From Utricularia gibba (Eukaryota > Plantae > Magnoliophyta), in contig NEEC01000007.1 in assembly GCA_002189035.1 (NCBI GenBank), positions 1,984,001-2,048,000 of the forward strand: a stretch of 64,000 nucleotides of DNA, given 5' to 3'. The position numbers and the translations under genes were made by a program. Shown here one piece after another: positions 1-64,000 of this stretch (positions within the stretch are counted from its first letter, which is position 1; each line of letters begins with the position of its first letter). The notes under the pieces are model-generated. The model was not told where the DNA came from. It ran no database searches and was given only the letters and a program-made list of their open reading frames with translations.

Positions 1-2
1 AG

Positions 3-220
3 CCCAAAATTCACAATGAAGATGACATAAGAATGTTGACAAGGAAGTAGAGAGAATACATCAAATCCAAAGAAGATAGAATGAAAATATTTGGACTAAA
101 GAATACAGGGAAGAAAGAGAAAAATATCCGAGAGTTCAAAAAACATGCAAAGTAGTCAAGAGAAAAGGATTCTGGAAGAAAAATTGTACATGAACTAATA
201 AAAAGAAGATGGACGTAAGA
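3..220 (+). mobile_element. Possible degenerate Ty1/copia gag remnant
   Basis: Frame 3 reads PKIHNEDDIRMLTRK*REYIKSK...KDSGRKIVHELIK with stops. It loosely resembles the copia gag DDxALLTKxFKKF segment before the zinc knuckle (recalled, not searched). Purine-rich, and runs off the window start. Confidence 0.25.
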
Positions 221-1273
221 ATTCAGCTCATTCTCGATGATTTCTTTTATTCAAGAACACTACTCCTAATGAGGAATAAATTGCAATGTTTTAGCTTGAT
301 AAACGTTTGAATGTGATACTAAATGTCGTGGTTTAATATATTTAATGTATTAAAAGAAATTTATAAATCATTTTAACAAACTAAATAGTTTTTACTCTAT
401 TAAGACTTAAAAACATATTAGAGAAAAAATGAGAATTTTCGATTCAATTGTTATCGATTAAGGCTGTTTTCACAATAAACACATTTTAACAAATTAAATA
501 TACAAAAAAAATTAGTACACTAAACAACATTTAACTCTATAAAACACAATTAATATATATATATATATACAATAAAAACAGTGTTATCAATTCTACATAG
601 AATTATTTACATTTCTCAGTCAATGTTTATTTTTTCTTTATTACATTGCAACTTGAACATGTTATGTATAATGTTTTATATAATAATTTTATTTTTCTTC
701 TACATGAGTAGTTAAGCATTAAGTGGTACATTAAGACTAAAAGGGACAAGCATATTCATTATTAATTAAGCTATATTAACAATATAATCACACTAGTTTC
801 TTAATAAAGCAGAATAGATTTAGAAGTAAAAAATATTGGAATGATTATCATAAGTCAATCTTAATTAGATTTAGATTAAAGATTAGGGGAAGACAAGGCT
901 TTAGGAAGATTTGAACTTTTGTTGATTAGATAAATAATTTTTTGTTGCAATAGAATAAATTATGAGTATGTTTTTTATTGAAGTCTCAAATTATTATATT
1001 ATTTTTTTAGGTAGAAATTTAATTTACTCGTTTATTACTTTACTGTTTTTTATCCTATAATTGTATTAGTCCTATTTTAAATTTCATTTTCATTGTGAGA
1101 AAAATAGAATACGTAACATCCACACAACAAGTACAATGCTTTTTTGTATTAGACCCTAGTTTCATTGTGCCCATATTTTATTAATGATTGATTGTCAATT
1201 AGACTTATAAGTTTATTTGGTAAGGGAATTGACATTTTATATAACGATGTGTGAATTTCTCATTTATCACTGA

Positions 1274-1908
1274 GGGTTTCTAAGATCCATGTTATGAAGT
1301 TACGGCACACATGAGTGGGATGGACGTATTTGGCTTTGAATGTTCGTATTCGCACATATTGGAAGAAATTAATCATTGATGGATGTCCATTATTAGGTGC
1401 ACTGAAATTAATGTATATACTTAGTTTTTCTAACCATTTGTCCCTCTAAAGTCCATGCATTTTTCAATATCCACCTAGTTTGATTGAGAACGAGCCAAAG
1501 CGCGTTACACCACCCTAAAGTTCCATGCCCCTGCCACATCTAATTATTTTAAAAAATAATTATTTATCGTTATTTTCACACATATTAAAATTAAAAAAAT
1601 TAATTATCATTTTATCCTTACATTCGTTTTAACATTTAATATTTATAGTTTTACTTTTTTTTCTTTGATGAAAAAAACATAATACAATATTATTAGAGTC
1701 TCTATATTTTTAATATATATCTTTTCTTATCCATAATAAATGTAGTATATCATCTAACCCCCTAGCCTTATCGACCTATATATCCATCCATACTGGACTA
1801 TTCGTTTCGGTTTTGTCTATGCAAAACTAGACACACTATTAACTATCCTACGAAAACCATATATTAAAAATAAACATTATCTTCGGTAAATATCATTTGA
1901 TATCCACA
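1274..1908 (+). repeat. Duplication block B (non-coding), paralogous to 4034-4624
   Basis: Colinear similarity by eye, e.g. acggcacacatg(a/t)gtgggatggac, tttgaatgttcgtattc, gtatatacttagtttttct, tccctctaaa, tagtttgattga, ccatatattaaaaa, atttgatatccaca. Confidence 0.9.
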
Positions 1909-1910
1909 AA

Positions 1911-2759
1911 TATTGAAATTGGATCTCATAGTCCTAAGTCTGGAGTTGGGCCACGAAAATTTGAAATGGGCCTACAAAATGAAATTGGGCTCAAGAATCT
2001 ACTTTGTTGCTTTTCTACTAATTGAAAAAAAAATGAAATTGTAATCCAAGCTTTCTCGTTTGCATATTGAAAATTAAATTGAATACATGAAAATTGGGAG
2101 TGATTTTAAAATGAAAAAAAAAGGAAATTCCATTGCTAAATAAATAGTTAAATATTAATTATCAATCAATAATGAAGATAAGGGGGACGTGTGCCGCAAG
2201 CAATGCTTTCATTAGGTAGGCAGCTATGGCGACAAGAATTTTCTATTCCATTGTGGAAAAAAACACAAATGCGCTGAGGTGAGTCGTTGACTTTTACTTG
2301 GGGATGAGGATAGGGAAAGCATTCCTTCTCCCACTCCGAGTAGCTAGCTACGTGCTTATGTATCTGATTCCGTTGGTGAATTTTCTAGGAAACTTCGCCT
2401 CTGGTTAACACGGTTTTGGAGCTACAAATAGAGCCCCTTGGGGAGGGGTTCATTTCCTGGATTAACACGAATCACGATGCGGTCTTCTCGTGTGGCCTGG
2501 CAATCCGGGAAGAAGCCCGGATGGGAGAAGGATCCTAAGCTCGCGGAGAAGGAGGAGGAGGAGGAGAAGAAGAAGAAGATGAAGAAGAAAAAGAAGAAGG
2601 ACATGAGTCATCACGGTGGTCATCATGGAGGTCATCACGGCGGTCATCATGGAGGTCATCACGACGGCGGTGGCGGCGAAGGGGGATGCGACGGTGGCGG
2701 TGGTGGGGGATGCGGTGGTGGCGGTGGCGGGGGATGCGGTGGTGGCGGAGGTGGGGGTT
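1911..2759 (+). repeat. Duplication block A (promoter plus His/Gly gene 1), paralogous to 2994-4038
   Basis: Shared tattgaaattggatctcat start, agaatctactttgttgcttttctactaattgaa, gcgctgaggtgagtcgttgacttttacttgggg, tatgtatctgattccgttggtgaattttctaggaaacttc, and the coding start. Confidence 0.92.
1947..1991 (+). promoter_or_regulatory. Three site II (TGGGCY, TCP-type) elements upstream of His/Gly gene 1
   Basis: TGGGCC 1947 and 1967, TGGGCT 1986. Two are retained in the paralogue (3034, 3054). Confidence 0.45.
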
Positions 2760-2764
2760 GTTGA
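2477..2764 (+). CDS. Small Lys/Glu-, His/Gly-rich protein, copy 1 (95 aa)
   Basis: ATG 2477 in frame with the listed ORF. MRSSRVAWQSGKKPGWEKDPKLAEK, poly-E/poly-K, (GGHH)n, then G/C tail ending GGGC*. The N-terminal frame is conserved with copy 2. A TATA-like tacaaata lies about 50 nt upstream. Confidence 0.65.
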   Translation: MRSSRVAWQSGKKPGWEKDPKLAEKEEEEEKKKKMKKKKKKDMSHHGGHHGGHHGGHHGGHHDGGGGEGGCDGGGGGGCGGGGGGGCGGGGGGGC

Positions 2765-2993
2765 AACGTTGCTTTTGCCGTTGCACGTTTCTGGTTAGTA
2801 TTGTACTTAGCGGTTGTAACCGCGGAGGCCACGTTTGGTAGTTTGGTAGTGGTTATGAACTTATATAAAATAAAAGAATCCATGCATCATACCACCCTCT
2901 TTATTTATCAATTTATTTTTTAATGTATGGGAGAGTATATTGAATATTAGTATTCCTCAAATGGTAAAATAACCCACGGGAAGACTGATGGGC

Positions 2994-4038
2994 TATTGAA
3001 ATTGGATCTCATGCTCATACCCCAGTCTTGAGTTGGGCCTACAAAATTGAAAATGGGCCTGCAAAATTCGATGCAGGTCCATAATGACAAATTGGGCACC
3101 AGAATCTACTTTGTTGCTTTTCTACTAATTGAACAAGCTTTCTCTTTTGCATGTTGAAATAAATTGAATAAATGAAAACAGATAAAGAAATAAATAGATA
3201 AATACTCATTATCAATCAAATAATGAAGATAAGGGGTGCCGTGTGCCACAAGTAATGCTTTCATTAGGTAGGCAGTTCTGGCGACAAGAATTTTCTATTC
3301 CATTGAGGAAGAAAGCACAAACGCGCTGAGGTGAGTCGTTGACTTTTACTTGGGGGATAAGAATAGGGAAAGCAACCCTTCTCCCACTCCGAGTACACGT
3401 AGCCTACCTGCCTATGTATCTGATTCCGTTGGTGAATTTTCTAGGAAACTTCAACACTGGTTAACACGGTTTTGGAGCTTCAAATAGCCCTTTGGGGAGG
3501 GGTTCGTTTCCAGGGTTAACAGGAATCACGATGTGGTCTTGTTGTGTGCCGAGGCGATCGGGGAAGAAGCCGGGATGGGAGAAGGATCCCAAGCTCGCGG
3601 AGAAGGAGGAGGAGGAGAAGAAGAAGAAGAAGAAGAAGAAGGAAAAGAGAGGTGATGGTGGCGATGGCGGTGGTGACGATGGTGGCGATGGTGGTGGCGA
3701 TGGTGGTGATGGTGGTGGTGGCGGTGGGGATGGTGACCATGGTGGTGCCGGCCATGGAGGTCATGACGGTGGTCATCATGGAGGTCTTCATGGAGGTCAT
3801 CACGGTGGTCATCACGGTGGTCATGACGGTGGTCATCACGGAGGTCATCATGGAGGTCATCATGGTGGTCATCATGGAGGTCATGATGGTGGCGGTGGTC
3901 ATCACGGCGGTCATCATGGAGGAGGTCATGATGGTGGTGGTGGTGGTCACGGCGGTCATCATGGAGGTCATGACGGAGGTGGGGGTTTTAGTGGCGGCGG
4001 CGGGGGATGCGGTGGTGGCGGTGGCGGGGGTGGGGGTT
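2994..4038 (+). repeat. Duplication block A' (promoter plus His/Gly gene 2)
   Basis: Colinear with 1911-2759. The coding repeats are expanded. Confidence 0.92.
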
Positions 4039-4058
4039 CTAAGGCCCATGGTATCTAG
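3531..4058 (+). CDS. Small Lys/Glu-, Asp/Gly-, His/Gly-rich protein, copy 2 (175 aa)
   Basis: ATG 3531. MWSCCVPRRSGKKPGWEKDPKLAEK, poly-K, (GGD)n, about 12 GGHH/GGHD units, GGGGGCGGGG, and a tail SKAHGI* encoded by block B'. Confidence 0.7.
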   Translation: MWSCCVPRRSGKKPGWEKDPKLAEKEEEEKKKKKKKKEKRGDGGDGGGDDGGDGGGDGGDGGGGGGDGDHGGAGHGGHDGGHHGGLHGGHHGGHHGGHDGGHHGGHHGGHHGGHHGGHDGGGGHHGGHHGGGHDGGGGGHGGHHGGHDGGGGFSGGGGGCGGGGGGGGGSKAHGI

Positions 4059-4624
4059 GTACGGCACACATGTGTGGGATGGACCTATTTCACTTTGAAT
4101 GTTCGTATTCATACATATTGGTTATGATTCATGGATGCCCATATTAATTGAAGTATATACTTAGTTTTTCTCTCAATTTATCCCTCTAAATTCCACGCAT
4201 TTGTCAATGTCCACATAGTTTGATTGAACCCAAATGAGAACGAGGCGAAGGGCGTGACACCACCATACAGTTCCACAATTAGTCACATAATAAATAATTA
4301 TTTATCATTTATTTCATATATTACTTCAATCTTTATAATTTTGTATCATTTTTTTGTAAAAAAAAATCATATATTATTAGGATAATTTCTAAATTTAAAT
4401 ATATCTTTTTTATTATCCGTAATCAATATAGAATATTATCTAATCCCCTGGCCTTACCGACATCTATATCCATCCATATCGATTATCCACCTTAGTTTTG
4501 TCGATGGAAAACTAGATAGATTAATAACTACCCACCACAAGATTGCTACATGAAATAAACTTCGCAGGATCCTACCAAAACCATATATTAAAAATCTTAG
4601 GTAAATATCCATTTGATATCCACA
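4034..4624 (+). repeat. Duplication block B', paralogous to 1274-1908
   Basis: Begins gggttctaagg and ends atttgatatccaca, matching both ends of block B. Confidence 0.9.
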
Positions 4625-4690
4625 TACTCGGGACTTGCTCACCTATTGGGTCACTAAGTTCATCATGCACTAGAAAACGAAGTTAGGGTT

Positions 4691-5050
4691 TTGTTTGGTT
4701 GCCGTACAAAAATGAGGTATTGGGCGTTTGAAGCCCCGCCATTCTATACAAAAACAATCATCACTTTGACCCACTGGATCCCGTCGATCCGACCCGGAAC
4801 ACAGTTCGTCCCATTGGATCCCGCCCGAGAGTTTTGGAGATTCTCCCCTCCATCGTTTTCCTTTGTTTTTTTTTTCAAAATGAATTTAGATTTGGAGGCC
4901 CTGGTTTCAATCTTCCAACGGAGAAGAATATTTCAGGGGCTGATCCAGTAAAGAGATATAATTAATTTGGAGGTCAAATTGGCTCATCGCCTCTCACCTG
5001 CTTGAAGGCTTCAAACGTCAACGCCTCCTTCAAACAACCAATCAAATGCC
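4691..5050. mobile_element. Possible decayed MITE (degenerate inverted repeats)
   Basis: ttgggcgtttgaagcc (4720-4735) versus ggcttcaaacgtcaa (5007-5021), an 11-bp perfect inverted core. Weaker tgtttggttg/caaccaatca similarity lies outside it. No clear TSD. Confidence 0.25.
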
Positions 5051-5582
5051 AAACAAGAACCGTACGACACAAGACACCTATTTTTTTTATTTTTCTCACG
5101 CAAAAAAAAAGAAGAAAAGATAATTTGCAGCCGCCATTTTTTACTCCCAGCTGGTCTTGAGAGGAAAGTTAGGCGTGGAGTTGTGGACACGGCAAACCAG
5201 TCCTCCAATAAAAAACGGCCACCTTTAGTTTTTTTATCTGGAATTTATAAAAAAATTAATATTTTCTAAATCAATGTCATGACTCATGTCCTCAGTGCAA
5301 TTGGACGACAGGAAGGAGTTGAAATTAATGTTTTTAATTTCATCGAAATTTTTCGAAAAGATATTTCTGAATTTTTTAGATTATTTTCTCCTAAATTTTG
5401 TTTTTTTTAAATTCGAAATTTTAATAATTTCAAGCATTGATTGAGATCGATACTGAAGCTTTTGGTTTGATTGTGAAGAAAGCCAACTGATTATTGGCTT
5501 AATTGATTTGATTGGAGAATTAAGTTATTTTTTTGTTGATTTTCTACAAAATAAGGGGATAAAAATATCTGAGGATTCACCT

Positions 5583-7627
5583 TCACCGGCCGTTGTCGAA
5601 GGAATTGAGGGAAATTGTGCCGAATGAGTTAGGAGGAGCCTTGGACGACGTCGTATTGGGCCCCGAGTTGTCGCTGAGGAAAGCCAAGAATCTGGATGTG
5701 ATTTCGCCCGCTCTACGCCGATGTTCGTCGGAGATATCGGTTATCTCCGGCAATGGCTCATCGCCGTTCAAGTATTTCACTACAGTCCTCATATCGGGCC
5801 TCGCCTCCGGCGTCGGATGCGAGCAAAGCATCCCGATGCTGAGCACCAGCTCCATCTCCGGCACCGAGTAATCGGTGCCCAATCTCTCATCCGCCGCTTC
5901 CAAAAGGTTTCCCTGCCGCCAGCATTCCATCACCCAATCGGACAGTATCATATCCCGACTAGCGTCGGAGATCACCGGCGGCTTCCCGCACGCCACCTCT
6001 AGAAGCAATGTCCCGAACGCGAATACGTCCGTATTCGTCGAGGGCTTCCCAGTTCGCGTCAATTCCGGCGCGATGTAGCCCACTGTGCCCACAACGTTGG
6101 TCGTTTGTGAGGTTTTGCCGCGGTCGTGCAATCGGGCTAGCCCGAAATCTCCCAGCTTTGCGTTCATGTCTTTATCTATTAGCACATTGCTTGATTTCAC
6201 GTCGCGGTGAATCACCACCTTCTCCCATTCTTCGTGCAGGTAGAGAAGCCCAGAAGCGACGCCTTTCAGGATGCTGAATCGCTGATCCCAGGGTAAGAAG
6301 ACGTCATGTCTGGGATTGTACAGTAGTGAATCCAGGCTTCCATTGGAGACGTACTCATACACAAGCAGAAGATTGTTCTTCTTTTTGCACCAGCCGTGAA
6401 GATTCACCAAGTTTTTATGACGTAATCTTCCTAAACTCTCAACTTCCGCTGCGAATTCTCGAGTTCCTTGAAGGGGGTCGTTTGAAATTATCTTCTTTAC
6501 TGCAACTTCAGCTCCTGTAGTGGGTAAAATGCCTTTGTAGACAGCGCCATAGCCACCCACTCCGAGGATTTCAGTCACTTGAAATCCCTTGGTCGCTTTA
6601 TGAAGATCCTGATACTTGAATCTATGTGGGCAATCAAGCTCCCAGTCCTCAATATCTTCAGCCCTTCTTGCTCTTCTGTACAGAAATGCAATCACTGCAA
6701 GTATGATGAACAGAATTGTGGAAGATGCTGCTATGAGTGCAGTTCTCACCCTTGCCCCACTTGAAACACGGGGTCTATCATTCGGGACGGTGGAAGAAGA
6801 GAAAGATCGAGTTGATCCGCTATTCCGTTTTGCTTAAAGCTCCACCCCAGAATGTAATGTGAAGAGCTTGATGCCGCCCCCGTTGCAGCTGAGAATCCTA
6901 TGTACATGTTGTCCAGAAAAACGTCTGACAGATTAATTTGTTTAGAAATCCAGGGCCTCTCCGGCTTCGTGGGAACTTCTCTGACTGGAGCAAGTGTTAA
7001 ATTGATGATACTGCTGCGTCCATCAAAATCTATCCACACTTGGACCGGACCAACTTCTTCCAACCTGAAGTCTTCTTTGTTATCAGACTCTGCATCCGGA
7101 AAATACCCAATTGGTTCAGTAACAGCAGGATCTCGCATCCCATTGATGTTAATTCCGACATGATTTCCAGTGGAATCCACCTCTCTGCCAAATCCTACGA
7201 CTGTATCGAACTCCACCATGAGGATATGATTAGACGAGTTACCGTCATTTGTGTGAGTGAAAACACCCATATAGTGCTCGGATTCTCCGGTTATGTTAGG
7301 CGTCGGAGCTATGATAAAAGAGAGGCCATATCCGCCATGATTGGACCTCAAGTTCGCAGGTCTAATATGGAAAACGAAGCAAGTCGAAAAGGAAGAAGTG
7401 CCGTTGCCTCCGTTTCGGGAAATGGGTATTGGGTCTGGATAAAAAGCTCTCCCAATGGCGCTGAAGGAGGTGTCGGTGAGTCTGAGAGCTCCGGTGGGTT
7501 TAAGGACAGTTGCACCGTGGAGGAGGAGGGCCGTGGTGTTGAACCCCTGGGCGATGAACTCCACGGAATTAGAACCCGTGAGGAAAGCAGTGAAAAGTAG
7601 GAGCCGAATGAAGGAATAAATCGCCAT
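5583..7627 (-). CDS. L-type lectin receptor-like kinase (clade VI-like), with a one-base frameshift near 6790 in this sequence
   Basis: Signal peptide, legume-lectin domain (VEFDT, GFSAATG, HYILGWSF), TM ALIAASSTILFIILAVIAFLY, kinase GVGGYG/VAVKK/HRDVKSSN/DFG. The lectin and kinase halves are in different frames. Adding one base at LLPP gives PPVPNDRPRVSSGARVRTALIA. Confidence 0.9.
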
Positions 7628-7703
7628 TGGAGAGAACTTCCGGAGGAGATGATAGAGAACAAAAAAACAAATACCAGAACATAAAGAGCTAAATGGAGAC
7701 GGA

Positions 7704-7773
7704 CGCGTTGGAAGAAGAGTCCAAGTTAGAGCAGGTAATCATTCAGCGCAGATGCGAAACCCAGTCACGCGTT
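7704..7773. promoter_or_regulatory. Two CGCGTT (CAMTA/rapid stress response) motifs upstream of the LecRK
   Basis: CGCGTT at 7704-7709 and 7768-7773, within 150 bp of the ATG. Confidence 0.4.
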
Positions 7774-8899
7774 TTTTGTGAAGGTTTCTATTCACAAACA
7801 ACCCGGCACCCAAGTTTCACTCGTGGTCCCCACATTGTACAGCAATCAGCATTCCTCATAAATATCATGTTCTAAAACGGGTGGTTACCGTTTACCCAAG
7901 TCTGAATCCAAGATCCGGGTCAAACTAAAAAAAATCTTTATCATCATTAATGCCTTCCTTCCATTTCCCCAACCCCACGTATATTATATTTATAGCTTCC
8001 GATATATATTTTTTCTGGTGATAACATTTTATATAATTTTATGTTTGAAATATTTCAAGCTAGGAATACATTTAAAAAAAGCTGATAGTATATTATAGAA
8101 AATTTATATAATATACTTACACATAAATCGTCATTTGATTTAATAGTATATGTATGATAATTTTATGACTATATCATTCATATAATTATTTTTTGAATAT
8201 GTGATCGATATACAAATAGTCAATTATATTTATATCATAATATGTTTTCTCATTTATATTTTTTAAAATTATTTATATTTCTATTTTAACATATTAAATA
8301 GTATTTTCGACTGTTATACCTCAAACTTTTATTCTCATATATCAAATACATAATTTTTATATAACTTATAATTAAATATATTAATATCCCAATATTAAAA
8401 GACCTCCTCATATATTTTTAAAAAATAATGAATGGGTATGCATGCATGGCCCACCACCGAGGCTTGGTCCATAAAGAAAGGTATATTGGATCGGGGAAGA
8501 GCAGGGCCGGCTCGTAATATATTGAGCCTCTGACACTGGGTTAGTCAGCACACGGACAAGGCCCATGGGCTTACGGATGCTTCCAATCGTTGCCTTAATT
8601 GGGTAGGAAAAAAACATTTTTTTTAATGGACACGAGGATTGCGTGGGAAGTGCATAGTGGAATTAATGAATCAGTGGGGCCACACCTAGGATATTATTAC
8701 TATTAACATGGTACTCATTTTCTAAATCTACATTCTATGCGCGACAGCTGAAGGGACATTTTTTATGGTACGCTATGAATTTTTAGTACCACATTTATAT
8801 CATGTTCCCAAATCTAAAAAAAGAAGTATATATCTTAGAGAATATTATATGATTATTTTGTGTATATAAAAATTAAATACATCACAATTTTAATAGAGA

Positions 8900-8921
8900 A
8901 TATATATATATATATATATAT
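8900..8921. repeat. (AT)11 microsatellite
   Basis: Direct reading. Confidence 0.9.
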
Positions 8922-9307
8922 GTATATACTTTTTTTGAGGTGATTATATTTAACATTTAAAAGTCTATTTTTTTAATATAATAAAATCGAAAATACAGAT
9001 TGATTAACTTCATAAATTATTAATTTTTTTAATTTATATTTTATTGATTAAATAAGAATTTAATTAGATAAATTATATTATTTATTTTAATGTTATTTTA
9101 TTAAATTTTATAATATAATTTAATATATCTTAAAATATAATTTTATAATTTCAAAACTGATTTTATTCACATTATCTTAAAATTGATTCTCCTTTATATA
9201 ATTGTAATCATAAATTTAAATACTCACTTTTGTGAAGTTTGATTTGGTGGTGATGAATTTTCTCATTATTTTATTTATAGAGATTTAGATACAGTCAACA
9301 GAGATCT

Positions 9308-9330
9308 GCCACGTGGCCATAGCACGTGTC
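9308..9330. promoter_or_regulatory. Paired G-box/ABRE upstream of the AIRP2-like gene
   Basis: Palindromic GCCACGTGGC 9308-9317 and GCACGTGTC 9322-9330. They lie about 250 bp before a probable 5' UTR exon (donor AAG|GTGAGT at 9659, acceptor ttttacag at 9890). Confidence 0.6.
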
Positions 9331-10073
9331 AACGGACTTGGAGTGAAGGTGCTAGTGTCACCAAGAGGCGGGTTGTTCTTTTCCCTAAAAGGATATTTAA
9401 GATATTATGTTATATCAGTAAATCTTTAATTTTTTTTAATTTATAAATAAATAATATGGGTTTAAATCAATTACTTTTTTTAAAAAATAGATGTATAAAT
9501 ATGTGTAATAGATTGTTAACGTGTGGATAGCCCTCTCCCTTGCAACACACGTTATTAACCTAATTTTTTTAGGGCGAAGTTCGCCACCTCGGAAATACTC
9601 TACGGCGTGGAGGTGGTACACGCTCTGCTCGGAGTAGCCATCTGACAAGAGGTTTAAGGTGAGTAATTAGGCGAGGCGGACACGGCACCAAACCATTTAT
9701 ACTACTTGTTCCACTGTAGTAATCTTGGGCCCTGCGGGACGGACGGATCTCTGGGTTCACCTCTTCAGCCACGTATTGGGAGTGTTAGGAGTCCTCTGGC
9801 CCCAGAAGAAAGCCGTGGAAGCAAGCGTGAACTCCAGAAAAGCCTACCCCTTTTTCTCCCTTCGGCCACGGAATCTGCGATATTTTACAGTTTCCTTGGA
9901 TTCAAGCCTTGATTTTCTGTTTCTGGTTATCTGGGAATCCAAGATTCCTAGCTTCTTCTTCTAGGTTATGTTTTTGCTCTTTCCTGCTCGATAAAGGCGA
10001 TTCCTTGAATGGTAGTAGTATGTGAGATCGTAGAAAAAGTTGTAGGGGTTGCTGAGAAAGAGATGAAAATTGA

Positions 10074-11583
10074 ATGGGAGCAAAGGAAACGAAACACCAG
10101 GAGGTACGGATGAAGAAATCTTTTAAGGATTCTCTCAAGGCCCTTGAAGCCGACATTCAACATGCCAATACTCTGTATACTTCACGCCTCCTTTCTCAAT
10201 TCTGGGTTTTTCTTTGATTCTCTCACTTTTTTTCTTTTGTTAATATCTTCTTGCTCTATTGTTTCTTTCCCACCGCTTTTGGGTTGTTGGTGTTAAGTTT
10301 TAGATGTTGTTGTTATTTTCCACCATGGCTGACACGAAGGGGTCGCCTAATTCCTTGATATTTTGGAATCTTGTTGTGCACTGCATTCGCACATGGTATG
10401 ATCGCGGATGGATTATTGTATTTATGAGGAAAGTGCTTTGTCGTTTCGGTTTTGTTGTGGAGCCTCGTCGTCAGAACTGCTGAAAGTCTTTTGTTTACCT
10501 TGCAAGTTGTTGTTATAAGCGTCCATTTATGTGAATCATTGGTGGTTATGGCCGCCCACCTTATTCTTCCTTGTAAACGTGTGATAAATTGTCTGATTTT
10601 CTGTTGTTTTGATGGATAAAGGGCGTCGGATTACCCAACAGAATACGATGGTGGGTGCTTCCAAATGAGGCTATCGTATAGCCCCTGTGCACAGATTTTT
10701 CTCTTCCTAGTCCAGTGGACTGATTGTCATCTTGCTGGTGCCCTTGGCCTGATTAGAATCCTCATCTACAAGGTTAGAATATTCACCATTCAAGGCAGAA
10801 TTGGAGCTTATAGTATTCGAAAGAACGGACTGAGTATTACTGTACGAATCCATCTTGCCAAGTTGGTGAATAATACCCAGATTTTGGTGTTTTCAGGCAT
10901 TTGAGGATGGGAAGACAACCATGTCACTATATGAAAGAAAAGCTAGTCTAAGGGAGTTTTATGGTGAGAATCAGCTGAAATTGTAATAACGATCTGAAAC
11001 TTGCTCCTGTCTGAAAAAAAGCTGGCTATGGAATGCTACCTGCAGGAGTTATATTTCCTTCTTTGCTGCAACTTCAGAAGGGATTAACGGATGTTGAAGA
11101 GCGAAAACAGCGGCAGCTATGCGAAACGAAGTACAGGAAACACGATGAAATGGATAAAGGGAAGCTCTCTGAAATTGAACTCGAGAGGGAGGAAGAATGT
11201 GGGATTTGTATGGAGATGGATACCAAAGTCGTCCTCCCCACCTGCAGTCATTCCCTGTGCATGAAATGCTTTAGGGATTGGTAAGCTAATGCAACAGATC
11301 CTTGCACTGATTAATGCCTTTGTTTCCTTGAATGCACCCCAAAACTTGTGTTTTTATCCTTCCTTTCAACAGGCGAAGTCGATCACAATCTTGTCCATTC
11401 TGTCGGGACAGTCTCAAGAGGGTGAACTCTTGCGAGCTTTGGATCTATCCGAGTAATTTCGACATCGTTGATTTATCAGCCATCGTGAGGGAAAATCTGA
11501 AGAGGCTCTACATGTACATAGACAAGTTGCCGCTCGTCGTTCCCGATCAAATGCTGGTTTTCCATGATCCATATGGTCGATGA
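10074..11583 (+). CDS. AIRP2: RING-HC E3 ubiquitin ligase, AIRP2-like
   Basis: Exons 10110 (or in-frame ATG 10074)-10174, 10622-10772, 10897-10963, 11046-11280, 11373-11583, all GT-AG and in phase. KSFKDSLKALEADIQHAN, MRLSYSP, RING CGIC...CSH..C..C...CPFC. Confidence 0.92.
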
Positions 11584-11922
11584 ACATTTCATGCTGAAGA
11601 ATGTAAGCTTATTGTACATATGGTTTCACACGTTGCATTTTGCTTCTTCAAGATTTATGAAGTGTAAAAATGCACTCCTACATGGTATCTTCTCACTTGC
11701 CTACTTTGTGTACACAGTCAACCTTATCACACCTTGAAAGTTAAGTGTTCTTACTGTTCTTTGTTCAACCATGATGCTTGTTCCTTGGAACATGAAGTGA
11801 TTACAGCCCTTATGTTGAATGATGAGTATGGCAATGGAATTTGACATTTATTGACAATCTGTTGAACATTGAAGATCACCAACATCCAATATGGAAAAAC
11901 AAGTATATGCACAGCAGAAAGG

Positions 11923-13475
11923 TTACTGGAGTCCAAAATTTTCCAGAAATTTCAGAAGAGTCCTTTTACCCCACTGCAGATCTCTTTCCAGTTGCTCTTT
12001 TGCATAAACTGATTGTTCTTGAAACTCCACTGGATGCATTGAACCAGATGATCCAAGCTCCTGTGCTCTTGACTACATGAAATAAAGGGCGTTGATGATC
12101 AATCGAATAGCATCGGTAGGATTGTTGAAAGAATCAAGCAATTACCTCATTATCAGTAGGATTGTTGGTTTTAATCGTGTTTTCAATGGCATAGTGATTC
12201 TCCTCTTCTGCTCCTGTGATCCGTTCCTGAGGCATGGCTAATCCTGGGACTGGAACTGTAACTCCATCGTCTGAATCCAGCCACTCTTCATCTTTGTAAT
12301 CTGAAAAACTACTTCCATACGTCTGCTCACCATCATTTCCTGATGATGTTCCACCATCCTGCTCCACAGTAACAACAGCAGTAGTCTCCTTAGTGGCATG
12401 ACTATCCGCCATGATAGGCGCTGGAGGAATTTGATCGGACCTCACCTGATCATCGGCATTAGAAACTCTTTCTACATCATCACCTTCCTTCCCAAGTACT
12501 GACTGGTTTTCACTGCAGGCAACAAATGATGAACTTCCATTGATACTCAAAGGTGCATTGAAATCCGTGTCAAGTTCCTCCTCAAACATGTTTTGCAGTT
12601 GAGGGTTATCATCCCAACCCTCAAAAACGATTATTGTTTTTTCACTATTGCTTGTTTCGAGAGATCTATCAGAGCCGGGCTGCCATGAAAGGATTGTAGC
12701 ATCACTCATGAGTATGAACTTGTATTTGATAACTTTCCCACAAGGTATATCCTGTCAACTCAACAAGAAAAAAAAAAAAAAAAAGCAACCCAACCATTTT
12801 ATATCTGCCACAGGGGAATCAACCAAAAAAGAAAAAGTTAATGTGGCTGGTTTCTTACAATATCTGCAGTCCATACATCACCGTCAGACCAACTTAGTGC
12901 CACACCATCAGATGGATTCCATAGTCCTAGAACTGGATCATCTCCTACCAGTGCAAATCTCTGGCCAAATTCACATTTTTTCTTCAATTTGAATTGAACG
13001 CGAGCAGTTTCAGGATGGTGCTCTATATCACAAACTAAGCATCGTCATTAAAAGACAAAGAGGCACCTCCATTTCAAATGAAAAATTTGAAAATTACGTG
13101 AATTCTCAGCTTGCGTTTCTTCATTTTCTACAGATGTCTGCAAAGGTAAATGGACTAGCATTACAACAACCATACTTAATCAAATATCATTGTCTTGGAT
13201 TCTTTCTCCAAGAAACAGCCTATATTCCCATAAAGAAGAAGCACTGGAAAAAAAATACCAAGAAACAGCAGCACAGACACCTGAGAAGAAGATGCGTGGA
13301 AAACGGAACGAAAGAACTTGGGGTCGTTGGATACAGCGAGTGGCAAACAATTCCCAACTCTCTTATGATACCCGTTGCAAGGAAAGGTAAGCTCTCTCGA
13401 ACACAAGATCGCCCTCTCCTGCGGAATCCCTTTGCACGTAAACAGCCTCGAGTGAGAGGTTCCCAGCATTTTCAT
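11923..13475 (-). CDS. Plastid-targeted CBM20 starch-binding-domain protein
   Basis: Exons 13475-13281, 13137-13098, 13022-12859, 12751-12146, 12072-11923, in phase. Transit-like N-terminus, CBM20 VQFKLKKKCEFGQRFALVGDDPVLGLWNP...WSDGDVW...KYKF...WQPG, acidic linker, C-terminal DLQWGKRTLLKFLENFGLQ. Confidence 0.88.
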
Positions 13476-14930
13476 TCGGGTATGGCTTGACAAACTGGGT
13501 TATCGACAAAGAGTGATTCTTTCAAATGCAAGAACCAAGATTCAGTTCGATTCGAATGATGGGTATTAGCTGGTGGGCTTCCAAGCCAGTGACCGAAGTT
13601 CCATCTTAGTCATACAATTCAAAGCATACTCACTGGGATTCTTAGATTCCGGGACGACAATTGGTGAGCCTCTCCTTTTGGATAAGTTGGCAGAATTCGC
13701 CCATTCTACCGGATGATTACAGAAGGTGACGTCTTGATCCTCCTCGACTACTACTTAATGATGTTTTTTTATGGTGTTTTTCTATTGCCAGAAGCAGAAA
13801 CACAACAGGAGATCGGATTGACCGAAGGAGATGGCTGGGCCAACACCGAGGAGCCGGGTCACGGGGATGACCCAACGAAGAGGCTACGGCGGCTGGTGCA
13901 CCGGGACCAGAGTCCCGGGCTACGCCACGGACCACTAGCCCTCCAGAATACGTCTGGGCCTCTGGGCAGGGCAACGTAGACAGATAGGGCCGCGTCCAGG
14001 TTGGGCCTCGTAAACGGATTGGGCCACATAGATAGACCCATGAATTCGGTTCCCAACTCCGGATTATCACCTCCAATTTTGACACCACAAACCGCAATTC
14101 AAAATCCGATTTAAAAAAAAAGATTAAAAACATGATTTAAAAAATAAAAACCGAAACCACTAATCCGGTGCGGGTCGGGTTGGGTGTTGGAATCCGGTGG
14201 GGATCCGTGAAACTTAACCAAATGAGGCATGTGCCTCCAAAACAACACCTCCTCCTCCATAAATCAAGTACGTGTGTGGTGCAGATTCCACGTAGGACGT
14301 ACAAATTAAATGTTACCTGGTATTCATTCATTCATATGTCACACTCCATAATTAAATCAACACAATCATCAACATTTAATACCCATGACGTGACACAACA
14401 TGCAAAATACACGCACCTTCAGACATACATCGATCGCTTGCCACACCTTGTACTAAAATTGCACACCATACTCCATTCATTAAATCAAACTCCATGCCAC
14501 TGCAATGAAAAAAAAAAGGAATATATTAATAAAGAAAAAAAAAGAAAGAAAGAAAGAAAGACAATGGCACGTTCATAAAGAGGCGTGTGGGCCCCCAGAA
14601 AGTGACACGTAAAGTCTCACTTTCCGCACCAATTTGCCCACTTGATGTTGACCAAAATTGAAATAAAAACCGCCTCCTTTCCTCAACTATTTATCCATGT
14701 AATTACGGTAAGTTTAGTGGGGAAAACATAAAATTGGGAAATTCATGGGTTTCATATTATTTATTGAAGAGTCAACTCAGTTTGAAAATTTTTAATACTA
14801 CATTCGGTTTCTTGTAATTAACTGCACACCACACAACACCACCTCCGACAGTACGTAAGTAACCCATTTGTTGTTTTTTTTTAATATGAACACCTTCGGT
14901 TGTTGACGGCACGGCGGCGGCGATCTGGGC

Positions 14931-16953
14931 TTAGCTCCGGTGCCGCGACGGCGGGCACTGGTAACACTTGGCGAACAGCCCGAACTGATCCACTTGTCTC
15001 ACGAAATTGGTGATGCTCGCCCACCCTCCGAACGCGAAGCCGACAACCAGGACCCAGATCACGATGAAGGCGTTCACGACGTACATCGTCGCCCAGCTCC
15101 GGAGGAACGCCGGCGGCTTCTCGGCGGCGTTCTGCAACAATGGAGATGAAATCATGGTGATGATCACAACTCGCCGGAATGGAGACCCTCCACCTGTATC
15201 TCATGGTCCCGTTACATGCATTTAATGCCACCCGAAAAAATAAAATCAATTAAATTAAATTCTGTGCATTTAGTGCAGCCCTGACCTATTAAATGACTCA
15301 CTACCTGTCTTTTTACCAATTTTTAATATAGATAAATAATAATAATAATAAAAATGTCTGAAAGGAACACACTCTTTGGTTACCTGACGAGCTGAGGGCG
15401 TTCTGTACGTGAGCATATGCGCAATAGCGGGTATGATGTAGACGGTGAAGCTGACCAGGAGAGCCCCCACGGCGGAGTTGATCGGCCCGAAGAAGGGGAA
15501 GATGATGGCCAGGAACCAGATGGGAATCACGACCGGCAGCCTGGCCAGCGCTCTGAGGCAGATGCTTCTCGTTTCGTGAAGCCCGATCACCTTTTCCCAT
15601 ACGAAGTACAATGGGGTGCAGGCGAACCCGAATGTGATGAACTGCGCCACGCAGCTGAGTTAACTATGAATGTAATAGGAAAGGAGTGTTTCCGGGGCGG
15701 CGGTACCTGGTGAATGAGCATCAGGATCACGGCAATGTCGCGCCAGGCGGATCTCGGAAGCAGAGAGAAGGCGTTGGAGTGGTTAAGAAGCTGATCGCCA
15801 AACGCCCAATACACCGCAGTCGCGGAGGGAATCGTCAATGTGAAAACATACAGCGTTGCGTACAAGTAAATGTACTTGAACTTCCTCGGCTTCCACATAG
15901 CGTGCATGATTTCCCTGTACAGGGAAGGGCGGTTAGCAGACTGAAGATGGGTCGACTGTCAGGGAAACAAGATAACTAACACGGTGACGGCATGTCCACC
16001 GAAGGTGTAGAGTATGTTTGTGGCGCCGGTGAAGTAAAGTACGAGCTTCTTGGGGCCGGAATGATGCACATTTTCGACCTGGCCGTGGACCAACGCCGCG
16101 ATCGTCAGATACCAGGCGGTGTAGGTAGTCATCCCAAGTCCCAAAAACGACCAAATTCGGTAGTTATGGAAAGAAGGAATGAAGACAGTAGTTGCACAAC
16201 ATGCTCCAAATATGTATGTCCAAGTCCTCTTGTCCAAGTGATCATTTATGTAGTATATGTTACTGCATACACAAACTGTATCAACTCCACTTCAGAGCCC
16301 TGCAAAAGGAAGTATGCATTTAACTGATTACCTTGCACAAGCAATGAGTTGAATGACGGAGCCAAAGAGAAGAAAGGTGCAGTTAAATGCTAAGCCCACA
16401 GCTTTCCCCACGGGACCTAATAATCCATCGAGAACTTCGAACCACTGTAATGATCATACAAGAAACGATGAAAAGTTTTTCCTTTTGTTGTTTTCTATCA
16501 GCAATGGAGTTTGATTTGATTACCTGAATGACATGGTTTTTGAAGCTAACACCTTCCTTTTCCCTTCTACTTCGATATTCAACATATAAAACACTGATTA
16601 AATAAGCTGTCCAGCTGCCCATCAATCCATAGAACACTTGGAATATGATCCCAGAAAGCATTCCCAGTTGGGAAAATGAGTATGGAAGGGTTAACAGAAC
16701 TTGAGCTACCTGTTACCAAGAGTTAGAAATGGGAGCAAGGTCTTGATCTGCGAATGAAACGAGTGTAGGAAGAAGACGATACTTGATTGGAAGCACAGCT
16801 GAACCAGGCATCCCAAGATGAGCCGCCGTGCCAGAGTATGTGTCTAATACTGAAACCATTTTGCTCCTCCGCGTCCGCCGCAGCTTCCCCGTCGTTATCC
16901 GATTGGCTGAGGCTGGGTACAATAGCCTCTTCAGCTTGCTTCTCGCTCAACAT
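14931..16953 (-). CDS. AUX1/LAX1: Auxin influx carrier, AUX1/LAX1 clade
   Basis: Seven exons: 16953-16783, 16709-16524, 16444-16332, 16262-15981, 15914-15707, 15641-15384, 15131-14931. Motifs WHGGSxWDAWFSCASNQVAQVLLTLPYSFSQLG, YTFGGHAVTVEIMHAMWKP, FGLFAKCYQC. Confidence 0.97.
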
Positions 16954-19132
16954 TCTTCTTCAATTCTCGGATCTAAAAAAAGACGCCAAAACCCATCAAA
17001 CCATGAGACAAATACAGAGCAACAGTCGCATACCCAGACAAATTGAAAAATAAACCAGAAAAATCAACTACTGAATCAATTTCCCAGATCAATTGCTTCG
17101 AGCAGTCTCTTTCCGAGACTTCCCTGGACAATACAGAGGAAACCCAGTTCCGGAAAAGAAGAAGTTATTGCACCCAGCCCAAAAGATATCGCATTTACGC
17201 AAAACACAGCTAAGTTGATACTATCAGATCACTCTACAGAGCTGTATCTGTGAGTGTTTTGAAATGAATGCGCTTCTTCATTTGGGTTCTTAAATTTGTC
17301 AAAGGCGGCGAGTGATCACACCTCAAAAGCACCAAAATCTTCCTTATTTGCGCCTGGTGAGAGAAGAAGACAGAGGTAGGTTTGTGCAGGAAAACAAGCC
17401 AGCGGAGATAAGAGGAAAAGGGGACACTTTCCGGTACACAGTGATAACTGATATCAATTCCACAAGTTAAATGAGCTTCTTTCTTCCTTCTTTTTTTTTC
17501 CTTTTCGGTATCAGCAAAGAATGAAACTTCCGAAAGACAACCATGGACTAGGAATTTACAGTTGATTTGTAAGAAAGATTCAACCTTGTTATCTCATAAT
17601 TTTTAGGAATAATGCTCAGATCTGGGCTACTAGAATCGGCATTCAAAATCCCATGCTGTGACCATCCCTCTCATACGCTATTTTGATTATTTGTCTTCTA
17701 CTGATGTGATTTTACGTGGGATTATTCCAAGCCAACACAGCACCAAATATATTTAAATAACACCTTCTCTCAGTGGAAGGCAATGATTAGAGTTAGAGGG
17801 CTAGGGCTAGTGCTAATGCTCCATTATCCACAGGTCATACTTCTCTGCGTTGATGATGCTGAACTTTGACATTCGTTGATGACTCTTTTCAAGCCCACTG
17901 AGCCGATTCAGCCACTAACACATTCCATTACCAAGTTCATGGAGCCCCCTAAACGAGCTCTGACCTGCATCGCTCACCCAGACTCCATACACCCCTTCTT
18001 TGTTTACCCATGGCATGGTTCCTCACCATCAGACGCACACAGAGATAGATATGGTTGAAGAGAAGAGTGTTGTGGGTTTTCTTCTTTTTTCTCTGGGGTA
18101 GATGGAGAAGTAATGGGTACGTTGTGTTTGATGAGTTGGCGTTGTCATTGTGATGAGTCACTGGGGTCACTTATGGATCCATCCATTTCAACTGAATTGC
18201 ATCATCATCTTCATCATCATCTCAATTCTCATCCCCACCACCATTACCACTACCACTCCACCTCCATTCATTGCTCCTATTCCTCTCCTCTTAAATATAT
18301 ATACAACATGCGGATCCATCACCCTTCTGCCCACTTCATTCAAAGCCAGAAACCAAAAACCAGGAACGCAGTTTCCTGATAAACAGGATATCTCAACCCC
18401 CCTTTCTTTTTTCAAAATGAGGTTATCTGCCGTGGCTGGTCTACACCCAAAAGTGATAGCGAAATGTAGGCTCCATAATCAACTCATTTCCCAAAGTGTG
18501 GCTCCAGAAGCCATCCATTTCAACTACTCAGGGTAGCTAGAGCAGCACTACGCATGTGGCAAATGGCGTTCCTTTGTGAAATGATGGGTGGAAACCCATG
18601 GTGCAGGTATACCTAACACAGGAAAACAAAGATGTAAAGAAACTGTCTGGCCGATGGGCATCATTCTTTCACTACATCAATTCTACTGAAATTAAGTATT
18701 TGGTGAGGTGAGTGAATGCAAAGTTTATGTAAACAATAAACGTGAATCATATTAGAAAAAATTAGATGTTATTTGATACATAATTTATTATATATTTTCA
18801 TTCATCCACTTCCATGAAACAATATGCAAGAGTCTGCAAAGTGGCTTTACATAATTGAGAATGATTTTATTGAGCCGTGGCCAAGCGACTAAATGACGAT
18901 GAAATTATTGTGGGCTGCTTTTAAATTTTTTAAAATGCCCACGTGATGGCGTCAACAAGGAAAACAACTGCTGACTTGGGCCGAACTCTCCATGAAAAAG
19001 CAAGAATGTTCTTTTGACCACAACAAGAAGGGGGGTAGCCACCCCTTCAAAAAGTTGTGTGGGTTCCATTTCCAAGATATTTATAATATAATATTGATTA
19101 TTTGTTTGGAAATTGGAATAAAAAATTAATGT

Positions 19133-19197
19133 TGGGCCAGAGGGTTTCTGGGCTGGGCCTAAGATGAAAGCTCAAGAAATTGTCTTGGAAAGGCCCA
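19133..19197. promoter_or_regulatory. Site II (TGGGCY) cluster in the TRM7 promoter
   Basis: TGGGCC 19133, TGGGCT 19149, TGGGCC 19154, GGCCCA 19192. Typical of translation-related housekeeping promoters. Confidence 0.5.
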
Positions 19198-19421
19198 GAA
19201 GCTTTGTCCACACCCTAATTTTGATTCCATGAATAGCGGTTGAAGTCTTCCATGTTCGCGGGTGTCTCCTTTTTCATTGTAATGTGAACTGTGAAATTGG
19301 CACTTGGCATTAGACTGTGCGCGGACCGTTCTGTGTCTGCGGTCGGGAATATAGGGAGGCAAGGTCTACCATTTTTTTGTGAAGAAAGTGAGGGGAAGCC
19401 GCAAAGTTGCTGCTTTGTGAA

Positions 19422-21292
19422 ATGGGGAAGGCTTCGAGGGATAAGCGGGTGATTCCTCGAACCTTGCTTGCGATTTGTGTACGCGTTGTTTTTTATTCTA
19501 TTTTAAAGTTATCTAGAATTGAGTTTTTTCCATTATATTTGCAGGATATTTACTATAGGAAGGCTAAAGAGGAAGGATGGAGAGCCCGAAGTGCTTTCAA
19601 ATTGCTTCAGATAGATGAGGAATTCAACATATTTGAAGGTTTGTGGCTTACTCCATTGCCATACCAGTGCTGTCTATTTTAAGGTTTTAGAGCAAAACTT
19701 ATTTTTTTTTACTTGATCCGTATAGGGGTGAAAAGAGTGGTAGATTTATGTGCAGCTCCTGGAAGTTGGAGTCAGGTATGTGTGATGTTTCATGCTGAAT
19801 GCAATTGTTGTAAGGTTTTATTGACAACCAGTGATTTGTATTTTCTTTATGCAATTTAGGTTTTGAGCCAGAAGATTTATCTGCCTGCAAAGCGGTCACC
19901 AGATTCTATGTATGTTTTGTTGTACGGTTTTGTAGCTTCTGACTCGCAAGATGAACTTCCAATGAGTTGCATACTTACTTTGTGTTCCTTTCAATTTCCA
20001 GTGTTGGTGATCTACCTCTTATTGTAGCCATTGATTTGCAGCCTATGGCTCCTATAGAAGGTGTTATTCAGGTTCAAGGGGATATAACAAACGCCCGGAC
20101 AGCTGAATTGGTTGGAATATATCTCCCTTTTGTATTTATCGATGCGGTACTCTGTGGCTAGCTCATAATATAGCGATGGCTCCTTCATGACAGGTAATTC
20201 GGCACTTTGATGGAGGCAAAGCTGATCTTGTTGTATGTGATGGTGCACCTGATGGTCAGTGATGCCATTCTGATACTTATGAATATTTATACCACGAGGA
20301 GATGTCATTTTTGTTTCTGTAACCACGTTGTTCTTATTTCAGTAACAGGCCTTCATGATTTGGATGAATACGTTCAATCCCAGCTCATCATAGCGGTTAG
20401 GTTTCTGCCCTTCCAGTTCTCGTTTAGGTGTTTCACAATTGGCACTTGTGACGTAGCTTGTTTATCAGCTTATGCGTTAATCCATGGCAGGCTTTAACTG
20501 TTGTTACGCACATACTTAAAGTTGGTGGAAAATTCATCGCAAAAATATTTCGAGGAAAAGACACCAGCCTCCTTTACTGTCAGGTTGAACGGCCTCCATG
20601 CTGTTTTCTTTTCATGCATACCCTCTTCTTTCTCATCAGATTGCGTTTGCTAGAGATGCAAGAGCGTTTCATAATACTGTGCATTCTATCATCGCTGCAG
20701 CTTAAGTTGTTCTTCCCACAAGTAACTTTTGCCAAACCAAAGAGCAGCCGAAATTCAAGTATTGGTATTCAAAAATTCGTTCTTTGTGATCTTGATCCCT
20801 TGATTTTTCATCTGAAAATTCCTTTTCAAATTTATCTCCATGAATTGTATCTTGTATCAGAGGCATTTGCAGTATGTGAAAACTACTCACCCCCCGAAGG
20901 CTTTAAAGAAGAGGATCTTCATCGACTCCTGGAGCAAATTGGAAGTCCATCCGGAGCCGACGACTTTGGTAGTTTCTCTGTGAATCTCTCACATTTTGCT
21001 GCCTCTGGCATAATATCTGAAAGTGTTGAAATGCTTTCCATCACTGACAGACTGCAGCAGTGGATGGTTAGAGGGACCAAACAAGGTCTATATCCCATTC
21101 CTGGCCTGCGGAGATTTGAATGGCTACGATTCCGATTGCTCGTATCCCCTCCCAAAGTCCGCTGACGGCTCCTACCGGTGCTTAGACCCTGTGCAACCGC
21201 CCATTGCGCCGCCTTATAAACGTGCGTTAGAATTGAAGAAAGCTTCCAACCATGGTGTCCAGGCGCTTGAAAAGCTTACCCTCGGACCCTAA
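19422..21292 (+). CDS. TRM7: tRNA (C32/G34-2'-O)-methyltransferase TRM7, FtsJ family
   Basis: Eleven exons from 19422-19448 to 21051-21292, all in phase. [67 protein letters not shown]. Confidence 0.96.
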
Positions 21293-21563
21293 AGCTCGCT
21301 GTCTGCATCTCGCAGGTGTATGGAATATTTAGATTTCATGAGAACTTGTATTTCCTCCACACACTATCAGAACCCATTGTAAAGAGAAATGATTCTCAGG
21401 CACAGACTGCGAAGACAGGCAACTGAAATTCTTGTCATTATTACCATCAAGTATAGGAGAGAACTTCCCCGACCAAGATTGTGATCAAACCAGACAGGCT
21501 ATTACATTACACAGCAGAATGCAGCAAATTTAGCCTTGCCCATCTAAACAGCAATCTTAGATA

Positions 21564-23450
21564 TCAGTACAGTCTCAGCACACTTCTTGCAATCGGCTGT
21601 GAATTGTTATTTGCCCTCACTTTCCCAATTCCCCTGCTTCTAGTGCTTGTGGGTGGGAAGTAGAATCCCAGAAGCCCGTTGTCGGAAATGTACCTAGCGC
21701 TCCTGTTCTTCTGCAGCACACACTCTTGTCTTCTTATGCTTCCATGGCTGCTCATACCCGGAACTGGGATTGAGTTTCTAGCACCCCCGCGAAATGATCC
21801 ACCGGTGTGATTGCCGTTTCTCCATCTGAGACTGGCGCTTTGGTTCAGTGTTCTTGAGGAATCTGTTCGTGTCATCCTTGGATCGTGCCAAGATGCGGAA
21901 TATGATCGTTCTAATGCATTTGATCTGCTGAATTTCTCCTCATCACCCTCATCTCTACTCCTCCTGTGTATAAACAGCCCCCACAATCTCCTTCTCCATC
22001 CCTTTGATTTTTTCAGATCCTTTTCCTCTCCACTCCTTGATATGGAACTACTACTCTGCCTAGCAAGCTCGAAAGCCTCCGAGCAAGCATACCGTAGGGA
22101 GTTCGAACGCAGATAGTCTCTTGATACTTTTTCCCCCATCATCACTTTAGCGCCACCGTGGAAGTAATCTGCACTCGTCGGAGAAACTTTAGTATTTGAT
22201 GCAACTGGCCTCAGTTCATCAACCTCTGCCACCACTGCTGCAGCGGCTTTCCTCATGGAACTGGATCGATCGAGACTCTTTCTCCGCCTAGACGACGAAT
22301 CAGAGTAGTACTCCCTCGTCTGCGCAGATCCTCCAGGCACGCTCTCTGCCTCATTTTCGACAGGTATCAGCATGTCAGGGCGAGCAATGGGTGGGCGGAT
22401 TGGCGCATCCTCCATAATGGAAAGCGAGGGTGCCATTCTGTTGAAACTCCTACTTGCCAAGTGACCGTCCCAAGAAGCTCGGTGTTCCTCGAATGAGTAT
22501 CTCGGATCATCAATGCAAATTCTGCCAGCATCGAGCGAAAACCTTGGATCTGTGTCGCAAGATCTTCTTCCATAGCCGTAATCAGCTATTTCAGATTGAG
22601 TTTCCCGGTGCTGACGAGAAATCGGCTTCTCCACAGGCAATGCAGTCAATTTGTTTTGTTTCTTGGTTTTCTGCTTCTGCTTTTGTCTCCATTTCTGCCA
22701 TCTCTTGCTGAAAACAGAAGCTGCAGCCCAAATCCCACCTCCGGAATTCCTCTTCTCGGGAATGTTAAACAGATCGATGTGTTCCTTTAGTGGCTTCACA
22801 GTTGAAACTTGTTCCACAAAATCCACTGAACTTGTCAAATTATTCAGAGGGGTTTCTGCAGCAGGCCTTATTTCATCTCCACTATCATCATCAGGCTCAA
22901 GAGCAACGCCCCCCGCAGTTACAGAGTCTCTGAAACTCTCCAAATTTCTCATATTTTGGCAATTTTGGTGGCTTTGGGTAGCATTGGCACCACTCTTGTT
23001 CTCGTCATCGAGAGTAAAGAGAGACCAGAGTGTGTTCCTCACCCTCACATCGCAAGATTTTCTCTGGGGCTCATAACCAAGGCCTAAAGACTCGTTCTTT
23101 GATGCAGAAAACGACTTGGCACGACGCAGCTGAGAGTCAAATGTAGAGAGCTTCGGCGCCTTGGGCAGCGGCGGCAGATGGGAAAGGTAATGCCCCTTGG
23201 CATTCGAAGGGAACAACGACCTAATTGTCCCCACCGCCGCGGCGGACGCAGACGAAGGGCGGCAGGATGAGGAAGGAGTGTTGGAGGAAGAGTTATCCAG
23301 AGACGTAAGACGCTCGCAGAGGCAAGAAGGGCAGAACCCAGTAAACTGCTCCGACGGGTGACGCTCACAGCCGAACGACAACCGCGTAGGCTGCGGCGGC
23401 GGCGGCGGAACCGCAGCTAGGTCTGCAGAAATGGAATTCATAACCGCCAT
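21564..23450 (-). CDS. OPL: OCTOPUS-like / DUF740 protein (628 aa, intronless)
   Basis: CERHPSEQFTGFCPSCLCERL, RKSCDVRVRNTLWSLF, GRRSCDTDPRFSLDAGR, EHRASWDG, DNGLLGFYF...ARSVLRLY. Confidence 0.93.
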   Translation of the reverse strand: MAVMNSISADLAAVPPPPPQPTRLSFGCERHPSEQFTGFCPSCLCERLTSLDNSSSNTPSSSCRPSSASAAAVGTIRSLFPSNAKGHYLSHLPPLPKAPKLSTFDSQLRRAKSFSASKNESLGLGYEPQRKSCDVRVRNTLWSLFTLDDENKSGANATQSHQNCQNMRNLESFRDSVTAGGVALEPDDDSGDEIRPAAETPLNNLTSSVDFVEQVSTVKPLKEHIDLFNIPEKRNSGGGIWAAASVFSKRWQKWRQKQKQKTKKQNKLTALPVEKPISRQHRETQSEIADYGYGRRSCDTDPRFSLDAGRICIDDPRYSFEEHRASWDGHLASRSFNRMAPSLSIMEDAPIRPPIARPDMLIPVENEAESVPGGSAQTREYYSDSSSRRRKSLDRSSSMRKAAAAVVAEVDELRPVASNTKVSPTSADYFHGGAKVMMGEKVSRDYLRSNSLRYACSEAFELARQSSSSISRSGEEKDLKKSKGWRRRLWGLFIHRRSRDEGDEEKFSRSNALERSYSASWHDPRMTRTDSSRTLNQSASLRWRNGNHTGGSFRGGARNSIPVPGMSSHGSIRRQECVLQKNRSARYISDNGLLGFYFPPTSTRSRGIGKVRANNNSQPIARSVLRLY

Positions 23451-25626
23451 TAAAAGGGGATTCCCAATCCACCTCCCCGTTTAATCATGGGCTCAATCAC
23501 CGCGGTGCTGCAATCGACAATGCAATTGCAAAGCACCCGAAGCGTCCGCGTGCTTGCTCTACGGCCGACCGAGCGACGGAGGCAAACGGAAACGGGTGAA
23601 GCGAACGGAGAAGCAAAAAAATGGACATTTATTTCTCCATCTTCACCTTTTTCCCACCATGCCCTTGTCTTCTTCTGCCACTCCTCACTCACTCACACCT
23701 GTTTTATCTCCATTAAGGCAAAAAACACAGATTTGGTAAAGCTGTCGTGTTGGTAATAACTTATATTATTTTATTCTCCATATAATAAAATCACCCCCCA
23801 AATTGTTCAATCACACATTGTTATATTACTTTAAATTTAAAATTTAAAAAAAAATCGAAAAAGGTAGAGATTAAAGTTAAAGAAATTCATCCATCCTCTT
23901 TAGATTTTTTCACCTTTGCGCCCAACCCCTCTTTTTTCATGATTGCGCTTTTATGCCCAGACAAACTCTTGGCTTCCTTATTTATACAACGCTGCGGCGC
24001 ACATCGACGGAGACATCGAAAGGGACGTGCGACAATGTTTCATCCGCCTTGTAATGACACCCATGTCTCTGCCCCTCCTCCCCTTCTTTATAAGGACAAC
24101 AAAATCAATCATCTTTACACATCATATGTACACGTAAATTTCAAGTATATAAAAAAGATTAGATATAATCGATTACTAGTAATTTATAATAATTTAATAA
24201 ATTTATATGAATTAAGCGTGGGTGAGGAAACATGCGTCCACATTCTCCGGGGAGTGTATTGGCGAGGTGGTGTTTGTAATAAAGCGGTAGCGCAGTCGGG
24301 ATTTCCGAGATTGTGTGTCGGAGAGGAAAAGCAAAAGGTGGCCCGGCCCGGGGCGGCGGCCGCTTCCTTGTTCGATCGCTTTCCCTGGCTCCGGTGACTC
24401 AGCAACCTGTCGCGCTAAAAATCTAACATGCGTCTTAGGTAACTGGTCTCCACTCCACTCCACTGCCTAAATAATGCCTTGCTTGTGTTATTGCAAAATG
24501 GCCCTCCCATGGGACCGACCGCGCTGTGAATTCGTGCCTGCGGACGGACATTGATCTCCTCCTGATTGTGAAATTGCATCGCCGGAGGCGTACGGGCGCA
24601 CACACCCCATGTGGACCTTGACACCAAGTAATTTTAGGGCCTCCTCCTTCATCATCATCTTTATAGTAACCTTGTCATCGATCCAACGGTCCCGATCTCC
24701 TGCCCAATCACTGCCTTAAATTCAAGCTTGTTAGGGTTGGAAATACGAGACCAAGCGGTGTAAAATTGTAAACCAAGACAAGAATGCTTTGCTACCTTTT
24801 TGTTTAAAAAAAAAAAAAGTATTTCAAGGTTTATATTTATTTATTTAAAATAAAACTTATACACGTGTTTATCTAATATTTTTAAATTTATCTATGAATG
24901 TATTTTAAAGTTTGAATTAATAAATTGTATTTTATTTTAAAGCGTATGATTTAAATTTTAAATAAACTACCAAATGCATCCATAAATTTCAACTTTCAAC
25001 ACGCTATTTATTAAAAAAATTTAACAAGAAAGTAAGCTCAATAAATCTTATATATTTATGGGAGAAACCACATTTATTTGAACATTTAAAGATGTATTTG
25101 AATATGAATAGCTATTAATGCACGTGATTGAAATTGAAAATTTGTAACTTTTCAATTATCTAATTATTTAAAAAAATAGCTAAATCATTTAATTTATATA
25201 GTGGATTCGCAAATATGTGACAAGTTATCCTCGAGTGTCCGTCCTTCCACCCATCGCCGCCGTCTCCGGCCTCTGCGTCTCACAGTCCGGTGCGGCCGCG
25301 CGTGGTGGCCACATCTCCAGACACTCAATGCCCGGTAAGTCTTCCTTGTATCCAGGTGAAGATTTAATCTGTTCATAAAATGCGTCATCATCTTAGACAG
25401 AGGGAAACGATGCTCGGATCCTTTTTTTTGTTATTTAAATAGAAAAGAAAATTATTTTCAATATCCATATTTACCTTTTCCGTACATGGCACATTATAAT
25501 TTCAAATTGGGGAGCCATAGCCTTTAATTACTAGTAATTACCAAACAAGTGATGATGTTAAGGTGCATTTGCAAATTGCATAGTTTTAGGGGTGGAAAAA
25601 TGTAAGCAGTGACGAACACAAAAGTG

Positions 25627-25726
25627 GCATCGGGCTCGTGGCTTCCCAAATGACAATTTTTATATTCCTAAACCCTAATTATAACCTCCTCTAATTAGTA
25701 TCTCCTGCATCGCGCTCGTGGCTTCC
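25627..25726 (+). repeat. 20-bp direct repeat (19/20 identical) upstream of the MYB gene
   Basis: gcatcgggctcgtggcttcc 25627-25646 and gcatcgcgctcgtggcttcc 25707-25726. Confidence 0.8.
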
Positions 25727-26601
25727 ACGTTTTTTTTTCTAATAATTTAATTTCCAATCATTGCTTCTGCTTGTTTAATATTAAATTCTTAAAAATGAAT
25801 TAATTAGGAGAGCGTCGGGTTTTCTTCTTATTTTTAAAATATTTTTATTGATTTGAATTACAAAATTGATGTATTTGATAACAAAATTAGTTATATAACA
25901 TAACAAAAAATGCTTCAAATGCAAACCTCGTATTTGGTCGGCCTTTTCGTTTCCGTACAAGATGGAAAATATTATTAAAGGCAAGTATTTGAACCCATGA
26001 TGTGTTTTTAATGGTAGCAGGTTTCAGGTTTATAATTAGTCTAATAAATCAAGTATTAGCATCTATAATTAGCAAGTGACCTCCACGTAACGACTTGGCC
26101 ACCTCGGCTCTAGTGAATTAGGATCCCAGGGGACTATCCTATTACTTTCTAGTAACATTAGGAATTTTTTTTCCTTTTTTTTTGTAGAAAACTATATATA
26201 TTGCGAAAAAAAATTCAAAATAAATATCAGGTCCCTAGTATTATGAGGATTATAGATTTGTTAATCGAAAAAGTATATATTTTATTCACTCGGTCTCCGT
26301 CCAATCTCAAAAGGTCGTTCATGAGGGGGTCTCCTATTTGGGATCATTTACAAAAGCGATTAATTTATCACTCTTTCCCATATATTCAATTAAAAATTTT
26401 TAATTAAAGATAGTCATTTTTTTACACATTTTATCAAGGATGTCCAGATTTAGACTGCGTATGGTCGTATTTGACATTCCAGGTGCGGCCTGCTCTCTAT
26501 CGCACATCTTTGATATTTAGTATAATGTAGGACAAGAGCTCCGACATGCGCTATAAAATGGGGCGTCTCTTCAGTCTCGGCTACTTCCTCGAACAGGGTT
26601 C

Positions 26602-27619
26602 ATGGGTAGATCCCCTTGCTGCGACAAGAGTGGCCTGAAGCAGGGCCAGTGGACGGCGGAAGAAGACGAGAAGCTGATCCAGTGGATTCAGGCGAATGGC
26701 CCCGGAAACTGGCGAAGCGTTCCCAAAAAAGCCGGTACGTTGTTCCATTTCATCCAATATTACGATGGCCTGGGGCATCCCAATTCCGAATCCTGCCGTT
26801 CCAGGGCTTCGGAGGTGCGGGAAGAGTTGCCGACTCCGGTGGACGAATTACCTGAGGCCGGATATCAAGAGGGGGAGGTTCACTTTCGAGGAAGAAGAGG
26901 CCCTCATCCACCTTCACAGCATTCTCGGAAACAAGTGAGATAAGAGTACCTGGGCAGTAGCGAAAAGTTGTCGTAGTTTTCCATGTGAGATGATGCGCCC
27001 TGAAGCTAGAGCTCTTATCATCAGGTGGGCTGCAATCGCGGCTCGTTTGCCGGGAAGAACGGACAATGAGATCAAGAACTACTGGAACACCTCGATCAAG
27101 AAGAAGCTGATGAAGACAGGTATTGATCCTGTGACGCACGCACCCCGTCTGGATTATCTCCTGGGATTCATTAACAAGTCGAGCCTGGTTCATCTCTTGG
27201 ATCCTCTAGCTCTGCAACTCAAGCTTGCAATGAGCCTCTTGACACCTGCTACTGAAATCGCCACCCCTTTCTTGTGGCAAAAACTGCTTGAAAAAGAGTT
27301 GGAGTTGGTTGCTCCTTATGCAAAACCCCAGACCACCCTTCCTGAAGCACATGCCTGTTTGAATAACCACCCCTCTTCATTCCAAGGGTTTTCCTTCATC
27401 AACAACACCTTTCAAGATAACAATTTTACTGAGCCTGATGTGTATGGTTCCATGTTGCCCGTAAATTCAAGCATCTGCAACGATGGTTTCCGGAGCATGA
27501 GGTTTGATGACTCGAGTGCCATGTACCCTGGTGGAGCCGCTGAAGAGGGAGAGACACCTTGGGGGATTGAAATACCAGAAGGCCTGAACCTGGATGAACT
27601 CATGCACGCAAACCAGTAA
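26602..27619 (+). CDS. R2R3-MYB transcription factor (GIDPVTHxPRLD motif; MYB41/74/102-like or related subgroup)
   Basis: Exons 26602-26734 (133 nt), 26805-26934 (130 nt), 27025-27619, the canonical R2R3 layout. MGRSPCC...[21 protein letters not shown]...[17 protein letters not shown] ctataaaa at 26551. Confidence 0.95.
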
Positions 27620-27850
27620 TCTTCACAGTGGAAAGTTTTCTATTGTTATACGTCTACAAGTTGTTGTTTGTAAAAAAGAAAAATCACCTGTGAAGATACT
27701 GGTTTTATTTTGGGAAGGCGGAGATGGAGATGGCTTACTTGGGAGGATCAGTAAGTAGCATTTACTTGTTGCCAAGGGGAAAAAACACCGGAAACCAGTC
27801 CAACAACAGAACACAGGAATCCGTGATCACATTTTCAAATACTGCCTGAG

Positions 27851-29513
27851 TTAAACAAGTAAATCGTAGTGATTTTTTCCGGAGAAGAGTAGTCTCACAA
27901 TCTTTGCAGGGTTTCCCAGTTTCCAGGCTTTCCGGAACTCTGTTCCATATTCCTGAATAGGTATGAAACCAGATCCCACTCTTCCGCCATACTGCAAGCT
28001 CAACAACTAAGTCAGTTGCAGCGAAAATGAAGAAGAGAAGTTCTAGGCACACATATAATGCACGAATAAGGAAAGCTCACCTCGTTTGCAGGAATGTACA
28101 CAACTATTGTCTGGCGACACAACTTCGATAACACCTATGATATGAACACCTATGACAGATCAGCAACAACTACGAAAGGAGAAAGCTAGAGACTTTTTAG
28201 TAACCATGCTTATTAGTAATCAATGACGCCTCGTAATATTCGTTTTTTTGGAAAAGCAAAAAGTCAACTTTTCAAACTCAAAATACACAATGAATCGAGA
28301 CACACCAGAAATTCTAAAAATGCGAAGATGCACAGGAGATACAATGCCTTAATAAGGAGAAGGAAAACAGCAGGAAGATTAAAATCGCAAGATGTAAAGA
28401 AGGTATGAATAAGCATTACCAGAAGCTCAGATTCTCCACCCCAAAAATTTGCCTTGCTAATGCGCTTGCAGTATCTGCAGTGAAAGATTCGTTCAATTTA
28501 TCAAATATCCCTGAGAAAGACTACATCACTCTCCTGAAAAATTCAAGGCTTAACTGCTTTAGAGGTTGCTCCACTTCTATTGCCATTAGCGCCTCTTGAT
28601 ACTCGCCACGCTCTGTTTTACTGTCGCATATAATTTCCTTGACAGCCATCCTCAATTCATCTGGGATAAGATTAAAAATGTGAACTTCGAATCCATTAGC
28701 ATGAACACAACGCTCTGCTAAGTACACAGACCTGCATTCGATGTTTCTTCACGAGCACTGAGTTTTATTCCCTTGTTGTGTGCCATTCCCTTCACCTGAT
28801 CCAAACCAAAAACTCATAATTACAGACAAGGCAATAAGATTAAAACATGAACATGGTGAATTCCGATCCCAAGGGTAGCGCAAGGTCTCGTATGCCACAT
28901 TTTTTGATGACTGAGCTCTAACATTCGGTGCATATAGTTGATATATATGCTCAGATTTACTATAAATGGGGTACTCAAAATTTCCACATTTTTTTATCAA
29001 CCATATCTCTAACAAAATCCCAAAAATATGTAATTGCAGACAGGCCTATTTGGTGCACACCAGAGCACGGAAAAGGCATCGCCCATCTCCAGTAACCTTC
29101 CGAACGGAATATACCTCAGCCCTCTTCTTTGTCGGAGAGCCACGAGTGCTAGAACAAGAACAGATTTTTAAGCACAATTTTCAACCCCCATTTCGCATAA
29201 CAAGAGCAGATTTTTAAACACAGAGCAACACTCACATAGACGGCCCGATGCGCGCGAAGAATTCAACCCGTGGATTGTTCACGGAAGCGAAAACCGGAGA
29301 TATTGAAGGGGAATGAGTCATAATAAAGGGAACGGGAGAAGGAGCGACTTCGAAAGTGGCATCACCATTCCTGAGTAGCCGGAGGATAACATCTGAATCA
29401 AAAAGAGATCTTGAGTAGAATAAAAGAAGTGCAGTGCAACAATCAGCATAGGCAATTCGGAAGAATCGATGTTTGAACAACAGAAGAAACTAACCATTTG
29501 AAACTCCAGCCAT
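27851..29513 (-). CDS. OTU3: OTU-domain deubiquitinase, OTU3-like
   Basis: Eight exons: 29513-29495, 29392-29236, 29148-29061, 28795-28732, 28660-28555, 28474-28420, 28134-28081, 27991-27851, in phase. Catalytic GDGRCLFRAL, FWGGESEL and terminal NHYDLLV*. Confidence 0.92.
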
Positions 29514-29967
29514 CGTCACCCTCTTCGCCTAGCCACCACTGTAACTTTGGGATTTTTTTTTTTTTTTTTGTGCAGTGTTTTATCAAAACGAGTTCATTAT
29601 AAAACATTATTTATATATCGCATCACATATTCACATATGTTTGTTTATAAAGCGGATGGGTTCGAAGTAAATATGCAGTTCAGCACTAATCTATAGTTGA
29701 ATATGAATAAGGCCAGGTAAATAGTCATAACATGAATGATTTCATTAAGCTGCATAGCACTCTCGCTGCAGAAGAATTTTAAAACAGTAATTGATTGTGA
29801 AGAACTGTTTCATTGTACCACTATGAAGTGTCACAACATAGATGAATGACAACATGATGAATGTAGTGAATCAAAGGAAAACCTCTTTCTCTATGTATAT
29901 AAAACCGCAATCTATCAGATATAAAGTAGAAGCAATGTTATGAGGATACCATCCCATACCGAAATGG

Positions 29968-31048
29968 TCAAGTAGAACAGCAGCCTTTCTTCGTGGCACC
30001 TGCAGATGATGCACTCACATTTATGGGAGTACCCTGACCAGGAACCCCAGTAGATGCAGACGCTTCTTGGGCTGCCAATGCTTTCTTACTAACAACATGG
30101 TATATTTCTGTCAAAATAGTTCTGAACGCGTGTTCAACGTTATGTGAATCTAAAGCCGACGTCTCAAGGAAAGACAGCTCTTCCTTTTCTGCCAGTTTTT
30201 GGCCATCTTCTTCATTGACTGCCCTCAGATGGCTGAGATCACATTTGTTTCCAGCCATCATTATGACAATGTTAGAATCCGCATGATCTCTCAACTCACG
30301 GAGCCATCTTTGGACATTGTCAAATGTCTGCCTTTTCGTGATGTCGTAAACAAGAAATGCACCTACTGCTCCGCGATAATATGCACTAGTGATAGCACGA
30401 TACCTTTCTTGGCCTGCCGTGTCCCATATCTGAGCCTTGACGGTCTTCCCTTCAATCTGCATCACATGCCCCCGGAAGTTAAATTTCTCAACTGTTAGCA
30501 AAGGAGCATCAATGTAAAACACGGCTCTGGTCTGTTTGGCAGCCGCAAAATGGTAATGAGAAACTTCTAACATACCAAGGTTAATGTAAACTCAACCTCC
30601 AAAATCAGTTCAAATACATACAAAGAGCAAATGCATCTTAATACCCTGGTGCAATAAATCGAGATGGCTTAAAGTGTACCAGACACGAATACAAAAAGTC
30701 AGCTTTGGTTTAAAATTTAGCAAGCGGATACATATATTCAGCTCCACAAGTCAAAACGCAGGTTAACAGCTTGATTAATCAAAAACTCTTCACGCCCTCT
30801 TACAACATCTACAAACATGTGAAGCTCAAAACAAAAAGCCATCCACCCAGTGAAAACCATTAAGCAACAAAATTTCGAGAAACCTGGAGTGTCCTGGTGG
30901 CGAATTCGACACCGATGGTCGATTTCGACTCCAAACAGAACTCATTTCTTGTAAAACGCGAAAGAATATTTGATTTCCCCACGCCAGAGTCACCGATCAA
31001 CACGATCTTGAACAGATAATCATACTCGTGATCCACTCTACCCGCCAT
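29968..31048 (-). CDS. RABA2: Rab11-family GTPase, RabA2
   Basis: Exons 31048-30884 and 30456-29968. [32 protein letters not shown]-terminal CCST. Confidence 0.97.
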
Positions 31049-31896
31049 CACTCTCTACCTTATCTTTTACCTCTTTCTTTTCGTATTCCAACTTCCTCGC
31101 ATAATAAACAAAAGCCGCTACGAAACATCCAATAGATCCACAAACAACCAGATCTATACAATAAGATCCAAACAAACAAACAAACCGACGAATCAGAAAA
31201 CAGAGAGCAGGAACTACCGTATGGTAAAATCCGGCGCCGGCAAAATCAAGAAACCGGGAAAAAATTTCCCAACTCGAAAGTCCCGGACGGGTCACTTTGG
31301 TGTTTGGTGTCCCTCTCTTTTATCAAAATTTAAAACTATAAAAATAGTAAACATAACTTATTTGAAAAATAAATACGAAGATACGCGGCGTAAAGTATAA
31401 AAAGCATAGAAAGAGAAATATAAATTATTTTTATTATTATAGTCTATGCTTTTACACCTTATTTCAATTTCATTTTAAATTTAAAAACGCATATAAACAC
31501 GTTTGATATTTTTATATATTTATTATGGATTTAGTATGTTAATCTATTTGTTCTTAACAATTTTTTGAAATAAAAAATTCATCAAATTGCAAATCCATCG
31601 GTTATTAGTTATTTTTTTCAATTAAAAATTTCAAATTAGTGCAAAATGTTTAAAATCTAAAGATTAAAAATTGAGATTTTGAATTTTATTAAAAATAATA
31701 AAATTATTTTTACAAAATTCGACCACTCTCTTCCCCAAAAGTAGAAATTCGAACCTTGTTCCTTCTCTCTGCTTATGTGGGCCCCACCAACTCAACGAAT
31801 CTTTCGATAAGCTCCTTTTTTTTTATCTCCCTCGCACGACAGTGGAATCCTTTCCAGATTCCTTCCCCTTCCTGCTGCGTCGGACTCTTCCCGAAG

Positions 31897-32870
31897 ATGG
31901 CCCAAGGAAAGCAGCGCTTGCTTTACGTTGATTTGTTCAAAACCTCTTGGAAGAACCCCGCACCAGAATCCCAGACATCTCGCTGGACCTCCACCGGCGA
32001 CGGGGATTTCATCGATCACTTGACTCGCCAAATGACCGAGACTATGCTACGAGAAGATCAAGATGAACCGATTCCGGACCGAAAGGTGAAACCCAAACTT
32101 TAAATCCCCGTTTGTTTCTTTTTTGTTTTCGAATTTTTCGTGATTATTTTCACTCTTCAGGCCGGGAAGAATTGCCCTTCTTCTCCGGAGCAAGCAGCTT
32201 TACTCCAGGTTCAAGCATTAAGGATCTGTACTTGTTTCAATTTTATCAGAAGTTATCCGAGTATTTAGCAGCAAACCTTTAAACCCAGATGAGAAACCAA
32301 CCCCCAATCGTCCACCGTAGCGGGAAGCGCCGTGGAGGCAACTCCGGGAAGCATTGGCAAACCGGGTCGGGTACGCGGGCCGTGTTTTTACAGGTCCCCG
32401 GTAACGCCTCTTCTGGAACTGGAGTTTTTCTTCCTCGAGTAGACACAACCTCAGTTCAACTCGCGAAGAATACAGGTAAACTAACACCAAGATAATAATT
32501 ACCATTATTATAATACAATGTCCCTATGCTATCTTCAATTTAAAAACTTAAGTTGCCCTAATCACGGCTCCCACCCGAACCCATCTAAGCCATCAACAAC
32601 GCAGGGTGCTCGACAGTTTCGATTCCGAACAGAGTGCTGGAGATTCTGGAACTGCATCACAACAGGAGGCTCTCGTCACCTTGGCGTGTTGGGCTCCGTG
32701 GGCAAGGTGCGGTAATGTGGATTAGCTTCGTCCCCTCTTTCGTCTCAACTGCTAACTCTACACCCGTGATTTTGGCAGACCATCAGTCTCCGGGATCGCG
32801 CGGCGGCTCCGGGAGAGACGAGGGGGACGATGAAATGCTGTCCCAACTGCCACGGGAATGGACGTACTGA
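31897..32870 (+). CDS. Uncharacterised plant protein of the family ending LPxEWTY (shortened member, about 205 aa)
   Basis: Exons 31897-32085, 32161-32208, 32289-32475, 32605-32706, 32779-32870, in phase. Family motifs DFIDHLTRQMT, GSGTRAVFL..SSGTGVFLPR, GCSTVSIPNRVLEIL, LPREWTY*. The exon 2/3 boundary is less certain. Confidence 0.75.
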
Positions 32871-33129
32871 GAAGGGCTGGACGCGAACAGGAGGAAACGG
32901 AAGGGGGTGCCGGATATTCCCAAATCGGGCCATTCCTCCTCCTGATTCGCGGAGTGGGTGAAGAGCGGTTACCGACCGTTGAAAAGAATAATGTGGCACG
33001 TGGGAATTGCAATAATTCATTTGTGGCCGTCGGATCCTGTTCGACTCTGCCTGCAAGTTTGCCGTAGGGCATGTCTTGTGTTGGGAATAAAAATAAATGA
33101 TTAATCGGTTCAAAAATAAAGTTACAAAA

Positions 33130-33260
33130 TGACGTCATAACAACGTGTGCATTTTACAAAACTGGAAATAGGACGCGTGCGTGAGCTGCATTTCTCAAGC
33201 GCGTGGGCGGGCGTAGTTGCGTCTAGACACGTCTTTCTTCGTGTGAGCTCAGCATGCATG
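33130..33260. promoter_or_regulatory. Dense orphan cis-element cluster (C-box, ABRE, CGCG, RY)
   Basis: TGACGTCA 33130, AACGTGTG 33142, ACGCGTG 33173, GCGCGTG 33199, GACACGT 33226, CATGCATG 33253. Confidence 0.4.
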
Positions 33261-34200
33261 TGGGATGCTAATCGCCTACCCAATCAAGCGAGGCCGGCAG
33301 GGATAATTAAAATAAATAAATTTGAAAAATATTTTAAAATTAATTCTATTATCGAACATAAATACTAAAAAAAGATTAAAAATAGTGTTCTGGAAAATTT
33401 TTAAAATTTATTTTTATTTTTTAGAAATAAAAATAATTTTATTCTAAAATAACTTTAATTGTAAAAATAATTTTATCAAAAATACTTTTAAAATTATATT
33501 ATAAAAGTTATTTTTTAAAAAAAATAAGGAATTGATTAATTTTACTTTTTGAAGCATGTTTCAAAAATTTTTCAAAACAATGCTTAAGTTCTGTTATTTT
33601 CAATTTTGATACTCTCCTTTTGGGAAATAATTTCAAATGAATAGAATCAAACATAATCTTGATTTTTTGGGAAATCTAGAATGTCCAAATAACTTGGCAG
33701 AGAGCTTCAGCGTCGGTGCGCCACATGAAATGCAGGATCAGGACTGAGTTTGATGACACTGAAGAAACATGTAGCAGAGCTTCGATTCCCATCGATGGTT
33801 TCCTACATGTTCATTGAAATGTAAGAAACTGCAACAGCCGGACCCCTGAATCCCATGTGAATTACAAGACAGTTGATGCTTTTGTGGGAGGCAATACATA
33901 TCCAAAAATTTGCAAGTTCCCAGTTCGTATTTGTGTTCGTCTGATCCATCAGAATTCTTAATTTCGGTAAACATAAAAATGCAAGATCACCCTGTTTGTT
34001 CCATGATCCTTGAAAAAAGAGGAACCCGACAAGACAATTCTTTTTCAAGTGCATTAGATCAGTGTAATACGCCCCCATGTTCAGAAAGAATCACGAAAGT
34101 GTAAATGCATAGAACTAGAAGGTAAAACCAAAAAGGGACTCAAGTATAAGAGTACAATACCTTTGTTCCCACTCCAGCAGAAGGTAAGTGAGGTCTTCGA

Positions 34201-35115
34201 CTAGCACTTACTTTTCTTATGCGTCAGACCTTGTGGTATATTCGCTTGCCGCCAGTTCTTCTGGTAATGATCACTGTGATTTGAATGAGCTGTGTCGTAC
34301 CGAATATATCCATTTCCGTCACCAGTCATTCCCATCATCTGCATCGCCATGATCGACTGTGTAGGGGGATATCGCATCGGCATCGGAAGTCCAACACACG
34401 TACTTGCAGTAGTTCCATTACTGTGAGTTCCACTAAAAACCTTATTTCCATGTCTTGCAGGGCCAGCATTAGAAGGCTTCAACAGGCTCTGAGATGGCTG
34501 GGGGGTGGAAGCAAACAAATGATCCGAACGGAAAGAACCCTCGTTGGACATCCCCGGCATCCTCTTAAGATACAGCCTATACTTCTGCAAATGGCTCGCA
34601 ACATTTTCCCGAGTTAAGCCTTCTACGTTCATCAACTGCATAATCGTCTTCGGCACAGCATTCTTCAACCCTAATCGAGCCACCACATCAACAAATCGCT
34701 TATGCAATTGTGGGCTCCAAATTAGTCTCTGCCTTTTTTTCAGAGTCTTCGCCTTCACCGTCGACTGGTTATAACCACCGTTATCAACCACCAAATCATC
34801 AATTTGCTCCGACATCCCACAGTCGTTCGATTGTGATCCCTCATCACCCTCCCCCTCATCCATACCATCATCTTGACCAAAATATTTAAAATTAGATTCC
34901 GAATCGGAAGACATACCAAGTCCCATTGAAGACCAGGTATTCTCCGACGGAAGATTTGTTTCCATCGGCCTCCGCGGCGGGCCCAGATAAATTTTGAAGG
35001 CGGAGGCCAATGGGGTAGGAATCAACGGCTGCGTCAGCGGTGGCAGATTATCCAGCGAAGGCAGACCAGCTTCCCACTCAGGAACTTGATCATCAACAGT
35101 CAACCCTTCATCCAT
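34201..35115 (-). CDS. LUX: GARP/Myb clock transcription factor, LUX ARRHYTHMO/BOA (PCL1)-like
   Basis: Intronless. N-terminal [11 protein letters not shown]...LIP..LA.AF.I motif and [57 protein letters not shown]. Confidence 0.93.
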
Positions 35116-35303
35116 TGGATACAGCTGATAATCACAGAAACTCCGGAGCAAGCGAAAGAGATAGAGAGAAGCGAAGGTGAGGTGGTGCTGCGGCTGCGCT
35201 GTATCGGATCCTTCGATTTGTGTATTTGATAATTATTTTGCAAAGAAAAAAAGTGCATTGGCAGATCTTGGTGCCACGCTGGAGCCAATCAGCAGCTCGG
35301 CAC

Positions 35304-35371
35304 AGATATTTACAAGACGAAATCTATAAATATCTTCCGATTTGCCATTAAAAATAAATAAATAAATATCT
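35304..35371. promoter_or_regulatory. Three evening-element cores (AAATATCT) in the LUX promoter
   Basis: AGATATTT 35304-35311, AAATATCT 35328-35335 and 35364-35371, plus CCAAT at 35285. Confidence 0.75.
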
Positions 35372-36540
35372 TCGGGATATTAAATGCTATCAACCACCAA
35401 AATACAAAATTACCAAAATGTAACTTCATTCTTAAGTGTATTTTGAGAAAATGTTTTCTTTTTCTGCAGGGTATATAAGTAATTTAACAAGAAGTGCTAT
35501 AACCCTATTTTCACACTATATCTTTAATGGCATTCATGCCCATTTGAAATAAAAGTGAAAAATGTGACTTAAACATAGTTTATTACCAGTGTTTAAAAAA
35601 CCAACACTAAAACCGCTTTGATCCACGAACTGTTTATAATAAAAATTTGAAGAATCTAATTACCATTTAACAATTTGATATTTTTTTAAAAAGTAAACAA
35701 TTCAAACATAATTTGAACCAACAAAATCAAATTGCAAACCACTTATGTAAAAGTTTTATAATTTTTGTATTATTTAAATTACTATTTATAATAAATAAAA
35801 CCCAATAATTAAGGGGGGATTATTCTCAAGTGTTTGTTGGGCTTCCTCGCGAACTGGGCTCAACTTGTGGTCCATTCTCCCAGTCTTTATGAACATTACC
35901 ACAATTTTTATGCATATTTCATATTATCTTTATTTTTAAAACTATAAATTAATCTCATCATTTTATACACCTCAGTTTACATGTTTCAAAATATAAAAGA
36001 ATAAAATATTTAAAAAATGTATAGTATAATTTTGTAATTACTTCTGAAACATTTGAATATCATATTATTTATTGATAAATGATATAATTTGCGAATAATA
36101 ATAATTAATTCTACATCATTTTTCAAATGTCATTTTCACAAAGTATTGAAAAAAGGGAAAAGGTAGAGTATTGTTTTTCAAAACAAAAGTGTTAACATTT
36201 GACATTTCCTCCTCATATTTTAAGCCCACTTTGGCAGCATGATTAGTTGTTAATCCTTTCTTCTTCCCCTAATTAATCCCCAATAATTAGGCGTCTAAAG
36301 TCTCTTGTATAATTACGTCTCGACCCATAGGCTGTTGGACTATTTTCCACCTTATTTAACTGTTTCATTAAAATATAGTCGTAGCCCCGTGCTTTAGTAC
36401 TACATTTTAATTATAAAATATTTTAATTTAGAATTAATCTCCTAAGTTTCTATTATATTTCCTAAGTTTCTATTTTAAGTTTCTATTGTATTCACTATAA
36501 TTTGTTTCCTTTTTTTAATTGGATACTTCTAAAAATGGAC

Positions 36541-36570
36541 GTACCCGTACCCGTACCCGTACCCGTACCC
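36541..36570. repeat. (GTACCC)5 hexanucleotide repeat
   Basis: Direct reading. About 580 bp upstream of the RDUF ATG. Confidence 0.95.
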
Positions 36571-36743
36571 GCACTAGTTTTGATGTATGAAATGTGGTTA
36601 GATGTGCACCGCACCAGGAGGGTATGGGACGAATTAGGTGGCCATGTTGTCATATATTATTATTATTTTGGTTCATTATTGTTGTCCTTTTTCATCTTTT
36701 ATTTTTCTTTTTATTAATTATTATTTTAAAGCATTATTGGTTT

Positions 36744-37040
36744 GATGACGTCGGCAAAAGCGATGCCACTCACTTCGGAGCCAAATGCATCCATCACGGT
36801 TCACATTACGTGACAAAAAGGAAAGTATTGTATGCGACGCTCCTCACGGTGTACCCGTGGAACCCGAACCGAGTCCACTGGAAAAGGGTCGACCCGCTCA
36901 CATAGTGAAACCAGTATTTTAACAATTCGAATTTACTATTATTTTTAGAAGTATTAAATTTAAATAATATTTTAAAATACTCGTGGATAATGGCGGAGTA
37001 CGTGAAATAATGACCACGTGGTTTAAAGTAATACGCGGTG
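36744..37040. promoter_or_regulatory. ACGT-core/G-box cluster in the RDUF promoter
   Basis: TGACGTC near 36745, TACGTG near 36806 and 36999, CACGTG near 37016, ACGCGG near 37033. Confidence 0.45.
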
Positions 37041-37149
37041 GAGCCCACCCGAGCAAGCATAAATTGAGCCATTGAAATCAGGATTAGTATTTGTTCCCTT
37101 CGTATTTTTTTTTTGTATTTTTTATTGTTATCTTGTCCGCGAGCTTGTC

Positions 37150-38079
37150 ATGGCTTCCCCGCTAGCGGTGTCTCCAGCCGCCACATCTTATTGGTGTTTC
37201 CAGTGTAACGCGGCGGTCAACGTCCTCTCGGAGCAGGCGGAGGTGCTCTGTCCTCACTGCCGTGCAGGGTTTGTGGAGCTTCTCAGCCCAATCAGCTCCT
37301 CCGTTCCACCGCCGAGCTCTGAAGCCAGCAATCGCGGTGCCTTCTCCTTCAATCCCCTCGTCGTCCTTCGGAGTTCCGACTACTCCGCTGCAGAGGACGG
37401 TGAGAATAGCAGGAATTACGAGCTCTATTATGATGAAGGCGATGGATTGGGGCTCCGGCCAGTGCCTCCGGCGGTGTCGGAGTCTTTGCTCGGATCCGGA
37501 TTCGAATTGATGCTGGATCGGATATCTCAAATCGGTTTCAATCTATGGATCCGGTCCGAGAATCCGCCGGCGAGTAAGAACGCAGTCGATTCGTTACCGA
37601 CCATGGAAATCTCACGTAGCCACGTCGATTCCGATACGCACTGCGCTGTGTGTACGGACGTCTTCGAGCTTGGATCAGAAGCCAAAGAGATGCCCTGTAA
37701 GCACATATACCACTCTGATTGCATCGTCCCATGGCTTAAGCTCCACAATTCTTGCCCCGTTTGCCGCCTCAAGCTTCCGAGCGACGATGCCGGCCGGTCA
37801 GAGCCGTTTGGGCTGACGCTGTGGAGGTTGCCGCACGGCGGCTTCGCGGTCGGGAGATTCGCCGGTGGATCGTACGGAGAGATGCCCCCGGATTTCTCGG
37901 AGTTGGAACGCGTGTTGAATCTTAACGGCGCCGCGTCGAGGGAAATCGAGTGGGCACGGCGCCGGAGGGGCGGGCGCCTGCGTAGGTTTCTCGGAAATTT
38001 AGGGTCGGTATTCGGGGGGAATCGGCGGGCAAGGAGACGGAGCCCGTTCGAATTCGGGTTCGGGTCCGTGGTTGCCTGA
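37150..38079 (+). CDS. RDUF: RING-H2/DUF1117 E3 ubiquitin ligase, RDUF-like
   Basis: Intronless. YWCFQC...CPHC zinc ribbon, NPPASK.AV, RING-H2 CAVC..PCKHIYHSDCIVPWL..HNSCPVCR, DUF1117 GLTLWRLPHGGFAVGRF. Confidence 0.93.
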   Translation: MASPLAVSPAATSYWCFQCNAAVNVLSEQAEVLCPHCRAGFVELLSPISSSVPPPSSEASNRGAFSFNPLVVLRSSDYSAAEDGENSRNYELYYDEGDGLGLRPVPPAVSESLLGSGFELMLDRISQIGFNLWIRSENPPASKNAVDSLPTMEISRSHVDSDTHCAVCTDVFELGSEAKEMPCKHIYHSDCIVPWLKLHNSCPVCRLKLPSDDAGRSEPFGLTLWRLPHGGFAVGRFAGGSYGEMPPDFSELERVLNLNGAASREIEWARRRRGGRLRRFLGNLGSVFGGNRRARRRSPFEFGFGSVVA

Positions 38080-38435
38080 ATTCTGAATATTTATTTTTAG
38101 GATTAATTTAAACCCCTTAATCTGGACTCCTGCATAAAAAAGCAAATCATGCCAGCCATCCGGAACCCCCTCCGCCTGTTTTGACCCGTATTTCTATCGA
38201 CAAATGTATTCCAACCATATCGGGTCGGGCCGGGTCGATTCGAATACACGGGTCCATCTTTCCCTGTCTGTAATCCAGTTTTGGCAATAGAGGGTTTGAT
38301 CTTGTGTTTGCTAGTGAAAATTTAATATTGGTCCCTTTTATCATAATAGAGATCAATTTAAAAAGCGATTTATATCTTGTAATGTGTATGAAAACTTATT
38401 TTTTTTTTTAAAAAGAAATTTAAAATAAACTCTAA

Positions 38436-38640
38436 GAGTGTGTTTGGTAGAGAATATAAATAAAGATAATTAAATGAGAAAAGAAAATAGAATGTTTGAT
38501 AGTTGAGATAAATTATACTATGAATATGAAATAAAATAATGGAAGAAAATGAGATGAGATAAAATTATATTGTCATATATCTCCTCTTTATATACCACAT
38601 TTTATTATTAGTATAATTTATCCATGTACCAAACACATTT
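38436..38640. mobile_element. Tourist-like (PIF/Harbinger) MITE, 205 bp
   Basis: TIRs gagtgtgtttggta / taccaaacacattt (12/14), TAA on both flanks (38433-35, 38641-43), AT-rich non-coding interior. Confidence 0.7.
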
Positions 38641-39570
38641 TAAGTAAAACACACTTAATTTTGAAATTTATACCAAAAATACTTGATCGTGCTCAATAAG
38701 AAACATCATACAATATTTGTGTAATTATTCTACTTAATTTCATACTCTTCCCCATCTCTACGAATGTGGAATTCACTTTGGTGGTGGGTGGGGCATCACA
38801 TTTAGATTAGTAGGATCTTGTTATCACCCGACCATGGGATTCGATCCGATCCCATCCAACAAGTCATTCAACTTGGGGATATGATTCCTTGGGTGGGATC
38901 AAGTGTACGTACGCATGCATTTACTTCAAAAAATAATTGAACAACTAATTTATTCCATCAATTATTAAATTAAATTATATTTACTTATGTACAAGATTCA
39001 TCGGGTCACATAGTAATTATGAAAAATATTTTTTAAAAGATATTCTCATAAAATATTAGTAATAATTATTCCAATTATTCAAAAAAGAAAAAAGAGAAGT
39101 TATTTAAGCATGTCCCAAAAGAACTGCATCAGCCACACTGTTACACTTTCATTTGATTGATCCGATCTTTTAGAGCCAGCTTTGGGTCCCCAGAACAAAC
39201 CCACGAGACGATGCTTTAGTGAGGAGGCCAGCACACAACACATGCAATTGCTCTTCCTTCGCTGGCACATCCAGGCGCTCACTCGCGCATGGTGTAACCA
39301 GCGTTGGCCACGCTGTTTTCTGCCAGCATCACCAACCCTAAGTATGATAATCTTTTCTGAAAATGTAAACCAGTGGATACAGTTTTTCTTTTAACTCAAA
39401 AAGAGGAATCCTTATGCGGATGTGCTCACTGAGCTCCATCAGCATCGAATGAAACCGAGACACAAAAAGGGAGGATCCATTAAATGCTAATCTGGACTTC
39501 TCCCTTGGAAGTCTCATATCAGAAGACTATAGGGAGTAACTTGTTCTTGGCTACAGTGATTTGGGGCAGA

Positions 39571-40770
39571 CTAGTAAATCATTGGTATCAGTTTGTAATG
39601 AACCTTGCTCATGTACTCCCTGTATCTGTCACCAAAAGTCTCCAGCAACAGAGCCTCCTCTGCCTTCGCTTTCTGTCCATAGTACATTGTGCAAACAGCA
39701 ATGATGATCAGGATGCTGAAGGGAGCTCGTAGAGCACAGAAGTAGGATGTGAACAGCAGAATAGTGGAAGCGTATAACGGATGGCGAACGAATCTGTAAG
39801 GTCCAAACTGAACAACAGCAGTTGGAACGACAATCTTCTCTGAATACTTTGATAAGTACAGAGTGGAGTGGTATTGCATGAATATGGTGCATATTATCAA
39901 TCCCCAAATAGGGACATTGTGCCATCCTCCAGGAACAAGGTGTAATTCTTTACCCTCAATTGCTGCTAGCCAGTGCCCTGCCATCACTCCAATGCAAAAT
40001 AAGAGCTTTTGCCAGTTTGGCAAACTGATATCCCATTTAGGATCATGCTCTCTAGGGTAGTAGTCGCCATACAGCCTCTTTCGAACCGAAACATTGAGAA
40101 AAAAGTAGTAGTGGTACACAAAGAAGAAAACAAATGGCCACCCTTCAAGAAAGCCATTGCAATGTGCAGGAGGCACTAATGTCAGCCAGGTGATGGTTGA
40201 GATAACAATACCCAATTGTTCAATCAAACTAGCTTCTCCCTTCAAATGCTTTCTAAGCCCATATACACCATAAATTCCAAGAACAACAGCCACAATCCAA
40301 GGCCAGAACAGCCATGTCCAGCTAAAATACATCCAAACAAAGGGATTAAACACCATGTTCAATGTCCATTTCGAAATCGCAATACCCACCGAAAGCAAAA
40401 AACACAACTTGCAAATATCAACAGGCTTGAGATTCGCAAGTGAAGATTTAATCGATTCAAAAGAGAAACCCCTTATCAAATTTACCATCCATTTCTCATC
40501 ACCCAACCCTGCAGCCGACCCGGGACTTGAATACAAGCACTTAACTAAACCCACCCGCGAAGTGGTTAACCCCCAGTTGAGGACAACGGAATGTAAATCT
40601 TTGGAAGTTGAAGAAATTCTAAAATTCATATCTTTCGCGACAGGCCTGTTCAAATACAATGCTTTCTTCGGCTGCCACTGTCTGAAGGAAATCGAAAAAC
40701 CACTTGTAGGCAAACAAGAGGCTAAAGGGCTTACCCTTTGACAGGCAAACGATATTGCCGTTGTCTCCAT
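39571..40770 (-). CDS. ICMT/PEMT-family membrane methyltransferase-like protein
   Basis: Intronless ORF. Transit-like N-terminus, multiple TM segments, C-terminal VVQFGPYRFVRHPLYAS...EEALL.E.FG..Y.EY...V.YKLIP motif. Confidence 0.85.
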   Translation of the reverse strand: METTAISFACQRVSPLASCLPTSGFSISFRQWQPKKALYLNRPVAKDMNFRISSTSKDLHSVVLNWGLTTSRVGLVKCLYSSPGSAAGLGDEKWMVNLIRGFSFESIKSSLANLKPVDICKLCFLLSVGIAISKWTLNMVFNPFVWMYFSWTWLFWPWIVAVVLGIYGVYGLRKHLKGEASLIEQLGIVISTITWLTLVPPAHCNGFLEGWPFVFFFVYHYYFFLNVSVRKRLYGDYYPREHDPKWDISLPNWQKLLFCIGVMAGHWLAAIEGKELHLVPGGWHNVPIWGLIICTIFMQYHSTLYLSKYSEKIVVPTAVVQFGPYRFVRHPLYASTILLFTSYFCALRAPFSILIIIAVCTMYYGQKAKAEEALLLETFGDRYREYMSKVHYKLIPMIY

Positions 40771-41132
40771 GAGCGTATCTCTCAAGTAAAACCCTCTTCA
40801 CCCGTAACGCATAAGGGGAAGATGCAGACGTACGGTGAAGAAATCGATTTTATATTTTTAATAATTTATTAAAATACATTATTTTCTTGACAATTTACTT
40901 TCCCGTAAAATAATTTTTATTTTTGAAAACATTTATCGAAGATATTCCTAAAAAAAAACACTCAAATTGATTTCATCATATTTTCGAGGTTTAAAAGAAC
41001 TAAAGTTGCCGATCAGGGCGACAGCGGCGGGCGAACGAACAGAACGCCAGTCCACGCATTGACGCAACGAATACAAGTGAAAGTTAAGGTATTTGATTTC
41101 AGGATTCAAGGGTGGCGCTGAAGAATTCCGTT

Positions 41133-42516
41133 ATGGCTAATCGAGAGCTTTCAAGCACGTTGAAGAACTTGAAGGTGAAACCCCTAAATCGTTTGGTTAT
41201 GTTGGTTTTATCATCTATAATGTAGTTTTTCTAGCAAAGAAATCAGGGTTGAGAGAGGAATTTACTTTTTTCAGTTTCTACTGATGTTTCTGTTTAGTTT
41301 ATGCAAAGGGCAACTCAGAAGAAAGAGGAAACTAAGATAGAAGAAAGCATTGGAGATTTCCCTTCTTCCGGTGTATTTAAAAAATGGTTTAGTAACTCTT
41401 AAACTCTGTCTCTGTTTCTTGATTCAAATGGGGTCTTTTTTCTTCCTAGGCATTGTATTATGGTTGATGGTTGTCAGTAAAATTGTTGGACAGTGTTCGA
41501 ATTAGCCGTTGGGTATTTTTCAAGGCTTACTCATCTCAGTGATGACGGATGAATGCCAGAGATTTATATCTTTCATGCGTCTAAATCTAGAGAGAATCCC
41601 ATAGAAATAAATGAAACCGTACCTTTTGTGAGGACAGGAAGCATGTTCGTTGTGAATCGAAGTTGCAACCGGCCATTGCGGCTAGAATTTTAGAAACATA
41701 ATGCTTTGATGGGATCATTTTTCTGGAACTCGTGTTGATAATATTCTCTGCTGTACTTATATGTCTGGAAAATGTTGTGTTTGCTCGTAATGCCTCTTCA
41801 CTTGCAGTATTGTAATATATGAAGCCGATCCCCATCCTGATGCTACAAGTGGGCGCATGTCATTTCTAAGTTTTAACCCATTGATTGATGTGAGTACATG
41901 CTGTTGGAATCTCTTGAATTTCTCTCGTCATTAAAATCATTTCATCGGTTTATGCTGGAGGCTCGTATTCCAGAAAATCAATGGAGGAGCATGTGAGCGC
42001 CCTGAGCCTAAGTTCAATACAACTTCTGATAGGGGAAAGGGGGAGGAATCCATCAGGTCCGTTTCCACTTCTCTGTGCTTTCCCGCATGTTTTCTTCAGA
42101 AAGTTTCTGTCACGCCCGTGTTACATGCTTGTGATTCATGTTTCCAAGTTTTAAATTAGTTCCCCTCATTGCTACAACTTCCTTGACGATCAAAGTAAAT
42201 CTGTCTTCAGCAAAGGCTTCTTTGTTGCTGTACAGTTAACTGTTGGATCATTGGATTAGAACTGACTCATGAGTTTTGTTTCAGAACAAGTGGGCCTTCA
42301 AATCCCACGAAAGGGATCTCGGAATCAAGTTTCCCGACCGTGAATGGTAACATTGATCTCAAGAGGAAGCAAGTGGAAGTCAGTCCTGTCGAGCAGGACA
42401 TGGCTAAGATGAGGAAATTTGATCAGTACAAGAGTCGTTCCAAGAACAAAGATAAGCATAAAAAGCTTGATTGGGAAGTTCTTCGGCATCCCAACTCCCA
42501 TAACAAAAACAGGTGA
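41133..42516 (+). CDS. MPP6: M-phase phosphoprotein 6 (nuclear exosome cofactor) homologue
   Basis: Exons 41133-41174, 41298-41386, 41808-41889, 41974-42055 and a last exon ending 42516. MANRELSSTLKNLKFMQRA, GRMSFLSFNP, C-terminal KLDWEVLR. The phase at the exon 4/5 junction is ambiguous (see findings). Confidence 0.85.
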
Positions 42517-43098
42517 GTGGGAAGTCTGCAATAGTAAGAAACTGTAACATGGAGCTAAATTGCATCAGGGAAGGGGGTCATTTTTCTCTTGTAGCTTCAT
42601 TGCAATCATCTCTTGATCGCATATTCACTGCTTTTTCGATTACGGATCCCATCAAAAAGCTTGTTGTTTACTACTACAATACCACCCAGATTCCTTGTTT
42701 TCGACCCAAAACGGATTTGGATTCGGATTTGTGTGATTCGGGACAAGTTGTGCTGAAAAGTTAAAAAATAAAAATTCACCCTCATTTTTCCTTTTCTGCT
42801 TCATCGTGCATTTTTCTAGTGTTAAGTATGAACTATGAACAGTAACTAATGAGTGTTAACGTTTTTCAAGTGTTTAGCTGATATGAATTTTGTGCATGCA
42901 AATCCCCTCTATGAAATTTTATGAATCCCTAATCCGAATAATATAGTCCAGAAGTCGTCTCAAGGACGTCCCTTTTACATGCACATTTTAGACTCGTGAG
43001 CGCAACAAGCACAAGCAGCCCGTGATGATTTTGGTGAATAGATGCTTATTTAGCAACATATCTACAGAAATGGGCGGGATGTTTGGGTTGTGTTGATG

Positions 43099-44913
43099 TT
43101 AGGAGGATTTGGCTGCTGGTTGCCAACAAGAAAGAGCGTAAAGAACTCTGCCTTTCCATCCCTGCAGCATCCATTCCCCATCTTCATCTACTGAGAAATC
43201 TATGTGGTACTCCGTTTTCACCTTATTCTTGACACATTTCACGATCTCTGCATCCAGTGGTACCTGCCGGAAACCGAGCCTCCTGTTTCGAACTTGCCAC
43301 TGCCTGTATGTTTCCGGCTGTTCGACTCGTTCGCTCCCTTCGCAAGCTATGATGTTCAATGCCTCCTTTCCATAGAGCTGTTCCTCGAGCAGTAAACGGT
43401 TCTTATCTTCCCGGTCCATGGTGGCGTCAAACATGTCAAACAAGCTTGAGTACTGAAACAATGCCTCTCTGAATCTGGTGACGAAATAGGGTATGTTGTA
43501 AGTTCCATTGAGCACTCCGAAAATTAACATATTAGGATTCATCTTCCTGATCAATCTTAGAACAGCATCTCTTGGGCTGCCGGAATTTACGGTTTCATCA
43601 GAGACATTTTGAAGCCGGTACAGTGAGTTCACCACAAGTAATTCGCCCTCTTCAAACTTGATGTCTTCAACTTTAATGGTTTCCCATTTCTGTGCTATCG
43701 GACTATACTCGAAGGGAACATTGAATCTGGAACAGTATTTTGCCAAGCGTCGGCCGGTCTCCGCCACCCTATCAGCCGGCCGGAATCCTGGTTGAGGGAG
43801 ATCGATCCCTGTGACATGAAGCTTCGGAGGGCCACCAGGACGTTCGGATAAAGAACGGATGAGACAAGGCCATTGGAAACCATAAAGAATGCCAAAATCA
43901 ACGATGTGGAGAGACGGCACGCCCACTGCAAGCTTGTTGATGGTCTTATTCGCTAGCATATTCGACATCTTCCTAAAAGGGCAGGCATTTATCAGTGTTT
44001 TGTAGGCTTTCAAGATGTCCGCAGCAGAGATCCGGCGTGTCGACATGGCAGCATACAACTCCATCCCGGCCCCCGCCAATCTAGCTTCAAGGGCAGTTGC
44101 GAAATAGTGAGCCAGCCTCTCTGTGCTGTCTCCGTGGGAAGAAGAGTGCTGCCTTATACGGATCAGAAGATCATTCGCAGTTCTGATATCGTGATTCGCC
44201 ACAGCTTGTGCACATTGGATAAGCAAACCAGTCAGATCTACAACTTCTCTGGTAATCCCATGTTTCTTACTCCCCTTTGGCCTACCTCGGTTATGTCCTC
44301 TCCACAATTTCTTCGATTTTTCACAAGAAACTCCATCGGTTCTCCCGCAAAGAAGCACGTTGTCATAAATCTCAATCGGCTCGGATTCGAAATCACAGTT
44401 CGCTACATGTTTACTACTTCGATCTACTTCAATCGAATCGCTTTCTTCCCGCGAATGATATTTCTTCCCTATAGAATTAACCTCGCCCGTAGACGACACA
44501 GAACTCGAAGAATATTTACCGGAGGAGCTCTCTCCGGCGGCGCAACCACAAGAGGTCGTGGAATCGGCGTAGTTGTTGTTGAGCAGCACATCGTACAGAG
44601 ATTTCTCCGTAGCCTGTAAAGCTAAGCAATCCTGCAACATACAGGGCCTAGTCTCCAAATCCTCTTCTTCCATAAGCATCTGGCTGATAAACTTGAGAAT
44701 CGCATCAGAATGGTCAGTTTCATGAGATCCGTCCGCAGAATCTTGTGTAACATCAGCCGGAATATTCCTCTGAGTCGTAGATGAATTATTGACCGCCGCA
44801 ACTTCAGGTTTGACTTTGAAGTGGTTTTCATCGGGAAAGGTCACCACCGATCGGCAATTCCCCTGAAAATCCTTCGCCTGAGGAAAGCAACTACTAAACC
44901 CTAGGGTATCCAT
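43099..44913 (-). CDS. SCL14-like: GRAS transcription factor, SCL14/LISCL clade, copy 1
   Basis: Intronless. LKFISQMLMEE...LQATEKSLYDVL, LHIVDFGILYGFQWP, ERVEQPETYRQW, WMLQGWKGR..ALSCW. First ATG at 44913; the ORF is open to a TTG at 44961. Confidence 0.93.
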   Translation of the reverse strand: MDTLGFSSCFPQAKDFQGNCRSVVTFPDENHFKVKPEVAAVNNSSTTQRNIPADVTQDSADGSHETDHSDAILKFISQMLMEEEDLETRPCMLQDCLALQATEKSLYDVLLNNNYADSTTSCGCAAGESSSGKYSSSSVSSTGEVNSIGKKYHSREESDSIEVDRSSKHVANCDFESEPIEIYDNVLLCGRTDGVSCEKSKKLWRGHNRGRPKGSKKHGITREVVDLTGLLIQCAQAVANHDIRTANDLLIRIRQHSSSHGDSTERLAHYFATALEARLAGAGMELYAAMSTRRISAADILKAYKTLINACPFRKMSNMLANKTINKLAVGVPSLHIVDFGILYGFQWPCLIRSLSERPGGPPKLHVTGIDLPQPGFRPADRVAETGRRLAKYCSRFNVPFEYSPIAQKWETIKVEDIKFEEGELLVVNSLYRLQNVSDETVNSGSPRDAVLRLIRKMNPNMLIFGVLNGTYNIPYFVTRFREALFQYSSLFDMFDATMDREDKNRLLLEEQLYGKEALNIIACEGSERVEQPETYRQWQVRNRRLGFRQVPLDAEIVKCVKNKVKTEYHIDFSVDEDGEWMLQGWKGRVLYALSCWQPAAKSS

Positions 44914-46359
44914 TGGAGACGAAGGATATGGATAAGCAGAGAAAAAATTCTCATCAACCAAATGTTTTCTAACCCGGAAAGCAAATGAAGAAGAAAAGGT
45001 ATATATATTCCTGACTTTCTCTAAACCTTTTCATCTAACGGTCAGCATTCATCCAATCCAACGGCCCGAAATACGCTGGTTGACCCACAGGTTCAGTTTC
45101 CTCAGCTGAAGCTTCCATTTTCTGTCTTTTTTTCATCTAACAGCCACCGTGAAACCGAAACCAAAGTATTTAAAAACTCGCTGATATTATAAATTAGTTT
45201 ACTAATTCAAAAACTTAGAAATATACAACAGCTACCATTCTTATTTAATAATAAAAAATATTTTTATAAAAATAGAAATTGTTCAAAAAATGTATTGAAC
45301 TTATTACTATTTTTTATTTCTAATTTTCACAAAAAAATAAATGTTAAAATTATCCTTTCTTTGCATGCTTGTGAAGGTGGAGCAGGCGCAATTATTTGAG
45401 CAAGTGGGCATATGATCCTTGGGGTTGTGTGACTGCCCTTCATCATGTGCCACAACTGCATCAACTTTATTCTCCGTCTTTCATTTTTTGTTACATTTTT
45501 TTCTTAAAAAAAGTGTATTAAAAAAATAGTAACCGTTGCTGTTTATTTTGGAAAATGGACCACGCCCACAGCGCACATAATTGTATTTGTCATTTTCACA
45601 CGTCATAGTATTGCTTTTTCAGGGGGGGGGGGGGAATTGTTCATTGAATCCCAGATTTATCTTATAATTGCTTTGGACAATCTTTGGCGTTTTGTGTGAC
45701 ATCCCTTTCCAAAATTTCTTTAGAAAAATATGGCCTTGACTTAATTTGGAGGTATTTGGTAGGATATAATATTAATATGCCATTTGATAGTAGATTATTA
45801 ATATGTTTTAAATATAGTGTAATTAGTTATATATACTTAATTGTATATAATATTTAATATTCGAGAATATAAGTTTGAATATATAAGTGTCATAAATATA
45901 ATTAATCATTTTTTCCATTTATGTATGCCATCTATATAATTAAAAAATAAATATATAATTAATATAACCATATAAATACTATTAAAAAATAATATATATG
46001 TAAATTTGAGTATAAATATTTTATATTATATTATCAAACAAACTCTAATATTGAATTACTTATATTTATATAAATACGTATCATATGATTAAGATTGAAA
46101 ATTTATTTGATACAAGTATTTTGTATATATATATATATATTATTTACTAAAATTGTAATTAATAATTATTATTTAACATAAATAACCTTTTGCATTCTAT
46201 CAAACAAGTCAACACAAATTACCAAACATAAATTAATGCGTAAGTTAGAAAGGATACTATCAAATCGATTACTTGATGTACATAGAGAGTAACGTACATT
46301 TGACTTTTGTAGTAGGCCTTCCTTGTCTAATAGTATCGGATGGCGACGGATTCGGCATC

Positions 46360-48595
46360 CTAGTCGGAGACCCAGCAGGAGCTAGCACTCAGGATCCTGC
46401 CTTTCCATCCTTGCAACATCCAGTTCCCATCTTTATCGAACAGAAAGTCTATGTGAGAAGTGGCCTTGCTTCTGCTCCTTAGCTTCTTCATCGTCTCTTC
46501 TTGCAAGGGGTGAGGTTTGAAACCAGCTGCTAAATGCCGCGACTTCCATTGTTTGTAGGTCTCAGGTCTCTCCACCCTCTCAGCCCCTTCACATGCTACA
46601 ACATTTATCACATCAAGGGCGTAATGTTCCTGAATAAACTCATTGAGGTCCGGGTTCCCTCTCGGCAGAATGGTACCAAGCATATCAAACAGCATCGTGA
46701 AGTGGAAGAGGGCCTCCCTGAAACGGGTGAGAAAGAATGGAGAATTGTAGGATCCATTGGTGACTGTGTTCACAAAAACACTTGGCTTCATTTTCCTTAT
46801 CATTCTCAGTAGCTTGTCTCTTGGACTGTCGGGTGCAACACTTTCGTCTAGGAACCGGCCCAGACGGAACAAGCAGTTCGCACATAGAACCTCCCTTTCA
46901 CAATCTTGAGGTCTTCCAGTTTTATGTCTTCCCAATGTTGCGAAGCAATTGGGTGGTACTCCAAAGAGACCCCAAAACGTTCACAGAACTTCTTCAAGTG
47001 TCGGCCTGTTTCCTCTACTCTTTCTGCGGGTCTAAAGCCTCGCTGAGGAAGCTCAATTCCTGTGATTCTTAGCTTGGGAGGGCCACCGGGTCTCTGTGAA
47101 AGTTGCTGAATGAGCGTAGGCCAATGGAAACCATATAGGATGCCAAAATCAACGATATGGAGAGTTGAAGCTTCTGAAGCAGCTGATATAATCATCTCAT
47201 TCGCAAATAAAACAGGCAACTTCTTGAATGGGCATGTGGAAAGATAGACTTTATATATCTTTAACAACTCAGAAGCTGTCAACTTCCTCTGAATTTGGGA
47301 TGCATAAAGCTCATTTCCAGTGCCACCTAAACGAGCTCGAAGAGCACGGCAAAATAGACGACCCACGCCATTGTGGGCAGCACCATTTGTTGGCAAATGT
47401 TGCTCAATCTGCTTTAGTTGTTCCTCTGCTGTCCTATGATCACCTGCAGCAACTGACTGAGCACAGCTAATCAAAAGACTACGGAGGTCCACTACATCTC
47501 CATTGTTGTCACTCTTTTTTGCTCGAGATCGTCGACTGGAATGACTGGCTAGTGCTCCTTGCGGCAAGCCCTTCTTAGAACCAGGTAGTTTAGCCTCCTT
47601 TGTACTAAGCTCTAAAACTTCATCATCATCACAACAGAGAGTCCTTTCAAGATATTCAGAAAGGTCCACATCTTCAACAGATACAGCAGATTGTTTGATA
47701 CTTCTCTCCAAATTTTCTGAATCGCCATCCCTAGGATAGTGATGTCGTTTCCCCCTTAGTGGAAGCTCAAAACCATCAATGTTATTCTTCTCTATTTTCA
47801 CAACACCAACCTTCATGACGTCTTCTGATTTTTCCGGCAGCATATATTTGTCCAAATCAATAATCAATTTATTATCAGTGGGAAGGAACTTGCTTGCCGC
47901 TTCCATCCCCTTTTGAACTGCAAAATAGACTCTTCGTTGTTGAACATGTCATGAAGCAACATTGTGCGATCAGTATGGCCTTCGGAGTCATCAACAGGGA
48001 TAGATAATGATTGCAATTTTTTCTGCATAAACAAATTAGGTGAAACTCCATTCCTATGATCCTGCTTCAGAGTAGAATTATTCTCACTCGGATCTACAAC
48101 CCATTGAAAATCTACAAAACTAGTAACGTCATCACAAAACCCGCTTGTACAGCCACTAGAACTATCAATGGTGGTTTCAGGGGTGTCAGTTGATTGGTCA
48201 GGATATGCCTCTATATTCATATGTAAAGGTGGGTATTCCTGACCAATAAGCTCATATAAGGATTTCTCTGTTGCTTGCAAGACAAGTGGGCCATGAAATG
48301 TGTTGATCATGTCATCCGAGTTCTCTTCAACCAAATACATATTGAGGTACTTCAGCATTTCACCGGGGTCCTGATCATCAGCAGACTCCGTTTCACAGCT
48401 GGCAGTTGCAGGGGAAGAACAGTTTTCAGGATCTGGGCTTAACGGGAGGAATGGAATGTCCGAGACATTGAAATCCATATGATGATGAACATCAGTAGAG
48501 AGGTACTGAGATTGAGTTTGTGAAGTGAAAAAATCACCATACACAAACTCAAATTCATTTGCAGCATCAGAAAATTGCCTTAACTGGGGATCCAT
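46360..48595 (-). CDS. SCL14-like: GRAS transcription factor, SCL14/LISCL clade, copy 2, with two one-base frameshifts in this sequence
   Basis: MDPQ start. Three overlapping ORFs join into one GRAS protein if one G is added at QFKRG|MEAASKFLP (C4 47907-47910) and one at IVKG|EVLCANC (C3 46893-46895). VHIID, PFYRE and SAW motifs are all present. Probable 5' UTR intron about 48655-49171. Confidence 0.85.
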
Positions 48596-49381
48596 CAAAA
48601 CCGCGCTACAGAACAAACTGCCGGGACTAGCCACTCAAATATCAACTCGATTACTGCATGAAAAGTTATAGGTTTAAGCACAAGGTTTAACAACTAATAA
48701 GACAAACCATCCTTACTAACACAAAATAACTACTGAATTCGAACCAGAGGTGATGCTACAAAACAGGAACATCGCCTACCAGATGACTTGGTAAGGTCTT
48801 CTTACACAGTCTCCTACCCAACATACACTATATTTAAGAACTCCCCACCTTTCTGAAACCAATAATCAAATTTAGCATCCACACCATCGTAAGGAAGTCA
48901 CACCAGATAGAATTACCACAAATCATGAATCACGATAGCGACACGAACGGCAAAGTATTTGTAGAATTCAATTTAGGGTTACGCAGAAGTCTAGAATTGA
49001 ACTATTGGAAGCTTCATTACATGAAATCAACTTATCTCCAGCAAAAACGAAAATTCCAGAAAAAAAATCAAAGACGGTAGACAAAAAAAAAAAAAAAAAC
49101 CCAACAAGCGGTGCTAGGGATCAGAGAAACAACAACTACAAAAACTTACAGGAGAACACCAACAAGCGTACCTTCTGGTGACCAGGAGGAACACAAGGAA
49201 CACTAACTATTTATAGTGGGCTGCTGCTAAGGCAAAGATAAAGATAAAGTGAGCTCTGAAATGGTGTATGACGACGACGATGAACTCATGACTCCGTTTG
49301 TATGGTATGGAATTGACTATTCTAAACATAATTGAGTGCATTTTTTAATTTGCTTCTGCTCTACAACGTTTCGGAAACCGA

Positions 49382-49397
49382 ATCGGGTCGACCCGAT
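49382..49397. repeat. Perfect 16-bp palindrome ATCGGGTCGACCCGAT
   Basis: Direct reading. The core GGGTCGACCC also occurs at 36886-36895. Confidence 0.9.
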
Positions 49398-49479
49398 GCA
49401 TATTTACGGGTCAGCCCACCTCAATTCACAAATTTATTTCTTTATTGCATTTGAGATTATGCGGAAATTTCTAAAACAA

Positions 49480-50420
49480 ATGTATTAGAGCGAGGTTTAC
49501 GATTCTTCCTACATTCCGTGCGCCATCTCTGGTTTCGAGGTTTGTTGCTTTTGAGTTGGGAGTTTTCAGTTGATATATGATATTTCTAAGCTTCGGAGTC
49601 GTGCGTTGTTTGCCTGTTTTCGGAAGTTTTTGATTTGTTGTAGCGTATCATAGATTTCTTGATAGGTGCCACCCTTTGCGGAGCAGTTTGACGATTTCCT
49701 GTATAGTGTTTGTTAAAACGTGCCCTAGATTTTTGGACGAGTTTCTGGGTCTACCGGATCAAGATTGGTGTATGTAGTTGATTGTGCATTGGGGTCGTGT
49801 TGCATGCACTGTTCTTCCGCTACTCATCGTGTTTCAAGTATCATTTGCATCTGAGATATTTTCCATATTTGTTCCTGGAATTTGGATTTTGAAAGCTGGT
49901 GAGTATGGGGACTGGAAATGTTAGCTTTACATATGATCCATAAGTACTGGAACCTTTACTCATTCATCCATTTCATTCCCTTTGAGCATCACTTCTACCA
50001 GGCTTAGTTAAGTTGCATTATCTCTACTTCTTCCTAGACTCTTGACATATCTAATCTTCACTTCACTGAGTTTGACAAATGGTACTCGCAACACACCGCA
50101 GGTACCTCCAGTGTCAAGGATGTCAATTTAGCTTGGCCAAATATGATTTGTGATGAACTTTTCGACAATTCAGCCAAGAGTTACTCTCTTCACAAGAAGA
50201 TCAGAACCCATTGAAGCAGTTAGCCATAGGGGAATGGCTGATGGCAATAGCGGTTAAGTTGTAAGTGGAATCTCCATATGGGAATCAAAGATACATACAA
50301 GGGGCAGTTCTGAAAGGGTCGGATATTGCTAATATGAATTGTAGGGACAGAGGACCGAGCTCCAAGAAAGATACTTAAGCTGGTGGATCGAAGACTAGAT
50401 CCAAGATAGGTGACTAGAGA
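49480..50420 (+). pseudogene. Probable decayed TRP/TRFL (telomere-repeat-binding protein) gene remnant
   Basis: Splice-like 5' UTR architecture (donors 49540, 49899; acceptor 50037) and ATG 50079 (MVLATHRRY...G.Q). QLAIGEWLMAIAVKL*VES (50217-50273) aligns without gaps to the recalled TRP motif QICAxELLAxVAGKLLxES. DRAPRKIL near 50353 resembles DRRIRKIL. Stops and frameshifts are present and no telobox was found. Confidence 0.55.
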
Positions 50421-50795
50421 ATGCATTTCTGTTATATATGCAGACGTGATGACAGCTCTTTCAAGGCCTCAAAGTAGCTATGCAGCATTTTCTGATCTGA
50501 TGCTAGCCAGTGAAAAAACCATCTCGTTCTCTTTCATACTTATCATTCTATTTTTTAATCTCATTTTTAAGAAAATTCATTTTCGTGCAGTGCATAGCCT
50601 AATTTTGTTCTAGTATTTTGCTTGTAGTAAGTGTAATAATAAAATGATTATTAAATAATAATAACAAGTATTTGCATTACAGCACCTTATTTATGGCTAA
50701 TTTACATTTCAGAGAATTTGGTCGAGTCTCAGTTTGCCGAAGGATCGTATAAAATGGCGGCGGATCTGTTGGGAGTGAATTGAGTGGAAAACGCG

Positions 50796-53700
50796 ATGGA
50801 TGAGGAATTGCTGGAATTGCAGCGGCAATTCGAATTTGCGCAGCAAGCGAAATCCAGCGTTCGCTTGTCTGAACGGAACGTTGTTGAACTGGTTCAGAAG
50901 CTCCAGCAACTTGGAATCATCGACTTCGATCTATTGCACACAGCTTCCGGCAAAGAATACATCACTCCTGTGAGTTTTTGGCATCCGATGATATTAACTG
51001 CTGCTTGAGCCTTTGTTACACAGCAACATAGCGATTCTAATGCCGCGTTTGGTTTTCGTGTATTGTTGTAGGATGAATTGAGAAGTGAGATTGTTTCCGA
51101 GGTGGACAAGCGGGGACGGGTATCTTTAATTGATTTGGCTGAGGCAACGGGGGTGGATTTGTATCATGTGGAGAAACAATCACAGCAAGTTGTTGCGAAT
51201 GATTCTGCACTGGTGTTGATTAATGGAGAAATTATTTCAAACTCGTACTGGGATTCTGCTTGTGAGGATATCAATGATAGGCTGCAAGAGTGCAGTCAAA
51301 TCTCGTTAGCTGAAATTGCTGCCCAGCTTCAAGTGGGCTCTGAGTTGGTTTTATCTGTTGTTGAGCCACGTCTAGGCACTCTGGTATTCCGCTTATCTCA
51401 AGTTATGTATTCTAAAACTACTGGTTAAGTTCTGCAATTTTGTTTTTCATATCTGCAGGTGAAGGGAAGACTTGAAGGTGGGCAGCTATATACACCAGCT
51501 TATGTTGCACGCTTAACTGCAATGGTTCGTGGTGCAGCTAGAGGAATTGCCGTTCCAACAAATTTGTCTGTGTTGTGGAGTTCGTTACAGGGTTTGTTAC
51601 AAGATACAGACGTGTTCAAGGGCGTGGCTGTTGAGAGTTCTTTCTTCCAAACATTGTTCAATGGGTTACTGAAAAGTGATGAAATTCTTGGTTCACTGCG
51701 TGGATCGCATTGGACACCTATGGTATGCTCGATAATTGTTTTTTTGTTTTAATGAAATTTATTTAAATGATGCTCAAACCAGGGTAGTTGTTTTCGGACT
51801 ATGTTTCTCCTTTACAAGCTACTGTAGTTTTCCTGCTGGGAAGATGTATGAGATTAAACCTTTTTTATTAATATGATCTCGTCCCTTTTGTAGGTCTTTT
51901 CCATTGCACAAACTGCGTGTGTGGATTCTTTCTTCTCCCAGGCATGATTTTTCTTAGACGCCTGATCCCAACTTTCATATTGTTTTCTTATTCATATATA
52001 TTTTATTTTTCTATCTGCACACCAGAAGTTACTTCGAAATTCAATGAATATGCTAGTCACCTGGTTTCAGGGCAGTACACATTTTATCTTTTCGTTTTCT
52101 GCAGAATTCTTTCATAAGTTATGAAACTCTTCAGACTCTTGGAATTCCAAAGCCTCTCCAATATCTTCAGGTTGATTTCACTTAGTTGCTTCTGTGTCCT
52201 TCAGAAGGACTTGCCATTTCAACAGATTTCACTACTCTCGAGCTCATTAATTTTTTCGACTGATCAATTTAGTCCAGATATCCTGATGCTCAACCTCTTA
52301 CCACTGTCTTTGCACATGGTTCACTGATTGAAATGGTAGGCGCTGCTGTTGAGGAGGCTATTGAACGTGGTAGCTGGTTAGTTCTTGTTCTTTTACAATC
52401 GTTCTACTTTCAATGTAGCATCTCCATCGTATTTATTTGTCAAATTTTGACAACTTCTTAAAGCACAGACAAGTACGAAACGTGAGAGATTTAACTTAAT
52501 AACTGAGAAAGAACATAGTTTTCATGCCAACGTAACCTGTTTGCAAGTAAGCATGCTTGTGAAAAAGTGATTTCACAAATTGCTTTTGTTTTCACCCTTA
52601 ATGTTTAAGTGCCGGAGGCCATTCAGATTGCTAATAATGTTATAGTTATGATATTCTGTGTATTTTTTGTTGCACTACTCGTTCTTTGGGTGAGGTGAAT
52701 AGGTTCTCGTCCCTTTTTTTTATGTATCACTGTGAGGAATCTGTCGCTTATCTAATTCTGTTCGTACCACTCCCTCTCTTAATGCAGGATAAATTTGCTT
52801 ACACTTTTGCCATCTTCATTCTCTTCTCAAGATGCTTATAAGATTCTTTCACTGTCTCCTTCTGTTCAGAGAGTTCTCAAGGTCATCTAATATTCTAGAG
52901 CTGTTTTTCGTCGTTATTCTACATGCACCTCTTTTCTTACTATTTGGTCCTTGGTTACAGTCTAGCGAAGCACATGTTCTTGGGGAATCATATGTTTTCA
53001 GTGAAAAGTTTGTGAAGGTACTCATCTTCCACTCCATATACGTGGATTCACTCAATTTCTGATCTGCAACACTGAGAATTTATGATCCAATAAATTCAAA
53101 TGAATATGAGTTGGGTTGCTTGGTGTTTTTGTGATCCTTTCAAAAACGTTGATTTATTTATAATCCTATGCATTATTTTAAAAATTGTCCATGATCCACA
53201 GAGATCAATGAACTAAATCTTACTTCTAATGCATTCAGGAACTGTATGCATCTATTGACAAGCAGCTAGAAAGCATTGATTCTTCTGGGTATGCTGTTAC
53301 TGGGTCTTCAGAAGATTCATATTCCATCATAGGGGCCAAACCTGGTCATGAAGATAGAATTGATCAAACGAAACTAGGTGATTATGACAATCAGAGTGTT
53401 ATCAGTGCATCAACTTCAGACAAGGGATCGAAAAAGAAAAAAGGAAAGCCTAATGAGAATGCCAAGTCCTCCTTTGTTGAGAATCCTATGGATATCCAAG
53501 ATTTTGCCCCTAAATCCAAGAAGAACCAAAAGAAAGGGAAAGCTTCTATGATTGGCCAAGCTTCAGAAGCAAAGCCGACTTCTAAAAGAGATGCTGAGAA
53601 ACTCGAAATACCTAACTTCATTTCAGAAGAATCAATCATTGAGAGGTTAAGGTCATTAGTGCCAGAGTTTGAGGAACAAGGTGGATTGTGCCATAAAGTT

Positions 53701-55609
53701 GCATGCTTTGAATAAATAATTTTTTTTCATTGTAGTTATTTTGATGAAGTGTTTTTTGGTATAGGTATGGAAGCTCCTGAGATGGTTCTTGCTTCCTTGT
53801 CGAACTATTTGAGACCAATGCTAATAAATTCATGGAATCAAAGGAAAAAGTCTGCGTTTTCTCAGAAGTCTCAGAAAGTGAAGCAGGCCCTTGATGATTT
53901 GCAGCGGAGGATAGATGAGGTATTCTGTGTTAGTTCATTTTATCATCATGGTCTAATTCCATTTGTTTCAATATTTTGACGATGCTGCTTCTATCTCATT
54001 TGAATGACGTCCGCCAGGAGTTCTTAAATATTCAGTTGTATGAAAAGGTGCTGGATATATTCGAAGATGATCCACCAACTTCTGTAAGTCGTTATCTAAT
54101 GTTTTCTATATTGTAGCTAAGTTTCTGATAACAGTTTCTTTTCCATCTTAGGGTCTCTTGCACAAACATTTGTTAAGAACCACAGCCACGTCCATTGTGG
54201 ATGCTCTGCTATCTAACATTGTATGGCTGCATTCTTGTTTTTTTTTTCTCAGAATTGATTTCCAAGTGCTGAACGTTAATGTTAGATATGGACGTTGTAA
54301 TGCAGGACATCCACAATAAGTTGACTAGTGGGATCCTCACAGCAGAACCTCAAATTCATACCGAATGCATGAGCCATTCAGATAGAATTTCCTTGGTACA
54401 TTTTCTTCCCCCCCAGGACACATATTCAACAAGTTTCACGCACGGGTAATGGGATTCTTACATTACCTTTCTCTTCAGTCTAAAGCGTTGGATGAACCTC
54501 TGTCAGTCAGAGCTATTAAGCTTGTTGAGGCATTGGAAGGAAAGGTTGGTCCACTTTCATGAAAAATTCGTAAGCGACCGCTATTTTCCGAATTTTCTAA
54601 CATTAGGTTTATTCGTGTCATGGCTAGAGGCTGGAACCATTTATGTCCGCAGTGAGAGAACTTTCTGAAAAAAGGTAAAGATGGATAACAGGAGTGAAGA
54701 TCTGTTATTGCCAAAATATGTAACTCAAAGTTTCTTTCTTACATGTTATTTCACGTTTTTTCAGTGGAATACATCTCAGAAAGCTTGACAAGAAGATGGA
54801 AAGGATTCTTCTGCATTCATATCGAAAGGTAGGTGCCTGATAAATTTTGGTGTCAAATTCATGTTCTCTATCATTGTTCATGACTTCACGTGTTTCATAT
54901 GATCCTGCAATGCTTTGGATACATGAATAAGTGAATGCTGTTCCATCAGTAAATCATGCTTTTGATCCCTGAGCTTTTGACAGGATTTGACAGCACAAGT
55001 TTCATCGGAGACCGACCCTGTTTCCCTTCTACCAAAAGTTGTTTCTCTATTATATGTACAGGTTAGGGAACTTGAGTTTTGGTAATTAGATTTTATAAGC
55101 CTGAACTCTCGATTGTACGGTTTTTTGATAGTTGTCATTTTCTTGCAGTTACACGGCGGGGCTCTTCAAGCTCCTGGCAGGGCCATCGCAGCTGCCATTT
55201 CTCATTTAAAGGTAGAGGCGCCAAAATGCTCCACGTTTACCATTGGAAAAACCTCGGATGTTACAGCTCTCTGTCGCATCCGTAAAACTTGTTCGATCAG
55301 TCCGACGGCATGGATACTACAGCTTGCTTTGTTTGCAGGATAAACTGGATGATTCAGCTTTCAAGAATTTGACAGATTACCACAGTTGCACAGTGAAGTT
55401 TCTGTCTCTAGTTTCCGCTGCAGCAGGCCAAGTGAGTGCTGTGCCCATACTCATCATACACATTTTATGCATGGTTGGTGTGTTGCTGGTATATGCTACA
55501 CTTGGTGTAGGATGATGATCGCGCAGTAGATGCAATCTCTACGGAGAAGGAACGCCTGGAGAGTTGCATGCCGGCACTGAAGAGCCTAGTTATGGGTGGC
55601 AGTTCATAG
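50796..55609 (+). CDS. UFL1: E3 UFM1-protein ligase 1 homologue
   Basis: Twenty exons, all in phase (first 50796-50969, last 55511-55609). MDEELLELQRQFEFAQQAKSSVRLSERNVVELVQKL, GRLEGGQLYTPAYV, ALQAPGRAIAAAISHLK. Intron 4 is GC-AG. Confidence 0.95.
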
Positions 55610-55997
55610 CCGTCTGAATGCTTGCTATGTCGGGCGGGGGATATGGGCGCTCTACAGCATGCCAAGACAAAGCAGCAAAGGAGCACTGATGAAGCCTCTA
55701 AAACTTGGTGGGAATTGACCCTCTACAGCAAAGTGTTTCCCGAAAAAAAAAAAACAGAAAGCATGAAATGTGGCAGACAAGTCATCGAGCTGGCCAACCA
55801 CTGGTTTGTGAATCAGCTAAAGCAAATGTGCCTTTTCATTATCACAATATGAAGCTGAGTCCAGTTTAATTTTTTAAATATTGAGATTATGAGATCATTC
55901 GGTTCGCCTGATGACTCGATCCCCTATAAATAGCCCCAGAAACAGGCGGCAATGACAAATGGAAGATAGAATTGATGATACCTGATAATGAGCAGGT

Positions 55998-58537
55998 TCA
56001 AGATGCCTCCTTTCTTAAGATATACTCCACGGCCTCTTCAACGGTGTCTACGACCTGCGGGTGAAAAGAGCATCACTAAATGCATGAGGTTTCAGAAGAG
56101 AAAGAAATGTTTCGATTAATTACCAGATCAGCCGGATGTGCTTCATCGTTTTCCTTTCCTTTGAAGACACCAGTTCTTGTAAGAATGGAGAACCAAGGGC
56201 GTCCAGCCTGCAGCAACCATTTCTAGTAACTGGGGGAAATGAAGGATGGGGAATAAGAAGCAATGAGTTCGTTGAGTGGAAGAGAAACCTGCCGAGCACC
56301 GTTAATGTCTACTGAAGGATTGTCTCCTATCATGTACAAGGCTTTGAACGGAGGCTGAGCATTTTTCGGATGTGTAGTGTCTGGACGTCGAAGCTCAGCG
56401 AGCACATTTTCAGCATTCTTGAAAACTGATGGATTTGGTTTTCCGAAGGATGAGTACACCAACGGATTGGGGTAGACACTGCATGTTGATGCAGATGATA
56501 TCAGTTTACTGAAAGCTTGGAGTAGTTAGGAGGAAAATAAGCGAAAAGATTGCTCAAGTTCAAACTACCACCTGTTATAGACTGATTCTAGTGCAATCCT
56601 GAAAGCACCCATGCCGAGACGCTGCACAGGAAACAGACCCTACCTTCATGAAACCGTGACAGAGTTAGGTTCAGTAAAAGGCAGGTATAAAATTGATGCA
56701 AAAAAGGCAAGTAAACTGACCTGATAGGAAAGGTCATCGCTAGCAAAATAAAGAGGTGGTTGGCTTGAAATTTCTCCTCCAGGGAGACCTCCTGTGCTCA
56801 AAATATCACACAAAACCTGCATATATTTTGTTGGAAAAAACGAGAAGGCCCCTTCAATGGACATTAATGAAACATGAGACGCTCATCAAAACACATTTCG
56901 TCGAAATCTCATCAAAGGAAAGGATTCTAGTGATGAGCACATGGATTATTTTTGCTGATTAGCATCTTGAACCTCGTTTAGGGAACACAAGAAGCACACA
57001 GGGTTGTAGGAAAATGGGCTAAGTTTACGTGATCACCTGGATATCCTTGCTCCAATCAACAGAATCACTAACGATGAAAACAGCCTGCACCCTCTGTGAG
57101 CATGGGCCATTCCTGCCAGCCAATTCTGGAGATCTCGTTTCGTGGCCAGGAAACGGCCTCCTCCAATTCTTGAATTTTGCCAACGGATCAATATGTTGAA
57201 AATAAGATGTGTATTCATCTATAGAAAGCACATTTCTGGAAAGTTTGAGCAAACAATGTAATCAGAAAATTAGAGAAAATTCATAGACCATGCAACTGCA
57301 GGAACAATATGTCTTACTTAAAGCCATATTCAGATAAAACCCTTGAAGGTTCCCCTTTTCCAACTGCAATAACAAGTTCGTTTTGAAATCTGCAGAAGCA
57401 AGATATATATTAAATCTGAAATTCACAACCGAGCCACTCTTTTTTTTAGATCCGATGTGTTTTTTATTTATAGAAAAATAAAAAAACAATGAACATGCCA
57501 CAACTACATTACAATGATGGAAAATAGACGAACCTCGTAGCAAGCTCTTTGAAAGGAAAATGCCCTTGTATAACCTAGAAGACTCAGCATTAGGCCATCA
57601 ACATAAAAAAGCCCCCGCACTTCATGATGGAAAAAAGAACAAAAGAAATAGGATATCTACAAGCATGCTAGAAAACCTGCGAACGCAAGACTCGGACACC
57701 CAAAAGATTGCTAAGCTCAGTAGCTCGTTTAGACTCCGGAAGACCACCTCCTGTTCATATGATAAAATATAACTACAGGCCAGCTTATGGGAACAAAACT
57801 TAGCAACACCGTACACGCTTAAGGCTCAACATGACGTCGAGTTTTCCACAGAGATAAGTAGTCAATGGCTTTGATAACAATAGCTCTTGTAATTCAAAAA
57901 ATCCAATTAGATAGAAAATGCATGAGCTGCTCACCGTTAGTCAGGAACGCATAGGGAATTCTAAGGGCGCCTGCTAGGAAAAGAAAACAGGCAATTAGCT
58001 TTCGACTAACACAAATATCAGTCTAATTCCATCACTGCCAAGACCACCAAATTGTTCGGTTTAGAGAATTTTACTGCTTTCATGCATGCTTTGATTCGTG
58101 AAAAACACTTATCTAAACCATCATCAAACTATTTATTACAAACATCCCGGTACAGCTGTGAAGCATCATTAAACTATTTATTTTGATGCTGTGAATCAAA
58201 ATAAACATTATTATCACAAATAAGAAGAAACAGTTCCCAATCACCCGATTCATCGTACAGTCGTTTCAATGCCTGCGGAGAGCCGCCGATGGGCCTCTCG
58301 CCCCTCAGAATCACGCCGTCAATATCAAAAGCAATCCCAAACGTTACACTGCAAGAAAATCCGCAAAACTTCTAAACACGCTCATACATTGGGAGAAAAA
58401 ACAGCGAACATTTAGAGCAGATAGTACGCTTGAAGACTCTTATGCGAGAAGAAACGGCGATCGGACAAAACCGGAGGAAATCGGTAACCCTTTCGTGGAG
58501 AGTTGGACGCATTCCTGAGGAGTCGCAAAATCCTCAT
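55998..58537 (-). CDS. HAD-superfamily IIA hydrolase (CECR5/HDHD5-like), probably mitochondrial
   Basis: Twelve exons, in phase (first 58537-58428). Basic presequence, FGIAFDIDGV, FLTNGGG, RLGMGAFRIALE, FGKPNP, YMIGDNPSVDI.GA, ILTRTGVF, VVDTVEEAV. Confidence 0.93.
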
Positions 58538-58966
58538 TCCTTCTGTCGCTCGAGTGGTTTCATTTCTCCGTTATTTCAGTTTCAAAATTTATAATGAAAC
58601 AGAAATTCATTTCTTAAGTAAATTTAATTAATCTCATAATTCAAAAATATTATAATGAATATTACTTAAAGAAATCATTTACAAATATAATTATATTCCA
58701 TTTCTTTTTCACTAATTAAAATAAAAAAATTACAATAAAGATAACTATTTTTTTTTTCAAACATATATCAGGATAGGATAAATTACACATTACATAAACC
58801 CTAAATATACGATCTTCATCAGAATATGGAATATTAAAAACAATGTAATTATAATATGAATTCATAAAATAGCAGAATATATACCTTACGTTCACAGGAT
58901 GTATATATAACAGCATAGAGGTGAAACACCAAAATCTCTCACATTTACAACCAACTGGAAGGAGCA

Positions 58967-60601
<1,635 letters not shown>

Positions 60602-61312
60602 CTCCTATTTCTGCAACGGCTCTTCCTCCTAAATTCGCAATTTCGAAGGCAAATTGAATTTGCTTTAGAAACCTTCTAGTGGCGTCTTTTACTTCCAACG
60701 CTTCAAAAATTTCAAAATGTTGTATGCGCTCTTCCATTACCGACATGTTCCATGGGCCTTCAACAGTAATTACCCAATAGCCCTTTTGGGCTTTGGTTTT
60801 CAAAATTAGGCCATATAATTAAAAATATTAAATATATCAAATCATTTTTACTTCACACAAATTTGTTTTAGTAGTATAAAAATTGTAATTAACTTGCATT
60901 AACTCATCTTCATTTTCATTATTTAAATTCAATATTTTAAATGATAAAAAAATCATAAATTATTTGTACAAATAATTCATGATTTAAATGATTTGACATT
61001 ATTTAAATTGTTATTGAATTATTCATTTTTTAAAACATATATTTTAATAATAAAAAACAAAACAATCAATTTAAATTGATTAAATTATAATTAAAGTATT
61101 ATTTTTTCTTAGTTCAAATTTAACATTAGTTAACAATTCAAAACAATTTAATTTAATTGATTTTTTTAAATATTGATAATTTTGTATATTACTTCCCAAT
61201 GTTTTTGGTTTCATAAGATTTTAAAGAAAATAAAGATATCATCATCTCCAGTCGAGAATCTCTGCAAACAAAACACAGGATCTTGGCATTGTAACCGCAA
61301 GCTGATCCATGG

Positions 61313-63666
61313 CTACTCCGTCGGATAACTTCCGAGCACCCGCATAAACGTGGTGAATTCCTGCAAAGATCACTTCTGGTAAGATCACAATGACCTCTTC
61401 TTGCAGGATCTGGCGTAAACTGTACCTTCAAGTTGGCAAGGGCGTTTTGAGCCATTTCATCCGCCATGGATGCTTCAAAGTCGACGTAGAAAATGTACGG
61501 GAAAGAACTGCGCCGGAAGATGAGACTGGTTTTAGGGCAACGTAAAGATCGGAAATCACGGATTTCGAACCAAAAAGCGTCAGATGTGTCGTTGGGAAAA
61601 GGAAAGGTCTACGGAAGACTCAAAATCACACAGAGAAACAGTGTGTAATCCAACAGTGCACAGCAGAATGAGCTTCAGCAACAAGAAGGAAAGAGATCCT
61701 TACCTAGTGAAACCGGCGCCATTACCATCGTATGCTTGCAAAGCCTGCTTCTGCAGTGGACGGCTTTCAATCTACCTCACAAAAGGACCGAAGCGATAGA
61801 GTAGTTGGCCGGTGTACTCAAAGACATAAGCCATGGCTCCAAAAATGGGTGAGCAGACTGCAACATACCTTGGTGAGGTTTATACTTCTCAAAGCAAACG
61901 CAGCAAGAGCTTTAAAGAGCATCCCGGGACCTTCCTCGAGTGAGAAGACAATACTAGTCTGATTTATGATTTTTTGAGACGGAAAACAGAAAGAACTTGT
62001 CAGAGATGAATTCAGAAAAAGTTTCAGTGCTCAGCATGAATGTTTGTTACCTTGAACGGTTTATCGACACCGGGTATGATAGGCTCCCGTGCCAGCATAA
62101 GGAATCGAGTAATGTTATCAGAATCATCCTGAAAAGAAACAGAACAAGGTGTTAAACCATTCTCGAAATTCAATAAAAAGTTCACCAAAAGTTTGCATCC
62201 CACCTGAATATCCTGAGCAAGAATATTCAAGTCATATATCTTAGCAGCTGCTAGACTAGCAACTGCTCCAGCGTCCCTCACGTCATTCAGAGCTATGTAC
62301 TAAAAAATGAGCAGTGAAGGTTAAAATGATATAGCACTTTGGCTCATAAATCAACCCAAAGAAAGTGAGAAGTGTCAGCCGCTTCTCGAAACAAAACGAG
62401 ATTTCAATGACATAAGCAGTAAAACTACCTTTGCAGCACCTGCAGTATCATCTACAGCTTCTCTAACCAAACCAAATTTTGTTAAGGTGTGCTCGCATTG
62501 AGCAAGAGCCTGAAGTGTCAGTGGTTAGAATTGCAAGCCAAACAGAAAAGAATGTTAATGAGATTTTGTAGTTGGCATACCTGTGGATGGCTAAGGACCC
62601 TCTTGAGATCTTCAAGGGGAACGCCATGGTTTGCTAGCAAACAATGCCTAATTGCTACCTTGACTTCTCCAACAATATGCAATCTATGCCGAAGTAAAAG
62701 GTCATAGTTCCTGTGAATGCTGCCACCCAAAGAGTTCTCAATCGGTAAAACCGCTCTGTCCACAATCCACTTTTCAACAGCCTGAGAAGCATGGTTACAT
62801 TATGAGAATGAAATATAAAGCTTAGATCATTTAAGCTTTTGAAGAGATGGGAATGTTCTGGCACCAAGGTAATGAAAAATTTGATTATCTTAAAACAGGT
62901 AATTGTTGCACAGCTTACCTCGAAAGCTGTATCAAATTGTTCACAAGGCACTGGTTCACAATTCGGGTATGCCTTCTCTGCTGCGGACTCGCTGTATGCA
63001 CCTCGAACCCCCTTCAAAAACAGTCCAAAATATTGGCATTTACAGAGACAGGAGCATGCTAAGCTTGATGAACACAAAGTAAGATAATGGAATATGCTTC
63101 ACAAGCTCGTACAAAACAGCACATCTTCAAAAACTTCATTTTCTTTTTACATGGCTCCAACAAGACAGCAAGACATTCAATAGATGTATAAAAATCAAAC
63201 TACTTATCAGTGTGGTTGCTGAAACATATTCCAGGGAGTACAGCTTCATAAAAGGAGCCAACAGAATCCTCAAAATCAAACCTGATAAGCAACTCGGAGA
63301 CGAGGCCCATCTGATGCGGAATTCGACAACTGGGCAGACGTCAGAGGCCCTGAAACATTCAAAAGCGTAGATCATTCAGTTCCCCATCACAAATCCCAAT
63401 TCCAAAACAGTGCCCATAAGCATATCCATACTGGGAAGCGACGAGGGAGAATCTCTCGAGATGAGGTCAATCGAGGAATCCTCCGAGAGTTTCTGCAAGT
63501 CGGTGGCTTCAGGTTTCTGATAATTGCTGTTTTTCCCACCACAGCAGGCATACAGGGGGACAGAACGTGATCCTCTAAGGAAATGAATAGTGAAGATTGG
63601 ACTAGGATTAGAGTTAAGGTTTTGAAAAAGAGGAGGGATTAGGGATCCAGATGCCGCAGCCGCCAT
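61313..63666 (-). CDS. ADT2: Arogenate/prephenate dehydratase, ADT2-like (plastid)
   Basis: Eleven exons, in phase. Transit peptide, [82 protein letters not shown]. Confidence 0.95.
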
Positions 63667-63932
63667 TGTTGGAGGCGCGCGATCAGTTGCAATCGCAATG
63701 TAGAATTTGCGCCAGACTTGTTCGGTAAAATTCCAGTTTCCAAATATGGACTAAAGTGACGCCATCTCACCCGCCGCCACCTAGGTCACGGTCGTCCTCT
63801 TGAACCGCTCCGCGCGCCCTTGCTGCCAGAGACTCAGAGAGTGGGCGACAGTAGCTTTCCAGAGGTAAAATAGGGGAAATTTTATTAGATATTTACGACA
63901 ACCGTGCGGACGACAAGAAGAAAGTTGTACAC

Positions 63933-63957
63933 ATGGGGGGTAGTTCCCTTAGTTGTG
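63933..63957 (+). CDS. Possible first exon of a divergently transcribed gene running off the window
   Basis: ATG GGG GGT AGT TCC CTT AGT TGT G followed by a strong donor GTAAGC at 63958 and a pyrimidine-rich intron-like tail. Confidence 0.3.
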
Positions 63958-64000
63958 GTAAGCTTCTCCTAATCTGCATTTCTTCTCCTGTGTTCTTCGA

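Follow-up and report, generated by a model that had tools for sequence, protein, structure and literature searches.

The locus at positions 1274 to 4624 of the window, which is the whole 64-kb stretch of Utricularia gibba DNA that was analysed, raises the question of how a gene and its upstream region came to be present twice on the same strand, with the two blocks of one copy in swapped order. A preliminary description had read this arrangement as the possible re-integration of an extrachromosomal DNA circle (eccDNA), by which a gene paralogue was created.

Results

Organization of the duplicated locus

Self-comparison at base level pairs block B (1274-1908) with B' (4033-4624) and block A (1911-2759) with A' (2994-4038). 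All blocks lie on the same strand in the order B-A-spacer-A'-B'. Self-blastn of positions 1000-5000 against the whole 64-kb window yielded two plus/plus pairs. The first aligns A 1911-2594 with A' 2994-3648 (E = 0.0), from where homology runs on via Gly-rich repeats to 2758/4031. The second aligns B 1274-1848 with B' 4033-4533 (E = 2e-65) and is complemented by 1845-1908 versus 4569-4624. The swapped order in unchanged orientation, B-A versus A'-B' with plus/plus matches throughout, corresponds to the pattern of a circle insertion, and no further copies of A or B were detected by self-blastn in the 64-kb window. The locus comprises the following features:

1-1273, no strand: left flank U, AT-rich (27% GC), unrelated to A, B and S
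1274-1908, plus strand: block B, non-coding, 5' of gene copy 1; first bases GGGTT (1274-1278), last bases ...CCACA
1909-1910, plus strand: AA, bases at junction y without match in B' or A'
1911-2759, plus strand: block A, with promoter region, 5' leader and nearly all of the coding sequence of copy 1; terminal GGGTT at 2755-2759
2477-2764, plus strand: coding sequence of copy 1, 95 aa, intact ORF ending in GGGC and stop
2760-2993, plus strand: spacer S, unique, 234 bp; stop codon and transcribed 3' end of copy 1, then about 60 bp to A'
2994-4038, plus strand: block A', the second A, with expanded Asp/Gly and (GGHH)n repeat region; terminal single GGGTT at 4034-4038
3531-4058, plus strand: coding sequence of copy 2, 175 aa, intact ORF ending in GGGSKAHGI and stop
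4034-4624, plus strand: block B', the second B, now 3' end and downstream region of copy 2; last bases ...CCACA at 4624
4625-5582, no strand: right flank D, unrelated to A, B and S; adjoins the 3' end of an L-type lectin receptor kinase gene on the minus strand

Breakpoints and junctions

The breakpoints were fixed by MAFFT alignments including the flanks and by anchored junction prints. At junction x, homology between U|B and A'|B' begins at the GGGTT at position 1274, and homology between A|S and A'|B' ends at the GGGTT at 2755-2759; a single GGGTT at 4034-4038 is common to both boundaries. The motif of the two outer ends of B-A is found once at the internal joint of A'-B', as is typical of a closure joint. 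Since GGGTT occurs on this strand only once per ~1455 nt, its presence at all three x points is not a matter of chance. At junction y of copy 1, B ends with ...CCACA at 1908, followed by the unmatched AA, and A begins with TATTGAAATT at 1911. In copy 2, A' begins with TATTGAAATT at 2994 and B' ends with ...CCACA at 4624. The two outer ends of A'-B' map to positions 1911 and 1908 with 2 nt in between, which is the feature of one opening cut. Microhomology at y is small or nil (0-2 nt), with two extra bases, and overall the breakpoints coincide within 2-5 nt. Order, strands and base-level boundaries are as given in the preliminary description, and its permuted topology, its coincident breakpoints at 1911/1908 and its 5-bp GGGTT microhomology at 1274, 2755 and 4034 are borne out by self-blastn, alignments and junction prints. 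Four G5 runs, 24 nt apart, were noted. A short-loop motif is absent, and a G-quadruplex as cause of breakage at x was set aside as speculation.

Independent Logan contigs bridge the U/B, B/A and A/spacer boundaries, the B/A bridge being read from the table of other letters and not from a listed piece. The U/B boundary is crossed by a contig of DNA run X1 spanning 800-1505. For spacer/A', A'/B' and B'/D, no bridge of at least 31 nt is found among the contig matches listed, and these junctions rest on the window assembly. Junction x was represented in other runs by only four sampled words, too few to be used; one of them is present in a DNA run, two RNA runs and one run labelled as a second organism. 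Several X1 and X2 contigs depart from the window sequence at 1968, 2025, 2859 and 4366-4371; the locus therefore varies among samples. In addition, X1 and X2 contain hybrid A'/A contigs, which point to exchange between the two copies and would fit either gene conversion or a three-copy allele B-A-S-A'/A-S-A'-B'.

Two intact and transcribed genes

Both copies encode small, glycine/histidine-rich proteins. The protein of copy 1 displays a charged N-terminus, a Glu/Lys run, (GGHH)5 and Gly6-7-Cys repeats; its last Cys codon (2759-2761) spans junction x and the stop codon lies inside the spacer. In copy 2 a Ser codon (4038-4040) spans the same junction, and B' supplies the final five residues together with the stop. 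RNA contigs match copy 1 at 2367-2532 and 2607-2667 (0-1 mismatches). From A into S, the 3' end of this gene is covered by contigs 2739-2933 (run X5) and 2750-2928 (run X6) with 0 mismatches, and the spacer thus constitutes the transcribed 3' end of this gene. Copy 2 is matched at 3742-3976 without mismatches in X5 and X6. RNA depth is zero over U, B and D, and X5 and X6 contain no RNA contig over B'. With two intact reading frames and RNA contigs for both, the earlier statement that a gene paralogue had been created holds. An intron in the 5' leader (GT at 2279, AG at 2388) was considered and dropped, because the abundant RNA contig begins within it, at 2367. The first 31-mer by which copy 1 can be told from copy 2 starts at exactly this position, which thus represents a branch point of the graph and not a splice site or transcription start.

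Shepherins of Capsella are Gly/His-rich plant peptides, and both proteins share with them runs of Gly-Gly-His. However, inspection by eye shows no signal peptide in the two proteins, and phmmer, word search and Pfam revealed no sequence relative, so that membership of the shepherins is not supported. Specifically, phmmer returned 0 hits against 1.84 billion representative proteins, as did a search with the N-terminal region, and neither protein matches Pfam. The whole-protein word search was swamped by low complexity and gave one unrelated fungal hit. Exact look-ups found no record of either protein, of the antisense ORF at junction x, or of the neighbouring DUF740 and lectin ORFs. Two metagenome scans, using a degenerate coding pattern and a 40-nt conserved stretch, gave 0 hits.

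Divergence between the copies

Gap-guarded identity over whole blocks amounts to 81.0% for B/B' and 89.3% for A/A' (p = 3e-4), and the two genes also differ in the length of their repeats and over the first nine codons. With 11-19% divergence, the duplication appears to be old. The higher divergence of B/B' needs selection, gene conversion or two events of different age. Restricted to well-aligned B (83%) and distal A (87%), the difference is not significant (p = 0.35) and both are compatible with a single age. The proximal A segment 2279-2366 is conserved (91% identical; p = 0.04 versus B).

Discussion

Origin of the permuted copy

The locus is best explained by one old duplication of a 1.49-kb segment via a unit-length intermediate joined head to tail, most simply a small DNA circle, an explanation to which we assign an even chance. 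Block order, coincident breakpoints, microhomology, intact ORFs and RNA from both copies are observed directly, while a single event, a circular intermediate and the polarity are inferred; topology, coincident breakpoints and microhomology are what such an intermediate would predict. Taking B-A-S as the source, the ends of 1274-2759, each carrying GGGTT, would have been joined by 5-bp microhomology, leaving one GGGTT and giving rise to the A-to-B joint now found at 4034-4038. The joined unit would have been opened once, between 1908 and 1911, with the loss of 2 nt, and inserted 234 bp downstream at the former S|D boundary. Such a copy would have brought along about 560 bp of DNA preceding the start codon, with the promoter region in it, and almost the entire coding sequence, but would have been left without its native stop codon and 3' end. 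Due to this loss, copy 2 would read six new codons (SKAHGI) into the former upstream DNA of B', which would now serve as its 3' region.

The polarity of these steps depends on which copy is original. A mirror-image history, in which an A'B' circle was closed at y and integrated at a GGGTT in U|S, would give the identical sequence. The preliminary description had taken the Cys-stop ending of copy 1 as a sign that B-A is the donor. The Gly6-7-Cys periodicity of copy 1 runs on into the Cys codon formed across A|S, which lends modest support, by a factor of roughly eight, to A-spacer as the native contiguity. The short direct repeats beside the source are also what microhomology-closed circles leave, and may be taken as a hint.

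The claim of eccDNA re-integration can be upheld in part: block order, breakpoints and microhomology fit, but the sequence by itself cannot separate a circle from local template switching or two-fragment capture. It is possible, though rather doubtful, that a chromosomal circle of ~1.5 kb with complete promoter and gene re-entered the plant germline genome beside its source and in one step produced a paralogue that is expressed and differs from its source by a new C-terminus and a new 3' end.

Alternative explanations

A landing distance of 234 bp is not expected for a freely diffusing circle, and local replication-based switching would fit it better. In template switching of the FoSTeS/MMBIR type, a nascent strand or repair process would copy first A and next B off the adjacent template before returning, with no free circle; alternatively, two released fragments, A and then B, would be captured at a nearby break. 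Every template lies within 3.4 kb, one joint carries 5-bp microhomology and another 0-2 bp with two untemplated bases, and MMBIR is named as an alternative for circle insertion patterns in the eccDNA literature itself, as far as represented by the sources cited below. However, three switches are required, the adjacency of the start at 1911 and the end at 1908, which one opening of a joined unit gives free, is left unexplained, and self-blastn finds no source in the 64-kb window from which the spacer could have been templated as an insertion. This explanation is regarded as rather unlikely. Plain tandem duplication predicts a block order other than B-A-S-A'-B' and found no support. We consider it distinctly improbable that the locus is the remnant of a tandem array, e.g. 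A0-B-A-B1-A'-B' with A0 deleted and B1 replaced by 234 bp of unrelated DNA, or that a single A, lying between an older B...B' pair, underwent a later duplication. The greater divergence of B/B' than of A/A', as if the pairs differed in age, would suit such histories, as would the hybrid A'/A contigs, which point to unequal exchange or conversion at the locus, and the position of x at the end of a possibly fragile Gly-codon repeat tract. Moreover, a collinear chain of short words between S and B exceeds all 300 shuffles. Yet this chain is equalled by 13-20% of real AT-rich control segments, and in a long-gap alignment of S against 380 composition-matched controls p was 0.20 for B and 0.36 for B'. 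A spacer derived from decayed B is not supported by local alignment either (z = 0.6 for B, 3.3 for B'). Comparison of the spacer (2760-2993) with B, B', U and D reveals no significant similarity, similarity of U and D to A, B and S does not rise above shuffles, and no decayed A or B was found in the flanks. As U, S and D carry no trace of extra A or B units, no longer array is visible, and the observed order is not the one-phase A-B-A-B of an array. In addition, such a history requires that two separate deletions hit one and the same 5-bp point, x, and that the cuts around the replaced B1 fell precisely at x and y.

It is very improbable that B represents a mobile element which, following a plain duplication of A, entered the locus twice independently, once upstream of copy 1 and once in the 3' end of copy 2. 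B is a discrete AT-rich block of 0.6 kb with sharp ends, as an element would be, but it has no terminal inverted repeats, no target-site duplication and no third copy in the 64-kb window; its DNA depth is not raised in run X1, and past B' the 3' end of copy 1 does not resume (S versus D). An Rfam scan of 1-5600 gave no match. Equally remote is a mis-join that produced the order of the window. Three junctions lack independent bridging contigs among those listed, and the departing and hybrid contigs of X1 and X2 could be read in this sense. However, the divergence of 11-19% makes collapse or confusion of haplotigs unlikely, other runs bridge U/B, B/A and A/S, and the RNA contigs pass from A into S with 0 mismatches.

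Comparison with known permuted duplications

Permutation by duplication, in which a tandem duplicate loses its outer halves, is the textbook route to circularly permuted genes. It likewise yields a B-A order from an A-B unit, but predicts one permuted unit from A-B-A-B, whereas here an intact and a permuted unit are present with unique DNA between them. Parallels are also found in reported circle insertions. In cattle, serial translocation of KIT proceeded via circular intermediates (Durkin et al. 2012, as cited in bioRxiv 10.1101/2022.06.22.497135, PMC9694575). As far as these citing sources describe it, that case shares with the present locus a copy with source blocks swapped and orientation kept, an internal joint that corresponds to the two outer ends of the source, and outer ends that map to one point. 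The KIT segments, however, measure 492-575 kb, moved between chromosomes and have a known ancestral state, whereas the U. gibba segment measures 1.5 kb, sits 234 bp away from its source and is, with 11-19% divergence, old; either polarity would give its sequence. Further examples come from wine yeast, in which a Zygosaccharomyces bailii segment is reported to have been amplified and translocated through eccDNA (Galeote et al. 2011, cited in PMC9694575), and from tilapia, in which a vasa copy of 28 kb is reported to derive from a circle (cited in bioRxiv 10.1101/2022.06.22.497135). According to these citing sources, a circularly permuted insertion was read as circle reintegration in both cases and a gene copy resulted, as here; direction was fixed there by comparison of strains or species, in contrast to the one locus sequence considered here. 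Judged from the same sources, cattle KIT, wine yeast and tilapia vasa already provide examples of the pattern, to which the present locus adds a new small case from a plant.

The locus also serves as a caution, in that polarity requires an outgroup and sequence alone does not distinguish local template switching from a circle. Reinsertion of small circles in heritable form has been widely proposed and is, to our knowledge, documented in only a handful of cases, mostly large and in animals or yeast. If true, a kilobase-scale example from a plant would mean that gene novelty can arise from such events immediately: permuted copy and partner both keep promoter and ORF, both are transcribed, and the joint itself rewrites the C-terminus of the protein.

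Arrangement and breakpoints of the duplication

The duplicated blocks lie between a left flank, U (1-1273), and a right flank, D (4625-5582):

1274-1908: block B
1911-2759: block A
2760-2993: spacer S
2994-4038: block A'
4034-4624: block B'

A self-blastn search with positions 1000-5000 as query and the whole window as target yielded two same-strand pairs and no further match in 64 kb. A matches A' (1911-2594 with 2994-3648, E = 0.0), the similarity extending across the Gly-codon repeats to 2758/4031, and B matches B' in two parts (1274-1848 with 4033-4533, E = 2e-65; 1845-1908 with 4569-4624, E = 1e-11). Base-level breakpoints came from alignments that included 60-nt flanks and from anchored prints of all six boundaries. 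At the first joint, x, the similarity between U|B and A'|B' starts at the pentamer GGGTT (1274) and that between A|S and A'|B' stops at it (2755-2759); the second copy holds a single GGGTT (4034-4038). Since the motif occurs only 44 times on this strand of the 64 kb, its presence at all three points is not due to chance. At the second joint, y, B ends with GATATCCACA at 1908, followed by AA and the start of A, TATTGAAATT, at 1911; B' ends at 4624 with the ten final bases of B, and A' starts at 2994 with the ten first bases of A. The coordinates and block order of the preliminary description are thereby confirmed, and the ends, for which it had proposed a self-BLASTN check, coincide within 2-5 nt.

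Independent evidence for the assembly was drawn from Logan contigs of DNA (X1, X2) and RNA (X5, X6) sequencing runs, with the Gly-codon repeats masked. U/B is bridged by an X1 contig (800-1505), A/S by X1 record 6 (2702-2859), and B/A by X1 contigs across 1827-1956, as deduced from the table of other letters. RNA contigs also cross A/S without mismatch (X5, 2739-2933; X6, 2750-2928). The X1 contigs differ by about 1-4% from the window, and X1 therefore represents another accession. Among the contigs listed, none bridges spacer/A', A'/B' or B'/D with 31 nt on both sides, and for these three junctions the order is that of the window assembly; a second run search, at 4000-4075, sampled only four words and carries little weight. 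With 11-19% divergence between the copies, collapse or haplotig confusion is an unlikely cause of the arrangement. Contigs of X1 and X2 leave the window sequence at 1968, 2025, 2859 and 4366-4371 and continue for 130-770 nt absent from the window, which points to insertions or other structural variation between samples within A, S and B'.

Age of the block pairs

If one event produced both pairs, A/A' and B/B' should be of the same age.

Gap-guarded identity between the block pairs
B/B' overall: 81.0%
B flanks: about 83%
B AT-rich core (poorly aligned): 72%
A/A' overall: 89.3%
A distal 270 bp: 86.9%
A 2279-2366: 91.2%
A leader: 90.8%
A N-terminal coding sequence: 89.0%

Overall divergence differs between B and A (p = 3e-4). 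The B flanks do not differ significantly from distal A (p = 0.35), and the excess similarity is therefore limited to the proximal promoter plus transcribed sequence, where it can result from constraint or gene conversion. Two hybrid contigs give a direct indication of exchange between the copies. One, from X2, passes from A' 3149-3376 into A 2324-2443, mismatch-free on each side and with only 19 bases in common; the other, from X1, follows A' up to 3022 and then A-like sequence from 1937 (1937-1976). This order, a 5' part of A' with a 3' part of A, agrees with gene conversion or with a three-copy allele from unequal crossover rather than with deletion. Judged by these alignments, the single-age model survives, and a two-age history may instead apply.

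In distal A/A' (1943-1995, 3030-3105), TGGGCC/TGGGCT words, which resemble site II promoter elements, recur with AAAAT-rich stretches between them; distal A' has one additional 20-nt unit relative to A.

The two genes and their transcripts

Each copy carries an open reading frame:

2477-2764, plus strand: copy 1, 95 amino acids, in A
3531-4058, plus strand: copy 2, 175 amino acids, in A'

Both proteins have a charged N-terminus, a Glu/Lys run, a (GGHH)n array and a Gly/Cys tail; copy 2 has in addition an Asp/Gly tract and a far longer (GGHH/GGHD)n array. Protein searches yielded no relative of either, so that the pair is a lineage-restricted orphan. A search for RNA families over 1-5600 returned none.

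In both genes, the codon straddling x takes its first base from the final T of the GGGTT pentamer. Copy 1 continues with TGT TGA (Cys, stop), terminating inside the spacer, and copy 2 with TCT AAG GCC CAT GGT ATC TAG (SKAHGI, stop), terminating in B'. RNA contigs with 0-1 mismatches were obtained for copy 1 (2367-2532, 2607-2667, 2739-2933) and copy 2 (3742-3976), which bears out the earlier proposal of a gene paralogue. RNA depth is zero over U, B, D and the greater part of upstream A, and the signal therefore represents transcript rather than DNA carry-over. As the contigs reach 2933, the spacer comprises the 3' terminus of copy 1 and a further 60 bp or so.

A putative GT...AG intron in the leader was discarded, an abundant RNA contig beginning inside it at 2367; this position is an assembly-graph branch point, being exactly the first 31-mer that distinguishes the copies. 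Contig depth drops along copy 1 from about 240 (2367-2532) through 60 and 30 to about 5 at the 3' end (2739-2933), possibly owing to truncated transcripts, a third locus with a common 5' part, or an assembly effect of the Gly-codon repeats. Codons 1-9 (compared within 2477-2554 and 3531-3608) hold six amino-acid changes between copy 1 and copy 2 (R/W, S/C, R/C, A/P, W/R, Q/R), the following 17 codons three synonymous changes only. The extreme N-terminus has evolved fast and gained two Cys in copy 2.

Genomic setting

The window comes from the nuclear genome of a flowering plant, and its further genes include a DUF740 gene and GRAS genes:

5583-7627, minus strand: L-type lectin receptor kinase gene, neighbour of the duplication
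43099-44961, minus strand: GRAS-domain reading frames, set 1
46848-48634, minus strand: GRAS-domain reading frames, set 2, neighbouring set 1

The best relatives of the kinase are all from Lamiales and only 65-68% identical, and the protein collection therefore contains no close relative. Sequencing runs matching the duplicated stretch come from one organism, plus one weak exception. In the kinase gene, the segments for the lectin domain (6746-7627) and the kinase domain (5583-6749) are in separate frames and have a stop between them; a pseudogene with a frameshift, a short intron or an error in the sequence could account for this. In GRAS set 2, the frame 46848-47906 covers no more than the domain's first half and overlaps its neighbour 47864-48634; the two sets possibly form a tandem pair in which one copy is split.

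Origin of the rearrangement

The locus displays the three sequence-level features of a circle insertion pattern: the blocks of one copy stand in swapped order but unchanged orientation in the other, the outer ends of one copy correspond to one point within the other, and the inner joint of one copy equals the outer ends of the other with 5 bp of microhomology. The arrangement has three joints. A unit-length intermediate joined head to tail and opened once would produce the last two features without coincidence, and a circle would be the simplest such intermediate. About an even chance is given to one event that passed through a joined or circular intermediate. The pattern has been described under this name for cattle KIT, wine yeast and tilapia vasa.

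Plain tandem duplication predicts A-B-A-B rather than the observed B-A-S-A'-B'. The observed order can also arise by replicative template switching (MMBIR/FoSTeS), MMBIR being the alternative named for such patterns in the literature, and local switching accounts better than a free circle for the mere 234 bp between source and copy; it requires three switches, however, and leaves the 1908/1911 adjacency without explanation. A circle-free origin by such switching or by fragment capture is accordingly considered rather unlikely. Still less probable is a decayed array or two-step history. Had a longer array undergone losses, decayed units would be expected in U, S or D, but local alignments against shuffles gave none. 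Short words shared in collinear order by S and B form a chain that scored above every shuffle, yet 13-20% of real AT-rich segments reach the same score, and long-gap alignment of S against 380 composition-matched controls gave p = 0.20 (B) and 0.36 (B'). Were B a transposon, its two positions would be separate insertions; no inverted termini were found on B and no third copy in the 64-kb window, DNA depth on B is not raised, and the 3' end of copy 1 does not resume after B'.

For the joined or circular intermediate, direction is symmetric, as had been stated earlier: either choice of source yields an identical sequence. With B-A-S as source, GGGTT would already stand at both ends and close the circle; with A'-B' as source, a circle closed at y would recombine with GGGTT in U|S. 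Microhomology-closed circles usually leave short direct repeats flanking their source. The Cys codon across A|S keeps the Gly6-7-Cys period of the copy 1 tail, Cys being expected at one in eight random joints beginning with T. These two hints weakly favour B-A-S; of the proposal that the Cys-stop ending marks B-A as donor, the continued period stands, as a weak hint only.

On its sequence, the locus is best filed as a small, old, local plant case of a known kind of rearrangement, notable in that the joint rewrote the C-terminus of a protein and both copies are expressed.
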